The position numbers were made by a program, and so were the translations under genes. This document shows positions 1 through 64,000 of a stretch of 64,000 nt of DNA, piece by piece (position 1 is the stretch's first letter; the number at the start of each line of letters is the position of its first letter). Source of the DNA: Torpedo marmorata (taxonomy: Eukaryota); NCBI GenBank assembly GCA_977017645.1, contig OZ360232.1:78058001-78122000 (forward strand). Direction: 5' to 3'. The notes under the pieces are model-generated. The model saw nothing but the letters and a program-made list of their open reading frames with translations, was not told where the DNA came from and ran no database searches.

Positions 1-333
1 AAATTCCTTATAAAATTCTGATGGGAAACCATCCTCCCCCGGTGATTTTCCACTAGTTAAAGAACTAAGAACCTCATTAACTTCTCTCATCGTAAATGGT
101 GAATCTAAAAATTCTTTACTATAAATATTTAACCTCGGCATCTTAATTTTGGATAACAATTCATTAATTTTAGAATCATCTTTATCAGTTTGAGATTTAT
201 ATAAATTTAAATAAAAATCCTTGAAAGAATCATTTATTTCTCGCGGTTTATAAGTTATTTTCTTAGAATTCCTTTTTATAGCCATTATAGTTCTAGAGGT
301 TTGTTCTTTCTTTAATTGCCAGGCTAAGACTTT
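1..333 (-). mobile_element. L1-clade LINE ORF2 fragment (linker region before RT), runs off window edge
   Basis: Minus strand reads KVLAWQLKKEQTSRTIMAIK...EINDSFKDFYLNLY...LDSPFTMREV...GKSPGEDGFPSEFYKEF, typical of L1 ORF2. Confidence 0.85.
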
Positions 334-1354
334 AATTTAGTTCTATTTTTATGGTTGTAATAGAATCTAAACTTTCATTCAGGAGTTGTTATTGGAGTTG
401 TACTTGATATAAAACCCAAAACTAATCATGAAAAATAAAAAATTAAGAGAGGAAGGTAAACGAGCTAATAAATCCATCTTAGTCTTAAATTTGGTGTTTT
501 AACTTTAGATTTACACAAATTCTCACTTTCTCTCACAATAATTCTGAATGAATCCCACTTTTAGTAACTTTATTCTACAGGTCTATCAACCTTTTTAGCA
601 CTTATTTTATTTCAGGATTTTTCTGATTATTCCATGTTCTTTATTTCCCATCCTCAAACTTTCTCAGCTGCTGCAATGATATGGCCATCTTCTAACCAGG
701 GGATGATCATTATATTATTCTTTGGTTTGTGAGTCTGTATTTTTGGCTTCGGATTTGGATTTTGTTTTGCATTCAGCATATGCTTTTTGCATTGATAATT
801 ACTTTTGTTTTTTTGCACAATAAAAGAAATAGGCAAAGAAGTCAGTTGTTTCACAGAGTTGAGAACAAGCTAAAGGGGTGATATAATTAGGTGGTGTTGG
901 TTTTCAAAAGTAGTAACAATTCTCGTAATACCTGGTGCATAACTGCAGATTCAAGCACACATTTCTTGAATCTGTATTCATGCTGAACTTTTCCTAATTC
1001 TGCCAAATATGCTATTTGTTAGACAGGTATCAATTTAAGCAAGCTCATCATCAATAGTGGTTATTGCTGCACTTCATATTGGCTCAGTGTATAGATCACA
1101 GGATGTGGCATGATGATCATATAATCATAGAAAATTTATAAGGAGAAGGAGACCATGAGTCTCATTATGTCCATTGGTTGAAAATGAGCTGCTCAATCTA
1201 ATTCCACCTTACAGTAATAGATCTACAGCCCTGCAGCTCACAACCATTTGAGGACATATCTTTGTATATTTTAAATTTGATGAGGTTGTTTGTCCCTATC
1301 ATGCTTTCTGCGTGAAAAGAGTTTCCTTGTCTTCAAAGTTAAAAAAAATTTCAA

Positions 1355-1909
1355 AGTTCAGATTTATTGTCAGAGTATTTACACGACATCATATACAGCC
1401 CTGAGATTCTGTCTGGGTCAGGCAGAATTTCTACTTATCGGTAGTGCAAAAAAATGTACTCAAGAAAAAATATGTATACAAAAGAGAGAAATGTGAACAA
1501 AGAAATAAATGTTAACAAACTGACTGTGCAATACAGAAAATAAATATTCAATAATAAATAATGTGCAAAGTAAGAGTCCTTTAATGAGTCTCTGATTGAG
1601 TTTGTTGTTTGGGAATCTGATGGTGAAGGGGTAGCAACTGTTCCTGAACCTGGTGGTAAGAATCCTGTGGCACCTATACCTGTTTCCTGATGGTGGCAGC
1701 GAGAACAGAGCATGTCCTGGGTGGTGTGGATCCTTGATGATTGCTGTTGCTCTCTAATGGCAACGGTCCATGTAGATTTTCTCAATGGTGGGGAGAGTTT
1801 TGCCTCTGATGTACTAGGCTGCATTCACTACCTTTTGCAGGGCTTTCCACTCAGAGGTATTGGTGCCCCCATACCAGGCTGTGATGCAGTCGGTCAGCAC
1901 ACTTTCCAC
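1355..1909 (-). mobile_element. Rex1/Babar-type LINE 3' fragment
   Basis: Near-copy of 52601-53425; minus strand ends TGACAATAAATCTGAAC; decayed ORF end (IKDPHHP motif). Confidence 0.8.
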
Positions 1910-2989
1910 TACCCCATAAACCTCTCCTCTTTAAATCTATGTCCCAAGTTTTTGTTTCCCATCAATATGACATTCCGATTTGCTCTGAATTTACAATTTA
2001 CCCCCTTTAACTTAACATTCATGGCAAGCCATGTATTTGTTGCGCTGCTCTCAATGACCTAGAAAAAGTGATAGTGAGTTGTTTCCTTGAATGGCTGTAG
2101 TTTGTACAGAGGAGATATATCCATTCATGCTCCCATCTTAAATAAAGAGTTAGTGAGGAAATAGCATCTCTTTGCAGATCTGTTTCGTGTGCCTCATGGA
2201 GGTGGTTGTATTTCCAGGTACCTGCAGGCAATGTTTAACCAAGAGGAAAACAATTGCGAGTGCGTGAGATGATTCTGAAGATGATTTCCTCTGGCACAGA
2301 TGGGACACACTATAGGGATTTTATGCAAGTGATGGGCGGATTGAATATCTAAGGAGATGAATCTCATTATTTTTATGCAATCAGGTGTGATGTTGAAGCT
2401 ATGGTCATCCAGGCTAACAGATAATATTCAGTAACTAGTACCTCATAATTGTTGGAAAGACTTTGGGGAAATCAGAAGATGAGTTAACCATTGCGTAATA
2501 CCCAGAATCTGACCTATTCTTCACCTTAGTTTTGCTGCTGCTGGTCATTTACATTTCCAGCTAACACTGAACCATGGATGCCACTTAAGTTCTCCACCTC
2601 ATGATGTAACTTTGTTCAATTTACTTTTGTATTCTGTTACAAAAGCTCTGTGTGCAGGCCTTTTTGATAGAATAAAATTAGAATAATTATGAATAAAGTT
2701 TATTTTTTTTACAAAAAAACAATGCTAAGCAACAGTGCAGTGATCATTCGTATACACTTTGAAAGTTTCTACCCAGGATGGTTGTGAAGGCTTAAACACT
2801 GAGTTACATCAGGAGTTCAGGAATTAGGGAGGAGATGGGCAAAGTGTAGTCAGGATGCATCTGTGTGTTTCTGAGTATGTGTGAGCATGTATGTATTAAT
2901 CCATACAGCATAGTCTGGTCTCTGATTGTCTAAGATCTCCTTGCCATTGAACCAGACTTCACTTTGGATTAGTTATTCAGTCCTGATAT

Positions 2990-3090
2990 CCTGATGCAGA
3001 GTCTCGACGCAAAACATTGACCACCCCTTTGCCTCCATAAATGCTAAGTGACCTGCTGAGTTCCTCCAGCATTTTATTTTTTGCCCTAGA
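2990..3090 (+). mobile_element. Penelope-like terminal repeat remnant
   Basis: CCTGATGCAGAGTCTCGACGCAAAAC...GACCTGCTGAGTTCCTCCAGC motif; related copies at ~10.0, 33.8, 38.6, 46.9 and 53.6 kb. Confidence 0.6.
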
Positions 3091-5667
3091 TTTGCAACCC
3101 ATGCTAAATTATGGCCGAGTAGTAGTATTCAATATCCTTTTTGGTAGTGGAGTTGTGTCAAATGACTCTGCTCTGAACTGACAGTTAAGTCCAAATAGTT
3201 CCTGTCTAAGTTGACAGTAAAGCTGCATTGTTTATTTTCATACATGGCCATGCACCTCAAATACAAGATACCACCGAGGAGTCAGCGTGAACCTCTTTAC
3301 ATCTCTTGATGACTGCTTGAACTTGGGCCATCTTATTTAAGATTTATGTGCATGTAATGAGTACTATGATTGGCCAGGTTTACAATGTCTGTGGACTACA
3401 AAGGGCCCTTTCGCACTTATACATTGCATTGCACAATCTGCTGCATCAAAATCAAGTACTGTGACAATATTTTCCAAAGAATTTAATTCGACATTGCTGC
3501 ACAATCAAGTCATGTGTCTAGATTAATTAGCCAGTTTATTATCAGTGCAAAATTGTTTTGCATTGACTTTAAATACACAGTATACCTGCCCTGGACGAGG
3601 TTGATTTTATGATGAGGCATTGTTGAGTGTGATGATCTGTATATTCCTGATATATCATCTTTATATTATATTATGAATGGCATTAAATATAAATAGTGAA
3701 TGAAGCTGTATCAAATCAGAAATGAAATCATCGCAATTGTGTTATGCCTCATTAGATCAATGTCTGTTTTAGACACTTGTACTAAACTAGAATTTGGGTA
3801 ACATAGTTAATACAATAGGGAAATGGTTCTATTTTTCATTAAATGTGTTTAAGCATGGAGCAAGGGACAAAATCTAATTCAGTGATTTTGCATAACATTT
3901 ATTCAGCCACAGAAGTTGTTTTCTGCATATCAATTCTATTTAAATGGCAACAGATGTATATGAGATTTGCTTTAAATACAGTGCAGAAATTGTAGTTGGA
4001 AGACGGAGTGATTTTCAAATGTTTCCAGTAAAGTGGTGAATTCCAGCAGGATAATGTCTGAATTGTATGTTATGGTGTGTAAAATACTCTAATTTGTTTT
4101 AAGATGACAGTTTGAAAGTTAATACTTACAACAGAAGATTACTGTCCATTCAATCCATCACTGGACCAATGTAAGAGCAGTCCAGCTAATCCCACTTCCT
4201 TCCCCTCTTCCCATACCCCAGTAAATGCTTTCAGATATGATATAATGTTGCAATTAAACCTTCTCTCATTCCTACTCCTGGCAGATCATTTCAGACAAAA
4301 AATCCTCATGTTAGTTTTGTTCTTTTTATTGAACCATAGAGTTGTACAGCATCAAAACTGGCCCTTCATTCCACTATGTCTATGCTGCCCAATATCTATA
4401 ATATCCCATCACCTAGTAATCAGGTCATGGCCTTCAATGACATTCTAATCAATTTCATTCTATATCCCTTGATTCTTTATCTCTCGAACAAAAGGCATAA
4501 TCTTTGTCTAAATCCTGAATAATATTAAATATCTCTTTCAGATCCTCTGCGACTTCCTCCATACCAAGCACAACCCCAGCTTCTCCAATCTATCCACCTT
4601 TCTAACGCTTCTCAACTCTGGAATCATTCAGTAAATCCCTGCTGTGATGTCTCCAAGGCCTTTGCTTCTTTCCTAAAGTATTGAATTCAGAGCTGGTTCA
4701 CTCCAGCTGTACCAAACCAAAGTTCAAGAAAGGTTCATCGTACTTATTCATGCTGCAACTCATTTCGTTAATAATTTCCATTTTTATTTGTAACATATTT
4801 TTATGTTTTGTTTTCTTATAACCCCGTGTGTTCTCACCGGCTGACATTGATGTTACCACATTGCAATCAGAATCTCTTCTACAGCGCTTTGGGGATTATG
4901 GACAAGAATTCATTTTCATGATTCTTTTTTTCTGAATGTTTTCACACATATACTTTTATTCAATAATGTTTTGGTCTACAGCCGCCTTGTTTTATTTTTC
5001 TGAAAGATGAATGATTCTTCGTCAGATTGTCCACTTAATTATCGTTCCGGGTGACTCTGCAATGAAGCTGAATAACTGACGCTCTTACAGTTCGTGCGGT
5101 ATCCCTCCCACAGAAAAGTCCGTGAGCGTTTCGGCAGAGCAGTTATGATGCTCGTCCTGGGACAGGTACGTTTTTTTGTGATGCGACGATGTGTTGACTA
5201 CAAGTGCAGATAAAATCATCGAGTTTTCGTAAACCGCATAACTGTTTCAATGAAGCAATTTTACACTGAATTTCAAGTCCTGTTCTGTTCCATCCGAGAG
5301 TCATAATTTATTACGGATGCAAAACTATTTCGTACTTATTTAGAAATGCATCAACGTGATCAAAATGATAAGTATTTTACTATTTTAATGATATATGCCC
5401 CAATTACCCAGATTCAGTGGCATTAAGACACAACCCGCAATGGTGTCCGCCGCTCATAGGAGGTCGTCACCATTTACTGCGGTGGACTCTCTCGCTACTA
5501 ACTTCGCTCGATTTTTTCCCCAAAGTTTAACTACCCTCTCAAAACTCGCTCGCATTAATTGTTGAGACCTGCAGAGATTCTATTTTCTTTTAAAAAAATT
5601 GACCACGTTGGCTGGATAAAAGGACAGTTGGGGAGAGAGTGCAGATATCTGGCGGCCTTCAGTAAGT

Positions 5668-6075
5668 AATCGATAGTATCGTGAACAGCGAAGAATGTTA
5701 TCTCAGACTACAATACGATCTTGATCAACTGGATAAGTGGGCCGAGGAAGTTTAATTCAGATAAGTGCGAGACATGCAATTTACAAAGTCGAACCAGGGT
5801 AGGACTTACACAGTAGATGGTAGGGCCATGGAGAGTGTTGGAAAGACCTAAGGGTATCAAGAGGTCAGGTACATAGTTTCCTGGAAGTGGTGACACGGGT
5901 AGACAGTGTAGTGTAGAAGGCTTTTAGCACACTTGCCTTCATCAGTCAGGGCCCTGAGAACAGGAGCTAGGATGTCATGTGACAGCTGCTGGTAAGGCCA
6001 TATTTGGAGCGTTGTGTGGTGTGGAGTAATGGTCGCCTGCAATAGGATGGGTGTCAGTAACCTGAAAAAGATGCA
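5668..6075 (+). mobile_element. CR1 LINE RT C-terminal fragment, decayed
   Basis: Resembles CR1 RT end (LQYDLDQL..WA, KCE.MQF) with stops and frameshifts; similar to 62700-63150. Confidence 0.7.
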
Positions 6076-7299
6076 AACATGTTTGAAAATCCGCCCTGAC
6101 TATCGCACTTTCTCAACATTTAAGTTCTGAAAAGGTTTGCGAGTTGTTAGGTGATTGGGCCCAGTAAATTGCCCCTAGTGTAGGCGAGTGACGGGCATGC
6201 AGGAAGACTATTTGCAGGGAAAATTGGTGGTGGGGTGGAGTTGGTCTTTGTCTTAGCATGGGCTCGATGGGATAAAATTGTTTCCTTTCTGCGGTAAAGA
6301 CGTATGGACACTTGTGGGAGATGTCTCTGTGCTCGAATTCATCCCAAACGGAAAAGCTCAATTTGAACAAGCAAAGAGAAACCGAAGGAACTCGGCAGGA
6401 CAGACAATATCCATGGTCAGTCAACTTTTCGGGACCCTTTGTGGAGATTCATCTTCTATCCTTCTTTCAGCCGAGTTCCTCCCGCTGCTCTTTGCTTGCT
6501 CAAGATTCCAGTATTGTCAGTTTTTGTGTTTCTGTAAACGCAAATTCGGATTCTAAGTTTCATCCTCAGAACCACCGCAGAAGCATTCATTTCTGCCTTT
6601 CTCTGAAGTGAGTTTATAAATGCGGAGCCAAGTCGTGTTCTAATGTGATGGTGGAGAAAGTCTCATGATGCTGAGTGGAATGAGACCGCAACAATTGTCA
6701 AGAGGAGTTCTTACCAACCTTAAGGTGTGCCTGTCAGTTACAAACATGTTGCTATTGCTAATGTGGTCATTCCTATCGTCGAATCCAAGCAAGGAAAAGC
6801 TGAAGGGTCTCACCAGGTCAGGCAGCGTCCATGAAGAGAAATGGACAGTTAACGTTTCAGGTGGGGCTTTTCGAGACGATGGGAAAGAGGGAGGGATAGC
6901 AAACATACAGAAAGGAGGGCGGGAAACTCGTATTGCCTGGCCCTAGACAACCCCATATTAACTGCCGGGAGTGTCTGGAATTTACCCTGGTCACGAATGA
7001 ATCCAATAAGATCTTCACCACCAGCCTCTATTCTCGGAGAATGTGGAAACTCCTACCACAAGAGTGAACAGCAAAGGTGGGCGTGAATGTGAGATGACTG
7101 TTCACATGGAAGGTGAAGAGGGGCGCGGCGGCACCAGTTGCAGCCTGTGCAACCCCGCCTCTCTGCTGCAATTCTGCCTTAGAAGGTTGCGCCAAAAGCC
7201 TCTCTCTGTTAAAACGCATAATTATTGTTGTTCATTCAGATGTTAAAGGTGTCTCGAGGAAAAGCTGACTTAACGGGCAGATAGCGGACATCTGAAAGG

Positions 7300-7520
7300 A
7301 AATCAGAAGATGCTGGAAACACTCACAGTCAGTGTTAATGGGAGGAGTAACAGACGCAAAGTATCAAATGGAAGACCTGACCAATGATTTTCGATTTACA
7401 CGTTAACTCTGTTTCTCTTTCCACGGGTGAAGTGAATTCAAACGGAAACGTCAACTGCTTCTCTTTCGACAGCCGCTGCTTGACCTGGCGGGTGTTTCCA
7501 ACGTTTTCTGTTTTTGCTGC
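7300..7520. mobile_element. Inverted pair of Penelope-like terminal repeats
   Basis: AAATCAGAAGATGCTGGAAACACTC and its approximate reverse complement GGGTGTTTCCAACGTTTTCTGTTTT bound the segment. Confidence 0.55.
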
Positions 7521-9178
7521 ATTTAGCTGTTGGTCCCAGACTGATGGCTGCAATCTAAATGTGGCCCGTCTCCTGCAACGTCTGCACATTTCTTAATATT
7601 CCCTGCGGTCCCTGCTGCATTTGTTTCCATGTGCATCCCGCCCCTCGTCCTTGCTGATCCCACACCTTGCATTCCTCCGCCCATCCCCACAGCAGCTGAA
7701 TTGGTTCTGCAAAATAAACCAATGAAACAATGAACTCTAAAGCAGACATTTCATCTCCGAAGTAATTTATCTCAATAATACCATCAATTAGATTAATTTC
7801 AAAAGCACGAAAGTGAAGTAGTCTTACATATCAAATCAAAGAAATGTTTTTAATAATGTTACGTTGCCTCGGAACGTTCGAGGGTGGACATGGGGTGTGG
7901 TATTCAGAGGTTATTCCTTGAGCAGTATTTCATTGGTGAAAATCCGCTATAAAGTGAATGTATTGGTGAATATTTAAATATGTAATTTACATAAAGCAAA
8001 AGCGAAAGGAAATCGTCTCTACGCTCGGAGAAAGGAAATCAGATATCAAAAATCGCCGAATGAAACCGTGAATTCTTAATTCTGTAAAAAGTAGAAATAT
8101 GGCAAAACCGTTAACATAATGCCAAGTAACAGTGACAACTTTATCACTTGTTGGATTTAGAATACTATGGCTCCATTAGTGTCGGGAAGCGTCGGCTTTA
8201 AAAGAAAGAGGAATATTCCTGGCGAATTTGTGGAGGAGAAGATCAGTCAGCATGAAGGAGGAATTCTTATTGTAGTGCGATTTTACAAGTAGGGGTGAGG
8301 TAAGCGATGTTGGCTAAATCCATTTAAGGACAATTAGTACCAAAGCAATATATAAAACACTTGATTGTACCAGTGTTTGGAACAGTGTTGGCCTATACTT
8401 GTACTTACAATTCGATCAATCTTTGGAGATTCCAGGCAACAAAAAAAAAGTAATTTTCTTACTGTTAATTTAATGTAATGTCATTGAAAGTGAAAGCAAT
8501 AAGACAGAAAATGGCAACATTAGTGCACGATTTTAAAGTATTCTTTTCTACCTGACATACAGCTAATTGACTGTGAATTCGAGATGGCGAATGCTGTACA
8601 AAGTGGTTTCATCAATAATATTTTAAAATCTTTAAACCTAAATGAACCAATCACTCTTTACCATATTTACATTGGACTACGGAAGACAATCTCAAATACA
8701 AAAACTATTTTTCAAATATGAAATCCAGAGGTTGTATGAAAAACCCTATAGGTTATAACGGGTTTGCCCGATTTTGGGTTTTCTACATCTGTGTACTCTT
8801 AGCAACAACCCTCGATGTTGCGATCACCCATGTCTTATGCTGCATTTGGTTCAGACTGAGACAATATGCAATAAATGCACTTCATACAATAACATTTTAG
8901 AGATTAAATAAGAGCACAAATTCATTCAGTGAAATGGAATACTGCAAAATAAAAGCTTCGGAAAAGGATAAAAATTAAAGCGTCCCTTCTTCCTTTTTCC
9001 GAAGTACCAAGAGGTTACATGCTATTTTCACAGGGTTTGACCCTTTTGGTAAGTTATCCATTCACCAATTTCGACATGGAAAACGGCTGTCCTTCTCGAC
9101 GTTCGGTCGAAGAATGTATGACCAGTGCAACCAGCCACGGGAGCACGAAATCCGTGCTATGCCAAGCCAGTTTTGGCA

Positions 9179-9789
9179 CTACCAGGCTCTGATCCCATGC
9201 AATGTAGAAACTCCAGTATTCTGATGGATTTGAGTCTGCATTGCATTGCTCAAGTCATTGACTGTGAAATTCATATTCATAAAGCTTCCTGCTGCTGTCG
9301 AGGGGGGCACGGCTTGTACACTGGGATAGTTACAGCTGTAGTTGGCAGGAGTGGCTGCACCAGTGTAGTTGGTATAGTTTGCATAAGTGCCATAAGCGTA
9401 AGGACTGATATTCATGTTGTACGGCGTGTTATAAGGCGAAGACTCTCCCAGGCACGGCTTTCCATCTCTGACCAGCACTGGCACGGCGATTCTCCTCGGA
9501 GGCGGGAGGCCCACCATTTCCAGGGATTTGTCTTGGCGTTGCCTTTTACATTTGTATCTGCGATTTTGGAACCAGATTTTCACCTGGGTGGACGTGAGCT
9601 TCAGTATGTTTGCCAAATGGTCCCTCTCGGGTGCAGAGAGATATTTCTGCTGTTTGAACCGCCTTTCCAGTTCGTAGACTTGCGCCTGAGAGAATAGGAC
9701 GCGTGGTTTTCTTCTCCGTCGCCTGGGCCGCTCGGCTTCGTCTGATTTCTGCTCCTCTTTCTCTAAGTTAACTTCCAGCATCCGACATT
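9179..9789 (-). CDS. nkx2-5: NK2 homeobox 5, coding exon 2 (homeodomain, NK2-specific domain, Tyr-rich region, GIRAW end)
   Basis: [59 protein letters not shown] (Tyr54 of NK2 class), [22 protein letters not shown], terminal GIRAW then TAG; acceptor ttcccatgtAG at 9791-9790; phase matches exon 1. Confidence 0.95.
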
Positions 9790-9987
9790 CTACATGGGAA
9801 AGCAGGGCCGTTAGTAATAAACCGCCAATACGTTTCACTCGCTCACACTCTTTAATTCAGAAACCACCTCTCTCAAGAACTTACCAACTTCGAGCAATAT
9901 AGACCAAGCTGTCGGTACAACTCCTGATGCTTATCGGGAGTGTGCAAAAGGCACATTGCCCGGAGTCCCAACTACAGCATTTCATAA

Positions 9988-10100
9988 ATCTCGATAAAGG
10001 GTCCCGACCCGAAACGTTGCCTATTTATACCCATGGATGCTGCGGAGTCCCGCCAGCCTCTCTGTTTGTTCACGATTCCAGCATCTACAATTTTTGTGTT
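9988..10100 (+). mobile_element. Penelope-like terminal repeat remnant in the nkx2-5 intron
   Basis: GATAAAGGGTCCCGACCCGAAACGTTG...CATGGATGCTGC...TTCCAGCATCT, same family as other remnants in the window. Confidence 0.6.
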
Positions 10101-11516
10101 CCTTTAGTAAATGTCTATGTTCTGCACCAGTGGAAGGCCAGAAGAGCCCAGGAATTAGAAATAGACAGCATATCACTCGAGTCTTAAGATCTCCAGCACA
10201 GGTTGTACTGAATTTGCCTCGCTTTGTTTCCTATGAGTTATTTTACTGAAACATGAAAAGATGTAAACACTGCTAATATCGAAATACATCCAGAACCCCT
10301 CCATCAAATGGTTCGTTAATGAGAATAGATCAGAGAACTGCGCTTGTCAAGGTCAACACCAGCGCGTTGAAAAATGGCAGGAAATGGGAGATTTCCGCCT
10401 TCTGATTTTTCCTGGTTTGCTACAAATACTGGTCCAGTGCCCATTATTACCGTGTTTTATAAAGACAGACGTCATTCGCGGATTGTGCGTTTTGGGGTGG
10501 GGTAAAGGGAGAATAACTCTTGTAATTCAGTTTTGTAAAACGTACTATTTCACACAGTATTGTTCCAAATGCAGTGTTTGGGGAAGTGTGTAAAATATTA
10601 ATTGGCCGCCTGAAAATAAAATATGCATTGAAATCTTCCTTTTTAAAGTAGAATTGATTTACCGTCAGTCAAATTAAACGCTTATTAGTATTTGGATATG
10701 CTACTAAAGAATATCCAATACAAGTCATCGTATTAATGTTCAGTTTGTTAAAACTGCAAATGGGGGTGAAACTCGTTTCATAAAACAATTGCAATATAGA
10801 ATTGGAAATCCAAATATTTAGGTCGCAAAAAAGTGATGTTCAGTTCTAGATTTTTTTTTAAATGGTCGGAAGTCGACTAAGGTCATAGAAAATAAAAAAA
10901 ACCCAAATGAAATAAATAGAATTAACACAAGCTTTCCCGGAGTTATTGGCAAATCAGAGAACGGGCAGAGGACCACTAAACGCTTAAAACAAATCTTGTC
11001 TACGAATGTGTCTTGCACAAGTTTTCAAAACTAAAAGTAACGTTAACACGAACGCAATAAAAAAGCCTGTAAAAATCAAAACTCACAAATGCATAAACAC
11101 TCTTTTTCATATTTCAGATCAGCTAAAAATAACTAATTATTTTGAATGGTTGTGTAATTTATAGCCCATAACAAACCATGGTTACCGTGAATAATGATGT
11201 AGTTTGATGACTAATATGTCTCCAAATATTACATAAACACAGAGCGTTAGTGGAAACCAATTTAAATCCCTAGTCCTCCAATAGTAAGTGTATAGTCTTT
11301 TAAAAAAACATTATAGGTATTTCTATGTTGTAAAAAAGTGTTATTGTTTTATTTTCCTGCTGTGTAGAGAGTTATTGTAAAAAATGTTTATTTTCAACCA
11401 TGACTTCCTTTTATTCAGTCAAGTTTATTTGTGAGATTCGGGCGATCTAAAACATGACTTCAGGTACATTATGCAAACAGGATTGTAAATGGAATAAATT
11501 ATGTTTCCTTTCTTAC

Positions 11517-11835
11517 CCTTATCGTTTTTTTCTGTCGGTCCGCTGCTTGACTTCGCTTCACTGTTGCTGATTTCCAAATAATTATTTACATATGAAGTGC
11601 TTGAATAGTTGGGATTGTTTTTGCAAGAATTCATTTTAGGCAGTGGCTCGTCGTAGGCGGATAGGGACGGGGTTTCACTGTAGTGTTGTTTGGTCCGCTC
11701 TAACATGCACGAAGCAGGGGAGGGAGGCGAGTCCAGTCCTGCAGAGACTCCCAGTGAGGCCATGTCAGGATGGTGCTGAAGATTTAAAATATCCCTCACT
11801 GAGAAAGGAGTCGAAGTCGCTGCACCGGCAAACAT
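11517..11835 (-). CDS. nkx2-5: NK2 homeobox 5, coding exon 1 (TN/eh1 domain)
   Basis: MFAGAATSTPFSVRDILNL tinman domain and SCML motif; donor G|GTAAGA at 11516 gives a phase-1 intron; spliced CDS is 930 nt = 309 aa + stop. Confidence 0.93.
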
Positions 11836-12049
11836 GTTGAGAACCAACTATTGCATCCAAAGAGATCTCAAAATGCGATACCTTGGGAAGGTTACAGTAA
11901 GATATATATTTGGTCATCGGAATAAACAAAAACACAATTAATAATAACCGTTCTATTTAGTTATTCTCCGGTGCGCCGTTCATCTGTGTTGCAGTTTGAC
12001 TAAAATATCTGTTTGAGGGATGTGCATTCTGACATCAGTTCAGTGTAGG

Positions 12050-12165
12050 CTGCAGGGGCGGGGCGGTATCAGATCTCTGAACCCAATCTGTTTCATAAAC
12101 GTCTATTGGTCCACCGTTCTGTTCGCTGACGGTTAGGCACTCTGCCGATATACCATATATGGCCT
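12050..12165 (-). promoter_or_regulatory. nkx2-5 proximal promoter
   Basis: GC box GGGGCGGGGCGG (~12055-12066), CCAAT (~12083) and ATTGG (~12105), perfect CArG box CCATATATGG at 12153-12162, all 220-330 bp upstream of the ATG. Confidence 0.7.
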
Positions 12166-12934
12166 AAGATGAACGCTATTTTCATACCGGCAGATCCTCT
12201 AAAATACTTAGAAAATGAAATCGCTTTTAACTTCATAACATTTGTTGAAAATACGAATAAACAACTAATTTATAGAAGAAAATATTTTTGTTTACAATAA
12301 GTCGCGATGTAAATTCTCATAAAACTATTATATTAACCTGATAATCACTAAACATATTGAGTTTGTTAAGGTCTTCCCAAAAGGATCAAACATAAGTGTT
12401 AGGCGTTGGGGGAGGGGTGCTAATGAGTGAGTGCGAATCTATGTATCTCTATATTGTGAAGGTAATTTTGTGTCTGAGCGTATGAATGTGTACGTGTGTG
12501 TGGGCGTGCGTTTGCCTGTGTTTGTGCTCTCGCACCTTAATCTTATTGTAAACAATATGGTATTATATACACTATTGTGATATAAGCAATATACGGCGTT
12601 GTTTAGAGTTTGTGCTTCCCCTTAACTTGATCTTCATTGACTAGCTAAATTATAGGAAACGAATGCTTGCACTTTTCATACTGAAATAATCAAAGTTGTA
12701 AATTAAAATATTATTCCAACTCATTTGCAACGGGAGAGAGGACTTCAGATATGCACATTCTTTCTCATACCGGTCCCTCAATTTAAAAAAAACAACAACT
12801 TTTATTAGATGGAGAGTAGCAAAGGTATCTTCATAATTGCACACGTGTGAAAGGTCCAAAAGTTTACTTAAAGTGTGAGAAGGAATGCACTTCAGGAGAG
12901 ACTACACGCTGGGAGTTGGAAATTGTGTCCCTGC

Positions 12935-13100
12935 AATCACTTCAGACACGTTGATCATAGATAAAGAGTTTGGATAAGTGACGATTCTGCAAATGTAAAG
13001 AGGAAACAGTGGACGGCCTGTTAACAGACAAAAAACAAACACAGGCCTACGGTGTTGGAGAGAACACAATTGTCATTTTGATTTTGCCAGAATGTGTTTA
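12935..13100. promoter_or_regulatory. Candidate cardiac enhancer (paired GATA plus Smad sites)
   Basis: CAGAC 12943, AGATAA 12959, GGATAA 12972 overlapping TAAGTG, CAGACA 13025. Confidence 0.5.
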
Positions 13101-16100
13101 TTCAGTAAACTCATTCTAGGTTATGAAGATGTGCCTGAAAATGTAACAGTGCACCAGTTAGTGTTCCGACTAAAAGTTTAGCTCGGATGAGGAAGAAAGG
13201 ACGATCATGTATTCAGAATATTGGAGCAAATTCGGCCTATTAAAGGAACGATTATTACAATTGGAATTACGGTTCGAAGAAGGATTTACATGGTACAGAC
13301 ATTTCAGCACAAAGTCGCGATCCGATTAATTTTCTAAACTTGTAAATGTTATTTAACGTCAGAATCAAAATAATTCTGGAACTGGAAAGGACATGTACAT
13401 AAAGCCGATATTAATTCCATTAAGTCAGCATTTCGTTTAAGTAACACAGATACAGAATAACATTGTAGACTTTTGAAATCATTGCTTCAGCTAATAGATA
13501 ACGGAAAGTAGAGGTGTTAATTTTCGACACTTGAATATTTCAGACATTTATATCAATGCTTTTCACATCGGCACATTGACGAGTAACAACCTATCTCCGT
13601 CATATTTATGCAACTGAAAAACATTTTGGCCGTTCACTTCACGGGGATTTGCAACACCAGTTGCAATTATATACATTTTACATTGTTATTTAACGTGCGA
13701 TCTGTAAAATCAGAAAGGAGCATAAATGTATTCGTTAAAGTGTAACCATCGCTTCATCACTGGTATTAAAGACCCAACAATCATAATTATTATTTTGTTT
13801 TAATGCCCATATTCAACTGAGTTAGACGTTATAATTGCTCCGGGCAAACAGACCGAACAGTTCTGACGCTGTATCGGGCGGAACGACAGGGGAAGTCTAA
13901 TGAAACCTGCGGTTGGAAATTAAATGTTTTCCTCGTTAGTCCTATTCCACCTGTGGCAGTTTCCTGGATTAACGGGATATGCTGCACATTGTCCATTTCG
14001 TGCAATATGATGGAACAAAATAGTCATATATATCCAAAGCAAATTCTAGACTTCGGTGTCACCATACTTCTGTAACTGAGCTGGAAAAAAAAACATTGAG
14101 GTTTTGACTCATTCATATCAACACTTGACAGTGCAAACGGTGCAGTTTTTCGCAGCATAAAACATTTACTTGTGATCCCAAACGAACAAAATAAAATATA
14201 CGCGCTTATCAGAATGGTGACTTCTTACCATCACATGGTTTTGATTAGAAACCGAAGAGACTAGAACATATAATTCTCTGCTGCATCATTTTGTGCACAT
14301 TCGCTCATCCTCTCCGGATCTAGTTGCATCTCATTTCAGAATTGTTTTAAATGGTTAAATATATGTTTCCGGTTTTATAAGATTTTAAGAGCTTAGTCAA
14401 AATCACAGCATAGTATTCAATGTCCCAACCCCACCATCTGAAATATAAGACAGTGTAATATCAACAAGGATATTAAGACTTCTTCGTGTAGCACTTACAC
14501 ACAATTCGTGGCGCGGGGTTGGGGGGGGAGTAGGGGGGGTCATTTAGCTACTGTGCCAATGGTAGCTCTCCTCCTATGGCCTACTTCTCTTATTTTTTTG
14601 CATCCTCTTTATTGTCTTTGTTTTTAAAAGTATTGTAAAGGGATGGCTTTGGCTCCCACCTTGGGGTCAGATGTTGTAAATCCACGATCCGCTTTGGAGA
14701 CTTGGCGACATAAAGTTCATACCTTTCTCATTATTCAGTAAACCGTGGCCACATCTTTTTTTATTTCTCATGGATCTCATGAACATCCGTTCATAGCAGA
14801 ACTGGACAAAAATACCCTTGAACGTATCCATCAAATAATATGCAAGCGGAAATCGATGATTATATTATTACCTTTCGTCTATTACCTTTACATTAGTTGT
14901 AAAACATTTTGAGACAAGCTGAAATCATGAAAAGCACGTGATGTTCTGAAAATAATATCCAATCTATTTCAAATGAAACGTGTCTCGCTCAATAACAATT
15001 AGTACTAATACAATGCGTGTTCCAAAAACATTTGGCCATCCAATTTATATCCAATTTCCACCTTCATTGTTATGACCATAACCGCAAATTAATTCCGCCC
15101 TCCTTTTAACTGAGTTTATAACACATTAATGTCTATCATTCATTCAACTTGTTAAGGTACTCTATTGTAGCATTAAAACCCCAATTTGCAATATCTCGCT
15201 TTGGCGATTTAAGTCCTTCGTTCCAGATGTTTTAGTAGGAGGTCATCATTATGCTTTGTCTTGACTTTCAACATATCTCTAACGGATGTCCGATCTACAT
15301 CTCCTTCAAGGCACCGGAGAACAAACCACGGGCTCTTTTTGCACATCCCCGCGCTACTCATGAACAGCAATAGCATGATTTTATTTACAAATATTTATAG
15401 AAAATTACAGGACTGGGTTTGCCTGAAGCAATATACGACCATTCTTAATATTTGCACATGTGTAAAAGTAATACATTGACGCGCATATCTGAGAGACAGG
15501 TCTCCAGTAGAACAATATTCAACACTCAATATTTGCCCTGCTCTGTAAAGATAGGGAAATAATTGCATTTCCTGATGAAAATTGACGTTCAACTACATTC
15601 TACGTCAGAACTGCAATGGGCAAATCGTCTCTTCATCTTTGCAAAAGGGCTCAATTTCGACCGAGGACCGAATTGTTGCCATTAATTTGTAAAATCTGCG
15701 ATTGGTCTGCGTCGCTATTGACCAGTGCCAATTTATTGGTGTTTCTAATTTGCAGGGTGAATATATAACGTCAGCACAACACTTTTTTATTTTTTAAAAA
15801 GTTGCTCTTATTAAATTATTGTCACAAATAAAACCCCTAAATACCGTATGGTGCCTGTTATAAGGACCAGGGATTTTGGCATGTGCTGATTTTAATCGTG
15901 TTGGCTACTGGCGGGATAGAGAGAGAGTCTCCCTTCTACTCCCGAGTGCATCGCTCTTGTTTTCTCCGTGATTCGCTCGTTTGCAGCGCCCTGATATTAA
16001 GAACCCTCCCCTCCCCCACTCACTTCACACCAGTTAATCCCACAAGACACGTGGTGAAGCGTGAAAAAGCAAGAAGCACAAATTACTCTAATCTTGGTGA

Positions 16101-16357
16101 TCGCAAAATTGTGCGGACACAAGGAAAAGAAAACAACCAAAAAAGCTTTTAGGCTGTATATTTAGAAAGCTTCCAGTGTCTTCCACACCAGATTAGCTTC
16201 CACCCTGATCATTGCCCTTTGAGGGGTGCGCTTGGACAGTTCCAGGTCCCCTGTTGAGGGGAGTAATCCTCCCCTTGCCAGTTTTTTTTTCAAGATTCCA
16301 CGCATAACGTAGATAATATTAGTCTATTTTTTAAGATAATAGGCAGAAATTTTTGAT

Positions 16358-16439
16358 TTGCCTTGCAGCAGGCAAAAAGAAATTTCATGGAATATGACAC
16401 TGTCTTATTACTATGACAATAAATTGAATCTTGAATCTT
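16358..16439 (+). mobile_element. Isolated retroelement 3' tail (Rex1/Babar-type), extreme 5' truncation
   Basis: GCCTTGCAGCAGGCAAAAAGAAATTTCATGGAATATGACACTGTCTTATTACTATGACAATAAATTGAATCTTGAATCTT matches the reverse complement of 28502-28590. Confidence 0.85.
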
Positions 16440-17869
16440 TAGATGTATATTTAGTTCCAATATTAATTGCGGAAATTACACCAATCAGGTACCTTCCCTG
16501 TTGTCCAGTCGAAGATTTTATTGAATTCGTTCATTACAGAGAACGAACAGTTCGGAGAAGACTCACCCAGCATATCGGATATTTTGAAGTATTGGTTCCC
16601 ACAATAACAAATGATGTTTAAAAAGTCACAGCTATAAAGTGTTATCAAAAAGATGTTAATTCCATTTTAATCCGGAGAGTCAAAACAGAACGACCTTCAT
16701 AAGTAGGCACCTTACAAATGGGAATTTCGAATGTCAGGAAAAATCCAGACTAGTTCACTGGCGATACATAAAGCAGGCCCCTTGTCTATTCTTAAATGTG
16801 AATACATTGGGATTGAAACTGGCTGCGCATATTCTAAGTGCTTGCACAACCGGCAAACCTCAGGTCTCAACGGTCTCGGGACACTCATATTAAATGTCAA
16901 CATCTGAAAAAAACGTCAGTTGATCAGCCTATATTCCATAAATTCACACGAGACCCCGTGCACAAACACAACAGGTTATCAGTTGTTATATATACCGTGA
17001 ACAAGTGCGAACTGCTTAATAACAGTGCATAACAACTAATGGATCAGGGGCCATCAGCAGCAGGAAGTAATAACAGGCATAACGACGATTCCCAGAAGAT
17101 AAGCGTGATTTCCGTGCTACTGTTTCAAAGTACGTATGTAGTTTTCGCCACTGCATTGGTAAAATGTGGAAAGCTGCACAATGCAGCATTGCTTTAAAGG
17201 TAATAAAATTAATGAAGCTTGTGTATACGCGGCAACATTACCTGGATGGTATATGGTCAATAAAGCCAGTCATGATCATCTCTTATCCTCATAATTTAAT
17301 ATTAATTTATCGTTTGAGAAAATTTTATCATAGAATAATCTCACACTACCATCTTCATTAATAATGTCATTACGTAATCTGAACATTGTAAAGTGCAAAT
17401 AATAATTTTCCAGAAGGTGCGAATATATTTGTAAGTTAGCGGAGAATTTGACGAAAGAGATTAAACTTAATGGGATGTTTTTTTTATGGCATATGGAATT
17501 CAGATGTCCAGATATTTTTTGGATCGTTGGAGCAGTTTACAGATTGGGAAGTCACTGCCATGGATCGGTTCGGATCCACATGGATTTTCATCACGAGTGT
17601 TGCTACCTAGTCAAAACACACGGAGATGATCAGTTCCACTCGGCGCTGGCGGCCAATTACAAATCAGAATTGATCGAATGGACATTTTGGGGGAAATAGA
17701 GAACTTTGTTTCGACCGAAAGTAATATGAGGTTTTATTTCATTATCATGTTCTTTGAGAACTTTCTGAAAGTTTGTTCATAAAATATAACACAATGTTAT
17801 TGAAGGGAGTGTTAAAACAGTGGCGCAATGCACAGTGACGTTGAACAAATTCGGTAGACAGATATAATA

Positions 17870-18100
17870 TCCGATAAGATTCCCTTATCACGTGAAGTAT
17901 TGGCATCCGCTTCAATTAACATTCCTCAGTTTGAAATTAATGGTGGTGTCATGATAGCTTTTGACAGAGTGCATCAGGCTTCCTGTAATAGCCGTGTCCG
18001 CGTTGACAGTTTTAGGCAGTTATTGGTGTCCCCCACCTCCAGATTTAAATCATGTCAATTTAAATAGCGCCAAAAATGTCATGATATAAATGACACCATG
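17870..18100. promoter_or_regulatory. Candidate enhancer / conserved non-coding element
   Basis: Inverted GATA pair (GATAAG 17873, CTTATC 17884), E-box CACGTG 17889, T-box-like GGTGTCA 17945 and TGACACC 18091, Meis TGACAG 17962 and 18004. Confidence 0.5.
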
Positions 18101-19512
18101 TCTTTTAGTTTGTATCTCGTCTTCCAATGCCTTCTGTGTCTTCGTTTATTAAAAGCAGACCGCATAATCTGGGCGTAGTATATCAATATTGGCAGCAGTT
18201 AGCTCAATTCGCTTGAAACTTGTAAATCTTTAAGCTAATTGATCAAAAAGACGCCATCTCCCTTGCTCGCATTTATTTCGCGTTCCTAAATTCGCCTTTT
18301 TAATGCTTTCCCTGCCAACGTTTTTCTAACAGGTAACTCTGGGCGTTGTTCTCACTTTTGAAGTTTGAAGCATCCGTGAGCTGTTGTTATGGACGCCCGT
18401 CAAAAAAAAAAGCAAGCAGCCCCCTTGGGTATTTATCTCAGTGTTGGAATACTTTATCATTCTTTCCATTCAAAAAGAGTTTGCATTTGTCAACTGTCAA
18501 ACATATTTTGAGGAGAATTCTTGATTCAAAATGGTTGGGTATTCCAATGGTCAAGGGAGGAGGGGGTGTACGCAAGTGATTTCTTGAGAATGGAACACTT
18601 TTGACACCGTACGGATACATATATTTATCAGGAAAAAAAACTGAAATGTCCTGCTTAAAATTAAAATAAAATGCCTGGATTCATGCGTCAACTCGTTGGA
18701 ACAGCCTGTGTTGTAAACGGCACGGATTCCAGCTCGAGAGAAAAAAAATGACTTTGGAGATTGACATTAATTCAAAACAAACGCGCCATTTTTATGACCG
18801 TTTCCATCATTTACCATTTGGCTCCAGCATTCTGTATAGTGTTTATAGTGTTCACGTATTGGAGCTGGACGATGCGAGTCCAATGTTTGGCCGTGTGATA
18901 AATGTCGGTTGGCACTTTCAACAACTGTATCAACAACTGGGCTCCTTTGGCGCAATAATTACTGAGAAAGCAAACAGTCGTTGAAGTGTTATTGCGCTGC
19001 TTTTTGTCAAACTGATTGATGCTCTCCCTATTAAATGCGATGGATTTGGTCCATTTCCGGGTCAGTTTCACCATGGCCGCTTCCCAGAGAAATGAATATG
19101 ACGCGATAAAAACTACAGTGTGAGAACTATCTTTTTGACCTGTTATTAACCTGTTTATTGCGTTCGCGCGTTACATGTAACTAGATCATTTTCTTCACGG
19201 AGGCCCTGGCTAGGTAATTACATTTGCGAAAACAACACCGGAATCAACATTGGTGACCTTGGTGCGTGTGCCTTGGGATGGGAAGAGGGCGGTGGTGAGA
19301 AATGTATTCTCTGCAAAAGCTTCCTTAAAAACATTGTGCAAGGAACTAGATATTCGGAGCAAACTCAAAATCCAGAAATGTACCCCGATATTTCGGACAT
19401 TCAGAAATCACGAAATTGCTAATTTATGGGAACTGCGAGAATAGAAATAATATGGACTCATTTCCACGGGGTATTACGCATGAGAGTATGCGCTCATTTA
19501 GGTTTGATTTTA

Positions 19513-19728
19513 AAAGGTTCCATTATTGTCACTACATTTAGAATGTAACATACATGAAATTCTTTAATTTTTGTCTAACGTAAGGCTACTTTGTCTAGCG
19601 CCCCTCATAGAAACCTACAGCACCTGGTGTTACTAAGTGCTCTCCCCTCCAAGTACTGACCAGTCTTGTACCTGCTTAGCTTCCGAGATCAGACAATCCC
19701 AGTCGTATTCAGGCTATTGGTGTTGTCA
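19513..19728 (-). mobile_element. 5S rRNA-derived SINE (SINE3-type): 5S head (~19728-19611) plus LINE-like tail
   Basis: Minus strand TAGCCTGAATACG...GTCTGATCTCGGAAGCTAAGCAGG...CTGGTCAGTACTTGGAGGGGAGA...CCAGGTGCTGTAGGTTT aligns to vertebrate 5S rRNA; followed by GCCTT...AATTTCATG...TGACAATAATGGAACCTT. Confidence 0.85.
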
Positions 19729-20479
19729 TTTATGCAATTTATATGGTCAGGATATCCCCGTTGCCATTGCTCGCGAGGAATAAAATATTATAAAATAACA
19801 GGGATATATATTTCAGGTAAGACAGAGTACATGAAGTTATTGTAGCGTTGATCGATGAGAATACAGATTTGGAAATGCAGTTTAACGGGTCGTCCTGCAA
19901 CCAGTTAATGGTTAATTGATGTTGAAGAAGGACATTTACTATTTAAGATGTTTGCAAATGCTCCTCAACTTTGCAATTATAAACAGTTACTTCCTGTACT
20001 TTATCTTTGTGCATTTTACAAAATCGAGATGTATCTGGTAAATTCTGTTACTGACAAATGCATAAGTTCTGGTAACTTGGAGGATCTTTGCTTCACAAAT
20101 TCATTTTCTTCCCTTGCTGAGAAAACCTAAAGTATTTACAGATCACAAGCAGATTGACAAGCAGGATCGGACTGAATGGCTGCTAATCCTCTTTAAAAAG
20201 CTGGCAAATAAAAGAGTCATGTGCTGACCATCCACCAATAATCTTTCCTGAAATGGATAGTAACGGTTGAAATGTTCCCGTGTTTACAATTGGCTAATGC
20301 AACAGTTTAAAAACGACATCCCGCATCATGCAGATCAAAAGAGATTAATAATTGATTTGGGATTAGAATGACATCAATACTTAAATTAAAGTATAAAGTA
20401 AGGCAAATAAAGTCATCTCAATGCTCGTGTTACGATACAGCTTTGAAGTCAGCCTGAGGTAAATTTATAATCAATGCTA

Positions 20480-20725
20480 ATGATAAGATAATTGAAATAA
20501 ATAAACTACATATACATATTTAGGCTTATTAGTCGTTTCGGTGATGCTATTGTTAACCCAATTATCAACTGCTATCAAATGAAGATTGTGTTTTATTGTC
20601 AATATTCTATCCATTATCAGACAACATTTACCGGCGTTATTTATTTGGAAAAGGAACCTAGCCCGGGGTGTTAAGAAGTGATTATTTTCTCGGGTCATGA
20701 GCTTGCGTCCCACCTAAATCAAAGT
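20480..20725. promoter_or_regulatory. Candidate GATA/Smad/TCF enhancer
   Basis: WGATAR sites at 20481, 20486, 20562, 20572 and 20614, CAGAC 20618, TCF site ATCAAAG 20718. Confidence 0.5.
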
Positions 20726-23700
20726 ATGATTCACTACAAGAGACAAATAATCCAACTGCCAGTGAAATACTGTAAAACAAGAGTGTTCCGTATTTGGACA
20801 GTAACATAGTATAATAGCGCATCTTATGTAGTGCGTTAAAGCGCCTTTTTATATATTATAATCCATTATGGTAACATTTATCATTTTATTTAAAAGGTTC
20901 ACCAAAAGAGCGCAGGATAAAGACACAGATTTCGAAGAAGAGCAGATTTCGCTTCATATTTGAATGCATTAATTAAATAAATTGCCCATTTGTTTCAGTC
21001 GGTAGTCCCATCAGTACTTGACTTTTTATTTGTAGCCCTTAAAAAAATTAATTGTCTTTTGTTTAAACTTCCTGTGCTGTGCGGACTATCAGTCCGAGCC
21101 TCTGAAATCTGTCTCGGTATTTTATCTCATCCATTTCACTGTCCTAACAGCAACAGAAAGAGACGCCACACGCATTAGGATCCAGACTGCTGGCTTCCGC
21201 ACTCTTCACCCCATGCCAATCACTTAACTAAAAACTCCACTCGTCCAAACTGCCAAATCTCTCGAAAACAAAGCGAACTGATTAAAACATTGAAAACGCG
21301 AGGTCCCTGCTAAATACATTAACCAGGTCAAATATAAGATTGTAGATTGCCTTCCATACAACAACAACATGATTAATTTCTCAATAACTGTTCTGTGATT
21401 TATTTGTCGAGGTTTGCGATAAATTTAGAGGAAAACTGTGGTATGGTTTTAATCTTCAACGTTTTTCACTACAAATCCGTGCAGTGTATAAATTAAAATA
21501 TGTATATCCAAAATGATCTTTAAAACGATCCACAAAGTTATTGTCGTTCTTTATAAAAAGGGATATTAGAGTTTCCCATTGAACGACAAAGATCAAAAGC
21601 AGAGAACAGAAATATCGATTAACCTGTCTGCAAGAAGGCCCGTGAAATATTCCAACTAGGAACACTCTGCCCAAGCCTGTCCATTCAGTTTTAATCGCAA
21701 TTTACTGTATTTTGACATATTTTCATTCAATCTCGCCATTGTGAGATTATAGAACTCTTTTTTTAAAAAAAAAAGTCCCAAAACACTTAAATCCTTTCAT
21801 GTATGTCAATGTACGCGTCTTTTTAAAGTATTGCGGTCGCTGTGTTGCTCAGCATACAGGGTGATAGAAACAGTGACAATTTCAGAAACGGATTGTGACT
21901 CAACGTTTTGTACCGGTATGTTGCGCGGAGACCGATAATGTCTAAATCTTCTGGTTAAAATAAAACATGTTGTTTAAATTCTAGTAATTTGGAACACAGT
22001 GGATTTATAAACACGTTGTATTTTACACAAAAATATCTATATGAAATCTGAAAGTGCAATAAATCACAATTATATCAACTAAATTGAAGGGCGATAGAAA
22101 ATATTAAATAACAATTTCACATTTTATAGAAATTAAACAATAGTGGGAACATTACCAAGGCTAAACTGGGTGATGGCTCTCAGACTAATGCAGTGCCTTG
22201 CATTTTAACTTCTTTTTTTTCAAACGATGCCTCTTACTGAGACAAACACTTTTAGGAAGAATGGCGAGGGGATAAATTCTCCGCAGGCATGCTCAGTTTG
22301 ATTATTACTCATCAGAAATGCGGCAATTTAATTTTAGGTAAGGTTTTTTGTAAATCTAAACTCGCTATAAAAGATAACCTCTGTAAACAAAAATATATTC
22401 GGGCAATGAAATACTTTGCGAGCGGATTTTAGTAAAATTTAATCCTTGCTTCGGAGTTACTCCCACGATTCTACAGTTTAATTTTTGAGTGGTAGTTGGG
22501 ATAAATATTATATTGGGGAAATTAATAATGGAAAATATTTCCATGAATTGTTAGCGCGCAAGGGGGATGCGAATCTTGCAATCTCAGGAAGAGATGGAAA
22601 CCAGCGATATTTCCAGGGGTATACTGTATGAAGGAAATAATTCTGAATCATTACGAACAAAAAGAAGCAACGGCATTATACTGACTTGACTCTCAAGTAA
22701 CTATAACGTCGTTTTAACGGCGACCACCGAAGCATTTCGGGAGAAATGGGAAACTCTGGGCACGTCACAAAGCCAAAAAATAAAGAAATGCCACTTCATC
22801 CAGATAGCCGCTTTGTTATATGTACGGTTCAACTCGGTTTGGAAAGCCTTAATGTCAGCGATCTTTGTGCACATGCAAGTGCCTAATACGAGATAGCACC
22901 AAAAGATAGAACGATTTTATATAAATTCGAGATGAATTTCGAATGGAGTGGTAATCAGCGTTGTTTCTTGATGTGTTTGACTTCAGATAAGGTTTGTTCT
23001 TCCGAGGGCGAAGAATAATCCCTACACCAGTAACTTTGTGTTGTTAAAGGGTTATACTGTACATCAGACAAGCATGTGTTAATCAAATATTTTATACTTC
23101 AATATTTCTTTAGTAATTTGTAGTAATAATGTGCACAGAAATCTGAAAATTAAGGAAAGCTCCTTGTGAGCCATGATCAATAAATAGGGCAGCCAGAGGT
23201 GCTCTATCTATGTAATTAATATGCTATAGTGCCCAAAACCTGTAAGTCTAACAATTGAGAGCTCAGAGATAAAGTGCATATTATTGTATAATACTGATTT
23301 GGTGAAGGTGGTAGAATTTACATTAGGAACATTTAATATGTTGGATATAAATCCAAATAAAATAGGTGCAGTCAACTTTCATGGTGTGAGATCTCTGTTT
23401 TGTGCACCATAAACATTTGCTTGAAGTAACCAAGAGTTTGTTTTGTATCAGTTATTTTGCTAATTTAATTTTTGTAATCAGGTCTTTGAGATAATTTTCT
23501 ATTCACTCTTTATGGATAATGGTGATTCAGCAGGTAGTAGGTCTGAATGCCCATCTCATAATCTCAAAGTGTCCCACAACTAATGACTTGTCAGTGCAAA
23601 ACCAGAGCTCACAATCTTCAGTGTGACAATGACAAGACAATCTATAGTGTGGTCTTGGGATAGATATTTGCCAGAGCACTGGGAAGAAATCTCTTCTTTC

Positions 23701-24608
23701 AGATAGTGTCTGAGGGTCCACTGAGAAGTCATAAGTGGCCTGAATTTAAGGTCACTTTAAAAAGAGATGTCTTCAGCAGTGCAGAACTTCCTCAGGACTG
23801 CGTGGTCGAGTGCCTGGAATGTAAACTGAGCAACACAGCTTTTGATTCTGAAGCAGGAATACTTCCACTGAATAATAGCTAAAATTCAACAGAAGTTAGA
23901 AAACCTGCCATTTCCTTGGTTTTCTTTTAGGCAAATTGAATCTAACTCTAAATAGCACCACTTCCATGATACTGTACTAACTTTACACACCAAACTGGAG
24001 AAGTAAAAATAGGTTAGGATAGGATTGTATCAAATAGGGGCTTTATGATTGACATATATGGGGCTGAGGGACAGGTTTCTGTGCTGTATGACTCCACAAG
24101 TTGCTGACGATCTACATGCAGGTACAAAACAGCAGCAAAAATACTGAATTAGGTGGTGTAATATTTGGTAATCAAAGATATTTTTTTTCCCCTCAAATTA
24201 TATTGAGTAACAGCTTTTGAGAATCTCTGCTCTCTATAATAATTTAGTAGGCCCCTGATCTCAAAGGCCAAGAAAACCGATGAGGATCAGAGACCAAGTT
24301 TGTATTGGTAGATAATTGACAATGGAACAGAAAGCAGGAGTGAAAGGAAGCACAACAGTGTACTCCACAGGTTAGTGCTGGGATCACTGTTGTTTCTGTT
24401 ATAAATGGAAATCTAAATACAGAACATAATTTCAGAACCTGTAATTCAGTGAGAATGGTAGACACTAAGAAGAGATTGTCAAACAGATGCAGGTTACATT
24501 TAATTGAGAAAAACATGAATTAATTTATTCTGGTAGCAAGAATAACTATGGACAAATATGGAATATATTGCATAATTTTAAATAGATGGAGGAACAGGGA
24601 TACTTGTG

Positions 24609-24610
<2 letters not shown>

Positions 24611-24666
<56 letters not shown>
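24611..24666. repeat. (AC)28 microsatellite
   Basis: Perfect AC run. Confidence 0.98.
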
Positions 24667-24669
<3 letters not shown>

Positions 24670-25448
24670 TACAGGATTTCAGTGGGACACAAAGAATCTC
24701 TCCATCACAGGATGGCACAGGATCATGTCAATTTTGATTCAATGTAGAGCAATCCAATCAGTTTCACTCCATTACTTTATCCCCTCAACCCTTCCAGTTT
24801 ATTTCACTCAAATGCCAGTTCAATTTATTTTTCAAAATACTTTACAAACCCATGCTGGTCCTTACTAATTAATTAAAACATCTTGAAGTGCCTGTTTTTT
24901 TTCCTTATTAGATTTCTAAAACCTTATGTACTGCAAATGTTACTTTTATTAGCCCTTCAATACCCGGAATGCCCAACCCCTTTTTTGAACAAGGGTATCA
25001 CATTGACCATTTACCTCCCTGATGGCACCTCCATTTGTGTAGAGAAGAGTCAAATATTACAGTAAGCCCTTCTGCCATGTTCATCCCTGATTCCCTCTAC
25101 AACATTAAACATATGTCATACATGCCAAGTGATATTCACTCCAAGAATATCCAACCTCTCCAACACATCCTCCCTATCAATTTTATCCTTATTCATTGCC
25201 TCCACCATCTCAATTTCTGATGTTAATTCATTGGTATCCTGTTATTTATTTGGAGTAATTTTCTCTATTTCCATAGTCATCCAAGAAGTCCTGGTTTTGC
25301 GGGAGGCATCTTGAGGGAATGTTCTATTGAACTATTCAGGTGCCAGCATGATGACAGCACCACGTGAAATGTAGGTTGTCATATTGCTAGCGTACTGGTG
25401 CTTTCGCTACAGAGAGTGCAGTGTGAATAGTGGATAAGGGAATGATAT

Positions 25449-25878
25449 ATATAAAGGTAAGATTTTTTTAAGCCTTCGGTTTGTTACGGCCAGTGTCGAG
25501 TGACATTTTAAACCACCAAATATAAAGTTTTGAAGGCACATTTCCTTCCTTAATCAACATAAGTTGTAAGGAAGGAAATTTAACTGCACCGTACATATCA
25601 ATCGAATTAATCAAACGATTCTAAGTTATTTGCAAAAAAAACCAACCCACAGTAACACATTTAAAAAATCCATTCCATGATGTCTGATTTTGAATTCATA
25701 CCCCGGCACATTTGATATATAAAGCATGCGTCAAGTAAATTGGTGTTCTGATGTGCCGGGGTATGAATTATGTTGCTTAAGGAAGGAAATGTGCCTTCAA
25801 AACTTTATATTTGGTGGTTTGTGTCACTCGACACTGGCCGTAACAAACCGACGGCTTAAAAATATCTTAACTTTATAT
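25449..25878. repeat. Foldback / long inverted repeat with nested hairpins
   Basis: Arms 25449-25562 and 25768-25878 are reverse complements with only a few mismatches; inner perfect 19-bp IR at 25693-25711/25751-25769. Confidence 0.92.
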
Positions 25879-26683
25879 GAGAGTGTATGGATTTAAAAGT
25901 GTGTTTCCACACATCGATTCAGGAATGGTAATCTGATGCCACACAATACAACCAAAACCTAGACCAAGATTTCATTGTGTTTTTTAAACAATGTGTGTAC
26001 GCAAGAGGCAGGAAAGTGATGCCTTGGCATAGCTCCACCAAACTCAAAGTTGCATTCATCTCTCCTTGTGTAGCGCAGTGGGGGGGGGGGGGGGGGAGGG
26101 GGGGTCCTCTGAACATCACATCGATAACCACGAATAAACTTTCGTTTACGGGTTCAGACTCCGTTGCCAATGACGAATTGTCGGGGTGCAGACAGGGAAA
26201 CAGATTCTAAAACCTTAGAGAAATCTTCTCGAGATTCTAAAACTTGTTCGGGAAGAGGGGAACTAAAAGGTTACTTAAACAATCTTTTACAATGCAATAC
26301 ACGGTATATTTTCATAATGTAGTCGTTTTACAAGGTAACTGATATACTGACGAGTTATTTATTAAAAAAAACGTTCACAGCATTCCTTACAATCCTCTCT
26401 GTGATAAATATCGATTTCCACTATCACTTAATGTTTTTTTTTTGGTTCAAATTAATCGTGTATTTGCCAAATATTAACGAATTGATCTGTAGTCGTATAT
26501 TATACAATTCATATCCAAATACTCTGCTTATACCTGTATCTTGTTTTGCGATGGTAACCACCACTTACAGGCAAACATTCCGCGCTGCCCACCCTTCCCG
26601 TTTCCTCCGCGAGATTGACTAAAAATAAATGGATTTTCACTCTTCAGCCGCGGTGGGGTTATTTTGGGCCACAATATTCTCTT

Positions 26684-26840
26684 TCAGAACACAGCCCGGG
26701 AGTAGAGCCAGTCGGCTCAAATCCCGGGCTGTGCTCTGATGCACCAGTCGGCTCAAATCCCGGGCTGTGCTCTGATGCACCAGTCGGCTCAAATCCCGGG
26801 CTGTGCTCTGATACACCAGTCGGCTCAAATCCCGGGCTAT
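26684..26840. repeat. Hairpin followed by 36-bp tandem repeat (about 3.7 copies)
   Basis: Unit CCAGTCGGCTCAAATCCCGGGCTGTGCTCTGATGCA at 26708, 26744, 26780 and 26816 (partial); 26684-26739 is near-palindromic. Confidence 0.92.
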
Positions 26841-27390
26841 GTTGCTTCCAATGAATGAAAAGCCTCACCTTCAATCATGTTTACCGTGCCTGGTAAATTG
26901 ACGGACAACTTCTTTCCATCGCACAAATGGAATTCGTTGACATATTTTTCCGGAATATAGCAAGCAGGCATGTTTGGGCTTGATAACGAAATCTCTTTCG
27001 CTAATCGGCTAAACATTTGCAGATTATTTCATATTTATTGTCATATATACAGTGTACAATGTATATATAACAACAAACTCGTTATCTTTATTTTCAACCC
27101 AAATCGGACACAGGGCATAACTTAATTTGCGAATATCCCTGAGCCTTAAATAGACAAGCAACGGTTAAATAACTTGGTAAATGAAACGTTTAAAACCCTT
27201 ATTTCCAACAGTGCTGTCAGGTCTTATGAAGCCCGCTTCCACGGTGTAGTGAATGAAATAACCACATACAATGGTGCCACCTTACCAACCCCCCTTAGCC
27301 CCTCCTTTCCTATTTCCCGCCAGCATGCTTGTGAGCCCATTTGTTTTTCGAACCTCCTCATATCCTTTGTGGTTGAAATTCAGCAGTCTT

Positions 27391-29935
27391 TAAAAAAAAA
27401 ATCTCTTTATTAATTCCATAAAATCATGGATATAACAGTTCATTCACTATATACGTTTACAGAAAAAAGCAAAGAAAAGCATTATCACATGTTCCATTAA
27501 TCCATCCATAACAGAGTATACATTACAGATATATATCATTTTTTTCTTTACAATTTAGTATTATAATACCAATAGGTATAAAAAGAACCAAGCCACAAAA
27601 AAAAGATAATATAGTAATTTCATCATAATACATTTTTTTTAATAAAAGCTAAAGCGATCTAAACTAGCCTACCACCTACCCCCACCCCAGAATTGCACTG
27701 ACCTGTAGAAATAATATAACTTCAAATCATGAGGAATCATAAACTCTGATAATAATCGATAAAGGAACCCCAAATATTAGTAAATTTTAGGTTTAATTTA
27801 ATATTTGAACATCTAATCTTTTCTAATGTTAAATAGGACATTAAACTTGATAGCCAATCTTCATAAATAGGAGGATTACAATCCTTCTATTTTAGCAAGA
27901 TCTGTTGCCTTGCAACCAGAGAAGAAAAAGCAATCACATGGAAAAATTTAACTAAAGGGTGGTCTCTGTTAATTATGTCATTAATTGGTCATATAAACAT
28001 TATAAGAATGAATATTTTACCTAAATTTTTGTATGTATTCCAAGCACTTCCAGTATTTCTCCCTAAAGTATTTTTTGATCAAATAGACTCTTTAATTTCG
28101 TCTTTTATTTGGAATGGTAAAAGACCAAGAGTAAGAAATGAAGTACTACAAAATGACAAACCACAGGGTGGTTTTGCTTTACCTAATTTCAGGAATTATT
28201 ATTGGGCTGCTAACATTAGATTTATTAATATTTGGATACATTTTAAGAATTATCAAGAAAGATTTAAATGGATGAAATCAGAAATGAAGGTTATAGGTAA
28301 ACATTCGTTAGTATCCATATTAGGAATGCCTTCACCCTTTAAATATTCCAAAATTTCTATAACAAGATAGTTAAACAAACATTAAAAATATGGTTCCAAT
28401 TCAGAAAAGTAAATAATTTCCTTAATTTCTTGCTTGATAGTACAATAAATTTCAATACCTTTTTTACCCCAGCTAGTGGGGATAGAGGGTCCCAGATTTG
28501 GCAAGATTCAAGATTCAAGATTCAATTTATTGTTACAGCAATAAGACAGTGTCATATACCACAAAATTTCTTTTTGCCTGCTGCAAGGCAGACAGATTCG
28601 CCATCGGCAGAAATTGCCTAAGCGCCTCTAACATTCCTTACAGTCAGAGAAAGAGAAGCAAAAGAGAGTCCCCCCAGAGTCACCGAGTGTCCATAGATTC
28701 ACCTCCAGCGCTTCCGCAGCCACATAGAGTCCAGTTCAAACGATCGGCATCCCGAGCTACAGATCTGAACCTCCAACACGGTCAGGTCGCCCTCGGCACC
28801 CCCTCACATCCCAGTTCCGATACCTGGTACTCCTCCAGCCAGTTCGAGCCAACCTCCAGCAGTCCGCAGCCCATCGTGAGTCCCCCGACAGCAGTCTCCA
28901 GCAGCCCACAGCCTCCGTGGGTTCCTCGCCTCGAGTCGCCAGCAGCCCGCCGCATGCACTGGTCCTTCAGCCTCAGAGCCCCTCACCGGTCCGCCGCTGT
29001 GCTCACCGTCCCGTGGGTCGTCTCCTCCGCTTCTCCTTCTCAGACGGGGGTGATCTTCCCGTCCACTGGTGCCCTGCTCCAGACCCCTGCTTCCCCGGAG
29101 TCTGCAGCCCCTCATGGCTGCTGCCGATTAATAGGCGCTGCCATCTTGGGCGCAGACCCCGCGGTCGCGGGATCTCAAATAAAACCACCGTCGGCTCCTT
29201 TAACGGGCATTTCAAAGCCCGTGCAGAACCGATGGCAGTTGACTGGGCGGCTGGACCCCGCGGGAGCGTTGTATCTCCGCTCCCACGCTCCCCGCGAGTC
29301 CGCACCAGCGGCAGCGCTGCCGCTACAGCAGCTCCGGCAGCACCACCATCTTCTGTATATATGTTCATTTAAAAACTTGTTTATAGATTCTAATTTTATT
29401 ACTTTTGAACAGTTGGTTAATAAGTATAACTTATCTAGAAATAATTATTTTAGATACTTTCAAGTTTGGAATTTTATAAATTCCTTGAGATTGGAGTTTC
29501 CTTTAGATTTAAAGTTAGTAATCATAGAAAAGGTTTTTACTATCACTTCTGATATACCAAAACCATTGTCAGTATTTTATAACCTTTTAAAAGAAAATGT
29601 GGTACAGCATGTGGATAAAATAAAGGAGGCTTGGGAAAGAGATTTTTTAGAAGTTTTTTTACCTTTAGTGTGGTCCAATATTTTGGACCGTATCCATACC
29701 TCTTCATTATGTGCAAGACATAATTTAATTCAATTCAAAGTAGTTCACAGAACTCATTACTCAAAATCTTTACTGGCTAAATTTTCATCAAATATATCAT
29801 CTATGTGTGATAGATGTAATGTTCATGAAGGTACCCTAAGTTAGTTAGATTTTGGAACAAAATTTTTTGTACTCTTTCTTTGGTTTTAGCTACTCAATTA
29901 GATCCAAATCCATTTATAGCAATATTTGGTATAAA
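27391..29935 (-). mobile_element. L1-clade LINE with 5' inversion (twin priming) and 17-bp TSD
   Basis: TSD TGAAATTCAGCAGTCTT at 27374-27390 and 29936-29952; 27391-27939 is ORF2 C-terminus plus 3'UTR on minus; 27940-29935 is the upstream ORF2 part (MNILPKFLY...GGFALPNFRNYYWA...CDRC) on plus. Confidence 0.88.
28502..29353 (-). mobile_element. GC-rich non-autonomous retroelement nested in the L1
   Basis: Interrupts L1 ORF2 between QIWQD and ICSFKNLF; minus strand starts GAAGATGG and ends AACAATAAATT(GAATCTT)3; no recognisable protein domain. Confidence 0.8.
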
Positions 29936-32067
29936 TGAAATTCAGCAGTCTTAAGTCCGTGACTTTCCTCTGTCGACGGGGCTTGCTTTGGTAACCGTCC
30001 CCAGATGAACGAGAACGTTGGAAAATTGAAGTCTTTGGAAAATAAATAAAACCAAATATCCATAAACTAGATGCTTTTCACTTGGAGATTCCCATGTTCT
30101 AAATAAAATATTAGTTTATTTGCAAATATTTATGGCCGTCAGATTGTGTGCAGAAGAAATTAGAATCAAATTGTGCTTGGATTTGTACTGAATTCCCAAG
30201 ATGACTGTTGATAAAACTTTCACCCGACTTTATTTGCATACAATTGGAGGTTAAAACCTGCAGTGGGCTGTGTGTGAACATTATTTTTTTTACAATTAAA
30301 ATATTTCTGGTTATGCTTAATAATGGTCCTCCAATGCACTGTGAGGAAAGAGCAGGAATTGGGTTATACAAAAATAAACTTTTAAAATTGTGTCTAAAAC
30401 ACGAATGGATAAAAAGATTGAAACAAGGAATATTACTTTTAAACTATATTTAATGAGAAATTTTAATATTTTGACGTGTAAATGTTTTAAAATATGTCAA
30501 TTATGCTGGAACTGTCTTAAATGGGTGTAATTAAAGCTGGCATTGAGGACCATTTATCCAGATGATCATTGGTTTTATGGGCAGAGTGGTCTTTAGGTGC
30601 AATAAAAGAAAGAAGATCATATTTGGACGGGTGTAACTTGCAGATGAAAGTTCTAATTTTATACAAAAGTAGCCAGCCAAATTGTTTTTTTGTTTCCCCA
30701 GTGTCTGGTTAGCAGACTGCAAAAGGTGATAGCAAGCAAATTAAGACCACAGACCATTAGACTTAGGAGAAAAATTAGGCCATTTGGCCTATCAAGTTTG
30801 CTCTGCCATTCAAATCATAGCTGACATCAACCCCATTCTCCAACCTTCTTTGACGCCCTTACAGATCAAGAACCTATCAATCTCTGCTTTAAATCTACCC
30901 ATTGATTTGACCTCCACAGCCATCTGTGGCAACAAATTCCACAGATTCACCACCCTTTGACTGAAGAAACTTCTCATCTTTTCCAAAGGGATATACAGTA
31001 CTTTATTCTGAGGCTATGCCCTCTGGTCCTAGACTCTCCCACTACTGGAAACATCCACTCTGTCCAACCCTTTCAATATTCATTATGTATTGATGAGATA
31101 CCCCCCACCCCCATCCTTCTAAATGCCAGCAGGTACTGGCCTAGAGCCATCAAACACTCCTCACATGTTAACCCTCTCATCCCTGGGATCATTGTCATCA
31201 ACCTCCCCTGGACCCTCTCCAACACCAGCATATCCGTCCTGAGAAATGGGTACAAAACTTCTCACAATACTCCAAATGTGGCCTGATCAACGCCTTACAA
31301 AGCCTCAGCGTTACATCTTTACCTTATATTCTAGTCCTCTTGAAATGAATGTAACATTACATTTGGCTTCCTTACTACTAACTCAATCTGCAAGTTAATC
31401 TTTAGCAAATCCTGCATGACGACTCCCAAGTCCCTTTGGACCCCCGCTTTCTAAATTCTCCCCCATTTAGCAAATAGTCTATGCCTTTATTCCTTCTACC
31501 AATGTGAAGAACCATACATTCCATCCAACACTTCTTTGCCCATTCTCCCAATACGTCCAGACTCGATGGGCTGAATGGCCTACTTCTGTTCCTTTATCTT
31601 GTGATCTTGTGACGTCCCTCTGAGGACTCCCTGTTTTCTCAACACTACCCGCCCCTCTGCCCATTTTTGCATCATCCGCAACTTGGCCACAAAGCCTTTA
31701 ATTCCGTCATCTAAATCATTTGCTCCCAACGTGAAAAGTAGTGGACACAACAACCCCTGTGGAGCACCACTAGTCACTGCCAGCCAGCTAGAAAAGGCCC
31801 CTTTATTCCCACTCTTTGCCTTCTGCCTGTCAGCCAATCCTCTATCCACGCTAGTACATTTCCTGCCATGGACTCCTATCTTGTTTAGCAGCCTCATGTG
31901 TGGAACTTTGTCAAAGGCCTTAATATCCAGGTAAACAACATCCACTGACTCTCCTTTGTATGTCCTGCTTGCTACTTCTTCAAAGAACTCCAACAGATTT
32001 GTCAGGCAAGATCTCCCTGAATGTAGCTATGCTGACTACAGCCTATTTTATCATGTGCTTTCAAGTG

Positions 32068-32392
32068 CAGGTTGTACCTCTCTTATCCGGCGCTCTGTGG
32101 TCCGGCAACTCCCGTGGCCCAGCACGTTTGAATCTGCCGCTGTTAGTACAAACTCCTTACAGACAGTGCGGGACTCGAACCCCGGTCCCGATCGCTGGCG
32201 CTGTAATGGTGTTGCGCTAACTGCTACGCTAACCGTGCCGCCCACAGTATTATTTCCTGTTTTAAGCTTTGTTCTACCTTTGATATGTTTACATAGGGGG
32301 TTCCCTTAGGGGTTAATTTCTGATTTCTGGCATTTTCTGTGGTCCGGCAATGGCCAGGTCCCAACGTCGCCGGATTAAGGAGGTACAACCAT
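32068..32392. mobile_element. Tc1/mariner (Tigger-like) MITE inserted in CR1
   Basis: TIRs CAGGTTGTACCTCTCTTATCCGGC and GCCGGATTAAGGAGGTACAACC; TG on the left and TA on the right, consistent with a decayed TA target; CR1 resumes on both sides. Confidence 0.7.
32146..32243 (-). mobile_element. tRNA-derived SINE head inside the MITE
   Basis: Minus strand GGGCGGCACGGTTAGCGTAG (A box)...GGTTCGAGTCC (B box)...GTAAGGAGTTTGTAC; same family as 46351. Confidence 0.85.
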
Positions 32393-32917
32393 ACTCCGAA
32401 ACCTCATCCTTTTTTAATTTTATTTTATTTATTTATTTTTAAAAATATTTTATTTTAAATTACCTCATCCTTAATAATGGACTCTGGAATCTTGCCAACT
32501 ACTAAAGTTAGGCTAGTGGACCTATAATTTTCTGTCTTTTGCCTCTCTTCCTTCTTAAAGGGTAATTTTCCAGTCCTCTGGAATCATTTTGGAATGATGG
32601 AAAATTTATAAAGTAATTGAACTTTAAAATATAATTGAGAAAATATGCAGATTGATAATTAAGTAGACATTTTATAAACCAGCCCTTCGTCAAGTAATAG
32701 CTATAGTTTTCATTTGAAGATCATTGTTTTTAATGTGTGTGTGGTTGATAACCAAGTTTTACCCTGATTCATATATTATTACAGACAGCCAGCCATTCTG
32801 TCAACAATTATCGTTTTGTGACATTACATGTTGAAATGTCCAAATTTTGTATTCACAAGATTCTTTCATTGACATGTTCGGAGCCCTCCTTCTCATTAGC
32901 ACCCGGTTCCCATGAGC

Positions 32918-33425
32918 CAGTCCCCAGCAGCCCGCAGCCTGTGTGAGTCCCTCAGCCGCGTCCCCAGCAGCCCGCAGCCTGGCGTGAGTACTTCAGCTGC
33001 CAGTCCCCAGCAGCCCGCAGCCTGGTGTGAGTCTTTAGGCCGCCAGTCTCCAGCAGCCCGCAGCCTGGTGTGAGTCCTTAGGCCGCCAGTCTCCAGCAGC
33101 CCGCAGCCTGGTGTGAGTCCTTCAGCCGCCAGTCCCCAGCAGCCCGCAGCCTGTGTGAGTCCCTCAGCCGCCAGTCCCCAGCAGCCCGCAGCCTGGTGTG
33201 AGTCCTTCAGCTGCCAGTCCCCAGCAGCCCGCAGCCTGGTGTGAGTCCTTCAGCCGCCAGTCCCCAGCAGCCCGCAGCCTGTGTGAGTACTTCAGCTGCC
33301 AGTCTCCAGCAGCCCGCAGCCTGGTGTGAGTCCTTCAGCCGCCAGTCTCCAGCAGCCCGCAGCCTGGTGTGAGTCCTTCAGCCGCCAGTCCCCAGCAGCC
33401 CGCAGCCTGTGTGAGTCCTTCCAGC
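32918..33425. repeat. 42-43 bp minisatellite, about 12 copies
   Basis: Unit CAGTCCCCAGCAGCCCGCAGCCTGGTGTGAGTCCTTCAGCCGC (e.g. 33001, 33044). Confidence 0.95.
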
Positions 33426-34163
33426 TGTTGAGCCCCTCTCTGGTCTGCTGTCGTGACCACCTTCTCTTTAGGGTCATCTCCCAGACTTCTCCTCACGCTC
33501 TGTTGCCCTGTGCCGGTTCCTTGAGCCCGCAGCCCTTCTGATTCACTGCCAATCACGGGCACTGCCATCTTGGGCAGGAACCTCTGTGATTTAGCAGATG
33601 TTAAAAAACCACTGCCTGCCCCTCCTTCAAGCTGTGTAAAACCAGAATGGGGCTGTTGGCATCATGACCGTTCATGCTTCTTTGCCCACTCCCTCACATC
33701 CCAGTTCTAACAAATCACTGTAACATTTCTGACTAAAAGAAAATCCTTTGTTTTTTTTCATTCATTCTCTTAGTATTTGTAACTTTCTGCCTGACGATAC
33801 CTGATGCAAGATTTATACCCAAAATTCCACCCCCCCCCCAGCCACGGATGCTGTTGAGTTCCTCCAGCATTTTGCTGTTTGCTTCAGATTCCATCATTGC
33901 TCTTGTGCTCAAAATGCAGGTTGAATGTATTTTGTAATATTCACATATATCTCCATTTTATTATGCATATATGTCACTATTACATCTTACATTCATTCCT
34001 GTTCAAGTCACAACCAATATAAGGGCTACTCCATTTTTTGACTCAATTTAGTTTTGTCAGTGTTCTATTTATTTCTATTCTGTGCTCCATGATCCATGGA
34101 CAGTTTTAAAAAGTAAATCATTGCATTGATAACTAAAATTGAGCACAATACTGGGATGCAACA

Positions 34164-34414
34164 TTTAAAAAATTTACAGCACGGTAACAGGCCATACCGA
34201 CCCACGAACCTGCGCCGCCCAAACACACCCATGTGATCAATTAAACTACTAATCCATACATCTCTGGACCGAGGGAGGAAACTGGACCATCCGGAGGAAA
34301 TCCACATGGTCAGGGGGAGAACGTACAAACTCCTTACAGACAACGTTGGATTTGAATCTTGGTCACTGGTGCTGTAATCATGTTGTGCTAACTGCAACAC
34401 TAACCATGCTGCCC
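34164..34414 (-). mobile_element. tRNA-derived SINE (HE1/V-SINE-like)
   Basis: Degenerate A/B boxes, GTAAGGAGTTTGTACGTTCTCCCC core, CR1-like tail GGCCTGTTACCGTGCTGTA. Confidence 0.85.
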
Positions 34415-37400
34415 ATAAACATGATTGTAAGTTTTTCCTTATTTATATGATATTCTTCCCAGTAATATAAAACCTTTGAAATAATTCTGCCCCATGGGCA
34501 ATCATGGTTACAATTAGAAAACACAATCTAATCTTGGTTTGTGGCTTGGGAAAGGCGATTACATTAATGATTGTAGCGATAGATTATGTCTCCTGGTTCA
34601 AAAACCATGCATTATGATCTCTGTTTCATCCTCAAGTACCTGTCTACTTTTCAATCACACGTTATGGAGTAACACAACTCCATCTAAGTCTGCAAAAGAA
34701 TGACTAGGGATAGACAAACTCCTTATTTATTACTGTGACTCAACCTTTATTATCATTCTGCCACTTCAAGGATATTACTAAAGCTCTGCATTAAAAAGTA
34801 TAAAGTAAAAGCAATAAAAACTATACTCTGCAAAATACAGAGTATAGTTGGCTTTGCAAATTCATGGCACAGTTCATTTTTATTTAAAACTGAAATGGGA
34901 AGTGAGTACTTCTATTTCAAAGAGATATATAGCTCTTTTGTGCAAATAAATTCCAGCCATATTAATTGTTTGAACTAACTGAAATTATTCTCCATTATTT
35001 AATGTTTTACTGTAATACCTAAGCTGTTCCTCAGGTCACATTACAGTTTACAATTAAGCTTATTGTGTTGATCTACTATTTAAATATGTTAACTGAGGCA
35101 AAATGGTCCTGTAAGCATTTATAAAACTATTTTAAATGTGGGAAATTTGTTTTTGAATCTTTTCAACCATGCATGAACATAAATACAAAACCAATATTTG
35201 TTTACACTTCACTTTCTAGCAGTAAGAAGTGATTACAGGAATATTAATTCCTGTTACTAATAGACAACCTCTACAATAATATTACTGAATCCAACTTCCA
35301 GTTTTTAGTGGAGCTGCTGCTTGCCTCAGGTAATCCTACCGATCTATGTAAGTGTGAAACATTTAGCGCAAGAAGAATCTTGTCTCAACAAAAAATATAT
35401 CAAAAACTGCAAAGGATCCTTCATTGCCATGTGCCCCTTAATGCAAATTGTACCATGGACAAGAAATCATGAAAGCTCTTTATTCAGGTTAAATATTTCT
35501 AGATGCTCATTGGTAGTAAAGGTGTAAGATTTCCTTTCCATGAGAGCACTTTGCAATCTGCCAGGATAATAAATCTGCAAGTTACCTTTAGATTTCACTA
35601 CCTAACACCAATAGATGGAACACAAGCTCCAAATTTCAGGATTTCTTTGCTCATGCATGCCATAAACATTATAATTATTTCCCCAGATAGCTTTTGCCAA
35701 TGAAGTTTTGTAGAGTTTTCTTCTTTCAAGAAGTCAATGAGGTTGATGGTGTATATAGTATTTAAGTAATCGCTCTTTGCAGCTGAAAGTGGATCAAAGA
35801 ATAAATATGAATTTTATGAGTTTATGTTTTAATTAACTAGCAGTCAGGAGGCACACTGTTGAAAAGCTTCAAAGGCATCTTTTCAGGCTATCCATTCTGA
35901 GTGACAATTCTATTATTTTTATAGTGGTAGCAACATACTTTTATTGCTAAGCTGTAAAGATGTGTAAACTGATCCAATGCATCATTACTTTCTAAGTGCC
36001 AGTTGATTATGTTAGTCACATTTATCACTTTTCTAGGCAAAATGATCCAATGTTAATAATATGACAAGTGTCAGTGAAGGAAATGAGAGGAAGGCCAGGA
36101 TGTGGTGACATTGTGTAGAAAAGGAATCATGCTTTCCTCATCCCTAACTGTCAACTCCTTGCCTTGAAGTCATGTGTTGTAATTCTTGCAGGTAAAAAAT
36201 TGAAGTTGTACCCAATTGATTTCTGTGATTAGAAAACTGCACTGTGGAGAGAGAGTTTCCTCACAGGAAGCAGCACGTTAGCATTCTCCAGTCATTCTGA
36301 TACACTTTCACTTCACTTCCTTCAGGTCATATCCTTCTTTAAGTAAAGTGACTGCAGGTGTGATTTCTCCAAAGAAATTGTAGCAACACCTCTTGGCTAA
36401 CAAATGTTGTCATATGTTCTTACATTTTTATAAGACGCACTGCAGAATTTAATTGGAAATCTGACTGCTACACACAACTGTATCCTTTGCATGTAATTAG
36501 TACACAAGGAAGTTTTATCATTATCCTCCATGCTTTTGATGCATTTGTGCATGGCGTCCGCTAAAGAAATGTGGTGAGACCAATAATTTTTTTCCTACTT
36601 TACTTACATGGCCCAACCCTGATTGCTGCTGGAAAGCCTGAAACTGAGGATTGGAAGTTGCACAACACTGTAAACATCATTCCCCAACATCCTACAGTCA
36701 GATTGCTGTCCCTTCCATGATCTTCCAGCCCCCTCCAGGACTCTTCTATCTCCTACTGATTCCCTGGTGATTTTTTTTTAACCTATTTCCAAGCCATCAA
36801 TCATTTCCCTCATCCTCTTCCACAATCTGCTTTCTAGTAACATAGATTTTCTCTCTGATACTTTCTCCAAGCTTGCTACTCTACACCCCACTTGTCCTCC
36901 GACACAAATCTCTGCTCCCAGATCAATCTCATCCTGATTAATTCTGGCCACCTCCCCAACCACTTCAACTCTTGATGCTTTTCTAGATCATACTTTACAC
37001 CTTCTCACTTATCTTTCTTCCTTGACCTTCTGATCTTCATCCTGGCCTTTCTCTTTTCTGGCCTTTCCTTCCATGCAACCCACTGGCCCCTTCCATCATC
37101 AATATCCTGATCTTCTTTTCCTCCTCCACGGTGAGAGAGAGCAGAGGCAAGATCTACTTTTCATTTTGTGTGTGAATGCAGGGTTTCTTGTTTTAATGCA
37201 CACATTTTGTTTCTCTCCCAGAGGGTAGTTGCCACCTGGAATGCATTGCCTGAGAAGAGGCAGAGGCTTTAATGACATGTAGAAATGATCTGGATGAGCA
37301 TTTGAATCCCAAGGAATGAAAGGCCCTGGAGCAAGTGCCAGTAAATGAGATTAGTGACAGTTGGTATGGAATCGATGAGTCAAAGTATCTGTTTCTGTCC

Positions 37401-37997
37401 TGTATGCCTTAGTCTTTGTGTACTCTTCAGCTCCTCATGGCTTCACTCAAAACTGGCAGATGCCCAATGCACAGATGCCTTTTACTCTCATGTTCTAATC
37501 ACTTTGCAGTAAATACTGATGTTTCCTTAACAGTTTCTGCATCTACAAATTAATTTCAGAGTTTATCCAAATCACCATGCAAAACAAAGTTTCTGAAATA
37601 AAATCTTCTTTATTCTTGCACATTGGAAAAGTTTATACCCCCCCCCCCACATTATACATTATCTTCTTGCCCCACCAGTCTACACCACTCACAAAGAGTC
37701 TCTTTGTGTCCTTCTCACTGCTTAGCTGTAGCTTCTTTGGTGCTGACTTTGACTTTATCATCAAGTTAGGATAAAATACACTCAGCTCCATCATCTAAGT
37801 TCTTTTCACTTTTTTTGGAATGGCTATCTGCTGTAACAATCTGAGCAAAAACTATAATTTAACACTTAGATATTGAAGCCAAGTAATTGGATCTAGGGTG
37901 AAAGAATGCACCCCTATAATTCCTCCTCACAATCTGATCGGGTATAAACCTGACACTCAATTACTACCAGAATGAACCCAGCTTAATTCAACTTTTC

Positions 37998-38175
37998 CTA
38001 GACCTGACCTGATGCAATCATTGGTGTAAATGTAACCATCTTCTGCATGTTATTTTCTAGACCTGACCTGATGCAATCATTGGTGTAAATGTAACCATCT
38101 TCTGCATGTTATTTTCTAGACCTGACCTGATGCAATCATTGGTGTAAATGTAACCATCTTCTGCATGTTATTTTC
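37998..38175. repeat. 59-bp tandem repeat, 3 perfect copies
   Basis: CTAGACCTGACCTGATGCAATCATTGG... at 37998, 38057 and 38116. Confidence 0.97.
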
Positions 38176-38179
38176 ATGT

Positions 38180-38670
38180 CAGTGCGACTGAACAGGGGTG
38201 ACCCTGAGTTTCCAGTTGCCTGTCACTTTAATTCAACATCCCTGTCTGTGGCCTCCTGCATTGTTATAATGAGCGTCAACACAAGCTTAAGGAATAACAC
38301 CTCTTCTTCTGTCTGTCATTGCAGTCTTACATACTCAATATCGAGTTGTCCACCTTAAAGGTAGCTCCCTCTTTCATAGCAGAACTGGCCATTGCAGTTG
38401 TTTCAGCTTTTCTTGTCCTTTTGCCCCAGACCTTCGATTTATAATACATTACACAGACAAAGAAGCTTAATGTGCTGGTAATCTCTTTGAACTCACCCCA
38501 TCAGGGATATTCCCATTGTTCTACACATCTCTTCCACACCTTCTCATCTACTGAAAACTTACATATTTGCCAGCACTGATGAAGGATTCCAGGATCAAAT
38601 GATCATTTGCTTCTCCTTTCCCAGCTGCTGCCTGATCCGCTGAGTGTTTCCAACATTTTCTGTTTTGTCA
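38180..38670 (+). mobile_element. Penelope-like element 3' remnant
   Basis: PEFPVACHFNS (GIY-YIG endonuclease region) followed by CTGATGAAGG...GCTGAGTGTTTCCAAC terminal repeat. Confidence 0.6.
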
Positions 38671-39162
38671 TTCCTTGATTGCCTTTTACTCTCTAACAGC
38701 CCTGTTCAGAGTTGTTGCTGCATCCATTTTCCCTCCTGCACATTGACTGCTGTGCTTGGTAATGCATTTCACCATGCACATCTATCAACCTTCTTCATTA
38801 AGCTGCATGTCCAAATGCACATCTTAATTCCCTGCAGGATTATCTATGAGCAACCTTGCCTTCTCGGGAGCTGAAATATGCATTTCCTTACCCACTGGAG
38901 CAAAATAAGTTGCTGAAGGAATTCAATAGGACAGCCAGCAACTGTGGAGGGAAATGGAGTCGGTGTTTCGAGTTGAGACACTACATTGAGACTTCATCTG
39001 CAGTGTCTTCTGTCTTTGCTTTCCTTCCCCTGTGGCCATCCTTGAACAGTGACCAATCCCCATGACAGAATGAGTCAGAACCTGAGCTGGTGGGTAAGAA
39101 TCTAGTCAACTGATGTGTATCTTTAGTTTTACTCTATTTTCACTCTTCAATTACCATCTGAC

Positions 39163-39407
39163 TGATATGCCTATCAATTAGCACTCAAGAGACTATGAGA
39201 GGGTTAACGAACCATAGGCTTTAATAGACATAAAAACAGACCTACAGTGGACCTGCAGATCTATCCCGGACTGTGGGCGGAGCCGTGGCACACAAGCCTT
39301 TATTCGGGTGAGAAAAGGGGAGGGATTACCTGGACACCCAAAGGAGGGGAGAGGAGTCGCCGGGACAGACAGCAGTACATAATATACACAAACAGTGGTT
39401 TACCACA
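39163..39407 (-). repeat. 3' LTR of the Gypsy element
   Basis: Begins TGTGGTAAACC immediately after the PPT, has ATTAAA (39225-39220) and ends ...GGCATATCA; the distal boundary is inferred. Confidence 0.7.
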
Positions 39408-39493
39408 TTCACCCCTCCTTTTAAAAGAGTCCAGCGGGGTGAAGTGGCCACAATACAATCACTACAGGAATTCAAAATATTTACAGTCATATT

Positions 39494-42400
39494 TTACAGG
39501 TCAAGGCGATCCGGTGGTTTGGCTCGCCTTTGTGACCTGCGCAGTACCCTGGGTGCGGGTTGTGGTGCAGGGGGTACCCTGGGTGCGGGTTGTGGTGCAG
39601 GGGAAGATGGCAAGGCCGTCGCCTCCTCCTGTGGTGCTGGGTGAGATGGTAGGATTGTGGGTTCTATCGAGGGTGCCTGGTCTGACGTTGTAGAAGAGGG
39701 AATAGGGAGGGGCCGCAGCGAGTGGTCTTGCCCGTCGAGAGGTTCCTCCGGCGCTCCCGCGGGCGCCAGGTCCCGAATTGAGACCGTGTCCTCTCTCCCA
39801 TCCGGGAAGACCATGTAGGCGTACTGCGGATTAGCGTGCGCTAACTGCACCCTCTGGACCGCGGGCTCATATTTGCTGCTCCGGAGGTGGTTGCGGAGCA
39901 GCACCGGCCCCGGGGATGTCAGCCAGGCAGGCAGGGCGGTTCCGGTGTTCGACCTCCTGGAGAAGGAGAAAAATCTCTCATGAGGCGTTACATTGGTGGC
40001 TGTGCACAGTAAGGACCGTATCGAATGGAGGGCTTCGGGGAGAACATCTTGCCAGCGGGAAACCGGCAGTCCCCTGGACTTGAGAGCCAGGAGCGCCGCC
40101 TTCCAGACTGTGGCGTTCTCCCTTTCCACCTGTCCATTACCTCGGGGGTTGTATGCGGTGGTCCTACTGGTGGCGATGCCCCGGGTCAGCAGGTACTGGC
40201 GCAGCTCCTCACTCATAAAAGCTGATCCCCGGTCGCTATGAATGTAGTTCGGGTAGCCGAACAGCGTAAATACCTGGCGAAGAGCTTTTATGGTTGAGGC
40301 AGCCGAAGTGTCGGGGCAGGGAATGGCGAAGGGGAACCGCGAGTACTCGTCAATAATGTTCAGGAAGTACACATTGCGGTTCGTGGAGGGGAGGGGCCCC
40401 TTGAAGTCAATGCTGAGACGTTCAAAGGGGCGAGTGGCTTTGATCAGCTGTGCCTTGTCGGGGCGGTAGAATTGGGGTTTGCACTCCGCGCAAACCCGGC
40501 AACTGCTGATCATTGTCCTGACCTCTTCCAGGGAGTATGGCAGGTTCTGTGACTTCACGAAGTGAAAGAGCCTGGTAATTCCTGGGTGGCATAGGTCGTC
40601 ATGTAGGGCGTGTAATCGGTCGACCTGCGCGGTGGCGCATGATCCCCGGGATAGAGCATCGGAGGGCTCATTGAGCTTCCCGGGCCGGTACATGATGTCG
40701 TAATTGTAGGTGGAGAGCTCTATTCTCCACCTCATGATCTTGTCATTTTTGATCTTACCCCGCTGCTGATTGTTGAACATGAATGCCACAGAGCGTTGAT
40801 CTGTCAGCAGGGTAAAATGCTTACCGGCGAGATAGTGCCTCCAATGCCTGATGGCTTCCACTATGGCCTGGGCTTCCTTCTCCACCGCTGAGTGCCGAAT
40901 TTCGGGGCCCTGGAGGGTTCGGGAGAAAAATGCCACCGGCCTTCCCGCCTGGTTGAGGGTAGCAGCCAGCGCGAAGTCCGATGCGTCACTCTCCACCTGG
41001 AAAGGTGTCTCCTCATCCACTGCGTGCATTGTTGCTCGCGCAATGTCCCCTTTTATAAGGTCGAACGCCTTACGTGCCTCCGAAGCAAGGGGAAATGCAG
41101 TGGATTTCACAAGGGGTCGGGCCTTATCCGCATAATTTGGGACCCATTGGGCATAATAGGAAAAGAACCCGAGGCATAGTTTAAGGGCTCTGGGATTGGT
41201 GGGGAGCGGAAGTTCCAGCAGGGGCCGCATGCGTTCGGGGTCTGGTCCAATTACCCCGTTCTCGACCACATACCCCAAAATAGCGAGGCGAGTGGTACCA
41301 AACACGCATTTTTCTTTGTTATACGTGAGGTTTAGAGCTTTGGCCGCCTGCAGGAACCTCCGGAGGTTGTTGTCATGGTCCTGACGATCATAACCACAGA
41401 TGGTAATGTCGTCAAGATATGGGAAAGTGGCTTTAAGTTTGTAATGGTCCACAATCCTGTCCATCTCCCGCTGAAAAACAGAAACACCATTAGTAACACC
41501 AAATGGAAGGCGCAGGAATTGGAACAGCCTGCCATCTGCCTCGAACGCGGTGTATGAATGGTCCTCCCGACGGATAGGGAGCTGGTGATATGCCGATTTC
41601 AAGTCGATGGTGGAGAAGAGCCGGTATTGGGCAATTTGGTTCACCATCTCCGCTATCCGTGGTAGCGGGTATGCGTCTAGTAGCGTAAACCTGTTAATGG
41701 TTTGGCTGTAGTCCACCACCATTCTGCTCTTGGCCCCTTTTACTACAACCACCTGGGCTCTCCAGGGACTATTACTCTTCTCTATAATCCCTTCCTGTAG
41801 CAATCTCTGTACCTCCGTCTTGATAAATGCTCTGTCCTCGGCACTGTAACGCCTGCTTTTAGTTTCCACAGGCCTACAGTCCGGGGTCAGGTTCGCAAAC
41901 AATGACGGAGGCGAGATCTTAAGGGTGGAGAGACCACAGGTGGTTTCGGGCGTGCTATCCAGAAACTGGTGGTTGGCCACAGTGATCGCGGGGAGAGGAC
42001 CGTCATACCACATTGTAACACTCTGCAAATGGCTCTGAAAATCCAAACCCAGTAATATCGGCGCACACAAACGGTTCATGACAAACAAGGAAAATTGTCG
42101 GTACTCTGTCCCTTGTACCACAATGTTCACCACACACGCCCCCCGGATGTCTGTTGTGTGGGACCCCGACGCCATGGCCACCCTCTGGCTTACCGGTACG
42201 ATCGTTAGGCCACAGCGTTGAACAGTATCCGGGTGGATAAAGCTCTCAGTGCTGCCAGTGTCGAATAAACACGTTATCTTGTGTCCCTCGACCAGTATGT
42301 CCATCATGGATCTTGTCAGCTGGTGGGGAATGTTCTGGTCGAGGGTGACGGATGCCAAAGTTGGGGTGAGGTCGCCTTGGTCCGAGGTCATTAAAAATGG

Positions 42401-42735
42401 CCGCTCCCGTGGGTTGCACGTGTCGCTGGAGGTCTCTGTACAAAATGGCGGCGCCGGAAGTGCAGGAAGTAACGAGGTACTGCTCTGAGATGGCGGCGCC
42501 GGAAGTGCCAGCATGAAAGATGGCCGCTTCCACTCCTCACACGCGGTCGGCGCCGGAAGTGCCAGTCTGCAAGATGGCCGCTCCCATCTCTCCCATCTAC
42601 TCGGGCCCGCGCGCGGCTTGGAGCGGCAGGCCTTTGCGAAGTGGCCTTTCTTGCCGCAGTTGGAACAAGTCGCGTCGCGGGCCGGGCAGCGTTTCCTCGT
42701 ATGCTTGTCGAGCCCGCAGAAGTAGCACTTCTCGG
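39494..42735 (-). CDS. Gypsy gag(NC)-pol polyprotein, N-terminally truncated
   Basis: 1006-aa ORF with LFDTGS protease, YLDD RT, DAS RNase H, HHCC and DDE integrase; same frame extends upstream through two CCHC knuckles CYFCGLDKHTRKRC and CSNCGKKGHFAKAC. Confidence 0.92.
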
Positions 42736-42898
42736 GCTCGCGATTAACAGCTGCGGCGGTGAGAGTAGCGTCGGTAGCGGTCGGGTCGCGGATAGCGGCG
42801 GCAACAATCGGGTCGCGGGATCGTTCTTGGTCGCCTGGAAGGACAAAGGGATAAACATAGACTGATGAGGGTGGGTGGTGGAGAGGTGGTGTCTATTA

Positions 42899-43145
42899 GC
42901 CTGGACTACATCCCATCTGTCCCTTGCCAGGACTCCATCCCTTTCTCTCAGCTTCTCTGTTTCCACTGCATTTTTTTTTGAGCTGAAGCCTTTCACTCCA
43001 GGACATCCGAAGTGTCCTCCATCCTCAGGAAACTTGGGTCCACTACCCAGCCTCTGCATCTTCTCCATTTCCTGCACTTCTGCTCTCACCTCTCTGCTTC
43101 CCGACAGGTCAGAGATAGGGTCCTTTCAATGTCTTTCTGTGTTAG
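42899..43145 (+). mobile_element. Decayed Penelope-like RT fragment
   Basis: Frameshifted LDY....VPCQDSIPFSQ and SISCTSALT..RDRV motifs, resembling the Penelope RT thumb. Confidence 0.55.
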
Positions 43146-43772
43146 TTATAGACAGCATGCAAATTGATTTTTATTGAGCAGTCTTAGTCTAACAGGCAGC
43201 ATGATATTATTACAGTTCTAATATTATGGTAATGATGATATGATAACTGTCACTGCAATACATGTATCCAAGTTTGTACCCTGCTCTCTTTGTCACATGG
43301 TCATTCAATAACTGAACCACAGTCAATCATTAATATATTTCCAACATAACGATGACCCACAAAACTTTGACATTTATATTGATTCTTTTCTTGTGCAATT
43401 ATTTTCACTCCATGTCCTTTTAAAGTTTGTTCAAAATTATAAACATCATTCTTTGTCCTTGACATTATCCGTTTTATCCAGTGCCATGACTATCACCTTC
43501 AGGGGAATGACCTGTGAATTTAATTGAATTGAAGAGTCCCAGAAATGTACTTCCAGGTTCTGTTGAGTAATTTGATTCTCCCCCATTCTGTGTTGTTTAT
43601 CCTAGTATGATATTTTATGAAGAAAATGAAGACTGGGGATTGAGAGGCAGAGAGACACTATTTTGATTGAAGTCCTAAAAGGTTGATCTGACATGGAAAT
43701 GGCCAACATTTGGTACAATTAGAAATCAAAGCCCTTTTCAGTTATTTTTCTGTGTGTAATTCTATGTAAGGT

Positions 43773-44857
43773 CAGGCCCGTGCAAAGCTGGTAATAGGCC
43801 CAGGCCAGATGGGAAATGTAGGCCCCATTTCCAACTGCTCATTAAGTATTTTTGTAATCAGTGCTAAATACATATGATTTATGAATGGGTATATATATGT
43901 ACATGTAGTGTACATCATGTACTTACAAGTAACAGAACAGAATAAAAGAACTAGAACAATTTATAAAAAAGCTAATGGCAAGCAATTTTATTCAAAATGT
44001 ATATAAGACAATACATTCAGTATGTGGTAGCAAAATTACTGACCTAGAAGGTTTTCACAAACTTTGCAGCTCTATTATATTTAACATAATAAAAATATAT
44101 TAGCATAAAAAGTATTTTACATTAAGTTAACAAAAAATAAAAACAAGTGTATAAAACACAAAAGACAGCACTAAACAACAAAGCTAATAATGAAACAATT
44201 AATTTAAAACATAATAATGTATCTTTTATCAACAAACATTGAAACTGCTCACAGGCTTGACTACTCAAAGTGATAGCATTTATCTGCTGTCAAAGCCAAG
44301 TTTCCTGAAATTTAATAAAGAGATATGTGGTGTTGAGTGTGTGTGGGTGCTGCGCAGGCTCAACGCAGATATCTATTTATAAACCAATTACACAACACAA
44401 CAAATATATGAGCACGAAGAAACTGATGGGGGAAGACAGGATCTATCGAGCTACCGCTCGATAGCAAGGCAGACACGATCAATCGTTCCCACGCGATGCG
44501 CGTGCACAGCGAGCGTTGTGGCGGTCGTGAGAAGAGTGGGAAAAGATATATTTTTATTTGTGTGTGTGGCCACCACAACAAGATACATATAATAAATTTG
44601 GAACATAAGTTGGTTTCAGTTATCTGCATTTATTTATCTATATTTTATCTGTATTAATCTTTTATAAATCTTCTTTAAAATATTAATATATTGTGATAAA
44701 GGATCCCCCCTTGACTCTCTTTACAATATCAATATTCTTTACCAAGGCAAAGGGTCCCCCCTTTGCCTCTAACAGGGGGAGTAGGCCCCCTCAGAATTGT
44801 AGGCCCGTGCCAACTGGCCCACCTGGCACACCTGGCCCACCCTCTGTTCTGGCCTTG
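43773..44857. mobile_element. Non-autonomous DNA transposon (hAT- or P-like)
   Basis: GTAAGGT direct repeats at 43766-43772 and 44858-44864, CAGGCCCG...GGCCTTG termini, subterminal TAGGCCC repeats at both ends, AT-rich interior. Confidence 0.65.
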
Positions 44858-46069
44858 GTAAGGTTCCCACTTTAAGTTTGGTATTTGTACTCTTTTAATT
44901 TAATTGGATTGGTGACTGCAACTCATGAGGCAGGCACAAATCCTGGTCCTCATCTTTCCAATAATACAATGCAATTATGTGCCAGAAAGAACCTTGGATA
45001 GTTTAGTTGAGACTCCTTCCTAAATTTTTCCATTTTGCTGCTGAGATGCTGTACCATCCACATACGTTTCCTCTGATAATGCAGCTGAGTTTGCAAATTG
45101 AATAGGATAAACTATTTAGAGACTGTATATCCATCCCCACTCTGATCTGATGCTAAGGTTTTAAAAATATGTTTTTTTCTGAAGAAACCCAGCATCAATA
45201 AATAGTTTTGGGATTAGAGGATATTGAAAGAAGAAAAATTGGACCAATTTCGAATGCTCAGTGGAATATTAATGCAGGATTGGTGTATTAAAGGTTGGTG
45301 TAGTAATTCTTGACATCACATGATGGCACCAGGTACTGACAATACAAACTTCCCATTGTGGTAATTTTGTCCACAATTAATGCTGTGTTCTTTTACAAAC
45401 TGCACTTTGGTGCAAGGCAAAATTGATTTTGGATGCAAAAATATTTGAATACAGAACTGATATTGAAGGGAATGTAAGGAATGCTCAAGAGCATTATCCG
45501 CATTCCAATTAAGGGGTGACTGAATTGGAAAAAGCCAGTACCAACTGGTTGCATAATGCAGTTGCCTGAACATTCATCTGGTCCATTCTAGGAGGATGAA
45601 TTCAGCACTGCATGGTTTATTCATCCTAATTCACTTGGTATGTTAAGATTATTGTTTTAGTGCAACATGTTTTTTTATGAGATAATTCTTCCATAAAAGG
45701 AATAACACAGAAATTGAACATTGAATTTTGCACAGCATTAATCATGGAAAATAAGGAGATGGCAAGTGAATTAAATTGGTATTTTAATTAGTGTTCACTG
45801 CAGAGGATTTAGGTAATATCCTTGAAATGGTTGTAAATATGGAATTGGAAGTGGGGTTGGGGGTGGGGTGCTGAAAGGAATATGTCTAAGACCATGGAAG
45901 TGATACAGACAGAATTGTTGAAGCTGCTTGTTGAAAAGTCCCCATGACCGGATTAACTTCACCCAGGGTCGTATTAGAATGGATAGAAAATGTTTGTTAG
46001 ATGTAATGGGTGTTGTGCCACAGAGGTGGATGCTGGGGGATTTTGGTCTCCCACCACTCTCTATATAAA

Positions 46070-47580
46070 AAAAAACACCTGCTTCGCACATCTCCTTTAA
46101 AATTTCCCCTATGCACTTTAATGCTATGCCCTCTATTATTTGACATTTCCACTGTGGGAAAAGCACTGACTATCTGATTTATGCTTCTCATGATTTTATA
46201 TACCATATCATTTCCCCTTACCCTCCGATGGTCCAGTAAAATCAATTCAAGTTTGTGCAACCTCTGCTTATAATAATACTCTTTAATCTGTGCAACATCC
46301 TGTTGAATCTCTTTTTCACCCTCTCCAGAGCGTCCATATTCTGCCTGTAAGGGCGGCACGGTTAGCGTAGCGGTTCGCACAACGTTGTTACAGCGCCAAC
46401 TTCCGGGGTTCGAATCCGGCTCTGTCTGTAAGGAGTTTGTACTTCTCCCCATGCCTGTGTGGGTTTCCACTGGGTGGTCCGGTTTCCTCCCACCATTCAA
46501 AAACATACCGAGGGTGTAGGTCATTTGGGTGCAATTAGGCGGCATGGGCTCGTTGGCTGAAAGGGCCTGTTACCGTGCTGTATGTCTAAATTTAAAAAGA
46601 AAATTATAAAATTAATATGGAAAGTAGACATCACAGAATACTCCAAATGTGGCCTAACCTACGTTTTATACAGCTGCAACATGATTTCCCAAATTTTATA
46701 CTCAATGCGCTGCTGAATGAGGCAGGTATGCCCTGTCCCTTCTTTACCACTCTGTCCAATTGAGTTGTCACTTTCAGGGAGCTGTGGACCTGGGCCCACA
46801 GACCCCTCTGTACATCAGGGCTCCTCAGGGTCCTGCCATTTACCATATACTTTTATCTTGCTTTGATCTCCCAAAATGCAACAAGGGCTCAGGCCTGAAA
46901 TGTTGGCAATATATCTTTGTCTCCTATGGACGCTGAAAGACCGGCTGAGTTCCTCAAGCATTTTGGTGTGTTTTTACTACAATCACAGTGTCTGCAGACA
47001 TTTGTGTTTCTCCCAAAATGCAACACCTCACACTTACTTGTCTTGATTAAAAATCCATCTGCCATTTCTTGCCCAAATTTCCAACTGATCTATATCCTAC
47101 TGTATTCTTTGACAACCTTCCTTACTATCCACAATCCACCAATTTTCATGTCATCTGCAAAGTGACCAATCAGACCACCTACATTTTCATCTAAATCATT
47201 CATATAAATGCCCTGGGATTCTCCTTAATCCTTCAAACCAAGGACATGTCATGGCCACTTTTAGCTCTCCTAAATTCCTTCTTTCTTGCTTTATAATCCT
47301 CAAGGACCTTGTCTGATTTCAGCTTTCTAAATCTTACATATGCTTCCTTGATCTTTTTGGCTAAACTTACAATATCTCTTGTCATCCAAGGTTCCTGAAT
47401 TTTGTCATCCTTATCTTCCAACCTCACAGGAACACGCAGGTCCTGAACTCTAGCCTTTAAAGGGCTCGCACATGTTAGATATAGTTTTATCCCGATATTG
47501 TATATTCATTCCCAATCTACTCTCCCAAGATCCTACCTAATACTGTTGGAATTAGCGTTTCCCCAATTTAGCACAATCAC
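46070..47580 (-). mobile_element. CR1 LINE fragments with nested SINE and Penelope remnant
   Basis: EPWMTRDIVSL..KIKEAYVRFRKLKS, VHSSLKVTTQLDRVVKK, RGHSIKV motifs. Confidence 0.75.
46351..46595 (+). mobile_element. tRNA-derived SINE (HE1/V-SINE-like), full length
   Basis: GGGCGGCACGGTTAGCGTAGCGG A box, GGTTCGAATCC B box, tail GAAAGGGCCTGTTACCGTGCTGTATG. Confidence 0.88.
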
Positions 47581-47589
47581 CTGATTACT

Positions 47590-47860
47590 TACATGCAGAA
47601 TTACGTTCTTGTATACCATTGGAAAAAATTACATATAATTTACGAGATAAATATCATTTCTTTTTGAAAATTTGGAGCCCATATATGAGAATCATGGGTA
47701 TGAATTAATTCTCTAAAAGTTGGTAACGCTGACAAATGTAACCTCCAATATATAAGTAGAGTTAGCTTGTAATGGTTTTCTCCTCATACTAACTCTTAAA
47801 ACTTTATTATTCATTCTATTCTTTTTTTCTTCCCAAATGACCTATTTCTAGATATCATTT
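47590..47860 (+). mobile_element. L1 3' fragment
   Basis: HAELRSCIPLEKITYNLRDKYHFFLKIWSPYMR, near-identical to 57270-57370. Confidence 0.85.
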
Positions 47861-48635
47861 GTATGTAATGATCTCACTTCCTTGTGCAACATTCATTTGG
47901 AGCATTGCCGGGACAATCTGGGTCAAGTTAGTTCAAATCACACTAGATGTTTGGCAGTCCCAGGAGAACCAGGTTTTCAGCGCTGTTTGCTGAATTGAAG
48001 GACCATTCATAAATCTTGTTTGAACTTCTGGAGTCTGTTCCAGGCACTCCAGAGGCTGATGACCAAGCCTGAAGCCTTAACACAGTGACTGTTGCTTCCA
48101 CTCTTGAAACCTTTTTGTCCTTGGTGCATCAGTGATGGTCCCCTTGGTGAGCTGAAGGATGTAGAACAGTAGGACAACTATCAGACGCAGTGCAAACACA
48201 GCCAGGAAGGCTGAAAGATGAGCCTAGAAAATCTCATGTGCATTGACCCTATCTGATTCAATCTCCCTGAGGAGCAATGTTTCTGAAAGATAATGTTTTC
48301 CAAGTTCAGTCATGCTAATAACCTCTATGGGGACATAAACAAACATAGGCCTCCCAATGGTCAGTGAGAGCTAGAGGAGCAGATATGTAGGCAGATCATG
48401 GGTGATTTAAACTTTTACCATATTGACTAAACTCCCTTAATGCCAAAGGATTAGATGGGGCAGAATCCTGGATAGCAGATGGTCCAATTATGGAAGGGGC
48501 TATACAAGATCTTGTGCTGGGAAATTAGCCTGGCCAGGTGTTTGAAGATTCAGTGAGGGGGCATTTTGAGAAAAGCTATTGTTATTCCATGTTTTAATTT
48601 TGTTATGGATAAGGATAAGACTGGTAATCAGGTGA

Positions 48636-48900
48636 TTTTTTATTTTTTATTTATTTATTTTTTTTATAATTTTATTTAACTTTTAAAATCACAGAATACA
48701 TAAATCAAAAATAATATATCATTCAAAATACATGTGATATATTACCTCCCCCCCTCCCACCCTCCCCTCCCCAACCCTCCCACACTATTCTAATAATAAA
48801 AAAAAGAGAAAGAGAAAAAAAAAGAGGTATTAGTTAAAGGAAAATATGCTTTGTGACTAGAAGTGTCTGAACCAATTTTCAAAGGCGTGGAATCACGAGA
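48636..48900 (-). mobile_element. L1 3'UTR fragment
   Basis: Minus strand has a G-rich tract then AATAAA and an A-rich tail, same layout as 57480-57664. Confidence 0.65.
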
Positions 48901-49269
48901 GAAATAGTGAATTATTGTGTTCTATTCTGTAAAATGTTGTTCTCCCAGAATGTAGCATGGAGAAAGCAAGCAGCGTGAAAGAATTTCCAGGGAAGGGTGA
49001 GTTTTCAAACATTTTTGCTGAGGAGCTATTGGGCTAGTATCAGTTGTTGCTCAGTGAAATTCCTTATATTTGTGTCTGGAGCAAGGAAATAATCTGCTTT
49101 TCTCAGATTTATTCCATCAGATATAATAGAGATTATACTAAGTAGAGTCTACAAAAGAGCAGAAGGATGTTGATATGCTCTTTGTCTGTATACAGTACTT
49201 AATTACATTGCAGACAGCATGACATATTTTTGCTTCATCATCCTTTGACTTATCTCATATCCAACTGGC

Positions 49270-49700
49270 ATTAATTGTCTATTGCATTCAGTGTTCGTGA
49301 TATAGTCTCCTTTGCTTCGGTGAGAGCAAGTGTAGACTAAACAGCCACTTTACTAAGTACCCATGCTCTGTCTGCATTGACCATCTTGAGCTTCTGGTTG
49401 CATGTCCTTTCAACTTCTCTCCCCAGTCCCAAATTGACCTGTCTGTCCTTAGTTTTCTGCATTGCCAGGGAAACCACACATCCTGTGTTTCTCTCTTTCT
49501 TCTGATCCATCCATGTTCTCTCAGCCCCCAGGCCCCACTTTACCCAGTTTCCTTCCACTCCCCCACCTGGTACCACATGTCCATCACGCCTCCCTTATCT
49601 GGTTCCACATCACCTTCCTCACTGATCAGTTTCTGGAATCTGCAACGCTTCCTCTTCACCTATTACCTTCCTACCTCTGTCTCTACCTCACCCCCGCCCC
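49270..49700 (+). mobile_element. Decayed Penelope GIY-YIG endonuclease fragment
   Basis: YCIQCS*YSLLCFGESKCRLNSHF resembles the YCIxCxxC.LLYIGETxRxL..RF motif. Confidence 0.6.
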
Positions 49701-49705
49701 GCCAC

Positions 49706-50690
49706 CTGACCTGAAAAGGTATCGACAGCGCAAATGAACCTGAAAGCAATACGGCATCTTATGTTTAAGTGGACCTGAAACACACATGGCAGCTTGGTGT
49801 TCAAACGGACCTGAAAGGGTGAGTGCAAAGCAAGCGGACCTGAAAGGGTGAGTGCAAAGCAAGCGGACCTGAAAGGGTGAGTGCAAAGCAAGCGGACCTG
49901 AAAGGGTGAGTGCAAAGCAAGCGGACCTGAAGGGGTGAGTGCAAAGCAAGCGGACCTGAAGGGGTGGGGCTAGCGCCAGTGGGCATGGATGGAATGCGCA
50001 GCTTCATGTTTAAGTGGACCTGAAGGGGTGAGGGCAAAGCAAGCGGAACTGAAAGGAATACAGCAGCTTCAGGCTCAAGCCGACGGGAAAGGGTGAAGGC
50101 AGCTCATAAAGACCTGAAAGGGCAACGACAGTGCAAGTGGACCTGAGAAAAACATGGCATCGTCATGCTTAAGGGGACATGAAAGAAATACTGCTCCAGT
50201 GTATCTGACCGTGTAGATAGTCAGAGGCTTTTTCCCAGGGCTGAAATGTTTGCCACAAGAGGACATGGGTTTAAGGTGCTGGGGAGAAGGTACAGAGGAG
50301 ATGTCAGGGTAGGTTTTTTTACGCAGAGAGTGGTGGGTGCGTGGAATGGGCTGCCGGCAATGGTAGTGGAGGCGGATATGTTAGGGTCCTTTAAGAGACT
50401 TTTGGATAGGTACATGGAGGTTAGAACAATAGCGGGCTATGGGAAAGCCTAGTAATTTCTAAGGTAGGAACATGTTTGGCACAACTTTGTGGGCCGAAGG
50501 GCCTGTATTGTGCTGTAAGTTTTCTATGTTTCTATGTATCTGAAAGGGTGAGTTCAGTGCAAGTGGACTTGAAAGGAATACGGCATCTTGATGTTTAAGT
50601 GGACATGAAAGGAATATACAGCAGCTTGGTGTTCAAGCGGAGCTGAAGGGGGAAGGCAGCGCACTCGGTCCAGAAAGGAATATAGCAGCT
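49706..50690. repeat. Minisatellite with GGACCTGAAAGG core; homogeneous 29-bp units at about 49807-49960
   Basis: GGACCTGAAAGGGTGAGTGCAAAGCAAGC about 5 times, flanked by degenerate copies. Confidence 0.9.
50209..50535 (+). mobile_element. CR1 LINE 3' end inserted into the minisatellite
   Basis: [22 protein letters not shown], tail (TTTCTATG)n, TSD GTATCTGA at 50201-50208 and 50536-50543. Confidence 0.9.
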
Positions 50691-51725
50691 TGCACAGATG
50701 CTGCTTAACCCGCTAAACTCCTCAAGCAGGTTTTTTTTTTCCTGGCATTTATTGTTTTGTTCAAGGTCTAGATGTATCAGCAGACATTCAATAAGTGACT
50801 GGCTGCACTGCTTAAACTGGAGGAGCATTGTTGGTGCATCAGTGGCTGGCACTTGTTTCTGCAGAGTACTTGTCCTAAGATGGACTGAGAGCCTGGGAAG
50901 GAAGAAGTAGGATTTTGATGTTACCTCTGCCCTTCCCATTCCTTTTCTTCTGGTTCTCCTACCTCTCCCTGTGATCCTGCTGGTGAGCTGCTTACCCTCG
51001 AGAAGGTGGCAAGGACTGTCACCCTTTTCATAGCACCAAAGCAGCATGGGTTATGTTGTAAACAAATTAAATACATAAGTGTGGATTATGCATTGGTATC
51101 CTCAATCTGTCATTAGAGGACTCTTGGTTTTGATTTGTTCAATGGCTTAAGTGCAGCCGGCACAATGAACTGCCACTGAATTCAGGCAATATTATTGTGG
51201 GCAAGATACCAGGCAGTGACCTGCTTGACCTGACATCTGGGCTCACACACCAGTTGGACGTGGAGGGAAAGGAATTTGTTTTGTTCTGATTTAGCGCACC
51301 ATTGACGTCAAACTTCAGTAAAGGGATGTGACTGTAATGCCTCCCAGAGCCATAGGGAGGCCTGCAAGCCTAATTCTGTCCACCTCTGGTCTTTGGCAAG
51401 ATAATGAAATGGACAAACTGGAAAGTGCTGGAGATAAATCAGCTACTGGCCAGATCTATGAATGCTTTTTTGTTTCTTGCCTTTCTGTACAGTTGTAATT
51501 TTAGCAGAATGTTGACTTTAGAGAACATATCCTGACTGAATATGCCTCATGAGTTGTTCCTTGCATATGTTCAGGTGGGAAAATTACACCTGGAGCTCTC
51601 TGGGTTAATATGATGTCTGCTCAGATCTCTTCTTCTCTTCCTTCTCTTCCATCTTCACGTCCTGCTCCATATGGTCTCTGCTCTTTCTTCAAGTTATATG
51701 CTTTTTCCTTGCTGATGATTTAGAT

Positions 51726-52101
51726 CAGTGGTTTTCAAACTGCCCCCCCTAAACTCACATTCCACCTTAAGCAATCCCTATGCCATAAGTGCTCTGTGAT
51801 TAGTAACGGATTGCTTAAGGTGGTATGTGAGTGGAAAGAAAAAGTTTGAAAACCACTGTTTTAATCGTACCTAATTGACTCGTTATGTGCACGGTTTCAT
51901 AACTCCAAAGGAAATGGGCCAATGACAATTTTTCTCAAGCAAAATATTTCAGTAACAATTGGGTCTAGAGCAGTGGTTCTCAACCTTCCCTTCCCACTCA
52001 CATACCACCTTAAGCAATCCCTTACTAATCACAGAGCACTTATGGTATAGGGATTGCTTAAGGTGGAATGTGAGTTTAGGGGGGCAGTTTGAAAACCACT
52101 G
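51726..52101. mobile_element. Composite hAT (Charlie/MER5-like) MITE
   Basis: Outer TIRs CAGTGGTTTTCAAACTGCCCC, 8-bp TSD ATTTAGAT/ATTTAGAC; two inverted sub-units at 51726-51858 and 51971-52101. Confidence 0.9.
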
Positions 52102-52600
52102 ATTTAGACTATATACTGATGAGGATAGTCAAATAGGAGTGGGAGGATTTTCCTGTGGGCCAGCGCTGGCAAAATGGCCCACGGCGATATCCTCTTTTTT
52201 ATGCGTGGATTGTGCCATATGGAATTAGTCCTTTCACATTAAGGTGGTTCAGTTTGATTTTAACTGCAGTGCCAATAGTGGTGCTGCAGTTGATCTTCAT
52301 GCTCCTGCAGCTGGGATTAGAACTAAGCAGCTCTGCCACCCACCCCCACCACCCCCCACCCCCCCGTCCATGACTCACTATCCAGTGAAAGGCGAAGGAA
52401 AGGCATGAACTATGTATGCATCAACCAGATTGCTGTTAAACTGAAAAAAAAACAGGAAAATTACAATTTGAGAGAGTACTTTGCCAAGCAGAAACATAGA
52501 AAAAGAATCAAATATAGGCCATTCAGTCCCTTGTACCTGTCCTACTTTGCAATAAAATCAAGTTAATCTTTTATCTTGACACCACTTTCTTGTAGGAATC

Positions 52601-53425
52601 TCAGATTTCCGATTTATCGTCAGAGTACATACATGACATCACATACAACCCTGAGATTCCTTTTCCTGCGGGCCAGGCAGAATTACCACTAGTTGGTAGT
52701 GCAAAAAAAACTGTACACAGTGTATACATGTAAACAAATAAAGAACTGTAAACAGATAACGGATGTAAACAAACTGACTGTGCAATACAGAGAGAATAAA
52801 AAAGAAAATCAATAAAGTGCACAAGTAAGAGTCCTTAAATGAGTCTCTGATTGAGTTTGTCGTTGAGCAGTCTGATGGTGGAGGGGTAGCAGCTGTTCCT
52901 GAACCTGGTGGTGCAAGTCTTTGTGGCACATATATCTCTTTCCTGATGGCAGCAGTGAGAATAGAGCGTGTGCTGGGTGGTGAGGGTCTTTGATGATTGC
53001 TGCTGCTCTCCGACGGCAGTGTTCCCTGTAGATGTACTCAATAGTGGGGAGGGTTTTGCCTGTGATGTCCTGGGCTGTGTCCACTACCTTTTGGAGGGCT
53101 TTCCACTCAGGGGTATTGGTGTCCCCATACCAGACCGTGATGCAGCCGGTCAGCACACTTTCCACCACACCTCTGTAGAAATTTGCCAGGGTTTCTGGTG
53201 TCATACCAAACCTCCGCAAACTCCTGAGGAAGTAGAGGCGCCGACGTGCTTTCTTCACGATGCCAATGGTGTGTTGGGTCCAGGAAAGATCCTCCGAGAT
53301 AGTGACTCCCAAGAACTTAAATTTGCTTACCCTCTCCACCTCTGATCCCCCAATGATCACTGGATTGTATACCTCTGGTTTTACTTTCGTGAAGTCAACA
53401 ATCAGCTCCTTAGTTTTGGTGACAT
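52601..53425 (-). mobile_element. Rex1/Babar-type LINE 3' fragment
   Basis: VERVSKFKFLGVTISEDLSW...KKARRRLYFLR..FYRGVVESVLT..IKDPHHP; tail TGACGATAAATCGGAAATCTGA. Confidence 0.9.
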
Positions 53426-53567
53426 TCCTTTCCTTTCCTCATATCCTTTAATATATAAAAACAAGAGTGAGAGTGGGAGAGTGTGAAGAGAGAGGTAAGA
53501 AATAAGACGAATTGGCCCTAAAATATTAATGTAACAAATACATGGGGATGTTGATAATTGCTATATG

Positions 53568-53705
53568 ATACCTTGAAGAAGGGCTCAGGCCCGAAATGTT
53601 GGTTATATATCTTTATCTCCTATGGACACTACGACCTGCTGAGTTCTCCAGCTTTTCTGTGTTTTTACGACAATCACAGCGTCTGCAGACTTTTGTGTTT
53701 CACTC
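53568..53705 (+). mobile_element. Penelope-like terminal repeat with hammerhead-like core
   Basis: CTTGAAGA-A-GGGCTCAGGCCC-GAAA; sister copy at 46882-47010. Confidence 0.65.
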
Positions 53706-54340
53706 TTGGTGATTAATACGCATACCAGTCGATTTAGGCAGGAGAGGTGCCCGTTTTATTTGGCCTGCAGCAAATTGCCAACCAGGCAGAAATAGTTTTG
53801 GATGCAAAAAGCAGTTAATAAAATAACTTTCACTAAATGGAATTGCTATATATTTTGTTTATAAAAAAATTCCCATTAAGTGGCAATATAGAAATGTCTG
53901 TAACAAGAGCGAAGAACATAATTAGCATGTAAAAGTCAACTTGTGAGAATTGACTAAGTTAAAAGAGAATGATTGATCTAGACAGAGAACAAAGATCTTC
54001 CTGGTAACAATATGAAGGGAATAAAAACGGGTGTGTGCTGATAGTCAAAATATCAACTTCCAGGAAACCATGCAAGTCATGAGATTGAAAGAACGTCCAA
54101 AGAATAAACAGATGAAATGAATACCTATTACCAAGTATGTTTGTATTCTGGATTTGCAGTAAGCTGCAGCTTTTGATCATCAAGGTAAGGAATTAGAAGC
54201 AAATTTCAGATTTTCTCTACACCTTGTCTGATATTGACCAATTTATCAATCATCTAAAAGAAAATATTTATACATTGTAGCCAACCAATGATTTGCAAGA
54301 AATAATTTCCCACGGCAATTGGAAATGTTGAATTAGTAGT

Positions 54341-55674
54341 GTGGGCTGCCTCAACGACTACCGCCCAGTAGCACTAACTTCTACTGTGATGAAATGCTTT
54401 GAGAGGCTGGTCATGGCCAGAATTAACACATACCTAAGCAAAGATCTGGACCCACTGCAATTCGCCTATCGCCACAATCGCTCCACAGCAGATGCAATAT
54501 CGCTGGCTCTCCACTCAGCTCTGGATCACCTCGAAAACAGCAATTCATACATAAGGCTGCTCTTCATCGACTACAGCTCGGCCTTCAATACCATTATTCC
54601 CTCAGTGCTGGTCAAGAAGTTACAAACTCTAGGACTCTGTACCCCCCTCTGCAACTGGATCCTTGACTTTCTCATTGGAAGACCACAGTCAGTACGAATT
54701 GGAAACAACGTCTCCTCCTCACTGATTATCAACACAGGTGCACCCCAAGGATGCGTGCTTAGTCCACTGCTCTACTCATTATACACTCATAACTGTGTGG
54801 CCAGGCACAATTCCAATGACATCTACAAGTTTGCCGATGACACCACAGCTGTCGGCAGAATCACAAACGGCAATGAGGAAGCGTACAGGAGGGAGATAGA
54901 TCAGCTCGTTGAATGGTGTAATGGCAACAACCTTGAGCTCAACGTCAGCAAAAACAAGGAGATGATTGTGGACTTCAGGAGGAAGCCAGGGGAACACGAC
55001 CCAGTCCTCATCGAGGGCTCAGTCGTGGAGAGGGTCAAGAACTTCAAATTCCTGGGTGTCAACATCTCCGAGGATCTGTCCTGGAGCATCCACGTTGATG
55101 CAATCACAAAGAAGGCTCGTCAGCGGCTATACTTTGTGAGGTGTCTGTGGAGATTCGGTATGTCGCCAAAGACTCTCCTAAACTTCTACAGGTGTACTGT
55201 AGAGAGCATTCTGGCTGGTTGCATCACTGCCTGGTATGAAGGCGCCAACTCCCAGGACAAGAGTAAACTCCAGAGGGTTGTTAACTCGGCCTGTGACATC
55301 ACAGCCACCAAACTTCACTCCATCAAGGACATCTACATGAGGCGGTGTCTTAAAAAAGCAGCCTCTATCCTCAAAGACCCCCACCACCCAGGCCATGCCC
55401 TCTTCACTCTGCTTCCATCGGGAAAAGGTACAGGAGCCTAAAGACGAGCACTCAACGGCACAAGGACAGCTTCTTCCCCGCTGCCATCAGATTCCTGAAT
55501 AATCAATGAACCAAAGATACTGCCTTACTTTTCATGCACTATTGTTTATAATTTTTTATAGTAATGTCGTTAGATGGTTAATATGAATGTTAATTGCACT
55601 ATGATGCTGCCGGAAAACACCGGATTTCATGACTTGTTCATGACAATAAATTCTGATTCTGATTCTGATTCTGA
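54341..55674 (+). mobile_element. Rex1/Babar-type LINE, 5'-truncated, with nearly intact RT domain (ORF 54341-55441)
   Basis: [39 protein letters not shown]; apparent frameshift near the C-terminus; tail TGACAATAA(ATTCTG)4. Confidence 0.93.
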
Positions 55675-56119
55675 CTTTCTGTAAGATGCAGGAGATGTTT
55701 GGAAGACCCAATAAGTTGATCCACAACATTTCTGTTTTTGAGCATGCTTGTGTTGGGATGTTTCTGTGTGCACACATTCACACATTTATTTGACAGATGT
55801 CAGGCCTTCTGTCAATCTGTCAAGGCTGTAAATAGTTTAATTTACATCACGCATTGGAATGATTCTTTCTGACACTGTAGTATTTTTTGTGTTTGAACAA
55901 TACATAAAAGTTTCTGGAGAGAAATTCTTGCTGCTGTTAAAGTTAAAATCCAGATCAAGCTATTAAGACTAATGATATAACTGTAAACAGGAACCTGAAT
56001 TTCATATTGCAAAACTAATTCTGTCTTTTCCAGCTTCTGTGAACAAGCAAACAGACATTTTGTAGATAATAGAGTTCAGTTTGATTACTTAGTCTTTTTG
56101 TCGCAGAGGTATGGAGTGA

Positions 56120-57768
56120 CATAACAGGGAAATAGACCATTTGGCACACCAAGTCTGTGCTGACTATCAACCAGCTATTTGAATTAATCCTAAATTAATT
56201 CAATTTTTATCAACTCCTCCTGGATTCTGCAATTCACTTACATACTAGGGGCAAAATACAGTGGCAAATTAACCTACACCTGTGTGTCTTTGGGATCTGG
56301 GAGAAAACCAGAGCCCTCATGGAAAACCCAAGCGGGCACAAGGAGAATGTGCAAAAAATTAATATCAACAAAAAAGAAAAATTCGCCTATTTTTAAACAT
56401 TTGTTAGAAATATGGAATAAGACGGATAAGGAAATAGGAGCAAAAGGATTGATTTCTTCAAGGATGCCTTTATATCAAAATGGACTTATTCCATTTACTA
56501 TTAATAATCAATTATTTAAAATTTGGTTTCAAAAAGGAATTAAGAAGATTAATGATTGTTTTGAAGCTGGGAAATTTATTACCTTTCAAAGAATGAAAGA
56601 TAAATTTAATATATTAGATAATACACTTTTTGCTTATTATCAAATTAGAGCTTTTTTGATTGAGAAATTAGGTTATGCTTTGATTTTGTCAAGACAAAAT
56701 GAATTGGAATTATTAGTTACTAAAGGAGATGTTAATAAATTTATTTCTCAAATGTATAAATTGTTTCAGAGGAAAATGCCTAAAGTAGGAATGCATAAAT
56801 CAAGATTAAAATGGGAATTAGATTTGAATGTAAGAATAGATGAAAATCATTGGAAAGAATTATCTAAATTAAGTATGACGACGATTATTAATGTTAGATA
56901 TAGATTAGTTCAATACAATTTTTTTCATCAATTATATTTAACACCTAAAAAATTAAAGAAATTTAATCCGACATTATCAGGTTTAGGTTTCAGATGTAAT
57001 AAAGAAGAAGGATCTTTTGTACATTCTACATGGTTTTGTCCAAAAGTTTATGATTTTTGGTTGAAAGTTAAAAGTTTTTTAGATAAAGTATTTAAAATTA
57101 CGTTTCCAATGGATCCTATGATATTTTTGTTTGGAGATATTAGAAAATTTAGTATTAAGATGAAATTGAATATGTATCAAATAGAATTTTTGCGAATTGC
57201 TTTAGCTGTTTCAAAGAAATGCATTGCTATTACTTGGAAATCTGATTTAGATTTAGGATTAGAAAGATGGCATGCAGAACTTCGTTCATTTATACCACTT
57301 GAAAAAATTACTTATAATTTACGTAATAAATATCATTTCTTCTTAAAAATTTGGAGCCCATATATGAGAGCTGTTGGCTTAAGAATTTGAGGATCTCTGG
57401 GTATTGGATCTATTGGCATACTTGACCTCCATAATAGAAGTAGTTTATAGATTGGCATTCCCCTAACTCTATTTTTCTCTTTCTTTCTCTTTCTTCTTTT
57501 TCTATTTTTATTTTCTATTTTTATTAGATTAGTGGGATTGGGAGGGTTGGGGAGGGGAGGGAGGGAGGGGGGGTGAAAATGTATCACAAATAATTTCATA
57601 ACTGTATATTTTAATTTATGTATTTTGTGATTTAAAAATTTTAAATAAAATATTTTTTTAAAAAAAGGAGAATGTGCAAAGTCTACACAGGCAGGTCCCA
57701 AGGACAGGATTGAGGCTTGGTCTCTGATGCTGCAAGGCAGTGGCTCTACTAGCTGCACCACTGTGCTG
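56120..57768 (-). mobile_element. tRNA-derived SINE split by the L1 insertion
   Basis: Head GCACAGTGGTGCAGCTAGTAGAG at about 57765 and body/tail at 56120-56355 rejoin across the TSD. Confidence 0.7.
56356..57664 (+). mobile_element. L1-clade LINE 3' part (ORF2 C-terminal Cys-rich region plus 3'UTR), inserted into a SINE
   Basis: TSD AAGGAGAATGTGCAAA at 56340-56355 and 57665-57680; open frame to 57390 including CNKEEGSFVHSTWFCP; AATAAA and A tail. Confidence 0.92.
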
Positions 57769-60700
57769 TTGTAAAATTAAATAACATTGAATTACATTAA
57801 ATCCCATTAGAAAGTGGATGCCATGCAATATAGAAACTATTCAATGTACGTTTCATGTCCCTTATCTTTACATTCATGTTCAATTTGATCTTCTGAAATA
57901 TGCTTTTTTGCCTCTCCTATTCTTTGATTAAATATTATCAATTTATTTTAAATATATGTTAAAGTTCATTGATTTTTTTAAACTTGGAAACATTTGATTT
58001 TTGAAAATAACCGTCCTTGGCACTTGGGGAGAGTGTAAGTGAAACCGTATTCATCAAGTTAATGTCCCATATGAGGGAAACCACAGGCATTTCACAAGGT
58101 ACCGATACATTTTAAGATATACTCCATCTCATGTTGTGGTGTTTGGCGAATAAAAGGGAACAGTTTGCCAAATATTTATTTAATGATTAATGTTAGAAAC
58201 GAATGTTTCTTTTTGTTTTTCAAGTGTTATCTTTGTAAATGTGGCAGCAGAGCCCAGTTTGGTATAAAACCTGACTGCAAGTAAACATTCCATGTAGGTT
58301 AACAGGAATGTTATTGCTTCAGAAAGAACAATTTATTTATAAATGTTGACAATCTGAAGCACATTGATTCTTAGTCATATGAGACTGTAGTGGAGACAAT
58401 GTCATGTGATTGAATTATTGAAATTGCTATCATTCAATTCTAATTGTCTCCCACTCTTGGGAAATTCCATGAGAATTGAGTTCATATGCTTGTTGTTATT
58501 TTGTTGTGATGGTGACCTGCACTCATATACATATGTACAATCCTTTGAACATATGCCATATGGCTTTTAAGTAACTTTCATGCATGCACAGTTTACACAC
58601 AAATTAAGGAGCCCAGTGACGTGTTCATTCCCTACATCTGAATGAGACAGCTGAACGTCAGAGAATAGTAGTGTCATTTTGTTTATGTGTCTGTAATGGG
58701 TCAAAGCTTTTACTAAGCCTTACTAACCTTCTTGCACCTAGGTAGCACAGATCTTTCAGCATAATGTACCTTTAGTATTGTAAACTCCATATGAGGTTTG
58801 AAGGTTAATTTAATTACTGTGATTCTCAAGGCTCAGTACATTCCTAAATAATGTAACTTAACTTACTGTGGATCAGAGTACCCGAACCTACATCAGGTTT
58901 ACTAGAAATTAATACAATTACAGCTGTACCTTGCACAGTATCCCAGGAATGAAAGTGCTACTGGAATCAGCACTAAAATGGGCCATTATAGCATCATTGC
59001 AGGCGATGCATTAGTCACCTTAGTCTTGTGCCAAGGTCCTGGCACAAACTCTTGATCTCTGCTGCTTCATGATGCTGTGCCAGGAGTTTGGTGCTGAGAA
59101 CCTGCTGCACTGTCCTTCCTGGCCTTTCTGCTGTGGTATCCAGTTGTGCTGGGAGATTGGCATCAACCCAAGAATGAATCGGCCCACCATCTGATGCAGA
59201 GAGACTGCCCATGAGGGGTGGTGTTGGAGGGGCTGAGGTGAGTTGTCCTGTCCTCTCTGCGCCCTGGCTGGCACAGTGAGTGCATGCATTGCTCTCTGTT
59301 TTGGCAGGAGTCCCAGATCCCACGGTGTCTCTCATCATCTCCTTTTGGATATTCATCACCTCCTCTTGGATGTGTTGGAAGCTGGTGTCATTTCCTCCCC
59401 AGCCCAGAGATTTCCCCATCCTTATAATCTCAATGGCCAGTGACCACAGCTGAGCTTGTTATCATTGAGAAACAAGGAGGAGGGCAGACAGGTGCTTCTA
59501 TGACACCCACTGGGATGTAAAGAAAGAGATGGTCTGTCAACACATGGAGTAGGTACTACCAGTCCCCTGCAATGCTCACATTCACGTGTCAGTCACATTG
59601 CAGCCCTGAGCCCCACACATCAGCACTGAACACCCCAACCCATCCAACCACAGTCTCACAGCCACCCTTGCCACACCACACCATGGGCTAATCCATTTCT
59701 GGGGGAGCACCAGTGGAGAGCACTCAGGTTCCAGGCACAGCAGAGCAATGCATGGGCAAATGACTTCTTTAAAGTATGCGGGATGTGTGGTGTTGGGACT
59801 GGTGGACCTTGAGCACTATAATAGATCTGTGGATTAACCCTAAGAGGCAAACCAATGTAATTTTTTATAATTCCTTTCAAGCACCCGATCTCTTCCATCG
59901 TATGTTCCTTCAGAATAAAGATTTGGTATTCTTGCTGTAAATTACATGGAGAACCTAGCCTTCTTAGCAACTTGTGAAAAATGTCCTTAGCCAATTTAAA
60001 TGGGAGCTGGGTTATTTGGTCCAAAGAGTGGTCATGACATCTGAAGTCCTGATCGAACCCAACTCAATGTCCCTCGGTACCATCATCTCCCATTCCTCAA
60101 GATACCCCTCCCCCCCACAACTGTTGTTATTGGCAACCCACACCTAAATGTTTTGTGTATGTAAGGCCATCCTGTAATATATGATGCCTTGGGGTTTGTG
60201 TGGTGCTGCAGGGCAACTGGTTTCATGTGTCTGCAAAATGTGGAAGATGTACTTAGATATACTTAAAAATTAATGAAGGCGTGATAGCTGCTTCATGGTG
60301 AACAAGTGCATGTTTTATTCGTGGCCAGTCACTGAGAGTTCATCCATGCATCCAACAGATAAGTTGCATGCTGTGAGTTAGTACTTCCCATGTCTTGGCT
60401 CCTCTGTACTTTCATGACTCAGACTTGCATTAATGTGGAGTTATAATGCAATTTTTAGGCTATTCTTTTTTTGATTTTACAAATAAAAACCAGATAATTT
60501 TCCTATTTTTCTATTCTAAAACCTATAAATCACTGGTTAAGTCTCAGTTGGAGGATGGTGTCCATTTCTGGCACTGGTCTATTGCTAATAGAGAAACATT
60601 TGGCTTTCTATGGCACCTTCCATGACCTCCCACTCCAAACTGCATTTCAGCCAGTCAAGCACTTTTGAGTAATATGGCTGCAATAATTTGCACTGCAAAC

Positions 60701-60959
60701 TGCAACAAACAGCAATTTGATAAGAGACAAAAGAGTTGTTCTTTTGTGATGTTGAATGAGGAAGAACGTTAAGGATAACCATTTCATTTTTCTCATTTGA
60801 GAGCCGTTACCTGACACTAAAGCACAACCTCAGTGCTGCTTGGATGGTCAGTTCTGATTTGTGCTTCTTTTTCTGGTAAGAATGCTGAAAAAAGTACTTG
60901 AACAATATGAGTGATGAGTGACTTCAGTGGAGAAAAGGATGAGTGAAGTTTGGATTGTT

Positions 60960-63603
60960 CTTGGAAGGGGTAGTGTAGCTCTGTTGGTAAGGAATAACAT
61001 TACATCATTAGAAAGATGAGACATAGGATCAGAAGATATAGAATCCCCATGGGATGAGTTAAGAAATGTCAAGGGTAAAAAGACCCTTAGTTATATGCAG
61101 ACCTTTAAACAGAAGCCGGGATGTGGACAACAAATTACAATAGAAAATAGAAAAGGCGTGTCAGAAGGGCAATGTTATGGTAGTCATGGGGGATTTTAAC
61201 ATGCAAGTTGATTGAGAAAACCAGGTAGGGACTGGATCTCAAGAGAGAGAATCTATAGAATGCCTATGAGATGGCTTCTTAGTACAGCTTGTGGCTGAAC
61301 CTACCAGGAAAATGGCAATTCTGGATTGGGTATTGTGTAATGAACCAGTGTTGATAAGGGAGCTGAAGGTAAGGGAACACTTAGGAGGTAGTGATCACAA
61401 TATGATAGAATTTGTCCTGCAATGTGAGAGGAAGAAACTAAAATCAGATGTGTCAGTATACCAGTGGAATAGAGGGGACTGCAGAGATATGAGAGGGGAA
61501 CTGACAAAAGTTGATGGGAAAGATACACTAGCAGGGATGACAGCAGAGCAGCAATGGCCAGAGTTTCTGTGAGAATATTCCAAAAAAAGAAATATTTGAA
61601 TGGAAAAATAACACAACTGTGGCTGACAAGATAAGTCAAAGCAAAAATAAAGGCCAAAGAAAGGACATACAAGGAAGCAAAAAACAGTGAGAAGATAGAG
61701 CACTGGGAAGCTTTTAAAATCATACAGAAGGTACCTAAGAATGTCATTAGGAAGGAAAAGATGAATTTTGAAAGGAGGCTAGCAAATAATATCAAAAAAG
61801 ATACTAAAAGCCTTTAAAGTATATTAAGAGCAAAAAGATCCAAGAGAGGAGAGAGGATTAATAGAAAATGACGCTGGAGAAATTGTAATGGGAGACAAGG
61901 AGATGGCAGAGGAACTGAATGAGTATTTTGCATCAGCCCTCACATTTGCAGTATACAGGACTTTCGAAGGTGTCAGGGAAGAGAGGTAAGTGCAGTCACG
62001 ATCACCAGAGAGAAGGTGCTTGGGAAGATGAAAGGCCTAAGGGTACATAAGTCTCCAGGACCAGATGGAATGCACTCTCGGGTTCTGAAAGAAGTAGCAA
62101 AAGAGATTGTGGAGGCACTAGTAATGATCTTCCAAGAATCAATAGATTCTGGCATGTTTTCGGAGGACTGGAAAATTGCAAACATCACTCCGCTATTTAA
62201 AAAGGGAGGTAGGCAGCAGAAAGGAACTTATAGACCTGTTCGCCTAACATCGATGATTGGGAAGTTGTTAGAGTCGATTGTCAAGGATGAGGTTACGGAG
62301 TACCTGCAGGTGCATGACAAGATAGGCCAAAGTTAGCGTGGTTTCCTTAAGGGAAAATCTTGCCTGACAAACCTACTGCGACTTTTTGAGGAAATCACAA
62401 GCAGTCTAGACAAAGGAGATGCAGTGGATGTAGTAGATTTGGACTTTGAAAAGGCCTTTGACAAGGTGCCGCACATGAGACCACTTCACAAAATGAGAAC
62501 CCATGGAATTACAGGAAAGTTACTAGCATGGGTAGAGCATTGGCAGGAAACAAATAGTGGGAATAAAGGGATCCCATTCTGTTTGGCTACCGGTTACCAG
62601 AGGTGTACCGCAGGGGTCAGTGTTGGGGCCATTTCTTTTTACGTTGTATGTTAATGATTTTGATAGTGGAATAAATAGCTTTGTGGCTAAGTTGGCAGAA
62701 CATACAAAGATAGGTGGAGTGGCAGATAGTGAGGAGGAAATAGAAGGGCTGCAGAGAGACTTAGATAGATTAGGAGAATGGGCAAAGTAGTGGGAAATGA
62801 AATACAATGTTGGAAAGTGTATGTTTATGCACTTTGGTAGAAGGAATAAAAGGGCAGACTATTATTTGGATGGGGAGAAAATTCAAAATTCAGAGGTGCA
62901 AAGGGACTTGGGAGTCCTCGTGCAGAATACCCTAAGGTTGACCTCCAGGTTGAGTTGGTGGTGAAGAACACGAATGCAATGTTGGCATTCATTTCTAGAG
63001 GAAGAGGTTATAAGAGCTGGGATCTGATGTCGAGGCTTTATAAGATACTGTTGAGGCCTCACAGAGTACGGGGCACAGTTTCGGGCTCCTTAATTAAGAA
63101 AGGATGTGCTGGCATTGGAGAGGGTTCAGAGATGATTTACGTCTGATTCCTGGAATGAAGGGATTAGCATATGAGGAACGTTTGATGGCTTTTTGATAGT
63201 TCTCCTTGGAGTTCAGAAGAATGAGGGTGGACCTCATAGAATGTTGAAAGGCCTGGACAGAGTGGATGTGGCAAAGTTATTTCCCATGGTAGGGGAGACC
63301 AGGACAAGAGGGCACAAATTCAGGACTGAAGGGCGCTCATTTAAAACAGAGATGCAGAGGAATTTCTTTAGCCAGAGAGTGGTGAACCTCTGGAATTTTC
63401 TACCACGGGCAGCTGTGCAGGCCAGGTCATTGAATATATTTTAGGCAGAGATTGATAGCTATCTGAATAGTCAGGGTATCAAAGATTATGGGGTGAAGGC
63501 AGGGGAGTGGGGCTGAGTGGGAGAATGGATCAGCTCATGATGGAATAGTGGAGTGGTCTTGACAGGCCGAATGGACTACTTCTGCTCCTATATCTTATGG
63601 CCT
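60960..63603 (+). mobile_element. CR1 LINE ORF2 (APE endonuclease plus RT), decayed, with 3' end
   Basis: VVMGDFN, EPTR..AILDWVL, LGGSDH, KSPGPDG, YRPV.LTS, DFEKAFDKVPH, GVPQGSVLGP, TRGH; many stops; tail CTGCTCCTATATCTTATGG. Confidence 0.93.
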
Positions 63604-63690
63604 AAGAGAATGTTCAGACATTTAATTTTCAGGCTCAGAATTATAAGGGATCTGATAACATTGATAGGGATAAAGGACTTCTCTTTAACA

Positions 63691-63985
63691 GGTCGAGGAG
63701 GTGGCAGTGTCGGAGATTGGAGCCGACCAGTGGTGGAGGGGCGACCTGAGGTGAGTACTTAAACAAAGTACTTACCGAGGCTCGGGCCTAGTTGGTTCGG
63801 GCGAGCGGTCGAGGAGGCAGCAGCGTCGGAGATTGGAGCCGACCAGTAGAGGAGGGGCGACCTGAGGTGAGTACTTAAACAAGGTACTTACCGGGGCTCG
63901 GGCCTAGTTGGTTCGGGCGAGCGGTCGAGGAGGCGGCAGCGTCGGAGATTGGAGCCGACCAGTGGAGCAGGGGCGAACTGAGGGT
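63691..63985 (+). repeat. 116-bp GC-rich tandem repeat (about 2.5 copies), possible LINE 5'UTR monomers
   Basis: GGTCGAGGAGG recurs at 63691, 63807 and 63923; the two full units each contain GAG|GTGAGT. Confidence 0.85.
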
Positions 63986-64000
63986 GACTGGGTTAACTAG

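Follow-up and report, generated by a model that had tools for sequence, protein, structure and literature searches.

A 5S rRNA-headed SINE family with a Rex1-like tail in the Torpedo marmorata genome

A decayed element upstream of an nkx2-5-type gene

The window, the whole stretch of 64,000 nt of Torpedo marmorata DNA that we analysed, contains a homeobox gene that we take, by recognition, to be nkx2-5. A SINE copy lies upstream of this gene on the minus strand, at 19513–19726, and consists of a 116-nt head derived from 5S rRNA followed by a tail. The open reading frame of the gene starts at 11835 (minus strand), and 7,678 bp separate it from the 3ʹ end of the SINE, in agreement with the ~7.7 kb given in the initial annotation. 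The features of this region are listed here, with boxes A and C placed according to the 5S numbering that we assume for them.

9179..11835, minus strand: nkx2-5-type homeobox gene, two coding exons (a neighbour only)
19480..19734, no strand: interval missing at the orthologous locus of organism B, where 19479 is joined to 19735 with 12 letters between
19513..19610, minus strand: SINE tail, homologous over its whole length to the 3ʹ end of the repeat NA1, with a 14-nt and a 7-nt deletion
19611..19726, minus strand: 5S rRNA-derived head (5S positions 5–120), from Rfam and from alignment to the genome's own 5S gene
19634..19651, minus strand: box C (5S positions 80–97), with a family-wide T84G change and additional private changes in its 3ʹ half
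19667..19681, minus strand: Pol III type-1 box A (5S positions 50–64), its first 11 nt the same as in the 5S gene

The Rfam 5S_rRNA model matches the window copy from 19730 to 19612 with a score of 30.1 bits (E 0.035), which is under the gathering score of 38. Younger copies of the same family score 44.7–50.2 bits and genuine 5S genes 115.4 bits. Box A starts with AGCTAAGCAG; box C starts with TGGAGGGGAG and is damaged. The T5 that follows the real 5S gene is a T3 here. On these three points, an intact box A, the sequence of box C and the lack of a clear T4 terminator, the initial annotation was accurate. The window copy differs from the family consensus by 4.7% and is more decayed than most copies. 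Its two tail deletions destroy the hairpins of the tail, and folding of the tail is no better than that of shuffled sequences (z 0.04, as compared with −2.68 for an intact copy). Given the private changes in box C, the two deletions and the loss of folding, the window copy is most likely dead.

The tail deletions, which lie at ~19585 and ~19530 in the window, are found in other copies as well. The 14-nt deletion (loci L002–L028) occurs on at least three head haplotypes; it is present in 18 of 28 copies chosen by the window query, and the other 7 copies, which were unselected, all lack it. The 7-nt deletion is recurrent too, and is seen in copies that do not have the 14-nt one. These patterns suggest that hairpins were skipped repeatedly at short direct repeats, rather than a subfamily.

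Linkage, copy number and mobility of the family

A search of the genome with the whole element gave 40 scored matches (the best 40 of 2,719 candidates, window copy included), all of which span head and tail (86–100%). Such a search favours full-length matches; hence, head and tail were each searched alone. With a 91-nt query from the tail only, 36 of the 39 non-query loci among the best 40 matches have a 5S head directly upstream, and the other three are 5ʹ-truncated inside the tail. With a 19-nt pattern from the head only, there were 18 matches (control, none), 17 of which continue through the full tail. The proposal that the window element belongs to a 5S-headed SINE family is thus strongly supported by copies selected from either end.

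Intact copies are ~235–240 nt long, with a 119-nt tail, followed by (ACCTTT)n. The same 5ʹ start is reached by 36 of 77 copies. We compared 95 selected copies and about 10 unselected copies. The median divergence from consensus is 3.2% for unselected copies, a set of 11 that includes the window copy and one spurious 90-nt NA match. A blind sample of 399,900 bases contained 2 SINE copies, which for a genome of 6.2 Gb corresponds to ~31,000 copies, with a 95% range of 3,800–112,000 that reflects a count of two. A second density estimate, 9 copies in 979 kb, corresponds to ~57,000 copies, although the flanks on which it is based are not a random sample; this count leaves out L092 (an NA1 tail) and L065 (a piece of a focal copy), and takes in L115. 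Duplicate loci (L001, L070, L140, L166, L180 and L258) and the loci of the 5S array were removed before counting. The matches are on many contigs and have unrelated flanks. SINEBase, in the definition quoted from PMC3531059, describes a SINE as a short (<1 kb), interspersed, non-tandem repeat with at least 100 copies. The family is short, interspersed and non-tandem, with 2,719 first-look candidates.

The family has been mobile. In organism B, one contig joins the sequences at either side of the window copy and has no SINE, such that the orthologous site is empty; the flanks are ~94% identical, with 44 differences in about 770 aligned letters. Insertion into other repeats is also apparent: 23 of 75 copies split a repeat that has an unsplit homologue among the loci examined, and the joins are mostly near-blunt. 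Flanking repeats of at least 5 nt were found for 4 of 76 copies, with 4.6 expected; target-site duplications are therefore not above chance. Contigs of five other organisms (B–F) match parts of the SINE, in thousands of pieces for B and C. These two organisms have a sister subfamily with letters that are nearer both to 5S and to NA1. We considered an older subfamily within the T. marmorata genome, but the 18 copies with a longer 5ʹ end are otherwise the same as the main family. Two loci 1.4 Mb apart on one contig (L053:513–610 and L167:854–951) contain the same truncated SINE inside the 3ʹ UTR of a family B LINE, and are probably a segmental duplication.

The family consensus is identical to the genome's own 5S gene at 95 of 116 positions. 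A SINE3 element is defined by 60% or more identity to 5S rRNA across 60 nt or longer, together with boxes A, IE and C, and the head of the consensus is within this definition. The fixed junction and the diagnostic substitutions that copies have in common rule out the status of RNA pseudogene and place the family in SINE3. Of the 21 differences from the 5S gene, 13 are in positions 5–49. Expressed per position, 5 of 48 positions differ in 50–97 and 13 of 45 in 5–49 (Fisher p 0.035). This pattern, as far as head sequences can tell, fits a retained Pol III type-1 promoter. Nonetheless, the contrast between the internal control region and the 5ʹ part is modest, and could be due to one remodelling event rather than selection. 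Of 78 copies, just 2 contain an internal T4. In 39, a T4 lies no more than 25 nt from the end of the core and would terminate a transcript that reads through.

The 5ʹ third of the head is more self-complementary than 5S. In the consensus, the 8–9 nt at the start could pair without a mismatch with the 3ʹ strand of 5S helix I, of which they are the reverse complement; the window copy has one mismatch (19726–19719 and 19613–19620, minus strand). Helix III has become an unbulged 8-bp stem. Templated, quasi-palindromic remodelling of the 5ʹ third is possible. The true 5S genes are in a tandem array on another contig (L156–L165; G000 C25, 86.20–86.56 Mb). The spacing in this array is long, in steps of about 3.2–3.8 kb, and its spacer repeat also flanks the SINE copy L029.

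The tail, the NA1 repeat and Rex1-like LINEs

What is the origin of the tail? Its nearest relative is the last ~125 nt of NA1, a GC-rich repeat of ~840 bp that has no ORF. The two align end to end with 77–80% identity (73–81% in 30 NA1-tail loci), and the homology begins at the junction with the head. No reverse transcriptase (RT) frame runs into the tail at any of these 30 loci or at any of 39 SINE-tail loci. NA1 is the older element, with a median divergence of 9–11% from consensus as compared with about 3% for the SINE. The region that the SINE and NA1 have in common extends ~35 nt further 5ʹ than any similarity to a LINE. Because the homology goes beyond any LINE match, the simplest history is that the end of NA1 was captured by a 5S copy, and the tail would then appear to have been acquired second-hand from NA1 rather than copied directly from a LINE.

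The window contains relatives of NA1, and fragments of two LINE families:

1345..1909 (approximate ends), minus strand: 3ʹ fragment of family B, a Rex1-like LINE; closest RT-linked tail
16345..16436, plus strand: NA2 tail, 5ʹ-truncated
28505..29352, minus strand: NA2, a full-length, GC-rich, ORF-less repeat with no RT, sister of the tail donor NA1 (72% identity)
about 52600–53432, minus strand: second fragment of family B, a Rex1-like LINE
54332..55674, plus strand: 3ʹ fragment of family A, a Rex1-like LINE, with RVT_1 and ALKBH8_N; its tail is at background relative to the SINE tail

The initial annotation pointed to a motif order that the SINE tail has in common with tails at 16358, 28502 and 55610, and took these to be tails of LINEs. 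All three do show this order. However, the tails at 16358 and 28502 belong to the ORF-less NA2, which has no RT; they match the last 85 nt of the SINE with z 6.4 and 7.1, respectively, and none of 1,000 shuffles was as good. The tail at 55610 is a true RT-linked tail, that of family A, but its resemblance to the SINE tail is at the level of chance (z −0.2, with 551 of 1,000 shuffles as good).

The NA group is very abundant. In addition to NA1 and NA2, there is a third tail type at L240:5323; the group has two AAGATGGCG-type motifs and Rex1-type tails. Further copies are found at L071–L099 and, in the window, at 33040–33670 (minus strand), and about a dozen copies or fragments are in the 400-kb blind sample. 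The idea that the NA body is a Rex1 5ʹ UTR was rejected on comparisons with the LINE family C: NA has only a 14-nt start motif in common with it, one with which L1-like elements in this genome begin as well. A 5ʹ profile of family C matched an internal NA1 motif weakly (E 0.9–7). ARAGORN found no tRNAs in 16 tail matches outside a 5S or NA context, where a tRNA-headed sister SINE was sought.

Four RT-coding families, A–D, are labelled Rex1-like here from their architecture and from motifs. Full-length copies of 3.1–3.2 kb were recovered for families A, B and C. Their coding region begins near the 5ʹ end, the frames are broken in the copies read, and the elements end in repeats. Family A has RVT_1 and ALKBH8_N domains; a PDB search gave no matches. 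Passages in PMC6274825 and PMC13343379 describe Rex1/Babar elements as having an AP endonuclease and an RT, no ORF1, and a conserved 3ʹ UTR with an oligonucleotide repeat behind it, and families A–C have this architecture.

The last 85 nt of the SINE match the consensus tail of family B with z 5.1 (none of 1,000 shuffles as good), and ten RT-linked B tails score 37–51, where the genomic 99th percentile is 38.5 (9,360 windows). Families A and D are at background, and family C is marginal (z 2.1). The tails of the SINE, NA1, NA2, A and B all have a predicted hairpin that closes directly before CAATAA, and the letters of the stem differ yet still pair; for families C and D, the anchored hairpin is absent from the minimum-energy fold. 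The tails end in CAATAA and a microsatellite. Twelve 3ʹ regions of CR1, L1, RTE and Penelope elements, classed by eye, end otherwise. Mobilization by a Rex1-type RT is likely, given the common hairpin before CAATAA and microsatellite, the match to family B, and the different ends of CR1, L1, RTE and Penelope elements. The lack of regular target-site duplication is a trait of CR1-group elements, and the SINE has both this trait and the microsatellite 3ʹ end, as would a Rex1-partnered SINE. Family A has a divergence of 3.5% and family B of 6.2%, and the SINE is at about 3%. Hence, judged from sequence, B fits as the partner by its tail and A by its age. The proposal that Rex1/Babar RT moved the family is likely, if on indirect grounds, to stand, with the amendment that the immediate source of the tail would be an ORF-less repeat and not a LINE. 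Comparison of 3ʹ ends is divided on the link: the match to B and the hairpins of A and B favour it, the sequences of A and D and the folds of C and D do not.

We propose, with a probability of roughly three in four, that the window element is a decayed copy of an abundant and fairly young SINE, which joins a 5S head to the terminal ~120 nt of an ORF-less repeat of greater age, is likely transcribed by Pol III from the retained internal promoter, and is likely copied in trans by a Rex1-type RT. The family would have arisen once: a 5S cDNA may have switched template onto, or recombined with, NA1 RNA, and the 5S terminator would thereby have been shortened to T3. Source copies would be transcribed by Pol III from boxes A, IE and C, with transcripts ending where a T4 first occurs, be it in the terminal repeat or in the flank. 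The Rex1 ORF protein would then bind the terminal hairpin before CAATAA and prime reverse transcription at a nick. Passages of PMC5135761 treat stem-loop recognition by LINE proteins as established for other SINE/LINE pairs. The window copy itself would be dead and have no role at nkx2-5.

An alternative explanation is that the tail came directly from a rare or extinct autonomous family, Rex1 or another of the CR1 group, that has not been sampled, such that NA1 and the SINE are siblings rather than donor and recipient. An identity of about 78–85% between the SINE and NA1 would allow a common source, the genome searches scored the best 40–150 candidates, and several Rex1-like fragments have other tails or no recognizable tail. 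We nonetheless regard this as unlikely. A direct LINE donor was sought and rejected: searches with the tail only, with NA1 tails and with PF09004, together with the full-length copies of A, B and C, gave no close RT-linked tail. The PF09004 search found the family D tail at 25 of 30 loci and no tail at the other five, and no RT-coding element among families A–D has a tail nearly identical to that of the SINE. No RT frame enters the tail at the 39 SINE-tail and 30 NA1-tail loci, and L053 is a truncated SINE inserted within the family B 3ʹ UTR. The ~35 nt of SINE–NA1 homology that precede any LINE similarity also argue against a direct donor, and the same argument was used for CmiSINE in passages of PMC5499810.

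It is distinctly unlikely that the 120-nt module captured by the 5S head is a miniature Rex1 with two ends, made of the first ~35 nt and the last ~85 nt of such an element. For an older variant of the SINE, positions 117–156 align to the 5ʹ ends of A and B, with only 38, 165 and 101 of 17,760 background windows as good, whereas an L1 5ʹ control in the same comparison was equalled by 4,000 windows; NA1 homology begins at that very point. However, this pairwise comparison was post hoc, and the main consensus gives z 1.0–2.0 only. A blind profile of six A and B 5ʹ ends (E up to 200, 1.39 Mb) found no match among 91 SINE modules, and one among 45 NA1 modules.

Could the window copy have been co-opted as a cis-regulatory element of nkx2-5? 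Its position 7.7 kb upstream would allow this, and exaptation of SINEs as enhancers has precedent, but we consider it highly improbable. The copy is absent in organism B, even though the flanks differ there at only 44 of about 770 letters, and is thus not a conserved nkx2-5 element. It is also more decayed than most copies, and at one SINE per 100–200 kb, some developmental gene would be expected to have a copy within 10 kb. Its proximity to nkx2-5 seems to be a coincidence. Small RNAs joined to LINE ends are known, and the window copy taken alone is under the Rfam cut-off, yet a lone 5S pseudogene beside an unrelated LINE tail, or a set of recurrent one-off 5S/LINE chimeras, is refuted by the single junction and the 21 diagnostic differences from the 5S gene that aligned copies have in common, and by the linkage at 36 of 39 tail-selected and 17 of 18 head-selected loci.

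Relation to known SINEs

RSg-1, the partner LINE in the closest precedent in print, is probably a member of the Rex1 clade. That precedent is OS-SINE1 of salmonids, which is similar to the SINE described here: it has a 5S head and a 3ʹ tail common to a LINE and to sister non-autonomous elements; about 70 bp of its tail are common to RSg-1, according to passages of PMC3747384, PMC5135761 and PMC3272025. In the account of PMC13343379, the vertebrates richest in Rex1 include rays and a salmon. In its listing, OS-SINE1 is a DeuSINE and has a central domain. In contrast, all ~120 nt of non-5S sequence in the T. marmorata SINE align to the end of NA1. Since NA1 homology accounts for all of the non-5S sequence, there would be no room for a Deu body, and we do not file the family as a DeuSINE. 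An independent origin is likely, given that OS-SINE1 is from a different lineage.

SINE3-1 of zebrafish and AmnSINE1 of amniotes likewise have a 5S-derived Pol III head and a LINE-type 3ʹ end, but they have a Deu body and a CR1-type partner, whereas the SINE described here has no body and a Rex1-like tail (passages of PMC3747384 and PMC7245038). In PMC7245038, vertebrate SINE3 families are said to be moved by the CR1 clade. HaSE3 of a moth, Ped-1 and CoeSINE5 resemble our family in that a 5S head sits on the 3ʹ part of a pre-existing non-autonomous element; their parts are RTE-derived and often two-ended, while the donor here is a GC-rich repeat of ~840 bp with a Rex1-like end (passages of PMC3272025 and PMC5786205). 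The chondrichthyan families HE1, SacSINE1 and CmiSINE are from the same broad host group, but have tRNA heads and CR1 or L2 partners, as described in parts of PMC3747384 and PMC5499810. The 3ʹ end of CmiSINE is second-hand from another non-autonomous element, as that of our SINE appears to be (PMC5499810, same passages).

The searchable text of the literature contains no chondrichthyan 5S-headed SINE that we could find, and no assignment of RSg-1 to a clade. SINEs derived from 5S are rare: PMC10946416 puts them at 2.3% of the first SINEBase release, and its 2024 table of 5S-derived elements has no cartilaginous-fish entries. Judged provisionally from these papers, the SINE3 family with its Rex1-type tail is probably uncatalogued. 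The suggestion that the pairing is undescribed in this lineage agrees with the literature for chondrichthyans, but a 5S head with an RSg-1 tail is in print for OS-SINE1. With its tens of thousands of copies, this young family broadens the hosts of 5S-derived SINEs to cartilaginous fishes, and Rex1 probably joins their partners. The one site tested has the element in one organism and lacks it in another, so that copies could serve as presence/absence markers for phylogeny. The apparently second-hand tail supports the exchange of modules between non-autonomous elements as a route of SINE birth. The understanding of how SINEs work is unchanged.

A bolder scheme, which we find doubtful, is a chain of parasites in three tiers. 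Rex1 LINEs would have given rise to a very abundant, undescribed class of ORF-less, GC-rich elements of ~840 bp with Rex1-type starts and ends, and the 120-nt terminal module of these, possibly a two-ended mini-Rex1, would have been captured by a 5S gene that had its 5ʹ third rebuilt into perfect hairpins, kept the promoter and lost the ribosomal 5S fold. If this is true, Rex1 would join RTE, Ingi, Vingi and R2, four clades reported in passages of PMC5786205 to have ORF-less, two-ended derivatives, and the SINE would represent a second, independent birth of a 5S/Rex1 SINE in a Rex1-rich lineage.

Several minor observations concern the window and its repeats. Strong hairpins at 51989–52085 (plus strand) and 26680–26739 (minus strand) have miRNA-like scores far under the Rfam gathering cut-offs, and are likely inverted repeats. 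An open frame of 1,132 aa at 39497–42892 (minus strand) resembles the polyprotein of an LTR retrotransposon. The start A(A/G)ATGGCG is common to families A, B and C, to the NA repeats and probably to L1-like elements (L142–L155, L168, L170, L181–L188, L061, L101 and L118); it resembles the YY1 core that a passage of PMC5135761 reports for the 5ʹ UTR of human L1.
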